NCBI GenBank assembly: GCA_036170915.1
Contig: JAVHQC010000033.1
Location: forward strand, 1 to 64,000
Length of the DNA stretch: 64,000 nucleotides
Origin: Cyanobacteria bacterium auto_48_18
Lineage (GTDB): Bacteria; Cyanobacteriota; Vampirovibrionia; Obscuribacterales; Obscuribacteraceae
Reading direction: 5' to 3'
The position numbers and the translations under genes were made by a program. Positions 1 to 64,000 of this stretch are shown one piece after another (position 1 is the first letter of the stretch; the number at the start of each line of letters is the position of its first letter). Under the pieces are notes generated by a model. It saw only the letters and a list, made by a program, of their open reading frames with translations, was not told where the DNA came from and searched no databases.

Positions 1-78
1 TAGGAGTAGGAGTAGGAGTAGGAGTAGGAGTAGGAGTAGGAGTAGGAGTAGGAGTAGGAGTTGGAGTTGGAGTAGGAT
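1..78 (-). repeat. 6-bp tandem repeat (TAGGAG)n encoding a Pro-Thr linker
   Basis: TAGGAG x10, TTGGAG x2, TAGGAT; in frame as CCT ACT codons on the minus strand. Confidence 0.95.
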
Positions 79-1153
79 TCGGTGTGCCTAAATTTGCCAC
101 CAGTACTTTCATCTGTTCGCTGTCGACACCATTAATGGGCTGGACAAGAAATATGTAATTGCTCGGATACCAGGCGCCTGCTGTCCAATAGGTAAAACCA
201 CTCCACACATCTTTATTAGCATGCATATACTGCATCATCGCCGATAGGCTGGCCAGGGCACCAGGGGCGTTGGTGACACCCAGTTCTCCGAGAAAAGCGG
301 TGCGGTGATTTGCGCGGCACCACGCAGTGAATGAGCTTAAGGTGGCAACGCTATCGGTGACGCTAAGATAATCTGTATGAGTGCCTGAGCCGTCATAATC
401 TAGATACTGGTGCATTTCGAATGCGTAATTGTTGCCTGGATCAGTAATATTGACCATGGTGGCAGCGTTCACTTGCACAAAATCTTTGGGATGGCTCCAG
501 TAAGCTGAGGGCACCAAAATTAAATGTTTAGAACCAGTTTGTCTAATTGCATTAATGGCTGCCTGAGCCGATGCTAGCCATGTAGTGGCGGTCATGGTGG
601 GGCCTACTGGCTCATTCATCAGACCTAAGATCACTTTTGGATTATTCAAATAATGGGTAGCCATTTTTTTCCAAAAGTCGGCAAACATGCTGTTTGGATG
701 TCCGCCGGGTACTCCAACCGTGACATTTCTGTAGGCACCATAGTTGTGAGGATCCAGTACCGTCGACATTCCTTTTGCTGTGCACATATTTACAACGTTG
801 TCGAGACGAGCAATTTCTGCTGTGTCCAGGGGGCCGTTGGCTGTGGGCTGCATGCGTTCCCATGAAAAAGGAACGCGTATTACGGTCATGCCCTTGCCCG
901 CAAAATAATTGATATCTGATTGTGATGGATAGACGTAATTAGTGTTATAGATGCCGGGTACATAGAGCGGATTGAACTCTCCACCGGAGATGTTCACACC
1001 AATTAACTTCATACCGGAATTGTCAGCCTGAGCTGGGCTGATGTAGGTAAAGAAGCACAGGTTCAAAGTTAGTATTGATAGGAAGATTGAGCGATAAAGG
1101 CGCGTCAAAGAATCATGTCGCGCAAAGCGACACATGCTTTTATTGTTTAACAT
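1..1153 (-). CDS. Secreted glycoside hydrolase family 5 (endoglucanase/cellulase-like) with Pro-Thr linker; runs off the window edge
   Basis: Not in the ORF track because there is no stop in the window. Manual translation from ATG 1153 (GAGGA upstream) gives a signal peptide ending AQA, then GVNISGGEF, IRVPFSWERMQP, catalytic LMNEP and FLGELG, then (PT)n. Confidence 0.88.
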   Translation of the reverse strand, partial: MLNNKSMCRFARHDSLTRLYRSIFLSILTLNLCFFTYISPAQADNSGMKLIGVNISGGEFNPLYVPGIYNTNYVYPSQSDINYFAGKGMTVIRVPFSWERMQPTANGPLDTAEIARLDNVVNMCTAKGMSTVLDPHNYGAYRNVTVGVPGGHPNSMFADFWKKMATHYLNNPKVILGLMNEPVGPTMTATTWLASAQAAINAIRQTGSKHLILVPSAYWSHPKDFVQVNAATMVNITDPGNNYAFEMHQYLDYDGSGTHTDYLSVTDSVATLSSFTAWCRANHRTAFLGELGVTNAPGALASLSAMMQYMHANKDVWSGFTYWTAGAWYPSNYIFLVQPINGVDSEQMKVLVANLGTPNPTPTPTPTPTPTPTPTPTPTPTPTP

Positions 1154-1433
1154 TTAGTATTCCTCGCCATGGAGTCACTGCATACCGCGGGCCATGCGCT
1201 AGAACATCCAGTATCTAACGATTGCCTGATATTGCCGTCTGAAGGATTTTTGGATCGTGACTAATGGCGCAAGCTGATAGTTGAATCGATGCAACGATTC
1301 ACTGATTCAGTCAAGAATATTTTGTCAGACGGTTCATGAGAAATAGGCCCAGGAGATCAAGGGCGGTAACGCTTTCTTTTGATGAAATTATTCGACAACT
1401 CGAGAGCTCGCGCCGGTGGGCGTTTGCCTTAAT

Positions 1434-1856
1434 TTACTCTTTGGTGAACATATCGTCGGTCAAAGAATCAAACGGGTCAGACTTGTCGAAACCGTATTTT
1501 TTGCGCAAGGCCTTAAAACGCGGGAAGATTTCATCGCTATCGGTCAGCCAGACGTTCGAAAGGGTACAGCGAAAGCGCTCATTGGCCTTAGACTCGCTTT
1601 CTACTTTATCGATAAGCTCGCTTCCGTGGTTTTTGAGCAGGTCTTCAAGAGCCGCCTCGGCTACATAAGCCAGCGCATCTTTTGATGGAGCCGAAGTGAC
1701 CAGTTGCAACACCATATCCCAACCAGGTTCAGGTTTCTCAGCCATAAGCTCTTGTACATATTTAGGTGCCCAGGAGTCTTCTTTATTTCCCATCTCGAAA
1801 CTGCGAAAATAGGCAGTGGCCACTTCTTTGGGATCTCTTGTCTTTTGTTCAGTCAT
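1434..1856 (-). CDS. Hypothetical protein, DUF6869-like
   Basis: 140-aa ORF with a YVAEAALEDLL...F...L.NVW pattern resembling the recalled family. Confidence 0.6.
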   Translation of the reverse strand: MTEQKTRDPKEVATAYFRSFEMGNKEDSWAPKYVQELMAEKPEPGWDMVLQLVTSAPSKDALAYVAEAALEDLLKNHGSELIDKVESESKANERFRCTLSNVWLTDSDEIFPRFKALRKKYGFDKSDPFDSLTDDMFTKE

Positions 1857-2079
1857 TTCTTTACTGCTATCTGGGGTACTACTGTTCGGCTTGGCCCGGC
1901 CTGAGAGCTGGGGCAGGGTTGAGTATAGCTGAAACTTTCACTGGCTTCTTAAAGCATAACCTAAGGTCTTTACAATGTTGCGTGATTCACTTCAAACCAC
2001 TCCCCTTAACCATGCGCCCTGGCGTGACACATGTGCCGATGTGATTCTCAGTCATTTGCAATTGCCGCCAATTGATAAA

Positions 2080-3141
2080 ATGCCAGATAAATTAGACTAT
2101 GATCTTGTCATCATTGGTGGTGGCATCGCCGGTTTAAGTGCTGCTCAAGAAGCTGCGCGCATTGGGCTCGGCGTTATTGTTCTAGAAGCTCATTCTGGGC
2201 TGGCTATGGGGGCGACTGGACGTAATGCCGGTATATTATGCGCCGGTATAAATATGCCGATTACATTCACGCCGAAAGGAAGTTCGGCCGAGCGCTTATG
2301 GCGCCAAACTCACGAAGAACTGCTGGCAGTGCTGGCTGAAGCCAAGCAAGCTTCAACTCTGCTCGATGTCCGTCGCATTGGTGCCATGTGTTTAGCTACT
2401 AGTAAAACAGCTGCCAAACGGCTTTCGCGCGAGACCAAAGCCAGGCTCTCTGCGGGGATGAGTGCCGAGCTAATCTGTGCCGCTGACGTCGATACGCTCG
2501 CTGGTGGAATTCTTGATGTAAAAGACGTGCAAACTGCAATGCTTTTACCTGATGAAGGCGCGGTGCAGCCTCTCACTCTTCTTGCAACGGTAGCCAATGG
2601 TGCGCGCAGACACGGAGCACAAATTTATGGCAATGCCCGAGTTGAAACAATAGAAAAAACCAGCGCTGGTTGGAGTGTGAAAACTTTCAATGGAAAAACC
2701 GTCAACTGCACCAGTGTAATTTCGGCTGTGGGACCCATTGAAAATGCTACTGGCCGTATATTTGCGCTGGCATTTGAAATTGACGTTCCTGATAACTGTC
2801 CCGTTTGGTGGGATGCAAATCCTTACACTTATTATGACTACAGACCAGGCAATGGTTGTTTAACTGTCAGTGGAGGCCGTTATGGCGCGCCCGGCACCAG
2901 CGATTTGGACGCTACATACCATAAGCACATGGTTGCTGCCACAAAGAAATGGGTGCCCTCGTTAACGAACGATCCAAAATATTGTTGGGCAGTAGATCTA
3001 CATGTTGCTGCCGATTTGCTGCCCGAAATAATTGAACAGGGCGAAAATCGATTGTCCATTCAAGGTCTCGGTGCTCTGGGGGTTTTGCCCGGGATGGTGT
3101 TGGGCAAACAAGCAGCCTTAATGAGTGCGAAACGCGTTTGA
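2080..3141 (+). CDS. FAD-dependent oxidoreductase (DAO/DadA family)
   Basis: VIIGGGIAGLSAA dinucleotide-binding motif and GATGRNAG; start chosen at ATG 2080. Confidence 0.85.
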   Translation: MPDKLDYDLVIIGGGIAGLSAAQEAARIGLGVIVLEAHSGLAMGATGRNAGILCAGINMPITFTPKGSSAERLWRQTHEELLAVLAEAKQASTLLDVRRIGAMCLATSKTAAKRLSRETKARLSAGMSAELICAADVDTLAGGILDVKDVQTAMLLPDEGAVQPLTLLATVANGARRHGAQIYGNARVETIEKTSAGWSVKTFNGKTVNCTSVISAVGPIENATGRIFALAFEIDVPDNCPVWWDANPYTYYDYRPGNGCLTVSGGRYGAPGTSDLDATYHKHMVAATKKWVPSLTNDPKYCWAVDLHVAADLLPEIIEQGENRLSIQGLGALGVLPGMVLGKQAALMSAKRV

Positions 3142-3215
3142 AAGTCCTCATGCTTAGACTGAAAATAGCGCCTCGAAAGGCTCTATTTCTACAGCGTGCT
3201 TTTAGGATAAACCAG

Positions 3216-4601
3216 ATGCAAATTCTTTCTTATCGAGGACCCAACGCACCAGGTGGTGTGTCCAACGCGATAACACAGATTTATGAACAGAACCAGAGTG
3301 GAGGCGATTGGTGGTATGTGGATGGTGAACATCTGCGAACCACCAGCCTGAAAAGCTCTGACAGCACTTCTTTGTTGAATGCTGAACTAAGCGCTAAGCA
3401 CTATGCGTATTGTAATAATTTTCTCTGGCCCGTCCTGCATGACCTCCCGGCTCATGCTCACTATTTAGAAGACGAAAGACAATGCTATAAGGCGTTTAAT
3501 TCGGCTGTTGCCTTTAGATTGAGGCGGAAAGCCAATCAAGAGGGTTACTTTGTCAACGACTATCAATTTGCGTTGACACCAAAGCTTTTAAAAGGAGTTA
3601 CAGATACTTTTGCATTCTGGCACATACCTTTTCCAGCAAATGTGAGACCTGATCATGTGGATGCAATGATTGAAGTGGCTGAGGGATTATTGCATGCAAA
3701 TGTAGTAGGTTTTCACACCGATGAATACAAGCAAAACTTTTTCCGTTTTGTCAGTTCATGTATGAATTCTACTGCTCTGGTAGTTGGTGAGCATTCTATC
3801 GTCAGCATTAATAGGATCACTGGACAGCGTCATTCTACGCGCTTTGTTGTGGCACCGTTGGGTATTGATGGGTCCCTATGGAGCAATCTGGCTAAAGTCG
3901 AACACCTTCACTCTCAAATTAATCTGCCTGAACATATTCCTTTTGTTCTGAGCATTGATCGTGCTGACTACACAAAAGGTATTGTGGAGCGCATTGATGC
4001 TATAGAACAGTTTTTTGCAGACTATCCACAGTGGCGTGAGAAAGTAGTATTCGTGCAAGTAGGAACCAGATCCAGAGCAGGTTTACCTGAGTTTGATAGT
4101 TACTGGGCCAGGTGCCAAAAACGTCTGGCTGCGCTCAATTTAAATTACGGCACAAAGCATTGGCAACCCCTGGTCTGGATTAACGCCACGAGATCATCGG
4201 CTGAGCTAGCCGGTCTATACAGTCGAGCGGCAGCAATGATTGTTAGCCCGGTGCGTGATGGGCTCAATCTCACAGCGAAAGAATTTATTGCCTGCCAGCG
4301 TCTTGTTCCGGCAGGCTCGGTCAATGCTGGTGTCGGGGTGCTAGCACTTTCACCAGGTGCTGGAGTGTGGCACGAGCTGGGAAACCAGTGCGTGGCTATT
4401 GAACCTGGTAACAAGCAAGCATTTGCTCAGTCAATTCTTGCCTGTTTGACAATGAGTCAAAGTGAAAAGTACAAACGATTGGAAGTAATGAAGGAGCGCT
4501 TGGCCGCTAATTCGCTAGACTTGTGGTGGCATAGCTTTGAGACGGAGTGTCAACTTACGGTGCGTTCGAGAGAGAGAATTCTCGAGAGAATCTGTGGATA
4601 A
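3216..4601 (+). CDS. otsA: GT20 trehalose-6-phosphate synthase-like glycosyltransferase
   Basis: LWPVLH, NDYQF, FWHIPFP, GFHT, DRADYTKG, RDGLNLTAKEF motifs; start chosen at ATG 3216 (AGGA upstream). Confidence 0.8.
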   Translation: MQILSYRGPNAPGGVSNAITQIYEQNQSGGDWWYVDGEHLRTTSLKSSDSTSLLNAELSAKHYAYCNNFLWPVLHDLPAHAHYLEDERQCYKAFNSAVAFRLRRKANQEGYFVNDYQFALTPKLLKGVTDTFAFWHIPFPANVRPDHVDAMIEVAEGLLHANVVGFHTDEYKQNFFRFVSSCMNSTALVVGEHSIVSINRITGQRHSTRFVVAPLGIDGSLWSNLAKVEHLHSQINLPEHIPFVLSIDRADYTKGIVERIDAIEQFFADYPQWREKVVFVQVGTRSRAGLPEFDSYWARCQKRLAALNLNYGTKHWQPLVWINATRSSAELAGLYSRAAAMIVSPVRDGLNLTAKEFIACQRLVPAGSVNAGVGVLALSPGAGVWHELGNQCVAIEPGNKQAFAQSILACLTMSQSEKYKRLEVMKERLAANSLDLWWHSFETECQLTVRSRERILERICG

Positions 4602-4627
4602 TTCCGATGCTGAGATAGGTTGAAGGT

Positions 4628-5047
4628 ATGAGGCTGTTAATTCGTATTGAAAGTCGCGAAACTCTTACCCGTGTAGAAGAGGCCCTTTGTCAGGTTGACT
4701 TCGACCTCTATTTTGTCAGTGATGACCAGCGCATGCTGGCGCTAGTGCAACTTGGCTGTATTGATATGGTTATTGTCGACCTTCGCCACCAGGGTTTGGC
4801 TGGGCTGAACAGATTGAAAATGCTACAAGCTGAGCCTGCCAGCGCCAGATTGCCGCTAATTTGTTTTATCAACGAAGAAGATCCGACTGCAGTTAGAATA
4901 AGATTGAAGAGTGTAGGAGTCGATTGCGAAGGGATCAGATTTATATGCGCCGGTAATTGTGGGAATGGGAAGGAAATAATAGATAAGAAGTCTTTGCTTG
5001 CAACAATAGATTCTTTTGCTCTGGTAACTAGTCTAACGAGTCAATAA
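4628..5047 (+). CDS. Stand-alone receiver-like protein
   Basis: IDMVIVDL...GL..LKML...ARLPLIC CheY-like pattern. Confidence 0.6.
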   Translation: MRLLIRIESRETLTRVEEALCQVDFDLYFVSDDQRMLALVQLGCIDMVIVDLRHQGLAGLNRLKMLQAEPASARLPLICFINEEDPTAVRIRLKSVGVDCEGIRFICAGNCGNGKEIIDKKSLLATIDSFALVTSLTSQ

Positions 5048-5050
5048 TCG

Positions 5051-5713
5051 ATGGCGTACATTCTTTTAGCCGAAGATGATCAATCGCTAAGTGACGGCCT
5101 CACTCGCACGCTTCAGCACAGTGGGCATACGATTGATTCAGCTATGAATGGTGTCGACGCAGAGTTTGCTGCATCATATAATGCTTACGATTTGCTGATT
5201 TTAGACATCGGCTTGCCTCAACGAGATGGTCTGACTGTACTAGCCAATTTGCGCAGAGATGGAAAATCGCTTCCGATTTTGATTTTAACCGCGCGTGATA
5301 CTCCAGAAGATCGTATTCACGGCCTTGACGTCGGCGCCAACGATTATCTGTGTAAGCCTTTCAATGTAGGAGAGTTGGAAGCTCGCATTCGTGCATTGCT
5401 GCGCAAAGAGAAATGGGCCAATCAAACTGAAATACGTTGTGGTTCGCTCACACATAACGTGAGAGCCAATCGATTTTTGGTCGGGGATCAGCCGCTGGAG
5501 CTGTCACCTCGTGAATATCTAGTATTGGAGTTGCTTCTTCAGAGACGGGGTCGGGTGGTCTTCAAGAATGATTTGATAGAGCATTTGTCATCTCTTGATC
5601 GTGATTTATCAAGTAATGCTCTCGATATTGTTATACATCGATTGCGCAAAAAGCTAGAAGCATCAGGCTGTGTGATTCAAACAGTCAAAGGCTTAGGTTT
5701 TATCATTGAGTAG
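5051..5713 (+). CDS. OmpR-family response regulator (TctD/QseB-like)
   Basis: ILLAEDD, LILDIGLP, GANDYLCKPF and winged-helix IHRLRKKL...TVKGLGF. Confidence 0.93.
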   Translation: MAYILLAEDDQSLSDGLTRTLQHSGHTIDSAMNGVDAEFAASYNAYDLLILDIGLPQRDGLTVLANLRRDGKSLPILILTARDTPEDRIHGLDVGANDYLCKPFNVGELEARIRALLRKEKWANQTEIRCGSLTHNVRANRFLVGDQPLELSPREYLVLELLLQRRGRVVFKNDLIEHLSSLDRDLSSNALDIVIHRLRKKLEASGCVIQTVKGLGFIIE

Positions 5714-5716
5714 ACA

Positions 5717-7108
5717 ATGAAAAAATCGATCAGGCATCAACTGCTGCTATGGCTATTAATTCCACTGTTGAGCCTTGCTTTATTCAGTACTGCTGTCTCC
5801 TATTTCCTTGGCCTGGCATTGGCACGCAGCATTTATGATAAACAGCTTTCTAATTCGGCAGATTCTGTAATTGCGCGCATTAAGGCGAAAGATAATAAAT
5901 TGACGGTTGATCTGCCACCTGCTGCTTTAGCTATTCTTCGACACAACAATCGAGATGAATTTTATTTTCAGGTGGTGGCACCTGATGGTCGGATCATATC
6001 TGGTGACAAGTTGCTTCCGCCACCACCAGCAGTGCTAGTGCAATCTGGCGAAACTAGCGAACCTTCTTTCAGGACGATTCTCGTTAAGGGCAACAGAGAG
6101 CTGCGTGTAGTCACACTGTCAGTGCCGACGCCAGACCTTTTTGTTGATCACGTGATTGTGCAGGCTGGAGAAACGCGCAATGCACGAACAGAACTGGCTG
6201 GCCAGATTTCAATCAGCATTTTTCTCGCACAACTCGCACTGATTATTTGCGGCGCAGTTGCTACCTGGATTGGTGTGGGCCGTGGATTACGTCCACTGAA
6301 AAAAATCGAGCAAGTTGTAGAGTCCAGATCTCCAGGCGATCTCAGCTTGTTTCAGACCGATGAGCCGGTAGAAGTAACCTCTTTGATTAATGCGCTAAAT
6401 CGTCTACTCAAGCAACTAGACGATGATTTACAGCTCCAGAAGAGATTTACCTCGAATGCAGCTCATCAACTGCGTACGCCGCTTGCTGTGGTGACAACCT
6501 ACTGTGATCTTGCTCGCAAAATGGAGAAGGACCCTGAAGTGCAGGGCGTTTTAGCTGAACTGGAATCAGGGATAAGCAGAATGAGTAAGTTAGTAAATCG
6601 CCTGCTGGTTTTAGCGCGCTCCGAACCGGGGGTAGCGGCTTCACGCAATTATGCAAACGTTGATGTAAGCGCCATAGCAGCTTCGGTTACGGCAGCTCAC
6701 GTGCCTCAAGCTATCCGCAATAAGATTGAATTTGAGTTTCTCTCAGCCGCTGAGCCGGCCATGGTCTATGGAGATCAGGCAGGTCTGGAAGAACTGATTT
6801 CCAACCTCGTGGAAAACAGCATTCTTTATCTGCATCCCGGCGGCAAGATCATAGTAAAAATAAGCGTGGTGAATGGTGCTCCAGTGCTCTCGGTGGAGGA
6901 CGACGGCCCGGGCATTCCAGAAGATGAGCGAGGAAAAGTCTACGAGCGCTTTTATCGCATTGCAGGTACAGAGCAACCCGGAACTGGTTTAGGTCTGGCG
7001 ATAGTGAAGGAGATTGCCATTGCTCATCGGGCAACTTGTGAGATCACAAACGGCAGCACAGGAAAAGGTACCTGCATCACGATTCAATTTCCCAGCACGT
7101 TACAGTAA
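5717..7108 (+). CDS. Sensor histidine kinase (TctE/QseC-like)
   Basis: Two TM segments, H-box AAHQLRTPL, NLVENSI, DDGPGI, GTGLGLAIV. Confidence 0.93.
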   Translation: MKKSIRHQLLLWLLIPLLSLALFSTAVSYFLGLALARSIYDKQLSNSADSVIARIKAKDNKLTVDLPPAALAILRHNNRDEFYFQVVAPDGRIISGDKLLPPPPAVLVQSGETSEPSFRTILVKGNRELRVVTLSVPTPDLFVDHVIVQAGETRNARTELAGQISISIFLAQLALIICGAVATWIGVGRGLRPLKKIEQVVESRSPGDLSLFQTDEPVEVTSLINALNRLLKQLDDDLQLQKRFTSNAAHQLRTPLAVVTTYCDLARKMEKDPEVQGVLAELESGISRMSKLVNRLLVLARSEPGVAASRNYANVDVSAIAASVTAAHVPQAIRNKIEFEFLSAAEPAMVYGDQAGLEELISNLVENSILYLHPGGKIIVKISVVNGAPVLSVEDDGPGIPEDERGKVYERFYRIAGTEQPGTGLGLAIVKEIAIAHRATCEITNGSTGKGTCITIQFPSTLQ

Positions 7109-7219
7109 ATGGTGATTCTCGATGCCTTGCAGGGGACCCATAGAAAGGAGACGAATCCGAGAATCTATATTCGAGAATCACTGGTCTGGATGATATAACT
7201 GCCGTCTTTCAAAACAGTT

Positions 7220-7684
7220 TCAGACCAGTTCTTTGCTAGGCACAGCTGGGAGCAGGTCAACTACTTCAGCCATGAGCCGCACGGCGTCAAATTCGGGCAT
7301 GTATATGTATCTGTCTGCGCCCATTAACTTGCCGGCTAATTCGGTAGATTTGTTAATCACAGTGGCCAGCGGGTTAGGTTCCATACAGAGCATGACAAAT
7401 GCCACATCTTTGAACGGAGAATCAGGCGCTTTAACCATATTGAGAAATTCAAAAACCGACTCTTCTTCAAGGTGTACAGCGGAGATAATCAGGTCAACGT
7501 GGTCTTTTGTTTCTAGAAATCGCATTGCTTGAGCAATGGTATAAACAGGCACAACTTCGTGGCCAGCTAGTCTGCAAGTCACCTTCAGCTTTTCAATATT
7601 TTCTGGGTTTTCCAAGGTTAAAATTCGAAAAATTTCGGTTGAAGGCTTGTCTACCAAAGGTTCTTCAATTTTCTCAGTCGTCAT
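7220..7684 (-). CDS. Atypical (pseudo-)receiver domain protein
   Basis: Receiver-like pattern, but DLIISAVHL has Ala at the phosphoacceptor Asp position; start chosen at ATG 7684. Confidence 0.6.
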   Translation of the reverse strand: MTTEKIEEPLVDKPSTEIFRILTLENPENIEKLKVTCRLAGHEVVPVYTIAQAMRFLETKDHVDLIISAVHLEEESVFEFLNMVKAPDSPFKDVAFVMLCMEPNPLATVINKSTELAGKLMGADRYIYMPEFDAVRLMAEVVDLLPAVPSKELV

Positions 7685-7854
7685 TTTTTTACCGGTAAAG
7701 TAATCGCTTACACTGAAAGTAACCCTGTCATCGTGGGCTATTAACAACATAACAGAAGTTCATTCGCCAGACGCAATAAGATTGCAGCGTGCTTTATTTT
7801 GCGTATTATCCCGGCGATGCTAAAGTAAGTCCGCACAACTAAGGTGGAAGCTCT

Positions 7855-8058
7855 ATGTACGACGAAAAAACTATCCAGCTTGATCAATTTATGAAGGTGA
7901 TTGGCGCTGCCCAATCTGGCGGTCACGCAAAAATGTTAATTCAATCTGGTCAGGTTTTGGTCAACGACCAAGCTGAGACCAGGCGTGGTCGAAAGCTTCA
8001 AGCAAATGACAAAGTCGTCTTTGAAGGCCAAATTTATGTCGTGCCTGAAATCGAATAG
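7855..8058 (+). CDS. S4-domain RNA-binding protein (YaaA/YbcJ family)
   Basis: IQLDQFMK...SGGHAKMLIQSGQVLVN...ETRRGRKL. Confidence 0.92.
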   Translation: MYDEKTIQLDQFMKVIGAAQSGGHAKMLIQSGQVLVNDQAETRRGRKLQANDKVVFEGQIYVVPEIE

Positions 8059-8134
8059 CTCATTGCTCACGCTGACCTCAGATATGGTGGCATTCACATG
8101 CCAAGGTAAAGCGGAAAACATCACTGAAGACAGA

Positions 8135-9109
8135 TTACTCGCCTGCGTTAAACGAATCGATCTCAGCTCTAAATTTAGATTTAAAGGCGGCAGTGGTTCC
8201 GGTGGGGCAGACCACCTTGGCGTAGAGGTGAGTGTTCAGAGCCTTAGAGTAGGGAGCCATGGAAATTGTTGAGCGGAAGCCCTGGAAAGTTTCGGTGGGC
8301 AAACGATCGCGATCCAGGCCTTTGTATGGTCCTGGCGCCAGTTCCAGGTCGCCTACAACGCCGCCAGGTTCGGCCGTCATTTCAAGCTTGCGAGTGTAGT
8401 ATTCATATTCTTTTTTCGCTTTACGCTCAAAATGCATAGTGTTGCCTTTGAGTTTAATTGTCGCCTGCGGATAAAATTCTTTGACCAGCGCCGATACGTT
8501 TTTAAAAATTACCTCTGGCGCCTGCTTTTTCAACACTACTTCAGGGGCTTCTACTGGACCCGAAGATGTAGGTTGGCCGATTGTCTCGTTGGCGTTGAAT
8601 GACTTGATGATGTTTTTAAATCTATCTTTGAAATCCGCCGGTACGTCGGTGGGGTAAACAAGCTTGGTCCAGAGGTGAGCATTGCGACTTCTTGATAGTG
8701 GCGCCATTAACAGCACAGCATAATCGCCATCAATTACGTCTGATGGCAGAAGTTCTTTGTCAGCACCTTCGTAGACACCAGGCACCACGCTTACATCACC
8801 AAGAATTCCGCCAGAAAGTGGCGTGGTGGAAATGGTGCGATTGTAGCCATAAAGGTCGCGAGTTCTATAGGCAAAGTGCAGCTTTTTATCAGCCATTGTC
8901 ATTTTGACGTTTGGATAAAACTCTTTCACCAGTTTCTGCAAATCGTTAAAAATGGTGTCAAGGTCGGCCACAGGCTCTGCATTCTGAGCACCTGAAGGCA
9001 TTGAAGTCGCCGGTGTGGCAGCATGTGCCGACTGCATGGGAGCGCCAATTAGCGTCAGAAGCATTATTGACGAAAGCAAAGATGACTGAAGTCGGATGAA
9101 CAGCGGCAA
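8135..9109 (-). CDS. Exported hypothetical protein with two homologous ~125-aa domains
   Basis: Signal peptide ending AHA; LVKEFYP...GG..GD...PG.Y.G.D...LP...MAP.S...N.HL..K...F...I.SFNA.E occurs twice. Confidence 0.75.
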   Translation of the reverse strand: MPLFIRLQSSLLSSIMLLTLIGAPMQSAHAATPATSMPSGAQNAEPVADLDTIFNDLQKLVKEFYPNVKMTMADKKLHFAYRTRDLYGYNRTISTTPLSGGILGDVSVVPGVYEGADKELLPSDVIDGDYAVLLMAPLSRSRNAHLWTKLVYPTDVPADFKDRFKNIIKSFNANETIGQPTSSGPVEAPEVVLKKQAPEVIFKNVSALVKEFYPQATIKLKGNTMHFERKAKKEYEYYTRKLEMTAEPGGVVGDLELAPGPYKGLDRDRLPTETFQGFRSTISMAPYSKALNTHLYAKVVCPTGTTAAFKSKFRAEIDSFNAGE

Positions 9110-9361
9110 AATTCCACCTCTTTTGGCTATATAACTAGACTGATCGAGATTATACCTGCTCGGTCGGTAAGATATTTAAAATCGGGCGCTCTTGACGTTC
9201 CAGCCCGGCTTGGCGTTAATTGTCAAACAGGGAAGGCCGACAACCCTTTATAACCCTGTGCGGCTTGCTGTTACTGATGAGTTTTGGGTCGACTCTCTCT
9301 CAACTAGATTTTGCCTTTTGTTGAGTGCGCTGTACGATATGAATCTACCTAGTGGTACGGT

Positions 9362-10012
9362 TTGATGAAGCGGTCAATTCTTAAAAGCACTTTTTTAACC
9401 TTGCCGGGCAGGGTCACCCTGGCTAGTGTTGCTGCATGCACACTGTTAACAAGCTGCCTTGATTTAAAGGGTATCGTTAAACCTAAGGGCGTTGACTCTG
9501 ATATTCGTCTGGTAAAGGCGGCAAAGCTCACCAGATTGCCAAATAAACTGCAGGAATTTGGCACTAATGAACACAAATTTAAAATGATGCCGCTGCCTCA
9601 TTTTTTGTTTTCGCAGGTTGACGCTCCATTCGGCAAAACTTTTTCGCTAGTGGGCCCGCGCCGTGAAGATGGCCGCTCACCAGTTGTGGTGATCAACATC
9701 TTGATTAAAAAACCAGGTGACCCTGCTCTCAAGCCCAGAGCCATGATGGAGCTGCTGCTCAAGCCATTTGTGGATAATTGCCTTGATTACATGGCGGAAA
9801 ACTTCGAGCCTTTTACTTTTAAGGGACGCACCTATCAGGCTACTGAATTTGTCGGTAATTATGGTGGCTTTTATCAGATGAAGGGACTGGCTTATGTCAC
9901 GCCAGTAGAAGGTGGATACATTACTCTGCTTGTCCAAGATAAGGCATCGCTATTTCCAGATACCGAGGCTGTATTTAAGCGCTGGTTTGAAACTTTTGAA
10001 ATTGAATACTGA
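9362..10012 (+). CDS. Putative lipoprotein
   Basis: Basic N-terminus, hydrophobic stretch, lipobox LTSC. Confidence 0.6.
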   Translation: MMKRSILKSTFLTLPGRVTLASVAACTLLTSCLDLKGIVKPKGVDSDIRLVKAAKLTRLPNKLQEFGTNEHKFKMMPLPHFLFSQVDAPFGKTFSLVGPRREDGRSPVVVINILIKKPGDPALKPRAMMELLLKPFVDNCLDYMAENFEPFTFKGRTYQATEFVGNYGGFYQMKGLAYVTPVEGGYITLLVQDKASLFPDTEAVFKRWFETFEIEY

Positions 10013-10075
10013 TCGCCGTCGTTAGCAAAGGGCCTGTTTGCGGTACAAACATTAAAGGCAGATGAGGGCGCGACT

Positions 10076-10612
10076 ATGATTATGGCGGATACCCTTGCAA
10101 TTTTTCTGACAGTGGTAGGCTTTTTAATTGCCCTTCCCGGGTTGTGGTTGCTCTGTCGCGGGCTTTGGCCTGAGGCTGTTACCAGTACTACCGTGGACTG
10201 CGCTGGCGGTTTGCTTAAACCTTTCCTGGTAGGCATTCCCATTGCTGCAATTGCATTTTTTGCTGCCGCTGCTACCGGTAAAGTTTTAGGGGGGTTAATT
10301 ACCCTTCTGATAGTTTGCTTGTTTGTTTTCTACGCCAGCATTGGCATTGCCGGCCTGACGACCGCTATTGGCCAACGGTTACCGTCACCGGCTGACTGTG
10401 ACCGGCCCTGGCAGGCTACCATTCGTGGCAGTGTGGTATTAGAACTTGCCTTTTTGTTGCCGATTCTAGGCTGGTTTCTAATTTTACCGGCCGCACTAAT
10501 AATTGGTTCAGGTAGCGCGTTACGCGCGTCCATTCGTGCCTTTAAAAACAGGAAGCGAAGAGCCCGGCCTCTGGATAACCCCGACTTAGGTGTTACAGCC
10601 GGAGCGGCATAA
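10076..10612 (+). CDS. Integral membrane protein, first gene of the DUF1800/DUF1501 operon
   Basis: About 4-5 hydrophobic helices; stop overlaps the next start (TAATG). Confidence 0.75.
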   Translation: MIMADTLAIFLTVVGFLIALPGLWLLCRGLWPEAVTSTTVDCAGGLLKPFLVGIPIAAIAFFAAAATGKVLGGLITLLIVCLFVFYASIGIAGLTTAIGQRLPSPADCDRPWQATIRGSVVLELAFLLPILGWFLILPAALIIGSGSALRASIRAFKNRKRRARPLDNPDLGVTAGAA

Positions 10613-12114
10613 TGGCTCTTAACCGTCGCGACTTGCTTAAAATTGCGGCGCTGACAAGCGCTTTCCCTTTGTTTGGCTGCGAGAAAGTAACCAGCGAACT
10701 GAGCAAAAAACTTGGGCAGACAATTCCTGAAAAATTTGGCATTGCCCACGATGCGGCAGTTGATAGAGATTTTCACTTACTCTCACGGGCCACCTATGGC
10801 ATCTGGCCAGGCGACCTCGATTATTTGAAAAAATGTGGTCGTGATCAGTGGCTGCAGGAGCAGTTGAGTCCAGAGAAAATTGATGATGGTGCCTGCGAAT
10901 TGAGGGCGCGTAGATTCGAGACTCTGTGGCTAGACCCTGGCACCTGTGCCGAATTTAAAAAGCCAGTCTTGCGCGATGAGCTTGTGCGGCATATGCTACT
11001 GCGGGCTGTTTATAGCAAGCGGCAGTTGCTTGAAGTGATGGTTGGTTTTTGGACCGACCATTTGAATATTGATGTTAATAAAGGCGACGCAATTTATGCT
11101 AAAGCCTTTGATGATCGCAAAGTGATTCGCCCTAATGCCCTTGGTAATTTTAGAAATCTAATAGCTGCATCAGCAACATCTGCGGCAATGTTGATTTACT
11201 TAGATGGTAAAGAAAATCGACGCGCGTCACCGGATGCGATACCAAACGAAAATTATGCCCGCGAATTACTCGAATTGCATACCATGGGTGTCGACGGCGG
11301 TTACAAACAAAAAGATGTTTATGAAGTTGCTCGCTGCCTGACGGGCTGGCGCATTCATTCGCCATGGCAACGCGGCCAAGTCTACTTTGATAATGATCAA
11401 CACGATAACGGCACCAAGCTGGTTTTAGGTCACAGAATTGCTGCTGGCCAGGGTGAGCGTGATCTAGACAGCGTGCTTGATATAGTGTGCAAACATCCAT
11501 CAACCGCAAGACATATTGCCACTAAAATGGTGACCCATTTTGTCAGCGATAAGCCGCCACCAGAAATGGTGCAAAAAGTAGCCACAGCTTTCAGTTCGAC
11601 TGGTGGCGATATTCGTTCAATGTTGCTAGCTATTTTTTCTAGCCCTCAGTTTGACCAATATCCGGCGGCGAAAATAAAAAGGCCTTTTCATTACATTGCC
11701 AGTGCTCTTCGCAGTCTAGCTGCTGATACCTATGCTCACTCATCGCTGACTGAATACCTATCTAGAATGGGTCATGGGCCGTTTGAATTTCCTACACCGG
11801 ACGGCTATCCTGATCAGTCTTCTTATTGGGTGTCGACTTTGCTCTGGCGTTGGAACTTTGCTCTCAGTCTTTGTGCCGGTAACATTGCCGAAGTTTCTGT
11901 TTCGCTGCCGCAGTTAGCCCAGGCAATGGGTGCAGAAATGGGCCAGGGAAAGGGTTTGCATGCGGAAAAAATGTTCGCTCATTTTGTCGGCCGCAAGCCT
12001 AACGAGCATGAGCTTGAGGCTTTCCACGGTCACTTAAGTATCAAGCCAGGCGAGAGTCGTGACGCCGAGCTTGTTGGCCTGATGCTTTCATCACCTGCTT
12101 TTCAGAGGTGTTGA
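10612..12114 (+). CDS. DUF1800 family protein, Tat lipoprotein
   Basis: LNRRDLLK...LFGC; FWTDH, MLIYLD, PNENYARELLELHTMG, ARCLTGW, PTPDGY. Confidence 0.92.
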   Translation: MALNRRDLLKIAALTSAFPLFGCEKVTSELSKKLGQTIPEKFGIAHDAAVDRDFHLLSRATYGIWPGDLDYLKKCGRDQWLQEQLSPEKIDDGACELRARRFETLWLDPGTCAEFKKPVLRDELVRHMLLRAVYSKRQLLEVMVGFWTDHLNIDVNKGDAIYAKAFDDRKVIRPNALGNFRNLIAASATSAAMLIYLDGKENRRASPDAIPNENYARELLELHTMGVDGGYKQKDVYEVARCLTGWRIHSPWQRGQVYFDNDQHDNGTKLVLGHRIAAGQGERDLDSVLDIVCKHPSTARHIATKMVTHFVSDKPPPEMVQKVATAFSSTGGDIRSMLLAIFSSPQFDQYPAAKIKRPFHYIASALRSLAADTYAHSSLTEYLSRMGHGPFEFPTPDGYPDQSSYWVSTLLWRWNFALSLCAGNIAEVSVSLPQLAQAMGAEMGQGKGLHAEKMFAHFVGRKPNEHELEAFHGHLSIKPGESRDAELVGLMLSSPAFQRC

Positions 12115-12115
12115 C

Positions 12116-13372
12116 GTGGAACCTCGAAATCAGTCTGCATTTCAGTCACAATCACATAGTCAGTCACGCAGATCGTTTTTGCGCAGGCTCGCCTTTGCCG
12201 ATGATGCAACAGCAACTGGTGCTAATCGATCGTTAGTTTGCATTTTCTTACGTGGTGGTGCCGACACACTCAATATGCTGGTGCCTTACGGTATGGACGA
12301 ATACTATAAGTTGCGACCAACTATTGCTATTAAGGCTCCGGGCAAATCGTCTGAATCTGCCATTAAGCTCAATGACCTTTATGGTTTCCACCCTAAAATG
12401 GCACCACTCTTGCCAATTTTTGCCGACGGGCGGTTGGGAATGGTTCAGGGGGTCGGCTCTGATAACGAATCAGGCTCGCACTTCAGCGCCCAGGATCAAA
12501 TGGAACATGGTGAATCATGCAGGCACAGCTTGGGTGGTGGTTGGTTGGGAAGGCATCTGGCCAGTCGCACTCAATCAAAGCAGACGCCACTATCAGCAGT
12601 GGCAATCGGAACAGCTTTACCTGAGGTTCTACGCGGCGCACCGGCGGCTAGCGTAATTAGATCGTTAGACGACATCAAGTTAAGCGCGCCGGCCGGTGAT
12701 ACACAATTAGTAGCAGCTGCACTGGCAAAGCTTTATCAGGCTGAAACGGCTTTACTGGCTGAGCCAGGCAAGACTACCCTTGACTTGCTTAAGCGTGTGC
12801 AAAAATTGCAACAAAAGACATATAGCCCCGCCAATGGTGCGATTTATCCAGACAACACCTTTGGTCATGGGCTTAAAGAGCTGGCTCGATTACTGAAAGG
12901 CAATGTCGGGCTTGAAATAAGCTGCCTCGATTTGAACGGCTGGGACACTCATTTCTTTCAAGGTGGTGCCGCCGGCTTGCAGGCTGACAGCATTGAACAG
13001 CTGGCTCTAGGACTAGCCGCTTTTGACAAAGACCTGGGCAGCACTCGTAACCGCGTAACAACAATTGTGATCACGGAATTTGGGCGACGTACCTATGAAA
13101 ACAGCTCTCTTGGCACCGATCATGGGCGTGGCTTTACGGCCTTTGCTATAGGCGAGCGCATTGCTGGTGGTCAGATTCACGGCGCCCTGCCACTGCTCAG
13201 TAAGGGTCAAGAGGTTGACCTCTTCGGACCCGCCGGGCTGCCAATAAGTTTCGATTATCGTTCAGTTTTGAGCGAAATATTGGTACGAGCACTTGATAAT
13301 CGAAGAATCGACTGTGTATTTCCTGGATTTAATTCGCAAGAAGTGGGTCTGGTTAAGCGGTCGATCGTTTGA
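12116..13372 (+). CDS. DUF1501 family protein
   Basis: FLRGGADTLN, SHF, GGWLGR, GWDTH, TEFGR, GTDHG. Confidence 0.92.
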   Translation: MEPRNQSAFQSQSHSQSRRSFLRRLAFADDATATGANRSLVCIFLRGGADTLNMLVPYGMDEYYKLRPTIAIKAPGKSSESAIKLNDLYGFHPKMAPLLPIFADGRLGMVQGVGSDNESGSHFSAQDQMEHGESCRHSLGGGWLGRHLASRTQSKQTPLSAVAIGTALPEVLRGAPAASVIRSLDDIKLSAPAGDTQLVAAALAKLYQAETALLAEPGKTTLDLLKRVQKLQQKTYSPANGAIYPDNTFGHGLKELARLLKGNVGLEISCLDLNGWDTHFFQGGAAGLQADSIEQLALGLAAFDKDLGSTRNRVTTIVITEFGRRTYENSSLGTDHGRGFTAFAIGERIAGGQIHGALPLLSKGQEVDLFGPAGLPISFDYRSVLSEILVRALDNRRIDCVFPGFNSQEVGLVKRSIV

Positions 13373-13392
13373 CTATATGATAGCCTGAGTAA

Positions 13393-14847
13393 ATGAAAGC
13401 GACGAAACTCAAAATTTTTGGCCTCAGCTCTGTTTTAGCGCTTACCTCAACACCGGCATTTGCCTTGCCGAGAATGGGCGTTCTGTCGCTCACCGGTGAG
13501 CAGGCCGACGGTCAAGGTGACCGTACATCTCGATTTCTGAGGGCTGCCAACTCGAGTAGGGCCACTGTTACTGACGCTGAAAAACAGCGCCTAATAACTC
13601 TTTTGCTTTATTTGGGTTTGACCACCAATAAGCCACCCATCGAATCTACTCAAGACCATATTCTTATTGAGAAGATCGGGCAGCAGGTCAAAGCGAGCCA
13701 GACGGTCAAACTTTCAGACTTGAGCGAGCTTTATCATCTGCGAATGAAAGAGAAGCACTATGTTGGTGCCTTGAGCTGTCTGTCATTTATCACTTACATT
13801 CGCACTTTGAATTCGGCCGACCACGGTGTTTCTACAATCGACTCGGGCGAGATAGCTAAAACCAAGCTTCTGGCTGGTCATGAGTTGCTTGAGATGGCTA
13901 AAGCTGAGACTAAGACATTTGATGTCAACGCGCTGCCGCATCTTAAGCTGGCAAAATCGCTCTTACAGGCTTCAGGTGACGTTAAACTGATCAGTCATAT
14001 TGATAAAGACATTGCGTCTCTGCAAGAAAGTGGGCAGCGGCCTCGAGGCTACAGCGGATTTTTAATGGTGGCCGATTTAGTTGAAAGCACTATTCAGTAT
14101 AGCCCGGCATATTTTGCCAAGAATATTAAAGAGGGCGACCGCATTATTTCGGTTGATGGTGTCTCAACTTCTGGTCTTTCGTCAGAACGCATGCGCAGAT
14201 TGTTGGACGGCACAGAGTCTTCAACAGCAAAGATTGTTTTAGAGCGCAACGGCCATCGCATCACCACCACATTTAAACGTGGAACGCCTCTGCCTGACAA
14301 ATTGCCCGATGACTTAAGTGCGCGTGAGTATTTGCAGTTAGCCAGTCAGTTGCGTGAGGTTTGTCGTTTTGAGGAAGGTCGTTTAGCGCTGCAGAAGGCA
14401 CAGGCTCTAGATGGCGATGGCGAGATTGCTTCTTTAGCAAAAAAAATGTTGACTGCTAGATTTCCGAAGCAAGAACCATCGAAGCAAGCCGTCAAATTAT
14501 ACAGTGCGGGCTACTGGCTCAATCAAGACAATCGTCCTGAAGCAGAACGTATTCTCAAGCAGTGCATCGCCGCCTGGCCAGAATTTGAATTGCCTTATCG
14601 CCAACTTGCCATGGTTTATCGCAATAGTGGCCGCTTATCTGAATCGCAAAATATGCTTGAAAAACTCTTGAAACTTAACCCTGACTACGCCAGAGCCTGG
14701 TGTGATCTTTCTCAGTTGAAACAAGAGAAAACCGATTACAGTGGTGCAGTCGCCGATGCGAAGCACGCTATGGAGCTGGACCCTGATGATGCCATCATCG
14801 CCAAGTGGTGGCAGCAGCTAACTAGCGAAAAGCCCAAGAAACAGTAA
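13393..14847 (+). CDS. Exported PDZ + TPR protein
   Basis: Signal peptide ending AFA, SPAY...IKEGDRIISVDG PDZ motif, C-terminal TPRs. Confidence 0.8.
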   Translation: MKATKLKIFGLSSVLALTSTPAFALPRMGVLSLTGEQADGQGDRTSRFLRAANSSRATVTDAEKQRLITLLLYLGLTTNKPPIESTQDHILIEKIGQQVKASQTVKLSDLSELYHLRMKEKHYVGALSCLSFITYIRTLNSADHGVSTIDSGEIAKTKLLAGHELLEMAKAETKTFDVNALPHLKLAKSLLQASGDVKLISHIDKDIASLQESGQRPRGYSGFLMVADLVESTIQYSPAYFAKNIKEGDRIISVDGVSTSGLSSERMRRLLDGTESSTAKIVLERNGHRITTTFKRGTPLPDKLPDDLSAREYLQLASQLREVCRFEEGRLALQKAQALDGDGEIASLAKKMLTARFPKQEPSKQAVKLYSAGYWLNQDNRPEAERILKQCIAAWPEFELPYRQLAMVYRNSGRLSESQNMLEKLLKLNPDYARAWCDLSQLKQEKTDYSGAVADAKHAMELDPDDAIIAKWWQQLTSEKPKKQ

Positions 14848-14851
14848 TCGA

Positions 14852-15460
14852 TTATTTGCTTTGCGGCAGACTGAGTAACTTATCTGCATGCGGCATTTTG
14901 TCCCATGCCATCAGGAAATTTTCGATAGTGGTGCCGTTCTCTCTAAGAAATTTGCCGGCTTCTTGCCCCACTTTTTCACCATAAACACGGTGAGAATAAA
15001 TGATTGCCAATGCATTGCCATCAACAATGACAAATCTAGAAAAAACTACTTCAACAAATTTAGGGTCGCCCAGTATGCAAACTGCTAAGTGCTCAGCCAG
15101 TGTAGTGGCTGTTTTTGGTTTGGAATCAGTGCGAATAATTTTGCCGTGGGCTTGATAATTACTGAGCACGCGATTGGCAAAGTCAGAAAGTTTTTCGCCT
15201 GTATTTGTATTGGGCACCACGTTAATGGTAACCATGTCTTGCCATTTTTCTAAATCAGTTTGGCCTTCGGGAGTAAATTCGTTTTGATTCGCTTTTGACC
15301 AGCGGTGAAAGTACTCTTTGCCATTGAAAGTGAATTGCAATTTTGAAGACTCTGTTGCCGTGTGGGATTGGGTGTCGGTTGGTGCCGACATGGCCGGAGT
15401 TGCGGCTGAAGTGGTCAAGGCCAGGATAGAAACTAATATTAGTTTGTACATATTGATCAC
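14852..15460 (-). CDS. Exported hypothetical protein
   Basis: 202-aa ORF with signal peptide. Confidence 0.7.
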   Translation of the reverse strand: MINMYKLILVSILALTTSAATPAMSAPTDTQSHTATESSKLQFTFNGKEYFHRWSKANQNEFTPEGQTDLEKWQDMVTINVVPNTNTGEKLSDFANRVLSNYQAHGKIIRTDSKPKTATTLAEHLAVCILGDPKFVEVVFSRFVIVDGNALAIIYSHRVYGEKVGQEAGKFLRENGTTIENFLMAWDKMPHADKLLSLPQSK

Positions 15461-15545
15461 CAGCAGCTATTAAGTATGGAAATGGTACCACCTATTATTG
15501 GGGTTTTTTAGGCTACGTTTGCTTGGATACTTTTTGACCTCGCTA

Positions 15546-15581
15546 AATCGCAGAGAAATTTTTGAATATTTCTCTGCGATT
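15546..15581. terminator. 14-bp inverted repeat downstream of the tRNA array; possible terminator or processing stem
   Basis: AATCGCAGAGAAAT-N8-ATTTCTCTGCGATT; U-tract is weak. Confidence 0.55.
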
Positions 15582-15651
15582 CGTCATATCGGCGATAGCA
15601 AATAATTTAGACCTCCATCCTCCGCATTGTTGTCTCTCTATTCCTAAATAA

Positions 15652-15727
15652 TGGTGCCATCGACTGGTATCGATCCAGTTTCTCGCCGTCTTCAGCGGCA
15701 CGTGTTGACCTCAATCACTACAATGGC
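15652..15727 (-). tRNA. trnF: tRNA-Phe(GAA), CCA encoded
   Basis: Acceptor GCCATTG/CGATGGC, anticodon arm TGCCG-CTGAAGA-CGGCG, T-arm ACTGG-ATCGATA-CCAGT, A73-CCA. Confidence 0.88.
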
Positions 15728-15730
15728 ATA

Positions 15731-15810
15731 CGGAGAAAGTTGGAATCGAACCAACAACCCTTTCGGGCAACTGTTTAGCAAACAGCTTCCTAACCTTTCG
15801 GATTTTCTCC
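15731..15810 (-). tRNA. trnS: tRNA-Ser(GCT), no CCA encoded
   Basis: GGAGAAA/TTTCTCC, GCTGT-TTGCTAA-ACAGT, variable arm CCC-GAAA-GGG, GTTGG-TTCGATT-CCAAC, G73. Confidence 0.88.
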
Positions 15811-15811
15811 A

Positions 15812-15886
15812 TGGCGCGAGAAGAACGAATCGAACGCTCAGTCACTGATTTGGAGTCAGTTGGTTTACCAATTAACCGATTCTCGC
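15812..15886 (-). tRNA. trnW: tRNA-Trp(CCA), CCA encoded
   Basis: GCGAGAA/TTCTCGC, ACTGA-CTCCAAA-TCAGT, GAGCG-TTCGATT-CGTTC, G73-CCA. Confidence 0.92.
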
Positions 15887-15887
15887 A

Positions 15888-15964
15888 TGGTCCGGGATCT
15901 CAGACTCGAACTGAGAAAATACCGCTTCTAAGGCGGGCGGATTTACCAATTTTCCTAATCCCGG
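15888..15964 (-). tRNA. trnL: tRNA-Leu(TAG) with short variable loop, CCA encoded
   Basis: CCGGGAT/ATCCCGG, CCCGC-CTTAGAA-GCGGT, 5-nt variable loop ATTTT, CTCAG-TTCGAGT-CTGAG, A73-CCA. Confidence 0.88.
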
Positions 15965-15965
15965 T

Positions 15966-16041
15966 TGGAGCGCACTAGCCGACTTGCACGGCTGCATTAC
16001 TGGTTTGCAATCAGCTGGATTACTGTCTTTCCTAAGTGCGC
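15966..16041 (-). tRNA. trnC: tRNA-Cys(GCA), CCA encoded
   Basis: GCGCACT/AGTGCGC, GCTGA-TTGCAAA-CCAGT, AGCCG-TGCAAGT-CGGCT, U73-CCA. Confidence 0.85.
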
Positions 16042-16044
16042 ATT

Positions 16045-16120
16045 TGGGGTGGCTAGTGGGATTCGCGCCCACGTTTTCGATATCACAAACCGACGTCCTA
16101 GACTGCTGGACGATAGCCAC
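16045..16120 (-). tRNA. trnH: tRNA-His(GTG), CCA encoded, no encoded G-1
   Basis: GTGGCTA/TAGCCAC, TCGGT-TTGTGAT-ATCGA, GTGGG-CGCGAAT-CCCAC, C73-CCA. Confidence 0.88.
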
Positions 16121-16124
16121 AATT

Positions 16125-16196
16125 CTGAGTTGCTTGGACTCGAACCAAGATTCTCGGCTTCAAAGGCCGGTGTCCTGCCAATTAGACGACGACTCA
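16125..16196 (-). tRNA. trnQ: tRNA-Gln(TTG), no CCA encoded
   Basis: TGAGTCG/CAACTCA (one mismatch), CCGGC-CTTTGAA-GCCGA, CTTGG-TTCGAGT-CCAAG, G73. Confidence 0.88.
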
Positions 16197-16203
16197 ATAA
16201 AAA

Positions 16204-16288
16204 CGGAGATGGCATGGACTCGAACCTGCAACGGATTTTACCCGCGTTCGTTTTCAAAACGAATTCCTTTCCAATTCGGATCATCTCC
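16204..16288 (-). tRNA. trnS: tRNA-Ser(TGA), no CCA encoded
   Basis: GGAGATG/CATCTCC, TTCGT-TTTGAAA-ACGAA, long variable arm, T-stem with a bulged A, G73. Confidence 0.85.
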
Positions 16289-16292
16289 AAAG

Positions 16293-16365
16293 CTGCGCTA
16301 CCTGGGCTCGAACCTGAGACCACTCGTGTAACAGACGAATGCTCTATCAACTGAGCCATAGCGCA
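16293..16365 (-). tRNA. trnN: tRNA-Asn(GTT), no CCA encoded
   Basis: TGCGCTA/TAGCGCA, GCTC/GAGC D-stem, TTCGT-CTGTTAC-ACGAG, TTCGAGC T-loop, G73. Confidence 0.9.
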
Positions 16366-16384
16366 ATAAAGCGCGCATAAAAAT

Positions 16385-16457
16385 TCGGGAATGAAGGACT
16401 CGAACCTTCCGCTTCCTGTACCCAAAACAGGCCGTCTACCCCATGGCTTAATTCCCG
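16385..16457 (-). tRNA. trnP: tRNA-Pro(TGG), no CCA encoded
   Basis: CGGGAAT/ATTCCCG, CCTGT-TTTGGGT-ACAGG, GAAGG-TTCGAGT-CCTTC, A73; weak D-stem. Confidence 0.88.
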
Positions 16458-16480
16458 AGAAAATTTTCTCGAACGAATTA
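16449..16480 (-). promoter_or_regulatory. Hairpin joining the leader stop codon to the tRNA-Pro 5' end; contains the 16-bp palindrome CGAGAAAATTTTCTCG
   Basis: Minus strand TAATTC-GT-TCGAGAA-AATT-TTCTCGG-GAATTA. Confidence 0.6.
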
Positions 16481-16624
16481 GTTACGCGGGTGTGACGGGT
16501 TGGAGGAGTTAAATACAACATTGGAAAGATCCTTGCAATTCAGTAGAGCAGTGCCATGACGCAGCGAATTCAGCCAGCTAAACTGCTGACTGTTGCTGAG
16601 GCAATGCTGTAGTGAACGGATCAT
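16478..16624 (-). CDS. Putative 48-aa leader peptide of the tRNA operon: MIRSLQHCLSNSQQFSWLNSLRHGTALLNCKDLSNVVFNSSNPSHPRN
   Basis: AAGGTG SD 9 nt before ATG; lies between the promoter and the first tRNA; below the ORF-track length cutoff; composition matches the array tRNAs. Confidence 0.7.
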   Translation of the reverse strand: MIRSLQHCLSNSQQFSWLNSLRHGTALLNCKDLSNVVFNSSNPSHPRN

Positions 16625-16660
16625 TTCTGAAAACACCTTTTGGGGCGAGGACGTTTTTTC

Positions 16661-16688
16661 AATATAGCACGTGTTTTGAAAAGTGCAA
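16661..16688 (-). promoter_or_regulatory. Sigma70-like promoter of the leader-tRNA operon
   Basis: TTGCAC-N16-TATATT with extended -10 TGn. Confidence 0.65.
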
Positions 16689-16732
16689 ACAATTCTTCTC
16701 GAATGATTGCAACGCTGGTGTAAAATGCATAC

Positions 16733-17356
16733 ATGGATAAAGGTAAAATAGTAATTCTCAATGGCGCTAGCAGTGCGGGCAAGACCAGCTTAGCGAAAGC
16801 AATACAGCGACAGTTCACCGATACTTATTTGCTCATGGGAATTGATATGTTCTGGATGACCATGCCAGAAAATCAATTGGATCTGACCACAGTCGATGCC
16901 AGCTTTTATACATGGGTAGAAGAAGTATTCGACGACAAACCCTTTCTGCGTATTGTTCCCGGTCCAATTCTCGATCAAATCATGATTGCCAGATATCATG
17001 CCATTGCTGTTTATCTCAATGCCGGCTTCAACGTTATCGCTGATGACGTAACCTGGTCTAAGCTCTGGCTACTTGAAGGGTTGAAGGCGCTGGCGCCTTT
17101 CGAATCTTATTTTGTTGGTGTTTTCGCTGATGATCGCGTTCTCTCTCATCGTGAGATATTGCGTGGCGACAGGCTAACCGGCTGGGCGCGCGGCTCGCAA
17201 AAATGGGTGCATGAGTATCTTACTTATGACATAACTTTAGATTCATCAGTGATCGGTAGCCAGGAACTAGCACTAAAGGTGGTGGCAGCCGTCGAGGGTG
17301 ATTTTACACCCAAGGCGGCTGCTACAATGCGTCAGCTATTTGAAATTAGCAGTTAG
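16733..17356 (+). CDS. Chloramphenicol phosphotransferase-like P-loop kinase (CPT family)
   Basis: IVILNGASSAGKTS, GIDMF, GFNVIADDV, RE..RGDR..GWA..Q..VH...YDITLDS. Confidence 0.88.
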   Translation: MDKGKIVILNGASSAGKTSLAKAIQRQFTDTYLLMGIDMFWMTMPENQLDLTTVDASFYTWVEEVFDDKPFLRIVPGPILDQIMIARYHAIAVYLNAGFNVIADDVTWSKLWLLEGLKALAPFESYFVGVFADDRVLSHREILRGDRLTGWARGSQKWVHEYLTYDITLDSSVIGSQELALKVVAAVEGDFTPKAAATMRQLFEISS

Positions 17357-17368
17357 CTAATGGCCCAA

Positions 17369-18454
17369 TTATTTCGTCATGTAATTGCGGTGCACCCAGC
17401 CACCCGCAGCTGCGGCATCTTGTGTTTCGAAGAGAACTGTTTTTCTAGTTTCTTGCATCACTAATTTACTTTTGCCACCAGTTGCTTTTGCTTGAATCTT
17501 TGCGGTTTTTGCATCATCAATGCATTCTTGGATAGCAGAAGGTTTCGGAACAACATATTTCTTGCCGACTTCGCTTTCTGTCAGCGCTTCAGTGGCAGAC
17601 GCGCTTATCAATTTGGGCCACATCTTTTTAAAGAGCGCATTGCTGCCGTATACATCAACACTGTTTACCTTGCCGTTAATAGCAAATGCATATCCAACTA
17701 CGTCACTTTTTTTGTCAGTAATACTTTGCAAATCACGAACATATTTCTGCGATGCTTCTTTTACTTTTCCATTTTCAAGCGTTAACTGTAAACTGCTGGG
17801 CGATGGACATGCCGCGCTTTGCGCTTGCGAAACGTGAGCTTTTGCCCGGCCAGCTGCATTGACCTTTTGCACCACATCCCACACTTCTTGCTGATTACCT
17901 GAATATTTCGCCGCCATCTTCAAAGATTTGCTTGCTAGTTGATAGTTAGACCCTTTAAATTTGCTATCGTCTTCGCTGCCGCGTTTGCTCCAGCGATCAT
18001 GTTCAACACAGAATGATTTAATCGGCAGCATGCCTGATTTTGGTGGCACAATCATGTCGTACTGCATTGTGCGATCTTGCCGTCCACCTTTGACGATGTC
18101 ACCAGATTGAATAAAGACTGCAGCCGTGCCAGTATTTTGAATAGCAAGCTCATTGACGTTGCCTGTTTCTTTAACCACAACTTGCTTCTTATCTAAAGCT
18201 TCTTGCAATGTAAGAAAGTTTTGGAACTTTGAAGTGTCTTTGCCATGAATCAGGTAAACAGAAAGATTGCCGCTGGTAAACGGCCCGCTAATTTTGTTTT
18301 GAGGAGTGACCAGGTGAGCAGTTGACGGCCCATGCACTAGATTGGGTAGGTTTTGCGCCAGCGCAGGACTTATGCCAAAGCCGGCGCAGGATAAGCCCAA
18401 GGTGAGCACTAAGAATTTTCGTTTAATTTGTGATCTGCAATTGAGTGGGTTCAT
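17369..18454 (-). CDS. ARPP-1/DUF6569-like protein with signal peptide
   Basis: GNLSVYLI, FLTLQEAL, VNELAIQN, GDIVKGGRQDR, FCVEHDRW, QQEVW; start chosen at ATG 18454 (GGAG SD). Confidence 0.75.
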   Translation of the reverse strand: MNPLNCRSQIKRKFLVLTLGLSCAGFGISPALAQNLPNLVHGPSTAHLVTPQNKISGPFTSGNLSVYLIHGKDTSKFQNFLTLQEALDKKQVVVKETGNVNELAIQNTGTAAVFIQSGDIVKGGRQDRTMQYDMIVPPKSGMLPIKSFCVEHDRWSKRGSEDDSKFKGSNYQLASKSLKMAAKYSGNQQEVWDVVQKVNAAGRAKAHVSQAQSAACPSPSSLQLTLENGKVKEASQKYVRDLQSITDKKSDVVGYAFAINGKVNSVDVYGSNALFKKMWPKLISASATEALTESEVGKKYVVPKPSAIQECIDDAKTAKIQAKATGGKSKLVMQETRKTVLFETQDAAAAGGWVHRNYMTK

Positions 18455-18627
18455 GTTTACTCCAGCTGTTGTTGCCGCACTCACGCAATAGCCGTGGTGC
18501 AGTGTAAGTGGATCTTTTGCCAACTGAAACTCCTCAAACAGCATAGGCGCAATGGTCGAGTTAACGCTCCAGGGTTTTCCCTGATCCGTTATAATTTTTA
18601 TGCTGCAAACTCGAGACTGCTGAACGA

Positions 18628-19212
18628 ATGCAAACTGAAAAACTTCCAAGAGCGCGGGCCGAGAAAGACGAGTATTCTCGCAGTGACGACATGAGGGCAG
18701 TTGACCTGCCGCCCGCTGAGCCCTTTCGCTCGTATGCATTGCAGCTAAAAGATGCTCTGGTAGCGGAAGATCGCAAAGCTGTCCTTGTTGCAAGTCGATT
18801 GATCATTTATGCCTTGAGCGACTTTTATCAGGTCAAACGCCCTAGTGTGAGAATTCTCAGTGTGAGGCCCCAAGAAACAGAAGGCGAATGGATCTTCCAG
18901 ACATTTGGTGATTACAATCCAGAGACTCTTTTGATTCGCCTCTTCATGAAGACTGCTGTGCAAAAGAAAACCTCGTCTTATGGCACGTTCTTGAGCACTC
19001 TGGTGCACGAATTTTGTCACCACCTAGATGTGGTATCACTGGAGCTGCCGAACACTTTTCACACCAGAGGATTTTTCGAGCGTGTGGCAGTGCTTTACCA
19101 TCACATACAAAATACTCCTGTCAAAGAAATTGTATGGCAGAAATTGTCTGATGGCACATATGGTGTCAACTGGGCCAAGACTATGGCACGTTCAAGTACG
19201 GCTTCAAATTAG
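18628..19212 (+). CDS. Zincin-like (SprT-like) metallopeptidase domain protein
   Basis: TLVHEFCHHLD...HTRGF. Confidence 0.75.
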   Translation: MQTEKLPRARAEKDEYSRSDDMRAVDLPPAEPFRSYALQLKDALVAEDRKAVLVASRLIIYALSDFYQVKRPSVRILSVRPQETEGEWIFQTFGDYNPETLLIRLFMKTAVQKKTSSYGTFLSTLVHEFCHHLDVVSLELPNTFHTRGFFERVAVLYHHIQNTPVKEIVWQKLSDGTYGVNWAKTMARSSTASN

Positions 19213-19400
19213 ATAAACTGGCGCCGTCATGACTTCACGCGGCGGAGAAATTTCTAGTTTCATTGAGCCGTTGTCAGCAGAGCCAGCCCTACACCGGTGG
19301 CTGCAGAAGGCGACTAATAATACGTTTGAACCGATGAGCTATAATATGCCGGCTGCTGCATCTTCGAACGCAGCGCGTAGCAACTTAGAAGGAGTGGCTG

Positions 19401-21845
19401 GTGAATTCGGTAGCAAAAAAATCGTTCGTCATGAGAGCATGGTCTGTAGCTTTAGCAGTTATTACTTGTGGCAGCCTGCCACTTAGACCTGCATACGCCG
19501 AGCAAGTAATGGACCGCACAACTTTGCCCATTGCTGAACCAAGTTACGCGCACTCAACCATTCTTGACGCACGGAATGCCACTCCTCCTCCGGCTTTTCA
19601 GGTAAAGGCTCCTGCCGGCGCACCTAATGTTTTGATTGTCTTGATCGATGACATGGGTTTTGGTCAGTCAAGCGCATTTGGCGGACCGGTCAATATGCCA
19701 ACTTTAGATAAGTTGGCCAACAACGGCCTTCGATATAACGATTTTCATACAACGGCACTTTGCTCACCTTCTCGAGCCGCTCTTCTCACAGGCCGCAATC
19801 ATCATATGTGCAACATGGGATCGATTACAGAAACAGCTACCGCATTTCCTGGAAACACTGGCAAGCGTCCAAACTCTGTGGCACCACTGGCGGAGATGCT
19901 GAGATTGAATGGCTATGCCACAGCAGCATTTGGCAAGTCACACGAGACTGCCGTTTGGGAAGTAAGCCCGTCAGGTCCTACAGATCGGTGGCCCACTCGC
20001 GCTGGTTTTGACAAGTTTTATGGCTTTATTGGTGGTGAGGCCAACCAGTGGGCGCCAACAATTTACGATGGTTTAAACCAGGTCGAAACGCCTAAAGATC
20101 CTAATTACCATTTGATTCCTGACATGACCAGTAAAGCTGTCGGTTGGATGAATTATGTAAAGGCATTGACTCCTGAAAAACCATTCTTTATGTATTTTGC
20201 TCCTGGTGGCACCCATGCACCGCACCACGTACCACAAGAGTGGATTGCTAAATACAAAGGCAAATTTGATCAAGGTTGGGATAAACTGCGCGAAGAAACA
20301 CTTGCACGTCAAAAGCAATTGGGAATTGTGCCGCAAGAAACAACTCTTGCGCCTAAACCAGAAGCCATTAAAGACTGGGATAAATTGACTCCAGATGAGC
20401 AGAAACTTTTCGCTCACCAGATGGAAGTGTTTGCTGCATACGGCGAGTTTACTGATCATAATGTCGGCAAGTTGGTCGATGCAATTGAAAAAGATGGACA
20501 ACTAGATAACACTTTGATCTTTTACGTGGTTGGCGACAATGGAGCTAGTGCTGAAGGTGGCTTCAACGGACTCTTTAACGAGATGAGCTATTTCAATGGC
20601 CAACCAGAATCTGTGGCCGACATTCTCAAGCATTACAATGAATTAGGCGGGCCAAATTCTTACGGTCACTATGCTGCCGGCTGGGCCGTGGCTGGTGACA
20701 CTCCATATACATGGACAAAGCAAGTTGCTTCTGATTATGGTGGCACCAAGAATGGTATCGCTATACATTGGCCGAAAGGCATCAAGGCAAAAGGCGATTT
20801 GCGCACTCAATTCCATCATATTATTGATATCGCCCCTACCATTCTTGAAGCAGCTGGCCTACCTGAGCCAAAAGTGGTGAATAGCGCTGCGCAAACTCCC
20901 ATTGAAGGAGCAAGCATGCTTTACACATTCAACGATGCAAAAGCAAAGAGCCACCACACCACTCAGTACTTTGAAATTTTTGCTAATCGGTCGATCTATC
21001 ACGATGGTTGGTTAGCAGGAACTGTGCATAAAGCCCCATGGGAAGCTAAACCAAGAAACACGCTAGCTGAAGATAAGTGGGAGCTTTATGACACCACAAA
21101 AGACTTTAGTTTGAAGAACAATCTTGCAGCAACCATGCCCGATAAACTCAAGGAAATGAAAGCGCTATTTATGACCGAGGCCGTCAAATATAATGTGTTG
21201 CCGCTTGATGATCGAATGCTAGAGAGGCTTAACGCTGAGTTGGTAGGGCGTCCTGATCTCATGGCCGGAAAGACATCACTAGCTCTCTATGAAGGCATGA
21301 CCGGTTTGTCGGAGAATGTTTTCCTGAATTTAAAAAATCGGTCTTTCTCCATTACAGCTGAAACGAAAATTCCTGATGGTGGCGCTGATGGTGCCTTAAT
21401 AGCACAGGCCGGACGCTTCGGTGGATGGAGCCTTTATTTGAAAGACGGCAAGCCGACATATACGTATAATTGGCTCGGTCAGCAGCGATACACCATATCT
21501 GCCACCAAACCGGTAGCTCCTGGTGCAGCTACGATTCGTTTTGATTTTGCCTACGATGGTGGGGGCGCCTCTAAAGGCGGCACCGGCACAATAACAGTTA
21601 ATGGCCAGCAAGTCGCGCAAGGCCGAATTGATAAGACCGAGGGGTATTTCTTCTCTGCCGATGAAGGTACAGACGTAGGATGCGACCTCGGCACACCAGT
21701 TATCGAAGACTGCCCTGTGCCGTTCAAATTTACGGGAAAGATTGCCAAGGTTACTGTTGATTTGAAGCCGCCGGCTGTAGCAGACAAAATTGAAAGTGAT
21801 AAGGCGCACCGCGAGGGTGCATTGAAAAAAGCTCTGTCAGACTAA
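19401..21845 (+). CDS. Exported Cys-type arylsulfatase with C-terminal LamG-like domain
   Basis: PNVLIVLIDDMGFG, ALCSPSRAALLTGRN, GKSH, HAPH, GDNG. Confidence 0.93.
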   Translation: MNSVAKKSFVMRAWSVALAVITCGSLPLRPAYAEQVMDRTTLPIAEPSYAHSTILDARNATPPPAFQVKAPAGAPNVLIVLIDDMGFGQSSAFGGPVNMPTLDKLANNGLRYNDFHTTALCSPSRAALLTGRNHHMCNMGSITETATAFPGNTGKRPNSVAPLAEMLRLNGYATAAFGKSHETAVWEVSPSGPTDRWPTRAGFDKFYGFIGGEANQWAPTIYDGLNQVETPKDPNYHLIPDMTSKAVGWMNYVKALTPEKPFFMYFAPGGTHAPHHVPQEWIAKYKGKFDQGWDKLREETLARQKQLGIVPQETTLAPKPEAIKDWDKLTPDEQKLFAHQMEVFAAYGEFTDHNVGKLVDAIEKDGQLDNTLIFYVVGDNGASAEGGFNGLFNEMSYFNGQPESVADILKHYNELGGPNSYGHYAAGWAVAGDTPYTWTKQVASDYGGTKNGIAIHWPKGIKAKGDLRTQFHHIIDIAPTILEAAGLPEPKVVNSAAQTPIEGASMLYTFNDAKAKSHHTTQYFEIFANRSIYHDGWLAGTVHKAPWEAKPRNTLAEDKWELYDTTKDFSLKNNLAATMPDKLKEMKALFMTEAVKYNVLPLDDRMLERLNAELVGRPDLMAGKTSLALYEGMTGLSENVFLNLKNRSFSITAETKIPDGGADGALIAQAGRFGGWSLYLKDGKPTYTYNWLGQQRYTISATKPVAPGAATIRFDFAYDGGGASKGGTGTITVNGQQVAQGRIDKTEGYFFSADEGTDVGCDLGTPVIEDCPVPFKFTGKIAKVTVDLKPPAVADKIESDKAHREGALKKALSD

Positions 21846-21983
21846 CCTGATAGTTGCTTAGCCCATATTAGTAGAACGCTGCACTAGATATAGTGCGGTT
21901 AGCTTCACTTAAGCTTATAATTGATTTGCTCCCATCAAAAGGCGCTGCGGAATTACCTGTCTACAGGTGCTCTTGAGGGAAAT

Positions 21984-24464
21984 ATGGTCGACGAGCATGA
22001 ATTGTCATCCAGGTTAAGTTTCGCGCGTAGGCATCGACTGTTAATTGATGCATCGTTGAATGCAATTGTTGTTTTCGATGACCGCAGTCAAATATTGCTC
22101 GTCAATTCGGCCGCCGAATCTTTGTTTGGCTATGCTCAGGGCGAATTAAGTGACCAATTATTTGAAGCGATTATTCCACATGCCTTGACCATCATTGAGC
22201 AGACTGAACTTTTTAAAAATTTCAATGATGCCATTCCTGTCGTCAGGTACGAATTGTCTGGTTTGAGAAAAGACCAAACTAAGATTACTCTCGATGTTGG
22301 TTTCACTTGCACGGTGCTTGACGGACTCACTGTGGCGATTGCGTCAGTAAATAATATTGGCAATTCAGAGTCAGAATTATCTCTGATGTCGCACGCGGCA
22401 AAACTAGAAATAACGCAACTTACTGAACAACTCGAGAGCAAGCGCATAGAGCTTGAAAAGTCGCAACATAAAGCAGAAGATTCTAAGCGTGCTTTGGCCC
22501 AGACGGTGCTTGAGTTTAAGGCCTTAGCTGAAACGGTGCCGGCCATAGTTTGGACCACAAACTCTGAAGGGCAAGTTGACTACATAAATGCTAATTGGGA
22601 AAAATATACAGGACATCCTGTGGACAGCGCAAATGACATGGGTTGGGCGTCTGCTGTGTTACCCGAAGATCAAGAGCGGGCCCTCAGGCACTGGGTTGAT
22701 TGCTGCAAGAATGTTCGGCCATACAAACAAGAGTTTCAACTAATTGCTAAAGACGGGACTTATCGTTGGTATCTCAGTCAGGGAGCCCCGCTTCTTGATC
22801 ATCACGGCAAGGTGCTTAAGTGGTTCGGCATTTGCAGTGATATTGACGATCAAAAAAGACTTCTTAGTGAACTGGCGGAAGCACTGGAGAAAGCAAACGA
22901 AGCCACAAGGCTAAAATCTGTTTTTCTAGCAAATATGAGTCATGAAATTCGTACGCCAATGAATGGAATTATCGGCTTAAGCCATGTTTTGCTGAAAACC
23001 AATTTGGATAGTACTCAGCGTATGTACGTGGAGAATTTGCGTCAGGGATCTAAGACTTTGCTTGCGGTGCTGAACGATATTCTAGACTTAAGCAAGATGG
23101 AAGCTGGTCATGTAAAACTTGAGATGAACGACTTTAGCCTGGTGCAGGTGGTAGAAAGCATTTGCGATTTGTTTACGGCCACTGCTCGTCCGAAGGGCCT
23201 TTCTCTTATGGCCAACATCGATCAGCAGATTCCGTCAACACTGCGTGGTGATTCAGCACGACTAAGGCAAATTCTGACTAATCTCACTAGTAACGCAATC
23301 AAGTTTTCAGATCGAGGTGAAGTTGTCATTCGGGCCGACGTTGAGTCGATTATTTCAAACATTTATAATTTACGTTTCTCTGTCTCAGATCAGGGTATTG
23401 GTCTGAGTCAGGAGGAGCAAGCAAAGCTTTTTCAACCTTTTGCTCAGGCAGATGATTCTATCAGTAGAAAGTACGGCGGAACTGGTCTAGGTCTCAGTAT
23501 TTGCAAGCGGCTGGTTGAGCTGATGGGTGGCACTATTTCTGTGGAGAGTGTACCTGAAAAAGGGTCTAATTTCTCGTTTACTGTTGCTTTAAAGAAAAGC
23601 GATGAAAGTCCTATCGCTTTGGGCGGTCAAAAGTTGCACCATGTGCGTGCCTTGCTTGTGCATCAGGATTCGCAAGAGAGACAGATTATTCTCGGCTATA
23701 TGGAAAATTGGGGATTGCGCACTGCCGTGACTAATTCACTCGCAGAAGCCCTAATAAGTCTGCGTCAAGCCTCCGCAGCTGGTGCGCCTTTTGACATTGC
23801 CATCATAGACGTTGAAATGGCGCAGGCTGCTGGAGTGGAGCTGGTGGAGGCGACGAGGAATTGCCGCACCATATCTGATACCAAGTTGATTTTGTTGGTA
23901 GATTGTGAGACGCCTGCTTTCTTGTCGTCTGCACTCGATTTTAGTTGCATTGCGCTTTTAACCAAGCCAGTCAGACAGTCCGCTATGCTTGAATCAATAC
24001 TTCGTATCATGCAAGCTAGCCAAACCTCAACAAGCAAGTCAGTGCAAGAACTTACCTCTTCTCCATCCGATAACTCAGCAAAACGGAAAGCTTTGATTCT
24101 AGTGGCTGAAGATCATCCGCTTAATCAGAAAGTTGCTCAACTATATTTGGATGAACTGGGTTTTCCTGCTCACATCGTAAGCAATGGTGGAGAGGCAATC
24201 GAAGCGGTTGCTAACACTGAATATTCGCTCGTGCTTATGGACTGCCAAATGCCTGAGATTGACGGCTTCTCAGCTACGAGAGCAATTAGAGAGGCTGAGA
24301 AATTATCTAACAAGCACATTCCTATTATTGCCATGACCGCGCACTCTATGAGCGGCGATCGGGAACGCTGCCTTGAGGTGGGAATGGATGACTATATCGC
24401 CAAGCCAGTAGAGCCTGAGCATTTGCGTAAGTTGCTTGAAAAATGGTTGCCTGTTACTCAATAG
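21984..24464 (+). CDS. Cytoplasmic hybrid histidine kinase (2 PAS, HisKA, HATPase, 2 receivers)
   Basis: FLANMSHEIRTPMNG, NLTSNAIKF, GGTGLGL, LMDCQMP; start chosen at ATG 21984. Confidence 0.93.
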   Translation: MVDEHELSSRLSFARRHRLLIDASLNAIVVFDDRSQILLVNSAAESLFGYAQGELSDQLFEAIIPHALTIIEQTELFKNFNDAIPVVRYELSGLRKDQTKITLDVGFTCTVLDGLTVAIASVNNIGNSESELSLMSHAAKLEITQLTEQLESKRIELEKSQHKAEDSKRALAQTVLEFKALAETVPAIVWTTNSEGQVDYINANWEKYTGHPVDSANDMGWASAVLPEDQERALRHWVDCCKNVRPYKQEFQLIAKDGTYRWYLSQGAPLLDHHGKVLKWFGICSDIDDQKRLLSELAEALEKANEATRLKSVFLANMSHEIRTPMNGIIGLSHVLLKTNLDSTQRMYVENLRQGSKTLLAVLNDILDLSKMEAGHVKLEMNDFSLVQVVESICDLFTATARPKGLSLMANIDQQIPSTLRGDSARLRQILTNLTSNAIKFSDRGEVVIRADVESIISNIYNLRFSVSDQGIGLSQEEQAKLFQPFAQADDSISRKYGGTGLGLSICKRLVELMGGTISVESVPEKGSNFSFTVALKKSDESPIALGGQKLHHVRALLVHQDSQERQIILGYMENWGLRTAVTNSLAEALISLRQASAAGAPFDIAIIDVEMAQAAGVELVEATRNCRTISDTKLILLVDCETPAFLSSALDFSCIALLTKPVRQSAMLESILRIMQASQTSTSKSVQELTSSPSDNSAKRKALILVAEDHPLNQKVAQLYLDELGFPAHIVSNGGEAIEAVANTEYSLVLMDCQMPEIDGFSATRAIREAEKLSNKHIPIIAMTAHSMSGDRERCLEVGMDDYIAKPVEPEHLRKLLEKWLPVTQ

Positions 24465-24549
24465 TCATGAAGTTAGCCTACCCTTATGTGGTATAGCGAG
24501 TGGTGGCACGTGTGCTGTTGCGTTCTCAGCGCTTTTGTTGCAAGGTAAG

Positions 24550-24580
24550 AAAAATGCCACCCCTATAATCAGGAGTGGCA
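24550..24580 (-). terminator. Intrinsic terminator after tRNA-Arg
   Basis: Minus strand TGCCACTCCT-GATTAT-AGGGGTGGCA-TTTTT. Confidence 0.65.
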
Positions 24581-24609
24581 AATTGCTTTGAGCCCGGCGG
24601 CTCTAAAAT

Positions 24610-24683
24610 CGCGGCTGGAGAGATTCGAACTCCCGACCTCATGGTTCGTAGCCATGCGCTCTATCCAGCTGGGCTACAGCCGC
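24610..24683 (-). tRNA. trnR: tRNA-Arg(ACG), canonical, no CCA encoded
   Basis: GCGGCTG/CAGCCGC, CATGG-CTACGAA-CCATG, GGGAG-TTCGAAT-CTCTC. Confidence 0.95.
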
Positions 24684-24756
24684 AACTTGAAGAATATTAC
24701 CATACGATTTTGGCGAGACCGTACACTTTGTGGAATTGCGTAAATGGTTGGTAACG

Positions 24757-25392
24757 CTATTGCTGCCCGCGCCGCCTGCGTGACCAGTGCAGCACGCTGC
24801 CCTTGACGTTACCCGAGCTTGACATGGACGACCCGGCTGCTCCGCCTGGCACGGTAGCGCCGTAGGGTAGGGCGGCTGAAGGGTTGTAACCTTTATAGCT
24901 GTTGTAAGCGTGAATACCATCAGGCTCAGCGGGTCTAGGCACAGCAACTGGTTTAGCGGACACCTTCTTGCCCTTGCTCAAGCTGCCTGCCTTAGCGCTT
25001 GAAGACTTGGGAAGGGCCGCCGGAGCCGGCTGTACCGGTACGCCATTGTTTACTTTAGGCAAAGGAGCGGTAATCGTTGGCAAAGAGGTCGAATATGACG
25101 TGAAACCGGCCTTTTGCAAAGGTGCCTGGCCACCGGGCAAGTTAGAATTGCCGACCGCGCCCGCTGCAGCGCCGCCTGCGCCACCGCTATATTTAACGAT
25201 GGGTGAGTCGTCAATCACTTGATACTGCCTGCGGGCCATGTAAAAACTGGCGCCATCGCCTAGGTCTTTATGGCGTCCCGATTGGCTGGTGCTGCTAAAA
25301 CCACCTTGGGCGAAGGCCGCCTGCCATGTGAAGCTTGTTGCTAGAGCAGCGAGCAGGGCCAGTTTAGTTGGATCTAGAGATTTTATGGACAT
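24757..25392 (-). CDS. Exported Gly/Ala/Pro-rich hypothetical protein
   Basis: Signal peptide ending AFA; low-complexity body. Confidence 0.7.
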   Translation of the reverse strand: MSIKSLDPTKLALLAALATSFTWQAAFAQGGFSSTSQSGRHKDLGDGASFYMARRQYQVIDDSPIVKYSGGAGGAAAGAVGNSNLPGGQAPLQKAGFTSYSTSLPTITAPLPKVNNGVPVQPAPAALPKSSSAKAGSLSKGKKVSAKPVAVPRPAEPDGIHAYNSYKGYNPSAALPYGATVPGGAAGSSMSSSGNVKGSVLHWSRRRRGQQ

Positions 25393-25671
25393 GCTTTGCC
25401 TTCGTCATGGTCAGGCGCTGACGCGAGTGATAATTTTGCAGCGCAATATCATTAAACAGTTAAATGCTTTTAAATGCCAATGTCAAGCATACACCCGTTC
25501 TATGGTAATACGGCGATAGTCGCCGTTGCTGTCAAGCAGAGGTTACTGCGATTCGGGCACTTCGCCTGATCGAGCTTCGATTTCTGCTAGTCTCATCGTT
25601 TCGCATTAGTGGCGCAATGTTCGCGCGATAGATTGGCCCCGCAAAAGATTGATCCCGCAGGGAGAGTAAGC

Positions 25672-26475
25672 ATGGAAATATTGGGTTTGTTGTTCACCAT
25701 ACTGGTGATTTTCGCATTTGTGCTTTTTCTGCTTTTGCGCTACTGCTTGCGCGTTTGTAATGAATGGGAGCGAAAAGTTGTTTTGCGCCTTGGGCGTTTT
25801 GCCGGCATTCGTGGTCCAGGCTTGTTTTTCCTCATGCCATTTTTCGAGACCACTCCTTTTACTGTAGATTTGCGCACAGTCACAAGCAACATTACCGCCG
25901 AACAAACGCTTACTCGCGACAATGTGCCAGTCAATGTCGACACTGTTATCTACTGGACTGTCGTAAATCCGCAGCTTGCCATTTTGAAAGTCACTGACTA
26001 TCAACTGGCAGTGCTTGGTGCAGCTCAAACAGCATTGCGCGACATCATTGGACGCAGTGATCTCGCTCACGTTCTGTCTGATCGCGCCGCGCTGGATAGC
26101 AGTATGACAGCCGTTTTAGATGCCCAGACTGAACCCTGGGGCGTGAAGGTTTCGTCAGTGCAAATGCGCGATATTAAAATTCCTGATGCTCTACAAGACG
26201 CCATGAGTAGAGTCGCTCAAGCCGCCAGAGAAAGTCAGGCTCGCATACTTCTCGGTGATTCTGAAATGGCCATCGCACAACGTTTTGCTGATGCTGGTCG
26301 CGTGTACGAAAAGAACCCCATGGCGGTTCATTTGCGCGGCATGAACATGCTTTATGAAGTGATGAAAAATGGTGGCACTTCTACTGTCATAGTGCCATCG
26401 TCTGCGGTGGAAAGTATGAGCTTCGGCAGCATGGCCGGCGTGACAGCACTGGCTAAAACTGAGCAGTTTGAGTAG
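25672..26475 (+). CDS. SPFH/band 7 (stomatin-like) protein
   Basis: N-terminal TM, ERKVVLRLG, LTRDNVPVNVD, AQTALRDIIG, WGVKV; start chosen at ATG 25672 (GGAG SD). Confidence 0.93.
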   Translation: MEILGLLFTILVIFAFVLFLLLRYCLRVCNEWERKVVLRLGRFAGIRGPGLFFLMPFFETTPFTVDLRTVTSNITAEQTLTRDNVPVNVDTVIYWTVVNPQLAILKVTDYQLAVLGAAQTALRDIIGRSDLAHVLSDRAALDSSMTAVLDAQTEPWGVKVSSVQMRDIKIPDALQDAMSRVAQAARESQARILLGDSEMAIAQRFADAGRVYEKNPMAVHLRGMNMLYEVMKNGGTSTVIVPSSAVESMSFGSMAGVTALAKTEQFE

Positions 26476-26547
26476 AGCGTGCACGTTTCAGTTTTGAAAT
26501 CGATCACGTTCTCTCTTTGTAAAACTGAAGCGTGCACGTTTCAGTTT
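26476..26547. repeat. REP-like direct/inverted repeat element
   Basis: 19-bp AGCGTGCACGTTTCAGTTT at 26476 and 26529; second copy lies in the near-palindrome AAACTGAAGCGTGCACGTTTCAGTTT. Confidence 0.7.
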
Positions 26548-26821
26548 GCGAACTATGAAAGGCACCCTGTTAAGTTTTGGGCTGATGTTTGTCGGTGCGA
26601 TCTATGAGCATCGTTTCACCTTTTGGCAGCTTTAAGCAATGAGGTTAGTCGGTATAGGTACCCAGCAGAATGGCCATTCTTCGCATGGTGACAAGACTGT
26701 TCACAACGCTTCTCAAAAAGCCGCAAATGGCGGCTGGCTGCCAAGAACGTGGTAAACTTACCGCTGTTCGTTAGGAATAATTTTCTCTCGTTGGGCGAAT
26801 TTTTTCGTAAAGGTGGTAGTT

Positions 26822-27691
26822 ATGGGTATTTCTACCCTCAATGAAAGTAGTACGCGGGTGGTGACAGGAAAATTAGGTCTGATTTCGGGTGAGGGGCAGC
26901 TGCCATCACTATTGGCTCAATCAGCCAAAGAGCGTGGATACAAAGTCGTGGCTCTGGCACTTTCTGAAAGTGCAGAAGCGCAAGTAACACCACACGCAGA
27001 CAAGACATATTTGGTGGCACCAGGACAAATCGGACGCAGCATCGGTTTGCTAAAAAAAGAAGGTTGTACTGGTTTAGTTTTCATCGGTAAAGTGCCAAAG
27101 ATCAACTTGCTGCGTCAGTTACACAAACTAGACTGGCTGGCAGTTAAAGAGCTGAGTAAACTTCCCAATTTTAATGATGACACCATTCAATTTGCTGTTG
27201 GTGACATTATGGAAGCGCACGGGCTGAAGGTTCTAACGCAGTCAGAATTTTTGCGCCATCTCTTTCCTGAAATTGGTGTGTTGACTAAATTGCAGCCCTC
27301 GGCCGGTGACTATGCCGACATTGAGTATGGTATGCGCGTTGCTCGTGAGATTGCACGCCTGGATATCGGTCAAACTGTGATTGTCAAAGATCGCATGATT
27401 CTTGCGCTGGAAGCAATCGAAGGCACTGACGAAGCAATCAAAAGAGCAGTTAAGTTAGCCCGTGGCCCCGTGGTCGTATGCAAGGTTTCAAAACCCAATC
27501 AAGACCAGCGTTTTGATATTCCTACCGTTGGTATGAACACGCTGCAGTCGATGGTTAACGATAATGCCAATCCTGGTGGCGTGCTTGCTGTTGAGGCACG
27601 CGAAACCCTCGTGGTTGAGCAAGATGAAATGGTCAAATTTGCCGAAGCTAACGGCATTGCAATAGTTGCTGCCGCGCTTCCTGTGGTTTAA
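26822..27691 (+). CDS. lpxI: UDP-2,3-diacylglucosamine diphosphatase LpxI
   Basis: LGLISGEGQLP, LDIGQTVIV, LEAIEGTD, KPNQDQRFDIPTVG. Confidence 0.92.
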   Translation: MGISTLNESSTRVVTGKLGLISGEGQLPSLLAQSAKERGYKVVALALSESAEAQVTPHADKTYLVAPGQIGRSIGLLKKEGCTGLVFIGKVPKINLLRQLHKLDWLAVKELSKLPNFNDDTIQFAVGDIMEAHGLKVLTQSEFLRHLFPEIGVLTKLQPSAGDYADIEYGMRVAREIARLDIGQTVIVKDRMILALEAIEGTDEAIKRAVKLARGPVVVCKVSKPNQDQRFDIPTVGMNTLQSMVNDNANPGGVLAVEARETLVVEQDEMVKFAEANGIAIVAAALPVV

Positions 27692-27805
27692 GGCGACTCT
27701 GAATTAATTTCTGGGGAAAACACTGAACCTGAATTAGCCTTTGAGGCGTGAACTGTGATGCTTACAATGCCATAATGAAGCAGAAGCTTTCGATGGACGG
27801 GGAAT

Positions 27806-28981
27806 TTGTCAGTGTTGAAAAAAACTATTGCTAGCCAGTTCGCCTGTGCCATTTTGCTGGCTGCCACCAACACCGGCATTTTGGCTGCCTCGGCTACTCC
27901 CGAGCAAAAACCAGGCGCTTTCACTCCGATACAAGCGAAGGGTGAATCTACAGTTGGCGAGAATCCAGACACTCCAGTTAGTTCAACCGACGAAACTCCA
28001 ATTAACGCAGAGCGTCCCGTCAACGCGTCTGGTGCAACTGTAACTCCTATCGTTATCGGCACCGAAGCCGAAAAGAAAGCCGCTGAAATTGCAGCAGCTG
28101 CATACGCTGAGCGTGAGTCTAAACGTCGCGCTTTGGCCATGGAACTGAGCGCATTGCACAACGAAGCTCTCGATCATTATGAGCTCTCACGGGTTTACCT
28201 GAGTCGCTGGAATACAGAGATGGCCGAGATTGAGCTGCAAGCCAGCATAATGTGCGAGCCGAATATAAAGGTGGTGCATCGCGATTATGCGCTGGTGGCT
28301 TTAATGCAAGGAAGACCGCTGAAAGCCTTAGCCGAAGCCATGATGGTGGTAGGTCTGGGAGAGCCCATTCCTCTCGACGATCAGCAGAAAGAAAAACTCA
28401 GAGAAAAAGCTTGCAAGGTTCACTATGTAAAAGGCATCGCCATTGCGCAAGAAAAGAAATGGCAAGAAGCTATTACCGAATTTCAATGGGCTTTGAGTTA
28501 CCAGCCTAACAATGCTCGTGTAACTAGGTCTATGGCTTTTGCTTACGGCAGCCTGGGCAATTTTGAGCGAGCTGAAAAAGAGTATGCGGCAAGTTTTGCC
28601 ATGGATCCCACTGATGCTTTTTCTCACGCTGATTTAGCTTTCTTACTCAAACAATCTGGTGACACCAAGCGCGCCATCGAACAGCTAGAAGCCGCAGTTA
28701 AGTTGCAACCAAATGTTGCTGCCTTGCGCGTAGATCTGGCCTGGTTGGCTGAGTCTCAAGGAAACCTTGAACTGGCCAGCAGCGAGTTTGAGGAAGCAAT
28801 TAAATTAGCTCCTAAGCATGCGGCGTTGTATACGCACCTCGGAAAATTGTTTGCCCGTCAGGGTTTGCCAGACAAAGCCATCGACGCTTATAAGGCGGCG
28901 CTGGCTCTTGATCCGGCTCAGCACGATGCAGCTGAAGGCCTTAATTCTCTGCAGAGCGGCCCGACCAATCACAAGGCTTGA
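27806..28981 (+). CDS. Exported TPR protein
   Basis: Signal-like N-terminus; multiple TPRs (A..L.P). Confidence 0.85.
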   Translation: MSVLKKTIASQFACAILLAATNTGILAASATPEQKPGAFTPIQAKGESTVGENPDTPVSSTDETPINAERPVNASGATVTPIVIGTEAEKKAAEIAAAAYAERESKRRALAMELSALHNEALDHYELSRVYLSRWNTEMAEIELQASIMCEPNIKVVHRDYALVALMQGRPLKALAEAMMVVGLGEPIPLDDQQKEKLREKACKVHYVKGIAIAQEKKWQEAITEFQWALSYQPNNARVTRSMAFAYGSLGNFERAEKEYAASFAMDPTDAFSHADLAFLLKQSGDTKRAIEQLEAAVKLQPNVAALRVDLAWLAESQGNLELASSEFEEAIKLAPKHAALYTHLGKLFARQGLPDKAIDAYKAALALDPAQHDAAEGLNSLQSGPTNHKA

Positions 28982-29063
28982 TTGCAAATTGGCTCGTAGT
29001 TTCCCCAATGACAGGGGGCTATTTAATAATTAGTATCTGATCTTAAGAACTCTTGAGATTGAG

Positions 29064-30239
29064 ATGCCGAAAGACACTGCCAAACAATCAGAAGACCAAA
29101 ACGGTTCTGCTGCTCAAAGCGGTGATAGTTCTTTTGAAAATGTGGCTAAAGTTACCGCGCTCACTCTTTCTCAGACTCCATCAGCTTTCTATGACGAGTT
29201 AAGTCGTGACCTAAAAGAACGGCCGGCTGAGGTGCTCACTAGAGCTGCTGGCGGCGCAGCAATTGGTGCGGTGGGTACCGTACTCCTGAAATTTCCCAAA
29301 GTGGCCACAGCTGTGACCTTTGCTGGTCTTGCCTGGCAGGGATACGAAGCATTCGATACTTTCTCTTCGTTTGCAAGTAAAGCTTCTGGTGCATCCACCG
29401 AGTCAGAGCGCCATCAGCTGGCGCAAGTGAGCTCCCATAATTTAGGTCGCAGCCTGACTAACTTCACAGAAGCTGCTCCAGGCATGGTTTTAGGCGGCTG
29501 GGGAGCGAGTAAGGTTTTCGGTGCACCACCTGTGTATGGCCGTATCGGGCGCGCAGTGGAAGATAAAGTCATCATGCCTGTGAAAGATCGTGTCGCTTTT
29601 ATTGGCCCGGGCACTGAGCGTCTGCCTGCCTCCATTCTCAAAAGTGAAGGCAGAATCGACATTCTTGAGGTCAGCCGCATTTTGGGTGAAAAGCATGCCT
29701 GGAAAGGCGTAGAGACCGGTCGTACCCTTGATTTAAATTCGCTCAAGCTGAGCCGACCAGTTAGCGGCAACGAGACCCACATTCCATGGCTTCCTGGCAG
29801 TAACAAATCGGGCAAAGTGCCATTTCATATTCATGGACCGGAGTCTACAATCGGTGCCAGGCCCTCTATAGACGACATTATGGCCACTAAGGGTCTGGGA
29901 ATTATTAAACGCGGCGATCAGGTGGCATTTTATGTGGGCCACGGTGACGAGTTGGCCTTGATGCAGAACGCTGGTAAGGCTGAATTGTTCAAGCCTGGTA
30001 TGCGTACTGTGATTGTGGACCATGCGGAAAAGACAGCTCAGCGCCTTACTGGTCGATATGACAGAGTTCAGGGCTGGTTCTTCGATCAGGCTCAGCCGCT
30101 CGATTATGGCAGTGCCCTGAAGGCGTTGAAAACTCTTGATGTAGCAAAGCCCTGGGGCAGTTTAGAAGCAATTAGCGGTCAGCAAAGCTTAAGTAAGGCC
30201 ATTCAGAATAGTGCAACTGCCAAGTTGGCAGGTGGGTAA
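29064..30239 (+). CDS. Hypothetical protein with hydrophobic N-terminal helices and a JAB/MPN-like metallo-motif
   Basis: GVETG...PFHIHGPESTIGARPSIDD; GAG SD before ATG. Confidence 0.6.
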   Translation: MPKDTAKQSEDQNGSAAQSGDSSFENVAKVTALTLSQTPSAFYDELSRDLKERPAEVLTRAAGGAAIGAVGTVLLKFPKVATAVTFAGLAWQGYEAFDTFSSFASKASGASTESERHQLAQVSSHNLGRSLTNFTEAAPGMVLGGWGASKVFGAPPVYGRIGRAVEDKVIMPVKDRVAFIGPGTERLPASILKSEGRIDILEVSRILGEKHAWKGVETGRTLDLNSLKLSRPVSGNETHIPWLPGSNKSGKVPFHIHGPESTIGARPSIDDIMATKGLGIIKRGDQVAFYVGHGDELALMQNAGKAELFKPGMRTVIVDHAEKTAQRLTGRYDRVQGWFFDQAQPLDYGSALKALKTLDVAKPWGSLEAISGQQSLSKAIQNSATAKLAGG

Positions 30240-30487
30240 AAGTTTTTACCGATTTTGATGGTGTTTTGGTGGGCTTTTTCTGCGCCTGTGAGGCTTGTGG
30301 CCTCTGGCTGTAAATTCAGATTGATATCAATCTAGTGTTTTGAAGGCGACGTACGCCACTCAAAACAGCAATCTATGCAGTGTATATACTGCTGAACTGT
30401 CCTTAAAAGTTACGGTAATGCGCTCGGGTACTCGCATCAGCTTGCCAGTGGGCTAGAATATGGCAAATTGTGCCCGGGAGATTTTAT

Positions 30488-30919
30488 ATGAAGGTACAAG
30501 ACGGCCTCAAGGCCCATACCAAGTATTTGTGGTTTGACACCAAAAAGCGGCGTGAACACGTTCGTATTACTGATGATGTTCAGCAGTTTTTAGAAGAAAC
30601 CGGGCTCAAAGAAGGTTTCATTTTGGTGTCGGCCATGCACATCACCGCTGGCATTTATGTCAACGACTGGGAGGCCGGCCTGATTAAGGATATTGATCAG
30701 TGGCTGGACAAACTGGCGCCTGAAAATCCTGATTATCATCACCATAATACCGGTGAAGATAACGGAGACGCTCATCTCAAGCGCATTTTAATCAATCACC
30801 AGGTAACGGTGCCGGTGACAGACGGCAAGTTAGACCTTGGTCCGTGGGAGCAAATTTTTTATGCAGAGTTCGATGGCCAGCGCAAGAAAAGAGTAATTCT
30901 AAAAGCGCTTGGGCTCTAA
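30488..30919 (+). CDS. yjbQ: YjbQ/UPF0047 family protein
   Basis: MHITAG, EDNGDAHLK, LDLGPWEQIFYAEFDG. Confidence 0.92.
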   Translation: MKVQDGLKAHTKYLWFDTKKRREHVRITDDVQQFLEETGLKEGFILVSAMHITAGIYVNDWEAGLIKDIDQWLDKLAPENPDYHHHNTGEDNGDAHLKRILINHQVTVPVTDGKLDLGPWEQIFYAEFDGQRKKRVILKALGL

Positions 30920-30959
30920 CTTCGCAAGCCTGAAAATAGTTTTTAAATGAGGTAAGAAA

Positions 30960-33230
30960 ATGACAGTAAAAGAGAGAGGCAATTCAATGACGGGACGCTC
31001 ATCGTCGTCGCCCCACGCAGACGCTAGAGGCGCTGCTAAAAGAACGGTGCAAGGTCGTGAGCCGGTGCAGATGTCCGTAGACTTTACTCGCACCACTGTA
31101 TCTGAAGTTTTTGGACAAAATGTTTTCAATCGTTCAGTGATGCGCAAGCTCTTACCTAAGCATGTTTATAAAGCTCTGGTACGGTGTTTAGACTTCGGCG
31201 AAGCACTTCATCCATCAATGGCTGACATTGTTGCCAATGCCATGAAAGATTGGGCACTGGCTAAAGGTGCAACACACTTCACCCACTGGTTCCATCCATT
31301 GACTGGTTTGACTGCAGAAAAGCACGATTCATTCCTGACCTCCAGCGCTGACGATGGTGGTGCAATTCTAGAGTTCTCCGGCAAATTGCTGGTGCAGGGC
31401 GAGCCGGATGCATCAAGTTTCCCATCAGGTGGAATCAGATCCACATTTGAAGCTCGTGGCTATACAGGTTGGGACCCAACCAGCCCTGCTTTCTTGATGG
31501 AAAGCACCAACGGCAAGACTCTTTGCATACCAACAGTGTTCTGCTCTTATTCAGGTCATGCGCTTGATAAGAAAACACCACTTCTGCGTTCACTTGAAGC
31601 ATTAAACAAACAAACCGTTCACTTGCTCAAGTTAATCGGCAACAAAGAAGTCAAAAGAGTTAACTGCACAGTGGGCGCTGAGCAAGAATATTTCTTGATT
31701 GACGAAGCCTATTACATGTCGCGACCAGATCTAATCAACTGTGGACGCGCACTCTTCGGTGCCAAGCCTCCACGCGGTCAAGAAATGGAAGATCACTATT
31801 GGGGTTCAATTAAGGAACGCGTTCTAGCTTTCATGATGGATACCGAAGCTGAGTGCTACAAACTTGGCGTGCCGGTTAAGACCCGTCACAACGAAGTCGC
31901 TCCAGCACAGTTTGAAGTTGCTCCCGTGTTTGAATACAGCAACGTCGCTGTTGACCACAACATGCTCTTGATGGAAGTATTCCGCAAAACTGCGCAAAAG
32001 CATGGGCTGCGTTGTCTCTTCCACGAGAAGCCATTCAGTGGTGTCAATGGTAGTGGCAAGCACAATAACTGGTCTATGGCTGACGATCAGGGTAATAACC
32101 TGCTCGAACCAGGCACCACCCCCCACGAGAATTTACAGTTCTTAGTGGTGCTAACCGCCGTGATTCGCGCCATCAACAAGTATGGTCATTTGCTGAGAGC
32201 CAGCATTGCTTCCGCCGGCAATGACCACAGACTTGGTGCCAATGAAGCGCCTCCTGCAATCATGAGCATCTATCTTGGTGACAAACTCACCGCTGTGGTG
32301 CAAACGATTATTTCGGGCAAAAAAGAGATTCTTGGCGAAATCGGTAAAGTGCTGCAATTCGGAGTCTCTACTCTTCCTGATCTTCCACGCGATGATTCAG
32401 ACAGAAACAGAACCTCACCTTTTGCTTTCACCGGCAACAAATTTGAGTTCCGTGCTGTTGGTTCTAGCCAATCAATTGCCTGGCCAAACACAGTGCTCAA
32501 CACAATCGTGGCTGAGTCAATGGACTTTGTCTCTAGTGCAATTTCATCTGAAATCAAAACCGGTTTAGATGTGAATGCTGCTGTCGAGAAAGTGGTGCGC
32601 AAAACTCTTATTGAAAATGAGCGTATCTTGTTCAACGGCGACAATTATTCGAAAGCCTGGCATGAAGAAGCTGAGCGCCGCGGCCTGCCTAATTTGAAGA
32701 ACAGCGTTGACGCTTTGCCAGTGTTAAACGAGAAAGAAGTCAAAGACCTGTTCAATAAATACTCCGTTCTCCAAGAAGACGAATTGTTCAGTCGCTATAA
32801 CGTCAATCTTGAGTCTTATTGCAAGACTATCAATATTGAGTCATTGCTCACTGCTAACATTGCGCGCACCATTATTCTTCCTGCTGCTCTCGATAACCAG
32901 TTGAAGCTGGCCCAGACTATCGCCACCACCAAGGCCGCTTTAAATGGCATCAATCTCACTGAGCAAGAGAATTTCCTCAAGCATCTGTGTGATGAAATCA
33001 CCACTCTGCAGATTTCTCTGGATAGATTGGAAGGCGTGATTAAGGCTGGTCAACAAGAAGAGCACGGTGAACATGGTGAGTCTGATAATCTCAGGCGTGC
33101 CAAGTTCTACCAAGAGGAAGTAATTCCTGCCATGGATGCAGTCCGCGTAATTTCTGACCAATTGGAAACAGTGGTGGATGATGCTCTCTGGCCACTGCCG
33201 AAGTTCCGGGAGATGCTCTACATCTACTAA
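30960..33230 (+). CDS. glnN: Glutamine synthetase type III
   Basis: HFTHWFHPLTG, EPDASSFPSGG.RSTFEARGYT, HNEVAP, HRLGANEAPP, DRNRTSPFAFTGNKFEFR. Confidence 0.96.
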   Translation: MTVKERGNSMTGRSSSSPHADARGAAKRTVQGREPVQMSVDFTRTTVSEVFGQNVFNRSVMRKLLPKHVYKALVRCLDFGEALHPSMADIVANAMKDWALAKGATHFTHWFHPLTGLTAEKHDSFLTSSADDGGAILEFSGKLLVQGEPDASSFPSGGIRSTFEARGYTGWDPTSPAFLMESTNGKTLCIPTVFCSYSGHALDKKTPLLRSLEALNKQTVHLLKLIGNKEVKRVNCTVGAEQEYFLIDEAYYMSRPDLINCGRALFGAKPPRGQEMEDHYWGSIKERVLAFMMDTEAECYKLGVPVKTRHNEVAPAQFEVAPVFEYSNVAVDHNMLLMEVFRKTAQKHGLRCLFHEKPFSGVNGSGKHNNWSMADDQGNNLLEPGTTPHENLQFLVVLTAVIRAINKYGHLLRASIASAGNDHRLGANEAPPAIMSIYLGDKLTAVVQTIISGKKEILGEIGKVLQFGVSTLPDLPRDDSDRNRTSPFAFTGNKFEFRAVGSSQSIAWPNTVLNTIVAESMDFVSSAISSEIKTGLDVNAAVEKVVRKTLIENERILFNGDNYSKAWHEEAERRGLPNLKNSVDALPVLNEKEVKDLFNKYSVLQEDELFSRYNVNLESYCKTINIESLLTANIARTIILPAALDNQLKLAQTIATTKAALNGINLTEQENFLKHLCDEITTLQISLDRLEGVIKAGQQEEHGEHGESDNLRRAKFYQEEVIPAMDAVRVISDQLETVVDDALWPLPKFREMLYIY

Positions 33231-33276
33231 CTACGTAGATAAGCTCGACTAGATTAGCTCGACTGAACAGTCTGAT

Positions 33277-33310
33277 AAAACCCGAGGCTCACGCTTCGGG
33301 TTTTATTTTT
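33277..33310 (+). terminator. Intrinsic terminator after GSIII
   Basis: AAAACCCGAGGC-TCAC-GCTTCGGGTTTT-ATTTTT. Confidence 0.85.
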
Positions 33311-33457
33311 GTCGAAATTTGTGGCGTCATTAAACCTGTTGCCATCAGCGTTTCTCTGGGCAAAATACATTTAGTTCGTTGATTGAGAGTGCACCACAGA
33401 TAGTGAACTAATTTGCTATGGTATCGTTCTTGGTGCACCCTTCACTTAAAACGCATT

Positions 33458-36130
33458 ATGCATAATGACCAGTCTGAAAGCACGCAAAAGTCAACGCCGG
33501 CTGACCTCGACAGCCTCGACAAGACTCAGCCGTCTGCCCCTGGTCAAAGACTGTCCTATAATAAAGAAGAGCCTCCAGGTCAAAAACCAGGTAATCGTCA
33601 AAAGTCACCGACAGTGCGCGAACGCTCTTATTCGTATTTTAGCGATGGAACTGATGCAGGTAATGAGGATACGAGGCAGATGGGCGAGGATGAAAAAGAG
33701 AATTTATCATCCCATGACGCCCCCAGCGAGCCCTTTTTATCGTTCGGTGATGGCTATGAGCAGAATAACAATTCGGCTCCTGCGGCAAAGCCGGCTAAGC
33801 GTAAGGCTGAAGTCTCTCCTGAGCAAGACGACATGCTCGGCACGCTTTATCTCGGTAAATATCAATTAGTTTCGATTATTGGTGCCGGCGGTTTCGGCGT
33901 TATTTATCTCGCCCATCAAGTCTTTCTCGACAGATTAGTTGCCATCAAAATGCTGAAAAGCAATTTGGCGTCGGCTAAGGCTCGCATCCGCTTTCACCAG
34001 GAAGGCAAAGCATCGAGCGCACTGCATCATCCGGCCATTGTTGCCATCAACGATTTTGGCATAGACGATCTCGATCGGCCATATATGGTCATGGAATATG
34101 TGGAAGGCGTGACGCTGTCCGACGTTATTCGCGAACGCATTACCCTAAACGTTGCCGAAGCCCTGCCCATATTTTTGGAATTACTTGATGGTCTGGCGGC
34201 TGCGCACAGCAAGGGCATTGTGCACCGAGACATTAAGCCCGGCAACATCATGCTGGCCATGGGCGAAGATGGTGTGCACGTAAAATTGCTCGATTTTGGC
34301 ATTGCCAAATTGCTCGACGAAGATGATCACACAGTGCAAAGTCTGACAAAGACCGGTGAAGCGCTCGGCACTCCGCTCTATATGAGCCCTGAGCAGATTC
34401 AAAGTTTTAAAATTGACTATCGCTCAGATCTATATTCACTTGGTTGCGTAATGTTTTCTTGTCTGACTGGTGCACCGCCTTTTGTGGGCGAGCAGAAATT
34501 TATGACCATGGACAAACATTTGACCGAGAAGCCACTTTCGCTCAAAGAAGCGTCTCTTGGGCTCGACTTCCCTCCTGAGCTCGAAGCAGTCGTAGCCAAG
34601 CTTTTAGCTAAGTCGCCTGCTGATCGATATCAGTCGGCTGATGAAGTCAGAAGCATCTTGATCAATCTTTCGCAGAAGTTAGGCCTGTCTCCTGGTGGTG
34701 CTACTCAAGCTTTTAATGCTACCGGCAGTGGTGGCAGTGGCAGAGCGATTAACCTTCCTAGCTCAGTTGTAAGTATTGTTTCGGCTTCGCAAGGGGCTAA
34801 GACTGAAGTTGATTCACCGTCATCATATTTGTCAGGCAAATCACAGCCGACGCAACATCTGACTCGTGAGGAGCGTACTCGGGCTTACACAATTAACAAT
34901 TCTCCGGCCGCAAATATTGACGCCCAAACAGAAGTCGATCTGGCCAGTGCTGGGCGTAAACCGCAGCATGTGACGCAAAATCAGTCAGGTGTACTCAGCC
35001 AGAAAACTGGTGCATTGACAGGGCGCAATCAGCCCATTGATCATAGTGTCGATACTGACGAAGAAGATGACGAAGATTCTGAACCTTCTCGCCCTTACCT
35101 TAAGATTGCCGTGATATCGCTGATGGTGCTGGCGCTGGTGGGTGGATTGTCTACTGCCGGATATTTTTTACTCAAGCCAAAGGTCGTAAAACCGGCACCT
35201 CCAGTTGTTCGTGTCGCGGTTCCGGTAACACTGCCAGCTGATATGCCATTGAGCACCACTCCTCCTCAAGTGAGAACTGAACCGCTTTTACCTGATGGAT
35301 CTGATGACGAAACAGTCATTTCTGCCCTGTCGAGGTCACCGCATCTTGAGGATTTCAAAGCTGGTGACAACCGCGATATTACTGACAAGGTAATGCCAAT
35401 AATTGGAGGTCTTGCCGACCTTAAGGTACTCAGTCTGGATAGTACAAAAATTACAAACGAAGGTCTGAAATATTTAGCCAAATCGCCGGTAAGTATACTT
35501 TCGCTTAAGCATACGAAAATTGATTCTGACGGCGTTAAGTATATTGTCGCCCTGAAAAAACTTGAGCAGCTTTTCGTCGCGGATACAGGCATAGGAGATG
35601 AAGCTATGCCACTTCTTGGTGGGAAATGTTTGGTTACTCTGCAGTTGTCTAAAACTCCGGTCACCGTATCTGGTATCAAAGCTCTGGCCCAGGCGAAAAA
35701 TATTACTGTCAGCTTACGATCCCTCATTCTTGAGGATTGTGCAGTCGGTAATGATGTAATTCCTTTGTTGAAGCCCTTTACTAAATTAACAGGCCTAAAT
35801 TTAGACAGTACTAAAGTTGACAGCAAAGGTTTTGCCGACCTCGTGAATCTGAAAACCGTCAACTCGCTGTCATTGGCTGGTAATAAACAGATTAGCGACT
35901 ACGATATGCCGGCTTTGTCTAAGATGCAACAACTAACGACTCTCGATTTGTCTGGCACTAAGGTGACACCTGCCGGATTGCGGCAGTTGAAGAATCTCAA
36001 GAATCTTAAACATCTGTGGCTCTGTGGCATTAACCTTGACGACTATGCAAATCAGGCAATTTCGGCATTTAAGAAGGAGTTGCCGGAGTGCACGGTCGAG
36101 ACCATTAATCGCCCGCGGTCGTTCTGGTAA
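33458..36130 (+). CDS. Membrane Ser/Thr protein kinase with C-terminal leucine-rich repeats
   Basis: GAGGFG, VAIK, HRDIKPGN, DFG, GTPLYMSPE; one TM; LxxLxLxxTxI repeats. Confidence 0.93.
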   Translation: MHNDQSESTQKSTPADLDSLDKTQPSAPGQRLSYNKEEPPGQKPGNRQKSPTVRERSYSYFSDGTDAGNEDTRQMGEDEKENLSSHDAPSEPFLSFGDGYEQNNNSAPAAKPAKRKAEVSPEQDDMLGTLYLGKYQLVSIIGAGGFGVIYLAHQVFLDRLVAIKMLKSNLASAKARIRFHQEGKASSALHHPAIVAINDFGIDDLDRPYMVMEYVEGVTLSDVIRERITLNVAEALPIFLELLDGLAAAHSKGIVHRDIKPGNIMLAMGEDGVHVKLLDFGIAKLLDEDDHTVQSLTKTGEALGTPLYMSPEQIQSFKIDYRSDLYSLGCVMFSCLTGAPPFVGEQKFMTMDKHLTEKPLSLKEASLGLDFPPELEAVVAKLLAKSPADRYQSADEVRSILINLSQKLGLSPGGATQAFNATGSGGSGRAINLPSSVVSIVSASQGAKTEVDSPSSYLSGKSQPTQHLTREERTRAYTINNSPAANIDAQTEVDLASAGRKPQHVTQNQSGVLSQKTGALTGRNQPIDHSVDTDEEDDEDSEPSRPYLKIAVISLMVLALVGGLSTAGYFLLKPKVVKPAPPVVRVAVPVTLPADMPLSTTPPQVRTEPLLPDGSDDETVISALSRSPHLEDFKAGDNRDITDKVMPIIGGLADLKVLSLDSTKITNEGLKYLAKSPVSILSLKHTKIDSDGVKYIVALKKLEQLFVADTGIGDEAMPLLGGKCLVTLQLSKTPVTVSGIKALAQAKNITVSLRSLILEDCAVGNDVIPLLKPFTKLTGLNLDSTKVDSKGFADLVNLKTVNSLSLAGNKQISDYDMPALSKMQQLTTLDLSGTKVTPAGLRQLKNLKNLKHLWLCGINLDDYANQAISAFKKELPECTVETINRPRSFW

Positions 36131-36228
36131 TAGATCCAGTTTAATTCTGCTCCTATATGTGTAATAGGAAAGAAGAAACCTGCATTTGTACAGTCTTATT
36201 TAGCGACTGAGCATATTATCCGACGGTC

Positions 36229-38331
36229 ATGAATCTCAATCACTCGCTTCAGAAAAAGAGCATCACCTTCTTGCTTGTCAGTTTGTCTCTGATGGCGGCT
36301 GGTTGTCTGGCAGCCATGATGGGCTTGGGCCGTAGCCATACAGACCGATGGCTAGAGACCAGATTGCAGGCGGTGCATGAACTGCAGCAGTTGCGCGAAG
36401 CATTCAAAGATACGATGCTATCGAGCCAGCGTTATCTAATCACCGGCGAAAAGCTGCAACTGCAGTCCTTTCTCGACTCTGAGGACAGCGTTAAAAAACA
36501 TTTGTTTCTGTTACAAGGTCTAGATGGCGGGCAGTTTGGTAAAGACGAGCAGTTTCGCGCTATGGCTAACCAGTTAGGGTTGACTTTAGATCAGCTTGAT
36601 TCTGATGCCAGGTTGCGGCAAGAAAAAGGGGCGGCATCAGCTAAACAACTATTGCTGACCACCAGAGAATTACGCGACGCCGCGCGCTTGTCGCAGTCGT
36701 TAGTTGGTCTTGAAGACGATCAAAACAGAGCTATTCGAGGTTATTACAGCGGCGATGCCAAAGCCCAGGGCAATTCGCTGCCAATGATCTGTTTGCTGCT
36801 TGGAGCATTGTTTGGAGCTGTCGGCGTCTATTTCTTGAAAAATTCAGGCAGCATTGAAGGCATTAAAACTGAAGATGATGATGGCTACCCTAATGAGTCT
36901 GCACTGAGTGCAGCAAACACCGCTAACGGTGAGAGCGGCGAAAGCGGCTCTTCCCTGGCAGATTGGCCCCAGGTGCAAAAATTACGTGCTGAACTGGCAG
37001 AAGCCAAAGAACAGCTTGATCGGCTGGCCCATGTTGACTTTTTGACCGAAGTCTCTAATGCTCGAGGTCTTGAGCAAGTGTTACGTGCTGAAGACAATCG
37101 AGTGGGTCGCTCAGGCACACACTTGATTGCTGTGCTGATTAATTGCGACGATTTTCACAAAATCAATAATGCTTTTGGACATAGCACGGGTGATATCGTG
37201 CTTAAAGAAATCGCTAAGCGAATCAAAAGCACCTTGCGACCTTCTGACCATGTGGCGAGAGTCGGCGGCGATGAATTCTTAGTGTTGCTTCCTGATACCC
37301 AGCTTGCATACGGCATGAGAGTGGCTGAGCGCATTCGTGTTGCTATCGCTGACGCTCCTTTACGCGGAGCTCAAGACGTGGTGCATCTGACAGCCAGCCT
37401 CGGCCTGGCCAATTTGCCTCACAAAATTGCCTCGGTCAATGAAGCGGTAACCCTTTCGCGCACCGCTCTAAAACGCAGTAAATCTGGTGGTAAGAATAGG
37501 GTTTCATTGGCTCGAGATCTTGGTGTTGAAAAAATCGAAGACGATGAACCGACGCCTAAAAATATTGTGGCTCAGTTATGCGACAGTACGCAGTTTCGCA
37601 CTGTCTACCAGCCAATAATGGATCTCAATCAAGAATTAATTGCCGGATATGAAGTGCTAACTCGCGGTCCTGATGGCGCTTTTGAAAGTCCGGCTGATTT
37701 TTTCCGCATCTGTATAGAGAACAATATTCTAACTACGGTTGACTTGCAATGCTTGCGGTTGTGTCTTGAAGATGCACCAAATGTGGGGCCTAATATGCGC
37801 CTGCATGTCAATCTTTTCCCCTCCACTTTGCTCGAAACTCCAGTGAAGAATTTGATTGATATTTTTCCACAAGAGCGCAACGGCACCGTCTATTGTCTGG
37901 AAATAAGCGAACAGCAATTCATTACCGAGCCGGGCTATTTGCGCGAAGCTATCTCTGGTTTGAAACAGGCCGGCATACTTGTGGCTATAGACGATGTAGG
38001 TTTTGGCCGCAGTTCGCTAGAAACTTTGATTTTACTTGAACCAGATCTTGTCAAAGTCGATCGCAAATATGTCTCAGGCATCTCTCGTGAACCGTCTAAG
38101 GCGAGGCTATTACGGCGGTTGGCTAATGTGGCCAAGTCACTTGGTGCCGAAATAGTAGCAGAAGGTATAGAAGACCGCGCGGATTTGCCTCTTCTAAAAG
38201 AGATGGGCATTAACTATGGTCAGGGTTTCTTGTGGGGCGATCTTTTACCTGTGCTACCAGCTCTTAGAAATGAAACCGAAATTACTGACGTAGAGGCTAA
38301 GACTAAAAAAGCTAAACCGGGTGCAGTGTAA
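36229..38331 (+). CDS. CHASE3-like sensor / GGDEF / EAL protein
   Basis: Two TMs, RVGGDEF, YQPI...EVLTR, IDDVG, VAEGIE. Confidence 0.92.
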   Translation: MNLNHSLQKKSITFLLVSLSLMAAGCLAAMMGLGRSHTDRWLETRLQAVHELQQLREAFKDTMLSSQRYLITGEKLQLQSFLDSEDSVKKHLFLLQGLDGGQFGKDEQFRAMANQLGLTLDQLDSDARLRQEKGAASAKQLLLTTRELRDAARLSQSLVGLEDDQNRAIRGYYSGDAKAQGNSLPMICLLLGALFGAVGVYFLKNSGSIEGIKTEDDDGYPNESALSAANTANGESGESGSSLADWPQVQKLRAELAEAKEQLDRLAHVDFLTEVSNARGLEQVLRAEDNRVGRSGTHLIAVLINCDDFHKINNAFGHSTGDIVLKEIAKRIKSTLRPSDHVARVGGDEFLVLLPDTQLAYGMRVAERIRVAIADAPLRGAQDVVHLTASLGLANLPHKIASVNEAVTLSRTALKRSKSGGKNRVSLARDLGVEKIEDDEPTPKNIVAQLCDSTQFRTVYQPIMDLNQELIAGYEVLTRGPDGAFESPADFFRICIENNILTTVDLQCLRLCLEDAPNVGPNMRLHVNLFPSTLLETPVKNLIDIFPQERNGTVYCLEISEQQFITEPGYLREAISGLKQAGILVAIDDVGFGRSSLETLILLEPDLVKVDRKYVSGISREPSKARLLRRLANVAKSLGAEIVAEGIEDRADLPLLKEMGINYGQGFLWGDLLPVLPALRNETEITDVEAKTKKAKPGAV

Positions 38332-39107
38332 TGACACAATCGCCTGCCATTATTTTCGCTCCTGAAAAAGTCTCAATAGAGAAAGCTCTGTCTGTGGCCT
38401 GGCAGTGCACCAAGCGTGAGTTTGTGCCACTATTGGTGGTGATGCTGATTTCCTGGGCTATACCTTTGTTTGTTAGTCTCTTTTTTATTCTGGTTGGGTT
38501 TGCCATACCAAAAGATCAACCTCTTTTGCAAATTTGCTACGGTTTAATAACCAGTCTAGTTTCGGCGTTAATTGGCGCTGTGATGGAGCTGGGAATGGTA
38601 AACGTTCAGCTTAAAGTACTTGATGGCGGCAGCGCGAAAGTTGGTGATTTATTTTCTGCCAACCAGCTGTTTATCAAATATGCTTTGGGCTCTTTCAGTT
38701 ATAACGTTCTTGCTTTCTGGGGTTATATTTTTCTCGTCATTCCCGGAATAATAGTCAACTGTTTCATGCAGTTCTATTCCTTTTTTGTTGTTGATAAATC
38801 TCTTGGACCCATTGAATCTCTTCGCGCCAGCTGGATCGCCAGTCGCGGTGCGAGAATCAACATTTTATTGATGATGCTGATCTTCCACGCATTGCGCACA
38901 GTTGGCACCATTTTGTTATTCATTGGCTTAATACCTGCGCAGATGATAATTTCGCTGGCCACTGCGGAACTTTATCGCCAGCTGGTAAAGAATACTTCTC
39001 CTGAAGATTTTGCCGGCATCGAAGGCTTGCGTTACTCTTTGCCGACACAAGAAGACTATGATCGCGGTCATGTAAAAATTCAAAATGTGGACGACGATCA
39101 GCCCTAA
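38331..39107 (+). CDS. Integral membrane protein (DUF975/YciC-like)
   Basis: About 5 TMs; FLVIPGI...GPIESLRASW; overlaps the upstream stop. Confidence 0.75.
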   Translation: MTQSPAIIFAPEKVSIEKALSVAWQCTKREFVPLLVVMLISWAIPLFVSLFFILVGFAIPKDQPLLQICYGLITSLVSALIGAVMELGMVNVQLKVLDGGSAKVGDLFSANQLFIKYALGSFSYNVLAFWGYIFLVIPGIIVNCFMQFYSFFVVDKSLGPIESLRASWIASRGARINILLMMLIFHALRTVGTILLFIGLIPAQMIISLATAELYRQLVKNTSPEDFAGIEGLRYSLPTQEDYDRGHVKIQNVDDDQP

Positions 39108-39125
39108 CTTTTCATTTTTTACCTT

Positions 39126-39306
39126 GAAATGCCCGGCTTCATTGACCATGCCGCCTTTCATACCACCCATTCCAAGAGCACAGGTCTTGCAGGCATTTTT
39201 TGGAACGCATTTTTTGCCATAGACGCCAAGGGCCAACTTCTCTTGCCTTAATAAGCGACTAAGCGATTGCCTGCCAGCCGCCACCAGCACTTAGTTTTGG
39301 CTTCAT
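39126..39306 (-). pseudogene. N-terminal remnant of an FdhF/YdeP-family molybdopterin oxidoreductase
   Basis: MKPKLSAGGGWQAIA*SLIKAREVGPWRLWQKMRS, then +1 shift in an A6 run to KNACKTCALGMGGMKGGMVNEAGHF, then truncation. Confidence 0.8.
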
Positions 39307-39484
39307 TTGCAATTCTCTTGGGTCTAACCATTCAATTATATACTTCAATGATTGATGCAAATTGGAACAAAGGCAATAGAATAGGCATCTGAAAGTTAGT
39401 GGCAAGCTTTGCTTTTGACATCTGTCTAGAGGCAGTGGCAAGCAACTTTTTTACGAACGTCTTTTGATACGGAGTTTGAATTGT

Positions 39485-42325
39485 ATGAAGCGCTCTTCAC
39501 TTTTAAGTATGACTGCCGCCTTACTGGCTGGTACTACCACCCTTGGTGCGTTTTATCCTGCCATCGCCGCTGACACCACGAGCCTCATTGCTGTGGCTGG
39601 CTCCGGAAATATCAGTGACATAGACGCCCGGCTGGCTGCCATTGAAAGACGCATGAATGAAGCCTACAATGCGGGCCGTTTAACTCAATTACAAGTGCAA
39701 AGTTATAAGAAAGATTTGCAGAGTGTAGCCGATCAAAAGGCGGTGTTCAGCGCTTCTGAAGGCAAGCTGAATTTGTGGGAAAATTTGAGGCTGCAATTTG
39801 ACCTCGATGCCATTATCAAAGCCATGGAAGCTAGCCTGACTGATAGAAAGTCAGGCTTTGTCGATGTTAGCGCCAGGCGTGATGAGATTCAAAAGCGATT
39901 GTCAGATGCATTGACTCGTGGACGCTTGACTAAGCAAGAATTTGACGAAGTGCGTTTAGAACTTGAGGAAATAAATCAAGCAGTCGAAGCCGCTAAAGGC
40001 GCCAGTGGCCAACTCAGTGTCTCTGACAATATCAGGTTGGTAATTGCTTATGACCGGCTCAGTCAGAGACTAACCCGTACCGTCCACGCACGTCAGTCGG
40101 GCCTCGCTGCTATTGACGCGCGCCAGAGTGAAATTGATAGGCGTCTAGCTGAAGGAATTAAAGAAGGCAAAATCACAGCCGCCGAAGCAACTGATTTGAA
40201 ATCACAGTTAGCCCTTGTCGCTGATAAAAAGATGCAGTTGCGCAAATTGTCTCGGCCGCTGACAGCTGACGAGCAGCTCGCCATTGCTTTCGATTTAGAG
40301 AAACTCGGTGGCCAGGTAGAGGCAGCTTTTTATGATAATGATGCAGCCAGCACCAATACAGCTGCGAAGGTTTCTAGCCGAGAAGCTGAGATCGACAGAG
40401 ACATCGCCACAGCTTTAAAGAATGGTTTGATAACTCTCACCGAAGCGCAGGTATACAAGCAACAGCTCGATCAAACTAGTGCCAAAGAGGTCAGTATGCG
40501 CACCAGTTCTGGTGGCGACTTAGATCCGTTGCAAGTACAAAATCTGATGATCGAATTAGAAAAGCTGAGCGGAGCGGTTGACAGGTCTACCTATAACCGT
40601 AAGGCGGTCTGGCCAGGCGTTCAGGCTTCATTTACTGAGTTGTCAACGCGCATTGCTGAAGCTAAAGCGGCAAGTAGACTTGATAGCGCCGATGAAACTG
40701 CACTGACCAGCGAGTTAAACGGACTCACCTCTATGGCTCAGGGTATCGGTAATACACAGGCTACAATGCAAATTGTGGCTGCTATAAATCAGCTTTCCAC
40801 CAAAGTTACTCGCGCCGTGAAAGATCGCGAGATTACCTACATTCCAGACTTAGATAAGCGTAAAGGCGAAATTGATACGCGCATCGCCGATGGTATCATT
40901 GGCGGCAAATTGACCATTGATGAAGCCAATAGTGCAATGGCTGAATTTAACCGGGTAATGGGTCAACAAGAAAGCTTTAAGGCCGGTGACGGCCTTATTG
41001 ACGAAAGAGAAAAGCTCTCTCTGGCTCTGGAGCTTGAGAGATTATCCACCAAAGTGGAGAAAGATATTCGCGACAACTCGTTTGCAGCAAAGACATTGCA
41101 GGTGATGAAGCAAGACGCTGATCAAGCAATTGCTCAAGGTACACTGTCAGGCAAGCTTACTGCTCAAGAGATTCAAGCATTAAGAGCAGAGCTCAATCGC
41201 ATTGCTGAATTTCAGGCGTCTAAAGTCGCTGCTCAGGGCAGGCTTGCTGCTAGAGACGCCATAGCTCTGGCTCTTGATTTGACCAAACTTTTGAAAGACA
41301 CAGAAAACTCCACTAAAAACACGCAGGTGGCTTTGCCTGATATTGCTAAGCGTCAGGCTGAGCTCTATCAACGCATTACTGAAGGTGTGATGCAGGGCCG
41401 CTTAACGGTGAAAGATTCTGAGAATTTGAAGAAAGAGTTTTATCGCATTCTTGATCAGGAAAGCAAACATCGCGCTTCAGGCGGACTCAGCTTCGGCGAA
41501 CATGCTGCCTTATCACTTGAACTTGAACGTCTGGCCAATACAATTGAGTCGCATATGGGAGACACCCAGGCCGCAGTGCCTGATGTTGATGGCACTCAGT
41601 CGGAGCTCGACAAAAAACTTGCCGCGGCTGTGGCCGGCGGGCAGTTGACCTTGGCACAAATGCAAGAGTTCACCAAAGAGCTCGACCGCATTAGCCGTGA
41701 AGAAATCTCATATCGTTTTTCTGGAACCGGTTTGAGTTATGCAGAATCAATTTCGCTGGTTGCCGATCTAGAAAAATTGAACGGTCGTGTTGACACAGCC
41801 ATGGCCGGTCAAAGTGTAAAGTGGGCTGGTATTGACGGCCGCATCAATGATCTTGGTAAGCGTGTCGGTGAAGCTTTCCTGGCGCAAAAAATATCACCGA
41901 CGCTGGCTTCAGAGTTGAAGCGCGAACTTGATAGAGTCAACCAGGCTAAAGCTGCATTCAGTGCTTCTGGTGGCAGTTTAAATTTAGCCGAAACTGAATC
42001 TCTCATGCGCGACCTTGATCGCTTAAGTAGACAAATCGACGTGCGCACAGGCACAGGCCAAATTATCACATGGACAGACATTGAGAGCCGCCAGGCAAGA
42101 GTTGAAGCTCGCATTGCTCAAGATACCGCTCAAGGCAAATTGTCGGCCAGTGTGGCTAATAAAGCCAAGCGTGAGTTGCAATCGTTTAAAGCCAGCAAAG
42201 CTTCGCTCAAGTCTTCGACAAACGGTAATTTGACTTATTCTCAAATTGTCACTATGGCTCAATCACTTGACAAGATCGATAAGATGGTCGGTATCGCTCC
42301 TACCCCGGCTTTCCGCAATCAATAG
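39485..42325 (+). CDS. Exported protein of 11 tandem ~80-aa helical repeats
   Basis: Signal peptide; repeated R..EI..RI..G...G.LT..E...L..EL...G.L...E...L..DL..L. Confidence 0.85.
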   Translation: MKRSSLLSMTAALLAGTTTLGAFYPAIAADTTSLIAVAGSGNISDIDARLAAIERRMNEAYNAGRLTQLQVQSYKKDLQSVADQKAVFSASEGKLNLWENLRLQFDLDAIIKAMEASLTDRKSGFVDVSARRDEIQKRLSDALTRGRLTKQEFDEVRLELEEINQAVEAAKGASGQLSVSDNIRLVIAYDRLSQRLTRTVHARQSGLAAIDARQSEIDRRLAEGIKEGKITAAEATDLKSQLALVADKKMQLRKLSRPLTADEQLAIAFDLEKLGGQVEAAFYDNDAASTNTAAKVSSREAEIDRDIATALKNGLITLTEAQVYKQQLDQTSAKEVSMRTSSGGDLDPLQVQNLMIELEKLSGAVDRSTYNRKAVWPGVQASFTELSTRIAEAKAASRLDSADETALTSELNGLTSMAQGIGNTQATMQIVAAINQLSTKVTRAVKDREITYIPDLDKRKGEIDTRIADGIIGGKLTIDEANSAMAEFNRVMGQQESFKAGDGLIDEREKLSLALELERLSTKVEKDIRDNSFAAKTLQVMKQDADQAIAQGTLSGKLTAQEIQALRAELNRIAEFQASKVAAQGRLAARDAIALALDLTKLLKDTENSTKNTQVALPDIAKRQAELYQRITEGVMQGRLTVKDSENLKKEFYRILDQESKHRASGGLSFGEHAALSLELERLANTIESHMGDTQAAVPDVDGTQSELDKKLAAAVAGGQLTLAQMQEFTKELDRISREEISYRFSGTGLSYAESISLVADLEKLNGRVDTAMAGQSVKWAGIDGRINDLGKRVGEAFLAQKISPTLASELKRELDRVNQAKAAFSASGGSLNLAETESLMRDLDRLSRQIDVRTGTGQIITWTDIESRQARVEARIAQDTAQGKLSASVANKAKRELQSFKASKASLKSSTNGNLTYSQIVTMAQSLDKIDKMVGIAPTPAFRNQ

Positions 42326-42356
42326 CAAGGGCTAGGCAGCTAGCTAACAAACAAGC

Positions 42357-42398
42357 AAAAAAAGAAGGGAGCGCCAATCGCTCCCTTCTTCAATTTTT
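42357..42398. terminator. Bidirectional intrinsic terminator between convergent genes
   Basis: A-tract, AAGAAGGGAGCG-CCAAT-CGCTCCCTTCTT, T-tract. Confidence 0.88.
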
Positions 42399-42410
42399 AT
42401 GCTGCTATTT

Positions 42411-44303
<1,893 letters not shown>

Positions 44304-44448
44304 GTGCGATTCTCTGCCTATTTTGTAGAGTTTTGTCTTGTTGCCGTTGTATCCTTTAGATCTGTTTAGCGGCTCGGTCTGGGCTATTTGGAGTTCGAGT
44401 TTGTCGATTGTTGGAACCGTACTTAGAAGCCATGCTGGAGGTTATCTC

Positions 44449-45831
44449 GTGCATGTCACCAGTTTGACTCAAGAACTGAGTCCGGACTTGGACCTGGGAA
44501 ATCAGGAATCTCCTGGGACCGCTACGGGTGCTACAACCGACATTTTGCTCACCTGCCAGGCCCGCGGGCGCCTGAAAAAAGAACGGGTGGCAATCGTCAC
44601 TGGTGACAGGGTTGAACTCGACGAACTCGATTTGACCGAAAAGTGTGCCGTAATCACGGCTCAACTGAAGCGGCGCAGCCTTATCGCAAGACCAACACTA
44701 GCCAATGTAGACCAGGTAGTCATTGTACAGGCTGTCAAACAGCCCCAATGGAACCCCCTCTGGACAGATCGCTATATCGTCCACTTTCAGCTCACACTGC
44801 CATCTTCGCGCCCTATTTTGTGCTTCAATAAAGCCGATTTAGGGGCCAAAAACGACTTAGATCATTTAAGAAGTATTTATGAACCCCTTGGATACTTCGT
44901 TATATTTGTTTCTGCTAAGACTTCAGATGGTCTTGAAAATTTAGCCTCTTTGCTGGCCGGCAAAATCTCTGTATTCGCGGGCCCGTCAGGCGTTGGCAAA
45001 TCGACCATGCTCAATAAACTCTGCCCCGGGCTCAATCTAAAGACCGGTTTGATGGAAAATGACTTTGGCGTCGGTCGTCACACAACAACATATAGTGAAC
45101 TCTATCGATTGAATTTAAATGGTGAAGTTGGTGGTTCACCGAAAGATAATCAGATTTCGTGGATTGCCGATACTCCCGGATTCAATCTGATTGAGTTTCT
45201 TCATCCTGAACCACGAGACGTGGCTAAGCAGTTTCCAGAAATCGACGAGTTGGCTCAACAGTGCCGCTTTTCAGATTGCCTGCATCTTGTGGAAGCCGGC
45301 TGTGCCGTGCTCGACTCGCTATCGGATCTGCTCGGAGACGATGAAGATGATGATGAAGATGTAGTTGACGAAGCAGACGACGCAGACGAAGTAGAAGAAT
45401 CAGACGACGATAATCAAGATGACATTGATAACGACGATAACGACGACAGCCAAGACGAAGCTCAAGCGCAAGATGTGGAGCTAGATTCAGACGCGGAGCT
45501 AGATTCAGACGCGGAACAAGATTCAGACACGGAACAAGAACTCGATGAAGACACTGCTGTCCATAAAGAGCGTCCGGTGTCGCTGACTAGATATGAAAGC
45601 TACCTCATAATGGTGACTGAATCGCAGGCCGAGCAATCTTTGCAGAAAGTCACTTCTAGAAAAGTGGAGAGCTCAGTTAAGGCCGCCGGCGGTGCCAATG
45701 CCAAAACCAAATTTATTCCGCGACTGGCGAATAAATATCGGCAGGCGTCTCGCAATACCATGAAGCAAAAGGTTATCGATACCACTAATTTTGAGGAAGA
45801 GTCTCAAGAAATTAGTGATGATAAAAACTAG
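44449..45831 (+). CDS. rsgA: Ribosome small subunit-dependent GTPase RsgA with acidic insertion
   Basis: GDRV OB-fold, NKAD, GPSGVGKS, GRHTT, DTPG, CRFSDCLH....C; start chosen at GTG 44449 after GGAGG. Confidence 0.93.
   Translation: MHVTSLTQELSPDLDLGNQESPGTATGATTDILLTCQARGRLKKERVAIVTGDRVELDELDLTEKCAVITAQLKRRSLIARPTLANVDQVVIVQAVKQPQWNPLWTDRYIVHFQLTLPSSRPILCFNKADLGAKNDLDHLRSIYEPLGYFVIFVSAKTSDGLENLASLLAGKISVFAGPSGVGKSTMLNKLCPGLNLKTGLMENDFGVGRHTTTYSELYRLNLNGEVGGSPKDNQISWIADTPGFNLIEFLHPEPRDVAKQFPEIDELAQQCRFSDCLHLVEAGCAVLDSLSDLLGDDEDDDEDVVDEADDADEVEESDDDNQDDIDNDDNDDSQDEAQAQDVELDSDAELDSDAEQDSDTEQELDEDTAVHKERPVSLTRYESYLIMVTESQAEQSLQKVTSRKVESSVKAAGGANAKTKFIPRLANKYRQASRNTMKQKVIDTTNFEEESQEISDDKN
45475..45546 (+). 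repeat. 18-bp degenerate tandem repeat x4 within rsgA (VELDSD AELDSD AEQDSD TEQELD)
   Basis: GCGGAGCTAGATTCAGAC-like units. Confidence 0.85.
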
Positions 45832-45834
45832 TAT

Positions 45835-46935
45835 TTATTTGCGATCAATAGCTCGTGCTGTGGCTGCGCCCAGATAAGAATCAGGTACGTCTTTAACTCG
45901 GCTGCGCATCAACTCAAGCTCTTCAAGATTTCCCGATGAAAATCCAGACCAACTATTTCTGTTGTGCCACCGCACCACACAATCGCTCCAGCCCGCAGTT
46001 TTAAACCAGCTGGCGAAATAAGCGCGCGGTACATAATAAGCAACCGGTGCAATTAAGTGATCAAAAACAATGTGGTGAAGCTCCGTGAATCCGAACTGCG
46101 AGATGTAATTCAGATACTCGCCATAAAAAAGTGGAGGCATCCATTTATTTGATTTGCGCAAATTCATCCATGGTCTGGCCACAAATTTGCAATAAAGTTC
46201 AAGGGGAAAGGCAAGGGCGGCTGCCACGGGTAAAAGCAGGCTGGATGGCATTTTTGACGTTACCAGCATGCGAATAGGATTGACTATGCCAATCAGCCAC
46301 CAGTTACTTTCGCGGCCATAAACCCAAGCCGTTACCGCGCCAGTTGGTTTTACTCGAGCACTCATAGAAAGAAATCCACTAATGGGAGATTCCATGTGAT
46401 GCAAAACACCCACTGAAAAGGCGAAGTCGAATTCTCGTCTAAAAGGCAACTTTTCAATATCAGCTTGTATCAGATGAATACCAGGGAGAAAGCCGACATT
46501 CTCATAGGCTACATCTATTGCTTCTCCGATATCGACGGCATAAATCGCCTTCACACCCGCCTCTTGCATCAGTTTTGCGTGACGGCCTTTGCCGCATCCG
46601 CATTCGAGCACGACTTTGTCTTTGACAAACTCAGGGTCAACCGGAAAAATCCAGTCAAAAAATTGTTTCTGATAACGTTCATCCATCATTGGAAAACGCT
46701 TCCACGCCTCGGCAAAGCTAGCCCCTGTGCGAATGTCGGTGGCGCTGCTTTCACTTTCGTCAACGAAACGCGGTACACCGCGTACAATTTTGTATTCTCG
46801 ACTGCAAGCTGTGCAGATCAGCGTACCTTCGTAAATTTCGTCTGAGTGATTGCTGTCGAGGGTCTGCTTAGCGTCTAATTTAAGATCCGACAAACAACTT
46901 AGACAAACGAGATGTGTCAGAGCTGAGGGTTTCAT
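45835..46935 (-). CDS. Class I SAM methyltransferase with N-terminal Trm112-like zinc ribbon
   Basis: LVCLSC...LICTAC..Y.I..GVPRF; VLECGCGKGRH; GVLHH. Confidence 0.88.
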   Translation of the reverse strand: MKPSALTHLVCLSCLSDLKLDAKQTLDSNHSDEIYEGTLICTACSREYKIVRGVPRFVDESESSATDIRTGASFAEAWKRFPMMDERYQKQFFDWIFPVDPEFVKDKVVLECGCGKGRHAKLMQEAGVKAIYAVDIGEAIDVAYENVGFLPGIHLIQADIEKLPFRREFDFAFSVGVLHHMESPISGFLSMSARVKPTGAVTAWVYGRESNWWLIGIVNPIRMLVTSKMPSSLLLPVAAALAFPLELYCKFVARPWMNLRKSNKWMPPLFYGEYLNYISQFGFTELHHIVFDHLIAPVAYYVPRAYFASWFKTAGWSDCVVRWHNRNSWSGFSSGNLEELELMRSRVKDVPDSYLGAATARAIDRK

Positions 46936-47007
46936 TGCTATAGTATGCCTCTGATACTGACTTGTGAGAAACTCTGCAAAGCTTACTTATTTAGAACAAG
47001 GATTGCA

Positions 47008-47979
47008 ATGTCTGCGCCCTATCTTTCACTAGTAATTCCCGTTTTCAACGAAGAAGAAAACTTGCCGATTCTTTACGGCAAATTGCTTGAAAATTTAGCG
47101 GGCATCGACTCTACCTGGGAAGCCATTTTCGTAGACGATGGCTCACAAGACAAATCTTTTTTTGAGTTGTCGAAAATCGCCGAAAAAGATCCGCGCATCA
47201 AAGTCGTAAAATTTTCTCGAAATTTTGGCCAAACAGCAGCATTGGCTGCTGGTATTGATCATTCCAGCGGCGAGGTGATCGTACCGTTAGACGCAGATTT
47301 GCAAAATGATCCCAAAGATATTCAACTGCTCGTGCAAAAATTAGCCGAAGGATACGATGTTGTGAGCGGATGGAGAAAAGATCGCCATGACGCGCTGATT
47401 TCAAGAAAAATACCTTCGTGGATTGCTAATAAAATAATTTCAGTAGTCAGCGGAGTTTCACTTCATGATTATGGCTGTTCACTTAAAGCGTATCGAAGAA
47501 AAATATTGAAAGATATTCGTCTTTATGGCGAAATGCACCGCTTCGTGCCAATTTATGCCAGCTGGCTTGGTGCCCGCGTGACAGAGATGCCGGTAACGCA
47601 CCATCCGCGCACTCACGGTCAGTCAAAATATGGTATTTCAAGAACTTTCAAAGTTGTGCTTGACTTGATCACCGTAAAATTTATGGCGAGCTGTTTTACT
47701 AAGCCCATTTATCTGTTCGGATCAATCGGTCTCGGCGCCATTTTGCTTTCATGGGCCGCGTTCGTGTGGATGGTAATTTTAAAATTCTTCTACCACACTA
47801 CCTTTATTCAAACCCCTTTGCCAGTCTTAAGCGCCATGTTCTTCCTGGTTGGTGTGCAATGTCTTTTAATGGGCCTGTTGTCTGAGATGCTGATGCGCAC
47901 CTACCACGAGTCGCAAGGGAAGAGCATTTATCGTGTTGATGAAGTTGTGAATTTGCCGGATACAGATGAAAAGAAGTAA
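47008..47979 (+). CDS. GT2 polyprenol-phosphate glycosyltransferase (ArnC/GtrB-like)
   Basis: VIPVFNEEEN, VDDGS, RNFGQ, DADLQ, two C-terminal TMs. Confidence 0.92.
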   Translation: MSAPYLSLVIPVFNEEENLPILYGKLLENLAGIDSTWEAIFVDDGSQDKSFFELSKIAEKDPRIKVVKFSRNFGQTAALAAGIDHSSGEVIVPLDADLQNDPKDIQLLVQKLAEGYDVVSGWRKDRHDALISRKIPSWIANKIISVVSGVSLHDYGCSLKAYRRKILKDIRLYGEMHRFVPIYASWLGARVTEMPVTHHPRTHGQSKYGISRTFKVVLDLITVKFMASCFTKPIYLFGSIGLGAILLSWAAFVWMVILKFFYHTTFIQTPLPVLSAMFFLVGVQCLLMGLLSEMLMRTYHESQGKSIYRVDEVVNLPDTDEKK

Positions 47980-47995
47980 CTAGAGGAAGAATAAA

Positions 47996-49297
47996 TTGAG
48001 TGATCGTCTGAGAAAGAATCTCTGGTTCGCTTACTTTGTCGCCCTGCTGGTCTGGACATTACAGGCTTATGCATTACTTGGAAGATTGCAGATTTCAGGC
48101 GAACTGTTCGCCTTCGAAAAAGACGGACACCCCTATATAAGTGATTTCACCAATGTTTATAATGCCTCAGTTTTATGTAAAACCGCTGCCACAGAGAAAA
48201 TAAAAATTTATGATGCCCAAGTGCAAGCGGCATCGGCTGACCGATTGACAGCTCCAGTGAAGGCTGAGCAACCCTTCTATCTGCAAATGCCACCATTCTT
48301 TTTTAGCACGGTCAGGCCTTTAGCTGAGTTTTCCATGTTCCACGCCTGGCTTCTGTGGTGCGGCTTGGCTGTAGTGGCGCTTGTGGTGGCATTGTGGTAC
48401 TTCGTTAGACCGATTTTTGTCGACAATTTCAGCCGCTTGTTTGCCATAGTTGCCACCATCGGTTCATTTCCCGAATGGGAAGGAGTGCGCAGCGGAAATC
48501 CTTCGATGTGGCTGGCACCAGGTGTGGTTCTCATGTGGTTGCTCCTGCGGCGCCACCCTGCTTATGCTGCGCTATGCGCCACCGTATGCCTTTATAAGTT
48601 TCAGTATCTGCCGCTTGTGGGCATGGCAGGCTTATTTGTAGGGCGCATGCGCTTTGTCGCTGTTTTGGCTGCTATCACTATTGCCCTTGCGGCTTTCGCC
48701 TGCTACACCCTGGGTGTGGAAAATGTGCTCGCTTTCCCCAGTGCCTTAGCAGGTGCTGAAGTTAGTTCGAAAGTAAGTGGCGTGGCCGCTGTGGAAATGC
48801 AAAACTTTCGCGGTCAACTATGTTTGCTGACAAATTCTGATGGTAGCTTTGTTCACATAGCCACATTGCTAATATTATTTGTGGCTGTTGTGGGCGTTTC
48901 AATTATGTGGTGGCGTCTGGTAAAAGAAGCGCAAGGCTTAAATTTAAGCAGCACTGTAGTTCTAGATTACAAGTTCAAAATTTGTGCTTCAATTACTACC
49001 CTTTTGCTTTTAATTTGCAGCCCTCATACCCACAAACATGACTTCATCCTCGTGGTGGTCCCTGCGGTTTGGCTCTGGCAAACAGTGGCTTGCAATGAGG
49101 CTTTGCCTAAAGCTCTACGCTTGGCTACCAGAATTTTAATTGTCGCTTTTCCTGGAGTCAGCTGGATTTTCTTTATGCTCGAATTTCTTTTTCATATGGT
49201 AAAAATTCAGCCCTTTTTCTTCTGGGCCCTCAGTTTGTGCGTAATTGCTTGCCTGGCTCTAAGATTGAAAATAGCCACTGCTGAAGAGCATTCGTAA
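47996..49297 (+). CDS. GT87 (DUF2029) membrane glycosyltransferase
   Basis: SDF..Y, PFYLQMPP, GN, KFQ, SPHTHKHD; multiple TMs. Confidence 0.8.
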   Translation: MSDRLRKNLWFAYFVALLVWTLQAYALLGRLQISGELFAFEKDGHPYISDFTNVYNASVLCKTAATEKIKIYDAQVQAASADRLTAPVKAEQPFYLQMPPFFFSTVRPLAEFSMFHAWLLWCGLAVVALVVALWYFVRPIFVDNFSRLFAIVATIGSFPEWEGVRSGNPSMWLAPGVVLMWLLLRRHPAYAALCATVCLYKFQYLPLVGMAGLFVGRMRFVAVLAAITIALAAFACYTLGVENVLAFPSALAGAEVSSKVSGVAAVEMQNFRGQLCLLTNSDGSFVHIATLLILFVAVVGVSIMWWRLVKEAQGLNLSSTVVLDYKFKICASITTLLLLICSPHTHKHDFILVVVPAVWLWQTVACNEALPKALRLATRILIVAFPGVSWIFFMLEFLFHMVKIQPFFFWALSLCVIACLALRLKIATAEEHS

Positions 49298-49299
49298 AT

Positions 49300-50322
49300 T
49301 TAAGACTTTTGCCAGTCTGTCCAAATTTCGGCATTGAGCAGATTGGGCGGCTTTGTTTGTTCTTGAAACGCCTGTACAACTGCTGTCACTGCCAGATTCG
49401 CCATGGCGTGTCTGGTTTCGGCGGTGGCCGAGCCGATATGCGGTGCCAGTACCACATTTGGTGCAGCGAGCAAGAGCTTGTGCACCTCTGGTTCGCTATA
49501 GAAAACATCTAGACCAGCCGCTTTTATTTTATTTGTGAAAATTGCGTCTGCCAGAGCCTGCTCGTCTACAATTTTGCCGCGAGCAGTATTGATAAAAATA
49601 CAGTCAGGAGGCATCAGCGCAAATTCTTTATGGCCGATAAGCTCTGTGGTTGCTTTCGAAAGCAAACAGTGCACACTGACAAAATTGCTGTTTTTCAGCA
49701 GCGTTTCAAGCGAAACTCTTTGCGCATTCATTTCAGTGGCCAGCATGTGGTCTTTATCGTCAGTTTTAATTTCACTATCAGAGCAGCCTTGATCACCACT
49801 GCGGCTGTAAATGATTTTAAGACCAAAGCCATGGCAACGTTTGGCCATGGCGTAACCAATGCGGCCCATGCCCACAATACCCATAGTTTTGCCTGAAATT
49901 TCGGTGCCTAATAAAAGGTCGTTTTCAAAACCGGTCCATTGGCCACCGCGCACATAGCTGTCTGCTTCGACGATACGCCTGCCGCAAGCAAGCAATAAAG
50001 CAAATGCAAGATCAGCCGTAGCGTTGTCTAGCACTCCAGGAGTATTGCTCACCAGAATATTGCGCTGGCTGCAGAAAGGTAAATTGATATTGTCATAACC
50101 AACCGCCCTCTGGGCAATCATTTTAAGATCAGCTGCCGCGGCTATCACTTTCTCATTGAGGTCGTCTTGAGGCTCTGTGAGAATTACAGATTTGCCTTGC
50201 ATTGCTGCTATCAATTGAGCATCTGGCAAAGCAGTGGTGCGATCGATAAACTCGATGGGTGCTAGCGCACTCAGCTTTTCTTCCAGGTCTTGTGGCAGTC
50301 GGCCCAGGCAAAGAATTTTCAT
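49300..50322 (-). CDS. D-2-hydroxyacid dehydrogenase (glyoxylate reductase/D-glycerate dehydrogenase)
   Basis: VGYDNI, NTPGVL, GMGRIG, INTARG, LDVF..EP, PHIGSAT. Confidence 0.93.
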   Translation of the reverse strand: MKILCLGRLPQDLEEKLSALAPIEFIDRTTALPDAQLIAAMQGKSVILTEPQDDLNEKVIAAAADLKMIAQRAVGYDNINLPFCSQRNILVSNTPGVLDNATADLAFALLLACGRRIVEADSYVRGGQWTGFENDLLLGTEISGKTMGIVGMGRIGYAMAKRCHGFGLKIIYSRSGDQGCSDSEIKTDDKDHMLATEMNAQRVSLETLLKNSNFVSVHCLLSKATTELIGHKEFALMPPDCIFINTARGKIVDEQALADAIFTNKIKAAGLDVFYSEPEVHKLLLAAPNVVLAPHIGSATAETRHAMANLAVTAVVQAFQEQTKPPNLLNAEIWTDWQKS

Positions 50323-50325
50323 CGG

Positions 50326-52080
50326 CTAAATTAAACTGCGTTCAAGGGGCGCTGCTGGTGCCAGCTGAGCCATCATGTTTTTTTCGAAAATATTCAGTTC
50401 AACGGCGGCGCGTTTAGAATCCCAATAATTTAGATTTTGAATTAGTAGTGCTACTTTGGGCGCCGACTCAAGGCACTGCCCCTGGTGCACAAATCCGAGC
50501 CGAATGCGGCGCGAGAGAATATCGTCGAGTGAAATGGCCATTTCATTATTAAGAGAGTAGGGCACCTCAGCCATAATTGGAGGGAAATCAGGACAAATTC
50601 GCTCGGCCAGAGCAGGAGTTTTTTCCACCAGTTCAATAATTTGCAGGGCGTCTTTTCCGTAGGTGGCAATTAGATGATCGAGCGTGGCGGGCTCGAGCGA
50701 AAGTTTTCGCGCTTGAGCCGAAATCTGAGCGGTAGTGGTAAGAAAATCTGATTTATCGCTCCAGCCACCAAGCATAATTTTGTCGGTCTTGCTGTGCTTG
50801 AACCCGGCATACTTTGCCGCGTCTTGCTTAAGCAGCTGCTCCAGGGCCATATCGACCACATGAATGGAGAGCATTCTGTAGTTTGTGAGCTTACCGCCAA
50901 TCAAGCCAATAACGCCAAAGGGGCCTTCAAAAAGTAGATGCTCACGTGAGATGGTGGCAGTGTTGCTTTTGTCTTTCTCACTTCCTTTGACAGACCCGCC
51001 GCTATGTTCGCCTCCCACTAGGGGCCTGAGCCCGGCCCAGGCAGCGATTACGTCTGTCCGGGTCAGTTGTCTGGCTGAACCTGTACCTGAACCTGTAGCT
51101 AGTGAATTGCCGGCCTTACTGTATGAGTTGAGAATACCGAGTAAATAATCTACTTCTTCGGTGGTGGCAATTGGATTATCTAATGGACCTTCGTAATTGA
51201 TATCCGTGGTACCTACCATTAGCGCTTTTTGCCAGGGCACGACGAAAACAAAGCGGCCGTCTGGGGTTGGCAAAAATAAAGCGGTGCTGGTTTCGAAGCA
51301 TGAAAGCGGCAGCATGATATGTGTGCCTTTGGCCGGTTTGACTTTATCGGTCCAGGTAGAATCAAGCTGGCGTAACAATTTATCTGACCAGACGCCGGTG
51401 GCATTGACGCAAGAACGACAGCGCACAGTGAATTCTTTGCCGTCGAAGCGGTCTCTGCAAATCACCGTGTGTACTCGCCCGTCAGCTTCACTGGTCTTAA
51501 AGTCAACTGCTTCTAAATAGTTGACCGCCAGGGCCCCATATAGGGAAGCGGATTTAATTACTTCCATAACGATGCGACTATCGTCAGTAATGCAATCGTG
51601 AAAACGTAAACCGCCAGAAATCAGCGTGGGGTCTAGCGACGGAGCCGCGCCCAGAGTGGCTTTACGATTGAGCCGTTCGTGAGTGCGCACGCCTCTGGCA
51701 TTAATTGAAAGCAAGTCATATAAAGTCAGACCAATATCTGCCTTGATACCGAAGAATCTTTTGCCTTTGGTTATCGGCAGCATGAAAGAAAAATCTCTCA
51801 CCATATGTGGTGCTAACTGTTCTAATAGGCCGCGCTCTTGACAAAGCTCGCGAGTAAGCCTGAATTGCAGTTGCTCAAGATAGCGGAGGCCGCCGTGAAT
51901 TAATTTAGTAGTACGGCTTGATGTGCCCGATGCGAAATCGTCTTTTTCTAAAAGCAGCACAGAAAGACCGCGGGAGGCGGCGTCTTGAGCAACACCTGCT
52001 CCGACAACGCCGCCTCCGATAACAACCAGGTCAAATTCTCGATCTGCTGCTATTTCAAGTATTTCGCTTCTGCTCTTCAT
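50326..52080 (-). CDS. glpD: FAD-dependent glycerol-3-phosphate dehydrogenase
   Basis: DFASGTSSRTTKLIHGGLRYL, NATGVW, GTTD, GLRPL, SREH, GGKLTNYR. Confidence 0.95.
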   Translation of the reverse strand: MKSRSEILEIAADREFDLVVIGGGVVGAGVAQDAASRGLSVLLLEKDDFASGTSSRTTKLIHGGLRYLEQLQFRLTRELCQERGLLEQLAPHMVRDFSFMLPITKGKRFFGIKADIGLTLYDLLSINARGVRTHERLNRKATLGAAPSLDPTLISGGLRFHDCITDDSRIVMEVIKSASLYGALAVNYLEAVDFKTSEADGRVHTVICRDRFDGKEFTVRCRSCVNATGVWSDKLLRQLDSTWTDKVKPAKGTHIMLPLSCFETSTALFLPTPDGRFVFVVPWQKALMVGTTDINYEGPLDNPIATTEEVDYLLGILNSYSKAGNSLATGSGTGSARQLTRTDVIAAWAGLRPLVGGEHSGGSVKGSEKDKSNTATISREHLLFEGPFGVIGLIGGKLTNYRMLSIHVVDMALEQLLKQDAAKYAGFKHSKTDKIMLGGWSDKSDFLTTTAQISAQARKLSLEPATLDHLIATYGKDALQIIELVEKTPALAERICPDFPPIMAEVPYSLNNEMAISLDDILSRRIRLGFVHQGQCLESAPKVALLIQNLNYWDSKRAAVELNIFEKNMMAQLAPAAPLERSLI

Positions 52081-52099
52081 TTACTGCACGTACATATAG

Positions 52100-52576
52100 T
52101 TATCTTAGTTTGTCTCTATACAAACCTGCTCCTAAACCGAGGGCTGCGCCAAGAGCTGCACCTTTCATTGTTTTGCTGGCACTGCCGTGGCCCTTTGTTG
52201 CTGCCATTGTAATACCTGTAGCCACTGCGGTACCTGTTGCCATGTCTCTCATAATAGGATGACGTGCCATGGTTTTGTTGCCGTTGATGACGCCCACAGC
52301 CACACCTGTGCCTGCACCAAGTGCCGCACCTCTAACCATGCCCTTCCCTGAAACCAGACCGGCTACCGCACCAGCCGCTGTGCCCACCCCTGCGCCGATG
52401 GTAGCTTTGCGCACTACCTCATGTTTGCGGAAGAACTGTTTAGTTTTTGAGGGCTGGGCTTTAGTTACCGATGCCGAGTAAGTTTGAGCTTGAACAGGCA
52501 AAGTGACCAGTATAGTTTGGCATGGAATAACGCTCAAAGCTAAGGCCAGAGTAGCTTTACGAATTTGCAGTTTCAT
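52100..52576 (-). CDS. Exported glycine-zipper protein
   Basis: Signal peptide; GAGVGTAAGAVAG and GAALGAALG repeats. Confidence 0.75.
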   Translation of the reverse strand: MKLQIRKATLALALSVIPCQTILVTLPVQAQTYSASVTKAQPSKTKQFFRKHEVVRKATIGAGVGTAAGAVAGLVSGKGMVRGAALGAGTGVAVGVINGNKTMARHPIMRDMATGTAVATGITMAATKGHGSASKTMKGAALGAALGLGAGLYRDKLR

Positions 52577-53128
52577 CGTGTGCTCCTAAGATCTAGGGAA
52601 TTTCTTCCGTTTAAAATTTAGTATTTGTTGACGATACTCATTACCGATCGGGTAGTTTCAGCTGATTTTTGCAAGGCGAAACTTAACTCTCGGTAACAAG
52701 AGACTACCATTAATTTTATTTTTTTCGGGGCACTTTCCTGACTAGACATCAGAGTTTTACTCTGGATGTTGAAACCGATATCCCGCGCATATCAAGGCTA
52801 TGTCTGATAGGGGGCTGGCGCGGTGTGGCATTTTGGCGACTTACACCAATGACACAGTTGAAATGGAGACGACCGTTTTTGATGGGATGTTCCCAATGAG
52901 GCTGCTCTAACAATCACTAAAGAAACAGGCCCAACCTTATTTTTTGCCCATCTGAGGTCGAAAATTGTTTATTTCACAGGCAAAAATTGCTCAAATTGAC
53001 TATCCTACTTGTCGGCATCCAGAGCTGAGTTCACGACGTCGCGTCTTGGTTCAGCGGGTCCGTTCCAATCGACTGAATAAAATTGGAAAAACAGGTTTAT
53101 ACGCAGGAAATTTGAGAAAAATTTGCCA

Positions 53129-56116
53129 ATGAAAAATGTTTTTGCACTCGCATGCTCCTTAATGGTGGCAGGCATCGAATGTGGTGCTCCTCAAATCGTG
53201 TTTGCACAGCACAGTAGACCTACGTCTTCTACAGTCAACGTCAAGCCGCACTCCAGCAACCCGGCCGTAATCAACAACAACCCCAATTCGGGCTTAGGCA
53301 ATTACGCTCCAGACCGGTCTAAGGGTGGCGAGACCATCATTAAAGAATTGGAAAAGCTGACCGAAATGGCTCAGACACCCCAGTCAATGGAAAAGATTCA
53401 AGAGCTCGAGAAGAAGGGCGAAAAGTATTTTGAACAACATCTGATTAACCAGGCTCTTATCAGTTGGCAAGAGATGTATGGCATGAGCATCGAAATGAAG
53501 TATGCCGAAGGTCAGGGCAAGGCACTCACCAATATGTGTCGCTGTTACGTCGAGCAGGGTTCGTGGGTCAAGGCCAAATATCTTGGTGAAAATGCCGTTG
53601 AAGTACTGGCCAGCGTTCAAGATCAACAATCACTAGCTAGAGCTCGAGTGGCTTTGGCCCAGGCTTACTTTGGTCTTGATAACCCGGTTTGGGCAACGCA
53701 ACAACTTGACGCAGCCTTAAAAGTACTGACCGCTTCTGGATTGAATAACCCCGCAGAAGCGGCTCGAGTGATGTATCTCTGCGCCAATCTCTGCTTGCAA
53801 TTCAACAAACCTAAGGAAGCAACAAGATTTTTCCAGGAAGGTGCAACGTATAGCGTCCAGGCCGGCGACCTTAACCGTGCGGTTCAGGTGCGTATTGCCA
53901 CCGTCACTAGCATGATTGAAATGGGCTGGTTTACTGCGGCCCTTGAAGAAGCCAACAAATTGCTCTCCCTGGCTCGTTCAAATCCAAAATCTGGTGCTCT
54001 ATATATGGTGCCTGCATTGCAGACCGTTGCCAACGCACAATATGCCGCCAACGAATTTGCCAATGCTCGCAAAACCTACGAGCAAGCTTATGCATTATTG
54101 CCCAGGCTCGACGCTCGACAAGTATCTGATGTGGCACGTGCCAACATGGATCAAGGTTATGCATACTGCCTGGCCTCCACTGGAGATCTGGACCAAGCTC
54201 GCCAATATCTACTAAAGGCGCTGCCTGTTTTCAAAGCCAAATCTGATGCCTATAACCAGGCTCAGGCTGCTAACGCGCTTGGAGTGATCGAAGTGCTTGA
54301 TGGTCAAGCCGGCAAAGGAATGGCCTACTTCCTGCAATCAATAGATTTTCAGGCTGTAATTTCGCCCAAAGCACCAAAATTGCACGCTATCGTATTACAA
54401 AACATGGCTGTGGCGGAGTATCGCAGTGGTTCTTACCGCGATTGCAAAACCCATCTTGATGGTGCCCTCAGTGTTCTTGCTAATACTAAAGAACAGATGT
54501 TCAAAGGCCGTCTCTATCAGTGCCTTGCCGAAGCCGCATATAAAAGTGCAGACTCCACCGCCGCCGAAAATAATGCCAATAAAGCAATTACCATTGCTGA
54601 AAAGATTAACGACGACGGCTGCCTCTGGCGCTCTTATCTGCTGAGAGCAAGATTGCAACTGGCCAGACAGGAAATTGATCTGGGCAAAGAATCGCTGAAA
54701 AGCGCAGTGTCTTATTTCCGCTCGCCACAGGCCGGCGCCTTTACTGCTGCGGATAGTCTGAGTTTTCCTGTTAGTCGCGAAGACATGGGAGCTACTCTGG
54801 TGCAGTTGATGGCCAGTCAGGGTCTGACGGAACAAGCATTGCTTGCAGCCGAACAATTGAAAGAAGAGAATTTCATCAGCGAATGGCTCAAGCGTGGTGG
54901 CCAGGTTAAACCTGAAGACCGCGATGTATACCTGGAACTAACCAGTCAGCGCGCCCGTATTCACGCTGCTGAAGCTACCTCTACTCCAAACACTCTTGTT
55001 AAAGAATGGCAAAGCTGGATGGAACGATTCCGCTCGGTTGTCACTGCCAATCGCTCTCTTGCTAGATTGATTGCACCAGTGCCAAACACTCCTGCCGATA
55101 TTATTGCTGCCGTTCAAAAAACGAAAGCAACAGCGGTGGAATATTTGGTGGGGCCAGAATCGACAATGGTCTTCACCATCGATCCGGCCGGTCGCATTTC
55201 TTCTACTAATTTGCCTGTCAATCGCGCCAGACTAAAAAGCCAAGTCACTTCGTTGCTAGAGCTGAGCACCAAGAGTGGTGGCGATGAAGCGGGCGCACAA
55301 ACTGAGAAGTTAACGCTCAAAGCGCTGTACAACCAATTGTTGCCTGCATCGGTCAGACAGTTCTTGCCTCAAACGCCTGAGCAAATGATCGTCATTATTC
55401 CTGACGGGCCGCTCTACAATTTGCCCTTTGCCGCGCTAATTGATGAGAAAGGTAAGTTCTTAGTGGAAGGGCACCTGCTCTCCATGGCTTCTTCCATGTC
55501 TGTGATTATGGATTGCCCACCGGAGTACAGTGCTGATCTAAGTATGTTGGTAGCGTCTACAAATTCTGCCGGCAGTTCTGAGCAAGCAGAAAATGATCAA
55601 ATAACGTCAGCTGTAGGTGCTGAGAGAGTGACAAAGCTGGTAGGGAAAGATGCCAGTTTGACCAATATTGAAGAGCAAGCTAAGGGCAAATCGGTGGTGC
55701 ACATCTCGACGAAATTGCCGCTTCTAGAAAACAATCCCTTAAGGTCAGTTTTGCCAATCTTTGGTGATAGTGACGATATGGGCCGGAAAGTGACAGCTGA
55801 TAGGCTTTGCGGCACGCCAATGGCCGTAGATCTGATTGTCTGGAGCGCGAGCTCCGTGAGCCCTAAAGATGCTCGTGGAAATGCCGTGAAAGTATTCAGT
55901 CGCGGTTTGAACTATGCCGGTGCACGCAACGTGTTGATGAGCTTGTGGTGGCAGCCTGATGCCCAGCGTATTGATGAGCTAGTGAGCGTTTTCAAAAGCA
56001 AGAAAGCCGGATCAACTCCAGCCCAGGGCTTACGAAAAGCACAGCTAGCTGCTATTTCACGTGATCCTTCTTTGAAAAACTGGGCCGGATTCCAGCTGTT
56101 AGGACCAGGCTACTAG
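53129..56116 (+). CDS. TPR + CHAT domain protein, catalytic dyad apparently degenerate
   Basis: TPR array; LYNQLL, IIPDGPLYNLPFAAL, AGARNVLMSLW, LRKAQL, WAGFQLLG. Confidence 0.88.
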   Translation: MKNVFALACSLMVAGIECGAPQIVFAQHSRPTSSTVNVKPHSSNPAVINNNPNSGLGNYAPDRSKGGETIIKELEKLTEMAQTPQSMEKIQELEKKGEKYFEQHLINQALISWQEMYGMSIEMKYAEGQGKALTNMCRCYVEQGSWVKAKYLGENAVEVLASVQDQQSLARARVALAQAYFGLDNPVWATQQLDAALKVLTASGLNNPAEAARVMYLCANLCLQFNKPKEATRFFQEGATYSVQAGDLNRAVQVRIATVTSMIEMGWFTAALEEANKLLSLARSNPKSGALYMVPALQTVANAQYAANEFANARKTYEQAYALLPRLDARQVSDVARANMDQGYAYCLASTGDLDQARQYLLKALPVFKAKSDAYNQAQAANALGVIEVLDGQAGKGMAYFLQSIDFQAVISPKAPKLHAIVLQNMAVAEYRSGSYRDCKTHLDGALSVLANTKEQMFKGRLYQCLAEAAYKSADSTAAENNANKAITIAEKINDDGCLWRSYLLRARLQLARQEIDLGKESLKSAVSYFRSPQAGAFTAADSLSFPVSREDMGATLVQLMASQGLTEQALLAAEQLKEENFISEWLKRGGQVKPEDRDVYLELTSQRARIHAAEATSTPNTLVKEWQSWMERFRSVVTANRSLARLIAPVPNTPADIIAAVQKTKATAVEYLVGPESTMVFTIDPAGRISSTNLPVNRARLKSQVTSLLELSTKSGGDEAGAQTEKLTLKALYNQLLPASVRQFLPQTPEQMIVIIPDGPLYNLPFAALIDEKGKFLVEGHLLSMASSMSVIMDCPPEYSADLSMLVASTNSAGSSEQAENDQITSAVGAERVTKLVGKDASLTNIEEQAKGKSVVHISTKLPLLENNPLRSVLPIFGDSDDMGRKVTADRLCGTPMAVDLIVWSASSVSPKDARGNAVKVFSRGLNYAGARNVLMSLWWQPDAQRIDELVSVFKSKKAGSTPAQGLRKAQLAAISRDPSLKNWAGFQLLGPGY

Positions 56117-56279
56117 GTTGAAAGGTTTACGCAAGGCTGCTTAGCGATGTTTAGTTTTTCGTGAAGAGCAGATTAAGTATTGAAGTCAAGCATGTATATA
56201 TCCGCCTATAAATTGTATAAATCTATAACTTGGCATCATGGCGTCAGAATTTTGTAGAAACCGCACCGCAGGCTCGTAA

Positions 56280-58097
56280 ATGAATTTCCAAACTAAGATC
56301 AAAAAACGGCATTCCAAAAACTCAACTATGTCTCACATGAGACACGCAGCAATACCAAAGGCTTTCAGTCTGTTATTGAGTGCTCAATTGATTTGTTCGG
56401 GTCTGGCTCTTTCAACTGCGGCTTCGTTTGATACAAGCGCCGCTCGTGCAGCTGAGAGCGAAGCCGCACCGGCACCATCGTGGAACGAAACTAAAACTGA
56501 TTCGATGTTTGTCATCGATTCTAAAAATAGTGATGCTGGTCTAGAGGCTCATACTCGGCCTGCCAAAATAGAACCGGCAAAAGAAGAAGCGAAAACTGAA
56601 GCCAAACCTGAAGTTAAGGCTGACGTTAAAGAAGAAATCAAAACTGAAGTTAAAGCTGTCGCAAAAGAAGAAACTAAAACTGAAGCCAAGGCAGAAGTAA
56701 AAACCGAAGCAGCTGTAGATGTAAAAGTCGCTGACACCAAAACTGAAACAAGGAAAGAAACTACCTCGGTAGTCAATACTGATACCGATAAGAAGAATTC
56801 CACCAGCGTAAAGTCTATAGCTGAAGTAACACCTGTAACCGCTATCCCCGTTGACAGTGCTGTGATTATGCCTGGCACTCCTGCCGCCACTACTTCCAGC
56901 ACAACGACCACAACAAGTTCTGCTGCTGCTGCAGTTGAAGATCAACCGACCGCCGCTAATGCAGTTGATGTCACTATCACTGATTCCAGTACCGATTCTA
57001 ATGGTGATGCTACACAGACCGTAGTTACTGACAGCAATGCCAAAACTATGGGCGCCGGCAGCATACTTTCTCCTGATGGTCAGAGTCTATTCACTAGTGG
57101 TGGTGCCTCTCCAAAAGTTGGCGAAGGCGCTCTGACAACAGTCGATTCGCTTTCATCCGACAACATGACTGAGCTTGGTGCCACTGTTGTTGAAACCGGC
57201 GTCAACAAGGACGAAGTCACCGCTTTAGAGGGCGGCGTGCTGATTGTAGACAGCGACCAGGTTTCTGAAGTAGAAGAAACCGTCAAATATGAAAATCTAC
57301 CTACAGATGAAGGCAAAACTCGCATTAAAACCGGTGCACGTTTTCCAGTTGTAGTGACATCGCAAATTTCTTCGAAGAACGCTCACAAAGGTGACGGTCT
57401 TGAAGCTCGCTTGAAATACGATTTGAAAATCGGCGATCGTCTGGTGGCCAAAAAAGGCTCAGCGGTTCAAGGCCACATCAACTATGCTTTGCCTGCTCGC
57501 AGCGTAATGCACTCATTGGTTAGCCCTAACCGCTGGTATCGCAACTCTGGATGTCTAGGTGTCGAGTTCGACGAAATCGTCACCGAAAAAGGTGAGCACC
57601 TGCCACTAGTAGCTGCTCCTGCCAAAAATGCTTTGATCGTCAAAAACAAAGCTGAGGGCCGCGTTCTAGGTGTAAACCACTTAGGTCAAATTGCCGGACC
57701 ATGGGAACAGCAACTTAAATACAAAGCTATTCGTATCGGCCTTAACGCTGCTCTGGCTCCAGCCGGGGTGTTCAGCTTTGGCGCTATGCCAGTGGCTCTT
57801 GGTCTGATGGGTGCTGCTAATCCGTCGTTTGCTTTCATGAAACCAGTTGGTACTAACGTTCGCCACCGCCGCATTAAGGGCTTTGCTTGGGGCTTCCTCT
57901 CTGGTATTCCCGGCAGCTGGTTAATCGAAGATACTGTGGTTAAAGGTAACGAAGCAATCATCAAGCCAGGCGACGAATTCCTGGTTGAATTCCACCAGGA
58001 GTTCACCGGCGAACCAGCCAGCGAAGCGCAAATGATGCCTAATGCCAATGCTAAAGTGCACGGCGATGTTAGAACTTCGAAGAAGAAAGCGAAGTAA
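56280..58097 (+). CDS. Exported protein with E/K/T low-complexity linker and C-terminal TrbI/VirB10-like beta domain
   Basis: G.RF.V...ISSK.A..GD...A...KGS.V.G.I, then IKPGDEF.V. Confidence 0.65.
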   Translation: MNFQTKIKKRHSKNSTMSHMRHAAIPKAFSLLLSAQLICSGLALSTAASFDTSAARAAESEAAPAPSWNETKTDSMFVIDSKNSDAGLEAHTRPAKIEPAKEEAKTEAKPEVKADVKEEIKTEVKAVAKEETKTEAKAEVKTEAAVDVKVADTKTETRKETTSVVNTDTDKKNSTSVKSIAEVTPVTAIPVDSAVIMPGTPAATTSSTTTTTSSAAAAVEDQPTAANAVDVTITDSSTDSNGDATQTVVTDSNAKTMGAGSILSPDGQSLFTSGGASPKVGEGALTTVDSLSSDNMTELGATVVETGVNKDEVTALEGGVLIVDSDQVSEVEETVKYENLPTDEGKTRIKTGARFPVVVTSQISSKNAHKGDGLEARLKYDLKIGDRLVAKKGSAVQGHINYALPARSVMHSLVSPNRWYRNSGCLGVEFDEIVTEKGEHLPLVAAPAKNALIVKNKAEGRVLGVNHLGQIAGPWEQQLKYKAIRIGLNAALAPAGVFSFGAMPVALGLMGAANPSFAFMKPVGTNVRHRRIKGFAWGFLSGIPGSWLIEDTVVKGNEAIIKPGDEFLVEFHQEFTGEPASEAQMMPNANAKVHGDVRTSKKKAK

Positions 58098-58146
58098 GTC
58101 GCTAGCTCACATTTAGCTCGACGCACAGCCTACAGAACAAACCATG

Positions 58147-58182
58147 AAAAAGCCGGAGATTTGACTCTCCGGCTTTCTCTTT
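58147..58182. terminator. Bidirectional intrinsic terminator
   Basis: AAAGCCGGAGA-TTTGAC-TCTCCGGCTTT between convergent genes. Confidence 0.85.
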
Positions 58183-58223
58183 AGTCCAGTTATCTACTTG
58201 CTTGCTTGTTGCTTGCCAACCCC

Positions 58224-59453
58224 TTAGTAGGGGTTAGAAGCTGTAGCTCCGGCAATTGACACAGGGGCATCAAGTTGCAGTTGCATTGCCGTTCCGGCTG
58301 GAATGGTGACGTCTCTGCCCTTTCTCAAAAGCACGCTCTGGGCAACACCGACTGTGCCACCGATTGCGGTGCCTGACCAGGCGCCTCTACCGACACCACG
58401 TGAACCGCCGGCAATGGCGCCCACAGCTGTACCGAGAGCAGCACCGGTACCGGCGCCAATTGCGCCTCTAAGACCGGCCTGTACGGCTTTGTTCTTCCAG
58501 GTTTCACCCTTAATCACTGTTTCATCAGTGCCGGAGCCTGTGTATTTACCGATACCGCCAATCAAGTGAGCGGTGATAGGTGTTTCAGTTCCGTCTGGAG
58601 TTCTCAAACGATTGAATTTGATATCGAGTGAACCAGCTCGGCCAAGCATCCGGCCTGCACTGGCATCAGTAATGGTGCCGATGATTACCGAACCCGCAGG
58701 AATGGTGGAGTCACCAAGCACTACCTGTTGGCTAATTGTGGCTTGAATCATATCACCAGGCCTAGCTACTTGAGTCGCAATGCCGGTGCTGAGCGTAATA
58801 GGCATCACTAAGCCGGCAGGAGCATAACTGATGCGGCCCTGTCTGAAACCACCTTGTGGCTGGCCATACTGAGCTTGAGCGCCGTAAGGGGCTTGTGGTT
58901 GCTGATATGGTGTTTGAGCTTGATAGGTCGATTGACCATAACTCTGTTGTTGCATTGGCGGTTGGTAGGCTTGTTGTTGCGGAGGAGCATTCACAGCAGC
59001 AGGAGCTGAAGCGAAGTAGTCACCGGACAATTGGCCGACATAACTTTGAATACTGGCTTGATCTCGCATTGATTCGCGCAAAGAGTCTGCCCATTTCTTG
59101 GCTAAAAGAGCAGGGCTGCTGCCTACACTCTTAGCACTGGCACCATCTACGGTGACAACCTGGTAGCCACCAAGGGTGATGACCGGTACACCTTTAACAT
59201 AAGTAATGTTCACTGATGATGGTGTTCTATCTTTCGCTGCCACCAGTGCGTTGTCTAAATTCTGCTGCACGATTGCGGCTCTTTTGTCAGCAGTGAGACC
59301 ACCTGCTGCCGGTACTGAGAAAATCGATTGACCAGCAACGTGAATGTCATTGTCAGCCGCCATTGCTGCTAAAGGATAGAGACAAATCGATTGGCTTAGC
59401 AAAAGTGCACCCGCTAAAATCGATCTTTTGATGGAGTAAGATTTGGATGTCAT
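58224..59453 (-). CDS. Exported protein with Gln/Pro linker, TrbI/VirB10-like domain and glycine zipper
   Basis: PGD.IQATI...IPAGSVIIGTI...GSLDIKFNRL, KGRDVTIPAGT.MQLQL. Confidence 0.7.
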   Translation of the reverse strand: MTSKSYSIKRSILAGALLLSQSICLYPLAAMAADNDIHVAGQSIFSVPAAGGLTADKRAAIVQQNLDNALVAAKDRTPSSVNITYVKGVPVITLGGYQVVTVDGASAKSVGSSPALLAKKWADSLRESMRDQASIQSYVGQLSGDYFASAPAAVNAPPQQQAYQPPMQQQSYGQSTYQAQTPYQQPQAPYGAQAQYGQPQGGFRQGRISYAPAGLVMPITLSTGIATQVARPGDMIQATISQQVVLGDSTIPAGSVIIGTITDASAGRMLGRAGSLDIKFNRLRTPDGTETPITAHLIGGIGKYTGSGTDETVIKGETWKNKAVQAGLRGAIGAGTGAALGTAVGAIAGGSRGVGRGAWSGTAIGGTVGVAQSVLLRKGRDVTIPAGTAMQLQLDAPVSIAGATASNPY

Positions 59454-59693
59454 CTTTTTGTACCTTGATTTTGTACAGCCTCTGCTGGACTGACTTTTAG
59501 TAGATAATGAGATTCTGTGAATCTTCTTTCAGGACTTTCTATTTTGCAGCCCCATGGATTTTAAGACTACAGAATTTTAGCAATGTTCCCCGGGCAGTAT
59601 CTGAAACACAACTTAAGGCCTCTTTGCATTTCAGGGTTCGGCACAGAGGCGTAATTCGTTCCATAATATAAGGATGATAGGTAACGAAGACTC

Positions 59694-60509
59694 TTGATAA
59701 CGCCGTTTGCAGCCACCAGCTTTGACTCTCGCGCACTAGCGGGTAAGCACGCTCTAGTCACCGGAGGTGGCCGTGGAATCGGCCGTGCCACTGCTATCAA
59801 ACTGGCGCAATCGGGCTGCCGCCTAACTTTGCTTGGTCGCAACGAGTCTAAGTTGCAAGCTGTTTGTGAAGAATTGCGCACCCTGACAGCATCTGATGCA
59901 TCCTATTTAGTGGCTGACCTGGCCAATACAAAGTCGCTGGAAGAAGAGATTCAGCTTGGAGTCAATAAAGAGATAGATATTCTCGTCAATAATGCCGGAA
60001 TCTATCGCACTGAAGCTGTTATCAACCACGACCTGACCAGCTGGAGAGAAATTATCGAGGTCAATTTAACCAGTGCTCTGGTGCTGTCTAAAGCATTTTT
60101 ACCGGCCATGATCGCGCAAGAATGGGGCCGTATCATCAATGTTTCGTCTATTTCAGGTAAACAAGCCGAGGCGTACGGAGCTGCCTATTCCGCTTCCAAG
60201 TTTGCCTTAATCGGCTTAACCGAGGCCATGGCACTAGAAAATGCCCGTCATGGTATCACCGTTAATGCGGTGTGCCCCGGCTGGGTAGCAACAGATATGG
60301 CTTTCGACCAAATTGGAGATCAGAAGTGGTGCGATCTTAATGGCTTAGAAAAAGACCAGGCCCTCGAGATTACAAAGCTGTCGGTGCCTTTGATGCGCTT
60401 GATAGAACCTCAGGAAGTTGCTGGGTTGATCGTCTATTTATGCACGCAAGAAGCCGCGGCAATCACGGGACAGGCACTCAATATCTGTGGAGGCATGACG
60501 ATTCAGTAG
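59694..60509 (+). CDS. Short-chain dehydrogenase/reductase
   Basis: TGGGRGIG, NNAG, YSASK, NAVCPGWV.T. Confidence 0.93.
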   Translation: MITPFAATSFDSRALAGKHALVTGGGRGIGRATAIKLAQSGCRLTLLGRNESKLQAVCEELRTLTASDASYLVADLANTKSLEEEIQLGVNKEIDILVNNAGIYRTEAVINHDLTSWREIIEVNLTSALVLSKAFLPAMIAQEWGRIINVSSISGKQAEAYGAAYSASKFALIGLTEAMALENARHGITVNAVCPGWVATDMAFDQIGDQKWCDLNGLEKDQALEITKLSVPLMRLIEPQEVAGLIVYLCTQEAAAITGQALNICGGMTIQ

Positions 60510-60510
60510 T

Positions 60511-61407
60511 ATGCAAACAATCAATTTTACTGCTCAGGCTCTGAAAACAAATCAGTGGGAAATCAGCTCAGTGAGCGGTTTACCGTTGGTTCAGTCTCCC
60601 CTGCTGAAGCGCTATGCAAAAGATCTTGAACATGCATTTACCACAAGAAATGGTGGCAGCAGCAAGGTGCCCTATGAAAGCTTCAATCTTGGTCGCCACG
60701 TGCAAGACGATGCACTTAAAGCTGACGCGCTGCACAACCGCGCCACGCTTTGTGCCGCCCTCGATGCTGATGTTCAATTTCTAAAAGTGCCGGGGCAGGT
60801 TCACTCAGGTAACGTAGTGGCAATTGTCGAGCAAAATTCCGAGCTCGAGCTTTCTAAGGTTGACGGTGTTGCCACCAGTCTGCCGGGCGTGCCATTACTT
60901 TTGCATTTTGCCGATTGCGTGCCGGTAATTATTTACGAACACAAGAAACGTCTTTTAGCCATTGTGCACGCTGGTTGGCGGGGCACAGCTCAAGCCATAG
61001 CCAGAAACGCTGTAGACCTCTTGTGCGCCGATTATGGAGCTGATCCAGCAAACATGGTCGCTGCGGTGGGGCCTGCTATCGGCACATGTTGCTATCCCAC
61101 CGGAGCTGACGTAGTTGAGCAGTTGATGCTCACCTGCTCGCCACCTGCCAATGTTAATGTGGAAATTGAAGATTTAGCCAGTCTGGTGAAAGGCGGCTAT
61201 GGTGATAGTAAGAATACTGAGCAGCCGCGACCTGATTTAAAAGCTATCAATGCCATGCAGCTGCTGCTTGCTGGTGTTTCTGAAGTGGATGTCTCTTCTT
61301 TTTGCACGTCGTGCCGGCCAGACATTTTCTATTCGCACCGCCAATCAGGTGGGGTCACCGGTCGCCAGGGAGCCATAGCAATGATTCGGACAAACGCTGC
61401 TAATTAA
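60511..61407 (+). CDS. pgeF: Peptidoglycan editing factor PgeF (YfiH family)
   Basis: HAFTTR.GG, QVHS, FADCVP, VHAGWRG, GPAI..CCY, FYSHR. Confidence 0.93.
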   Translation: MQTINFTAQALKTNQWEISSVSGLPLVQSPLLKRYAKDLEHAFTTRNGGSSKVPYESFNLGRHVQDDALKADALHNRATLCAALDADVQFLKVPGQVHSGNVVAIVEQNSELELSKVDGVATSLPGVPLLLHFADCVPVIIYEHKKRLLAIVHAGWRGTAQAIARNAVDLLCADYGADPANMVAAVGPAIGTCCYPTGADVVEQLMLTCSPPANVNVEIEDLASLVKGGYGDSKNTEQPRPDLKAINAMQLLLAGVSEVDVSSFCTSCRPDIFYSHRQSGGVTGRQGAIAMIRTNAAN

Positions 61408-61521
61408 TCGCAGCTTTCAGTCGGGTAATTGTCACTTTGTTTAAATAGAACGCTAATTTGTGATTTGGATGCAGTTGTGCGCACAATATATCTAACAGGG
61501 TCAAAGCGAGGGTAGGCTGGA

Positions 61522-63594
61522 ATGCATGTGCAAAGAGCGACTATCGCTTTAAGCATGACAGTCTGTCTGTCTACTTCGTGCTGTGCGGTTTTTGCCGCCA
61601 AAAGTAGCCCCAAGCCGAGGAATAACACCGCAGCTCAGTTGCCGCCTGCTCCCTCTCCACCCCCGAAAGCACCGCCACCTCCGTCTCCTGTGCCAGTAAT
61701 GAGGCCCGCTACGCCGCTGCTCGACACGCGCGTGGCCCGTCCCGGAGAAGCGCTACTGGGACCCGATTCTCAGATTCCTACCCGAGTATCAAGACCGGGC
61801 GAAAGTGGCCCTGCCGTGCCTTCGCCTTCAGTGGGTGGTCTGGGAAGCCGGCCATATACTCCAGCCGCTGTGGGAATGATGGCAGCCCCGGGGGCGAAAG
61901 ACCCTTATCCGGCCATTGGCCAACTAGAAGCGGTTACCCTTGGTGCAGCCAATCCGGCCATGCATATCGACCAGCGCCTGGCTAACTTAGAAACGGCAAT
62001 TTTTCAAAAGACCTTTGCTTATGACTCACTTTTTGACCGTACCGAGCGTCTGAAAAAAACTATTCTCGGCAATCAAGAAGTAGATCCAAATTCTGCTGCA
62101 GGCAGAGAAGATGCCGCTGCTGGTCGTAGCCCTGGCACTGCTGGTGGTGACATCTTCGACAGCAGTAATAGCAGGCCGACTCTTGAATCACTTAGTGAAG
62201 TGCGCTTTTTAGATGAGCAGGCTGCTTTGCCTGAAAATAAGGCGGCTGCCACTGAATTGGAATTGGCTCAGTATGCGGTAATGCTCATTAATAAAGAGCG
62301 CACTGCTTTTGGTGTGGCTCCCGTCACTCCTGATAATTTAGCTGAAAAAATTGCGTCAGATTTGACCAAAGATTTGGCTAAGCGCAATGTACTTTCGCAC
62401 TTCAGTTCTGATGGTAGCAACCCTGATAGACGATTTACTTTGAATGAAGGTAATGACGCAGTTAACGAAGGAATTGCTTCAGTAAAAACTTCTGAAGTCG
62501 GCGTCAGGCATCTATGCAAAGCTGGTGTGGCCCGAATCTTAAAGACTATGCTCAGCCGTCAAGACGACCGCGATGCCTTGCTGAATCCTGATGCCACTCA
62601 TGTGGGTTTTGCCTCAGCACTATCTGCCGACGGCGAAAAAATTATCGCCGCAGCAGAAGTTTTGTCTCGCCACGCCGTTATGATTCCGCTGGCGACTGAA
62701 GTAGCTGTGGGCGATAAAGTTGAAGTGCGAGGGGTAATGAACAGCCCTTATTTCTTTGACAAAGTGACAGTGGCCTGGGAGGCATACAATCCTGAAAGCA
62801 ATGCTTCCGCAGCCGATGATGGAGAAGAAGCGCTGCCATATTTTCCGCCGCTCGATTATATTGCTTATTCAAACCGCGGTGAAGGCAATCATGATAAAGC
62901 CGTATTCGCACTCAAGGCCGGACTGATTGTCGGAGCTGTGGCTGCCGGAATGTTTTTCCCGCCGGCGGCCATGGCTGTGCCTCTTATTGCTCTGGCCGGC
63001 TCGCCTGGAGAACCAAAACCAGTCTCTGACATTCCTGTCAAAGGCGGAATAAAAGTTGATGGTGCAGCTTTTTCTGGTCACATTCCACTTTCAAATAACA
63101 GCAAAGAAGGTCTCTATTACGTAACGGTTTGGGCTGTACAAGCTAAAGGCATGAAGTCTGTTCCAGTCAGTCGCCGTGTGATTCTAGCGAAGAGCCAATC
63201 GCCGCAACAAGCAGAAGCTGCTGATGATGAAAAAGCCAAAGAAGAACGCAAAGAACAAGAGCGCCGCGAGAAAGATGATCGCAAAGCCAAGCTGATGCAA
63301 GAGAAACGCGAAAAGCAAGAAGAAAAGATCAAGAAGCGGGAAGATAAAAACGAAAAGCGGCCTGGGCTAACAGTTGAGGGTGAAGTAGAGCCTGCCGAGC
63401 CAGCAGAGCCCGTTGATTTGAAAAATTCTGGTCAAACTATTCAGGCTGTCCCTGGTGTAAGCGCCCCGGACGCGTCGAAGTTGCTGGCACCACAGGCGGA
63501 GACCATTGCGCCCAAAGATGTCAAAGATGCTATAGATATGAATAACTCGAAAGATTCACAAGACAAAGAAGATAATGACGACAAAAATGACTAA
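61522..63594 (+). CDS. Exported CAP/SCP-like domain protein with Pro-rich N-terminus and charged C-terminal tail
   Basis: LINKER...L..IA...SHF..DG..P..RF...R.ALL.P..THVG. Confidence 0.7.
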   Translation: MHVQRATIALSMTVCLSTSCCAVFAAKSSPKPRNNTAAQLPPAPSPPPKAPPPPSPVPVMRPATPLLDTRVARPGEALLGPDSQIPTRVSRPGESGPAVPSPSVGGLGSRPYTPAAVGMMAAPGAKDPYPAIGQLEAVTLGAANPAMHIDQRLANLETAIFQKTFAYDSLFDRTERLKKTILGNQEVDPNSAAGREDAAAGRSPGTAGGDIFDSSNSRPTLESLSEVRFLDEQAALPENKAAATELELAQYAVMLINKERTAFGVAPVTPDNLAEKIASDLTKDLAKRNVLSHFSSDGSNPDRRFTLNEGNDAVNEGIASVKTSEVGVRHLCKAGVARILKTMLSRQDDRDALLNPDATHVGFASALSADGEKIIAAAEVLSRHAVMIPLATEVAVGDKVEVRGVMNSPYFFDKVTVAWEAYNPESNASAADDGEEALPYFPPLDYIAYSNRGEGNHDKAVFALKAGLIVGAVAAGMFFPPAAMAVPLIALAGSPGEPKPVSDIPVKGGIKVDGAAFSGHIPLSNNSKEGLYYVTVWAVQAKGMKSVPVSRRVILAKSQSPQQAEAADDEKAKEERKEQERREKDDRKAKLMQEKREKQEEKIKKREDKNEKRPGLTVEGEVEPAEPAEPVDLKNSGQTIQAVPGVSAPDASKLLAPQAETIAPKDVKDAIDMNNSKDSQDKEDNDDKND

Positions 63595-64000
63595 TAGGCT
63601 TTGGACACGTAATAATCTTCTGGTATCGCTTTCGGTGGCACTTTTTATATCGTCTTCAAGCTCGAGTGTTGCTGAAGCCGCTCCTGATTCACCTTCGGCT
63701 CCGGAGCCATCACCGGCCCCAGCTGCGGCACCGGTGCCAGTTCAAGTTGCACCGGTTGAAGTGATTACTCCGTCGCTCGCCCCGCGGCGGCAAAGACCGC
63801 TTTCTGCCACCAGTCAGTCAACTACATTGCAGACTGGAACGGGATCGACAACTCTGCAAACTGGAACTGGATCGACAACTTTGCAGACCGGAACAGGGTC
63901 GACTCTAATTCAGTCAGGCACTGATTCTTCAACTATTCAGGCTGGTGTGCAAAGAGAAGCGGCTCCAGTAAATATTTTGTTTATTGTCGATGGCTCACGT
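63587..64000 (+). CDS. Exported protein, probably entering a vWA domain; runs off the window edge
   Basis: Not in the track. ATG 63587 overlaps the upstream gene; signal peptide, Pro-rich linker, repeats, then VNILFIVDGS. Confidence 0.7.
   Translation, partial: MTNRLWTRNNLLVSLSVALFISSSSSSVAEAAPDSPSAPEPSPAPAAAPVPVQVAPVEVITPSLAPRRQRPLSATSQSTTLQTGTGSTTLQTGTGSTTLQTGTGSTLIQSGTDSSTIQAGVQREAAPVNILFIVDGSR
63818..63952 (+). repeat. 27-bp coding tandem repeat x5 (STTLQTGTG)
   Basis: STTLQTGTG x3, STLIQSGTD, SSTIQAGVQ with synonymous variation. Confidence 0.85.

What the first reader, a model, noticed from the sequence alone, without database searches (positions are those of the whole stretch)
15652..16688. 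Candidate codon-sensing leader peptide controlling a 10-tRNA backup operon
Seen: promoter (16661-16688), then SD AAGGTG, then a 48-codon ORF (16624-16478), then tRNAs Pro, Asn, Ser, Gln, His, Cys, Leu, Trp, Ser, Phe. 36 of 48 residues (75%) are the nine amino acids those tRNAs carry (S9 L7 N7 Q3 H3 C2 F2 P2 W1), although these account for only 27 of 61 sense codons (44%). All nine are present, and residues 4-21 (SLQHCLSNSQQFSWLNSL) are 18 in a row. All 7 Leu codons are CUN, matching the array's Leu(UAG). 31 codons are readable by array anticodons under standard wobble. The leader's Q-H-C-L also matches the gene order Gln-His-Cys-Leu. Known: attenuator leaders of his/trp/leu operons sense one or a few aminoacyl-tRNAs. 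Inference: this is a multiplexed sensor in which ribosome stalling, caused by depletion or cleavage of any of these tRNAs, switches on replacement tRNAs. I know of no described example of this.
Basis: partly seen in the sequence, partly recalled or inferred. Interest (0 to 1): 0.92.

Follow-up and report, generated by a model that had tools for sequence, protein, structure and literature searches.

The report
Codon-mirroring leader before spare tRNAs
A short, conserved reading frame in front of a cluster of spare tRNA genes is written largely in the codons those tRNAs read and shifts with the cluster's content in related bacteria, so it probably lets ribosomes gauge tRNA supply, a control not yet described for tRNA genes.

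Summary
A promoter, an SD-like site and a 48-codon ORF (16624-16478, minus strand) sit directly in front of ten tRNA genes. 36 of its 48 residues are amino acids that those tRNAs carry.

The ORF is not a chance frame. Homologous leaders with an RTG start, an SD-like run and an open frame of 39-59 codons lie next to tRNA arrays in 26 of 104 genomes of the family. Record titles name these as Candidatus Obscuribacterales/Melainabacteria MAGs.

Leader composition follows the downstream array:
- Permutation test: own-array fraction 0.545 against 0.426±0.024, 0 of 200,000 permutations as high.
- 23 of 30 contrasts in five non-overlapping genome pairs go the predicted way.

There are exceptions: G009, G002, G122, G024 and some codon-level mismatches.

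The first ~35 codons fold into a conserved rod hairpin that buries the start codon, with compensatory changes. I found no intrinsic terminator, no alternative pairing, no T-box and no Rho (0 of 6 genomes). It is therefore not a classical attenuator, and the regulatory output is inferred, not shown. No RNA data were available.

I found no published account (five literature searches). This scan has noted similar designs on other DNA (phages, myxobacteria, archaea).

Verdict: a real, conserved, probably translated leader that mirrors its tRNA array. It is a new variant of leader-ORF sensing, and its mechanism is unresolved.

The parts
16661..16689 (-). Promoter: -35 TTTGCA (16689-16684), 17-nt spacer, extended -10 TG-TATATT (ends 16661). 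The block 16689-16651 recurs 92% identical in front of the genome's second tRNA array.
   Evidence: consensus scan. (match G000:C33:164079-164117 to query 72-110). (conserved in 13 same-genus loci and recognisable in other genera).
16625..16654 (-). Predicted 5' UTR of about 30 nt, with the SD-like AAGGTG at 16639-16634. The transcription start is inferred, not mapped.
   Evidence: all 20 leaders printed carry an AGG/GGA-containing purine run 7-13 nt before the start codon.
16478..16624 (-). Leader ORF: 48 codons plus TAA (MIRSLQHCLSNSQQFSWLNSLRHGTALLNCKDLSNVVFNSSNPSHPRN).
   Evidence: homologues in 26 of 104 family genomes. (composition).
16524..16627 (-). Rod hairpin spanning the start codon to about codon 34. 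Its base pairs the start-codon region (GAAATGATCC) with GGATCTTTC.
   Evidence: MFE pairs the start region with codons ~31-36 in 12 of 12 representatives. (RNAalifold). (86.2% of cells paired, 8 pairs with double changes).
16572..16591 (-). Apical hairpin of the rod: AGTCAGC-AGTTTA-GCTGGCT (codons 12-18). Relatives have AGCCAAT-TTA-ATTGGCT.
   Evidence: columns 63-69: AU in 12, GC in 6.
16481..16513 (-). Unstructured, C-rich tail of the ORF (codons 38-48). 10 of its 11 residues are array amino acids. This is the most variable part between genera.
16456..16471 (-). 16-nt palindrome CGAGAAAATTTTCTCG between the stop codon and tRNA-Pro, overlapping the first bases of the tRNA. Present only in G000 and G009. 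No T-run follows it.
15652..16458 (-). Ten-gene tRNA array: Pro 16384-16458, Asn 16292-16365, Ser(UGA) 16204-16288, Gln 16124-16197, His 16045-16120, Cys 15966-16041, Leu(UAG) 15888-15964, Trp 15812-15886, Ser(GCU) 15730-15811, Phe 15652-15727.
   Evidence: Dispersed twins for 9 of 10.
15549..15578 (-). Inverted repeat CGCAGAGAAAT...ATTTCTCTGCG about 70 nt after the last tRNA. It may mark the end of the operon. The element is repeated elsewhere in the genome.
   Evidence: sequence. (matches to query 1178-1231 on G000 contigs C8, C20, C21 and C36 and in G006).

Best explanation
The stretch is a translated, structured leader at the head of a supernumerary tRNA operon.

Anatomy:
- A conserved sigma-70-type promoter gives a ~30-nt 5' UTR with an SD-like site.
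- A 48-codon ORF follows. Its first ~35 codons lie inside a rod hairpin whose base buries the start codon.
- Its last ~11 codons form an unstructured tail that ends 19 nt before tRNA-Pro.
- The ORF is written mostly in codons for the amino acids carried by the ten downstream tRNAs.

Proposed working (inferred): the start site is free only while the RNA is being made, before the 3' arm of the rod is transcribed. Roughly one ribosome therefore loads per transcript. Its transit time through the leader reports the supply of the cognate charged tRNAs. A slow or stalled ribosome keeps the rod open and the leader occupied, and that raises the yield of array tRNAs from that transcript. A fast ribosome leaves, the rod closes, re-initiation is blocked and output falls. 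This would be a homeostatic loop for up to nine amino acids at once.

Shown here: conservation of the promoter, SD-like site, RTG start, open frame and rod hairpin, and covariation of leader composition with array content.

Not shown: translation itself, any effect on tRNA output, its direction, and the molecular step. No terminator and no Rho were found, so my best guess for the step is transcript fate (processing or stability, or weak hairpin-dependent termination at the U-rich stretch after the rod). Confidence in that detail is low.
For: 1. Conservation.
- A six-frame HMM search of all 104 family genomes, with inspection, finds the leader next to tRNA arrays in 26 genomes of 7 genera.
- None turned up in 400 other genomes of the phylum: the 3 weak hits have no tRNA nearby.
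- An exact-pattern scan of 185,579 species genomes hit only 18 loci. Most are titled Obscuribacterales/Melainabacteria; a few carry generic or other names.

2. Signs of translation.
- The start codon is GTG in 17 of the 20 homologous leaders and ATG in 3, each behind an SD-like purine run. The separate array-2 ORF also starts with ATG.
- Positions 2 and 3 of the start codon are invariant in 19 of 19 sequences while their pairing partner varies.
- The frame stays open for 39-59 codons in 10 lineages whose tails cannot be aligned. Over the same spans the other two frames hold 6 and 18 stops.
- The stop lies 7-26 nt before the next tRNA in 7 of 10 lineages.
- Synonymous variants make up 24 of 50 in the 5' arm plus tail, against 4 of 27 in the 3' arm (Fisher p=0.003).

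3. Codon mirror.
- The G000 leader is the single most extreme of 11,885 ORFs of similar size for codons readable by the array.
- Across 10 representative leaders, the own-array fraction is 0.545 against 0.426±0.024 when arrays are permuted (0 of 200,000). With strict wobble it is 0.435 against 0.309±0.023 (0 of 200,000).
- Within the Pro/Gln/His-type arrays alone, the exact permutation P is 0.0004.
- For 18 of 18 amino acids, mean leader frequency is higher when the tRNA is in the array. Examples: Asp 0.089 vs 0.022, Tyr 0.063 vs 0.011, Lys 0.074 vs 0.026, Thr 0.107 vs 0.040.
- 23 of 30 contrasts in five non-overlapping genome pairs go the predicted way (p=0.0026).
- At codon level, G021 (arrays with Leu-UAA and Leu-CAA) has 5 TTR codons among 8 Leu codons. 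G000 (Leu-UAG only) has 0 of 7.

4. Structure.
- The start-codon helix and apical hairpin pair in 86.2% of cells. Slid controls give 18.8-41.9%, and 0 of 500 shuffles reach the observed value. Eight pairs show compensatory changes.
- ATG starts face CAT and GTG starts face CAC.

5. Context.
- 9 of the 10 array tRNAs duplicate dispersed genes.
- The flanks differ between genomes while promoter, leader and array travel together.
- A related cyanobacterial array is induced by translational stress (PMC8421152; abstract and passages read).
Against: - No expression or ribosome data exist for this organism.
- No intrinsic terminator lies between the leader and tRNA-Pro. No hairpin around the stop codon is conserved (z-scores mostly near 0). 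No consistent alternative fold appears when the 5' arm is blocked. No Rho RNA-binding domain was found in 6 of 6 genomes checked. The step that would convert ribosome position into tRNA output is therefore unidentified.
- The coding signature is weak. Variable sites by codon position are flat ([7,9,9] and [13,13,18]; [16,12,18] between clades). Amino-acid identity is no higher in frame 0 than in frame +1 (27 of 49 against 26 of 48).
- Mismatches to the mirror:
  - G009 has lost Asn, Ser(UGA) and Ser(GCU) genes yet keeps 8 Asn and 8 Ser codons. G002 lacks the Asn gene yet keeps 6 Asn codons.
  - G122 and G024 match poorly (own-array fractions 0.27 and 0.36).
  - G103 has 4 TTR codons with only Leu(UAG) in its array. 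G094 has 4 CGN codons with only Arg(UCU).
- Replacements between the two g1 clades stay within the set in 13 of 19 cases, which is not significant (p=0.12).
- The same promoter drives tRNA-Gly of array 2 with no leader in between. A third leader-like ORF in array 2 does not mirror its tRNAs.
- Leaders and arrays are co-inherited, so the number of independent events behind the statistics is small.
Confidence: 0.55

Rival explanations
1. The conserved element is a structured, untranslated leader RNA: a processing, stability or polymerase-acting rod hairpin at the head of the tRNA precursor. Under this reading the open frame and its composition are by-products.
For: - The rod hairpin is the best-conserved feature and shows compensatory changes.
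- Conservation lies at nucleotide level and is equal in frames 0 and +1.
- Variable sites are flat across codon positions.
- The start codon is itself part of a helix, which could explain why it is conserved.
Against: - It does not explain why leader amino-acid content tracks tRNA identity.
- It does not explain why only RTG is allowed at the start while the partner base varies.
- It does not explain why an SD-like run sits at the right distance in 20 of 20 leaders.
- It does not explain why the frame stays open through unalignable tails and stops just before the next tRNA.
Confidence: 0.2
2. The ORF is translated, but it is adapted to the array rather than sensing for it. It is made when the array tRNAs dominate the pool, so its codons drifted toward them. 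It does not regulate the array.
For: - The same covariation data fit this reading.
- No switch structure was found.
- Promoter direct repeats suggest control at initiation by a DNA-binding protein, as in Anabaena (PMC8421152 passages).
Against: - The peptide sequence is not conserved outside the parts constrained by RNA structure, so there is no obvious product to optimise.
- A 48-codon frame exerts negligible demand on the tRNA pool.
- The start codon is buried in a hairpin, which is an odd design for a product that must be made.
Confidence: 0.12
3. This is a classical (trp/his/thr-type) leader-peptide transcription attenuator, or a Rho-dependent one of the tnaC/toiL type.
For: A short ORF enriched in cognate codons lies directly upstream of the controlled genes. 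The ORF tail is C-rich and G-poor (C 43, G 27).
Against: - No terminator-like site lies between the ORF and tRNA-Pro on the minus strand.
- In same-genus relatives only 7 nt separate the stop codon from the tRNA.
- No conserved stop-region hairpin exists, and no alternative pairing appears.
- The Rho RNA-binding domain is absent in 6 of 6 genomes, one of them a single-contig genome 97% complete. The same search detects it in 9 of 14 control genomes.
Confidence: 0.05
4. A chance ORF with a chance composition.
For: A 48-codon open frame alone is not rare. The promoter scan is not enriched over shuffles.
Against: (composition). (conservation in 26 genomes). (covariation).
Confidence: 0.02

Closest known systems
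Multivalent leader-peptide transcription attenuators of amino-acid operons (thr, ilv, also trp/his/leu/pheA; named from established knowledge, not read here)
   Same: An SD-like site and a short ORF lie directly upstream of the controlled genes. The ORF is enriched in codons whose decoding depends on the regulated supply. More than one amino acid is read (thr: Thr and Ile; ilv: Ile, Val and Leu).
   Different: - The controlled genes are tRNAs, not biosynthetic enzymes.
- Nine amino acids are read instead of one to three.
- The ORF is longer (39-59 codons).
- There is no terminator/antiterminator pair.
- The main structure buries the leader's own start codon.
L-array (trn operon) of Anabaena/Nostoc sp. 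PCC 7120, PMC8421152 (abstract and searched passages read)
   Same: A supernumerary tRNA array in the cyanobacterial phylum, silent until translation is impaired. Direct repeats lie in the promoter. The Obscuribacteraceae promoters also hold direct repeats.
   Different: [quoted passage not shown]
- The paper's text holds neither 'leader peptide' nor 'attenuat'.
- The ~70 nt between that promoter and the first tRNA holds only a 4-codon ORF.
toiL uORF of E. coli topAI-yjhQ (PMC12121999; search listing and start of abstract only) and antibiotic-sensing leader peptides (ermCL, cat/cmlA leaders; recalled)
   Same: A short upstream ORF acts as a general sensor of ribosome stalling at several positions.
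   Different: As I recall it, toiL works through Rho, which was not found in this family. Those leaders control protein genes, and their codon content does not mirror a set of tRNAs.
T-box riboswitches
   Same: A cis-acting leader that reads tRNA status.
   Different: T-boxes bind uncharged tRNA directly, without translation. No Rfam T-box or other leader family matched 14500-17500 at E≤1.
Leader ORFs before tRNA arrays noted earlier in this scan on other DNA (e1-2978539, e1-6041311, e1-6030484, e1-3767698, e1-5519446; AI notes)
   Same: The same design idea: a short ORF written in the amino acids of the tRNA genes that follow.
   Different: These are unrelated sequences (phages, myxobacteria, archaea; no look-alike by sequence). 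Most of them end in a switchable terminator, which this one lacks.

Membership tests
Leader-peptide (class I) transcription attenuator | Short ORF with a ribosome-binding site directly upstream of the controlled genes | tested here: met
   AAGGTG sits 9 nt before the ATG, and the ORF has 48 codons. An SD-like run and an RTG start are present in all 20 leaders printed.
Leader-peptide (class I) transcription attenuator | Regulatory codons cognate to the controlled supply | tested here: met
   36 of 48 residues and 31 of 48 codons match the array. The content covaries with the array across genera.
Leader-peptide (class I) transcription attenuator | Intrinsic terminator (GC hairpin plus U-run) between the leader ORF and the first controlled gene | tested here: not met
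   No terminator-like site lies at 16458-16624 on the minus strand. Only 7-26 nt separate stop and tRNA in 7 of 10 lineages. No stop-region hairpin is conserved.
Leader-peptide (class I) transcription attenuator | Mutually exclusive antiterminator selected by ribosome position | tested here: not met
   Folding with the 5' arm blocked gives no consistent alternative helix in 8 of 8 leaders.
Rho-dependent leader-ORF control (tnaC / toiL type) | Rho factor present in the organism | tested here: not met
   PF07497 is absent in G000 (86% complete) and in G003, G005, G013, G024 and G093 (93-98% complete). The same search detects it in 9 of 14 control genomes.
T-box riboswitch | Match to the T-box covariance model (Specifier loop, T-box sequence) | tested here: not met
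   An Rfam scan of 14500-17500 at E≤1 lists only tRNAs and three unrelated sub-threshold hits.
Supernumerary tRNA array (L-array in the sense of PMC8421152) | Tight cluster of tRNA genes that duplicate the housekeeping set | tested here: met
   Ten genes lie within 807 nt. 9 of the 10 have a dispersed gene with the same anticodon. A second array of 9 genes lies at C33:164122-165603.
Supernumerary tRNA array (L-array in the sense of PMC8421152) | Spread by horizontal transfer / patchy distribution | tested here: inconclusive
   Flanking genes are shared only with G009, and array content differs within genera. No tree-based test of transfer was done. At 10 genes this array is shorter than those the paper stresses ('up to 43 genes', abstract).
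Supernumerary tRNA array (L-array in the sense of PMC8421152) | Induction under translational stress | not testable with these tools
   No RNA data for this organism.

The most novel reading that the evidence does not exclude
Supernumerary tRNA operons are governed by a previously unrecognised class of cis-sensor. It is a codon-mirroring leader ORF read once, during transcription, by a single ribosome; a rod hairpin then closes the start site. The sensor sets tRNA output without a terminator and without Rho. The Obscuribacteraceae family would be the cellular, terminator-free form of a principle that recurs by convergence before tRNA arrays of phages, myxobacteria and archaea. That would give direct feedback from decoding speed to tRNA gene expression for many amino acids at once.
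Probability: 0.35. Interest if true: 0.9.

Novelty: new variant of a known kind. Interest (0 to 1): 0.8.

Why it matters
How bacteria set the level of individual tRNAs is poorly understood. The only studied supernumerary array (Anabaena) is described as controlled at its promoter.

A leader whose codons mirror the tRNAs behind it would give direct feedback from ribosome speed to tRNA supply. It would extend the leader-peptide logic from amino-acid synthesis to the decoding machinery itself, and from one to three amino acids to nine. It would also explain how spare tRNA sets stay silent until housekeeping tRNAs run short through starvation, ribosome-targeting antibiotics or anticodon nucleases.

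The family offers natural variants (arrays with different content, ATG or GTG starts with matching partners) that make the idea directly testable. It works in a lineage without Rho and without an obvious terminator, so a new output mechanism may be waiting.

Tried and rejected
- RNA evidence: no RNA holder listed among 24 public runs.
- The genome search with a DNA alignment: not accepted. I used protein alignments A2 and A3 instead.
I used an exact DNA pattern instead.
- Metagenome pattern scan: 13 loci. Nine are real leaders, but only of the two types already known. Four (L094, L095, L097, L101) have no downstream tRNA and look like chance matches.
- Weak HMM hits discarded: L044, L047, L048 and L050 in the family, and L052-L054 in the phylum. 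They have no leader-like ORF or no tRNA beside them.
- Classical attenuator, Rho-dependent control and T-box: rejected.
- Plasmid collection search: only four short tRNA-like matches.
- Anabaena delta-plasmid array: no comparable leader.
- The chloramphenicol-phosphotransferase-like neighbour as a functional partner: shared only with G009, so probably incidental.
- Set-preserving replacements between the two g1 clades: 13 of 19, p=0.12, not significant.
- The Q-H-C-L order match: not kept in relatives.
- U-rich stretch after the rod as a terminator: read by eye, only about 4-7 U in 12 nt. Too weak to claim.
- (Rfam on 19 loci) added no tRNAs beyond ARAGORN and missed the weak Ser(UGA).
Full report
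**1. What is there**

On the minus strand the window reads, in order:
- A promoter-like site at 16689-16661 (TTTGCA, 17 nt, TG-TATATT).
- AAGGTG at 16639-16634.
- ATG at 16624 and a 48-codon ORF ending in TAA at 16480-16478.
- Nineteen nucleotides later, ten tRNA genes packed into 807 nt: Pro(UGG), Asn, Ser(UGA), Gln, His, Cys, Leu(UAG), Trp, Ser(GCU), Phe. ARAGORN finds nine. Ser(UGA) needs Rfam (34.7 bits) or a lowered ARAGORN threshold.

36 of 48 residues are array amino acids. 31 of 48 codons are readable by strict wobble. All 7 Leu codons are CTN. Residues 4-21 are all in the set.

Against 20,000 mononucleotide shuffles, the set fraction is 0.766 versus 0.525±0.064, and the strict-readable fraction is 0.66 versus 0.34±0.07. 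Among 11,885 ORFs of 40-60 codons in the assembly, seven reach the set fraction and one reaches the strict-readable fraction.

**2. Setting**

The window is G000:C33:1-64000 of a 4.9-Mb, 86%-complete assembly. Whole-genome ARAGORN lists 59 tRNA genes and one tmRNA.
- Nine of the ten array tRNAs have a dispersed gene with the same anticodon. No second Ser(UGA) was found.
- A second array lies 148 kb away on the same contig (Gly, Arg, Lys, Val, Asn, Met, Ile, Leu-CAA, Tyr). It is preceded by a 39-nt block 92% identical to the array-1 promoter.

Neighbouring genes are a chloramphenicol-phosphotransferase-like protein (PF07931, E 6e-44), an ARPP-1 domain protein, and DUF1800/DUF1501 and sulfatase genes. 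The immediate neighbours are shared only with the closest relative, G009.

Loci recovered by an exact-pattern scan are mostly titled Candidatus Obscuribacterales or Melainabacteria MAGs. These are non-photosynthetic relatives of cyanobacteria.

**3. The ORF is conserved**

In 13 of 13 same-genus loci the frame is open, is exactly 48 codons long, starts at an aligned ATG (G000, G009) or GTG (11 loci), and stops at an aligned TAA. There are no indels, although the two clades differ at 46 of 141 ORF positions.

A six-frame HMM search of all 104 genomes of the family gave 30 loci. On inspection, 26 (7 genera) carry a homologous ORF beside a tRNA array and 4 are false.
- The N-terminus is shared (VNRSLQHQS..SQFSWL).
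- The C-terminal tails cannot be aligned.
- Lengths are 39-59 codons.
- Every one of the 20 leaders printed has an AGG/GGA purine run 7-13 nt before the start.
- In G093 and G094 the ORF lies inside the array, directly after tRNA-Gly.

Outside the family:
- 400 other genomes of the phylum gave three weak hits with no tRNA nearby.
- The metagenome scan gave nine real and four chance loci.

**4. Is it translated?**

There is no direct evidence. No RNA run was listed (see the tried-and-rejected field).

Indirect evidence for translation:
- The start is always RTG. Its second and third bases are invariant in 19 of 19 sequences, while the base paired to the G varies between C (13) and U (5).
- The frame stays open through tails that share no sequence. 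Beyond codon 20 the other two frames hold 6 and 18 stops over the same 303 codons. The ORF span itself defines frame 0, so this is only a rough guide.
- The stop lies 7-26 nt before the next tRNA in 7 of 10 lineages.
- Within the two well-sampled clades, synonymous variants are 24 of 50 in the 5' arm plus tail but 4 of 27 in the 3' arm (Fisher p=0.003).

Indirect evidence against:
- Variable sites are flat across codon positions ([7,9,9] and [13,13,18] within clades; [16,12,18] between clades).
- Amino-acid identity is no better in frame 0 than in frame +1.

The peptide sequence as such is therefore not under selection. That fits a leader whose codons matter more than its product, but it also leaves room for an RNA-only reading.

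**5. Composition follows the array**

I took ten representatives: G000, G005, G024, G027, G021, G034, G122, G092, G094, G093. Their arrays were defined from ARAGORN.

- The mean fraction of leader codons whose amino acid is in the leader's own downstream array is 0.545. When arrays are dealt out at random among leaders it is 0.426±0.024 (0 of 200,000 permutations as high). By strict wobble the figures are 0.435 against 0.309±0.023 (0 of 200,000).
- Restricting to the seven Pro/Gln/His-type arrays gives an exact P of 0.0004.
- For all 18 amino acids that are present in some arrays and absent in others, the mean leader frequency is higher where the tRNA is present. Phe and Ser are barely higher.

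Examples:
| Genome | Array | Leader |
|---|---|---|
| G024 | Pro Ile His Cys Leu Asp Tyr | D5 I4 Y2 |
| G021 | Gln Leu Leu Leu Tyr | L8 Y4, with 5 TTR codons |
| G092 | Ala Thr Leu Trp Ser | T7 |
| G094 | Ala Lys Lys Arg Val Asn Ser Ile | A7 K4 R5 N6 |
| same-genus relatives of G000 without the Cys gene | | no Cys codon (G000 has 2) |

Leaders and arrays are inherited together, so I also used five non-overlapping genome pairs. 23 of 30 contrasts go the predicted way (p=0.0026). In the four closest pairs the figure is 14 of 19 (p=0.032).

Matching codons concentrate in codons 2-21 and in the tail (own 0.61 and 0.60, against 0.47 and 0.42 for other arrays). The middle is lower (0.42 against 0.35).

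Results against the mirror:
- G009 lost three tRNA genes and G002 one, without losing the codons.
- G122 and G024 match poorly.
- Codon-level mismatches occur in G103 and G094.
- A third leader-like ORF in array 2 does not mirror its tRNAs.

**6. Structure**

Minimum-energy folds of 12 of 12 representative leaders pair the start-codon region with codons ~31-36. This makes one rod of about 105-130 nt capped by a hairpin at codons 12-18 (z from -1.0 to -5.4).

RNAalifold recovers the base helix and the cap. On alignment A5 the 17 pairs I specified form in 86.2% of cells. Slid controls give 18.8-41.9%, and 0 of 500 shuffles are as high. Eight pairs have changes on both sides.

Examples of compensation in the base helix:
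- ATCGTGATC / GATCACGAT in G005
- ACCGTGA / TCACGGT in G092
- GTTGTGAACCGT / ACGGTCACAAC in G027

ATG starts face CAT and GTG starts face CAC.

I derived this structure from these same sequences, which favours it in the controls.

**7. What it is not**

- No terminator-like site lies between the ORF and tRNA-Pro.
- No hairpin around the stop is shared by the lineages.
- Blocking the 5' arm, as a stalled ribosome would, brings up no consistent alternative helix.
- No Rfam leader family matches.
- The Rho RNA-binding domain is missing from G000 and from five further genomes, one of them a single contig 97% complete. The same search detects it in 9 of 14 control genomes.

Classical attenuation and tnaC/toiL-type control are therefore unlikely.

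The Anabaena array, which is known to be induced by translational stress through promoter repeats (PMC8421152, passages read), has about 70 nt and only a 4-codon ORF before its first tRNA.

**8. How it most likely works (inferred)**

The buried start site should be open only while the RNA is being made, so about one ribosome reads each leader. Its dwell time depends on the charged tRNAs that the array would replenish.

I propose that a slow ribosome keeps the rod open and the leader occupied, and that this raises the yield of array tRNAs. Once supply recovers, the ribosome runs off, the rod closes and output falls.

The step affected is not identified. Candidates are processing or decay of the precursor, or weak termination after the rod.

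**9. Novelty**

Five searches found no paper describing such a leader: 'tRNA array' with 'leader peptide' (0 papers). The library lacks most subscription journals.

This scan has noted the same design idea on unrelated DNA. None resembles this sequence. I did not test those notes.

Noticed in passing
G000:C33:164079-165603 (outside the window; locus L074): A second supernumerary array (Gly, Arg, Lys, Val, Asn, Met, Ile, Leu-CAA, Tyr) sits behind the same promoter block. It holds two further SD-preceded small ORFs, one after tRNA-Gly and one before tRNA-Ile. Both end in ..STRA with the stop codon in a hairpin loop. The first is Thr/Arg/Val-rich. Both are conserved in G011 (L020).
   Followed up: partly
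L074:1890-1965 and L020 (gap Ala->Arg): A conserved tRNA-like sequence with a Thr(UGU)-type anticodon loop but an aberrant T-arm. ARAGORN does not call it. It lies just after the Thr-rich ORF.
   Followed up: no
window 15888-15964 and 15730-15811: The array copies of tRNA-Leu(UAG) (77 nt) and tRNA-Ser(GCU) (82 nt) are 8-10 nt shorter than the dispersed copies (85 and 92 nt). This suggests shortened variable arms.
   Followed up: no
window 16733-17356 (+): A chloramphenicol-phosphotransferase-like gene (PF07931, E 6e-44) is transcribed divergently from the array promoter. The neighbourhood is shared only with G009.
   Followed up: yes
window 15549-15578: An inverted repeat after the array recurs at about 90% identity on at least four other contigs of the genome and in G006. 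It looks like a REP-like or terminator element.
   Followed up: no
window 16670-16700; L074 ~1570-1600; L056, L055 promoters: The array promoters carry tandem direct repeats around the -35 region: TTTGCAC twice in G000 array 2, GTGGTGCAA twice in G027, TTGCGCA twice in G024. These may be binding sites for a regulator.
   Followed up: no
L061, L058, L063, L064, L066 (gaps between leader or Lys and the next tRNA): Palindromic motifs of the type CACTACATGCAGTG recur just upstream of tRNA-Gln in genus g21 and in G094. The Anabaena array promoter repeats (TGTAGTAT / ATGTAGTG) look similar. In g21 the leader is 250-440 nt from the first called tRNA and is followed by what looks like a decayed tRNA-Pro 5' end.
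   Followed up: no
window 17369-18793 (-) and 10612-13372 (+): An ARPP-1 domain protein lies next to the phosphotransferase-like gene, and a DUF1800/DUF1501 gene pair lies further on.
   Followed up: no
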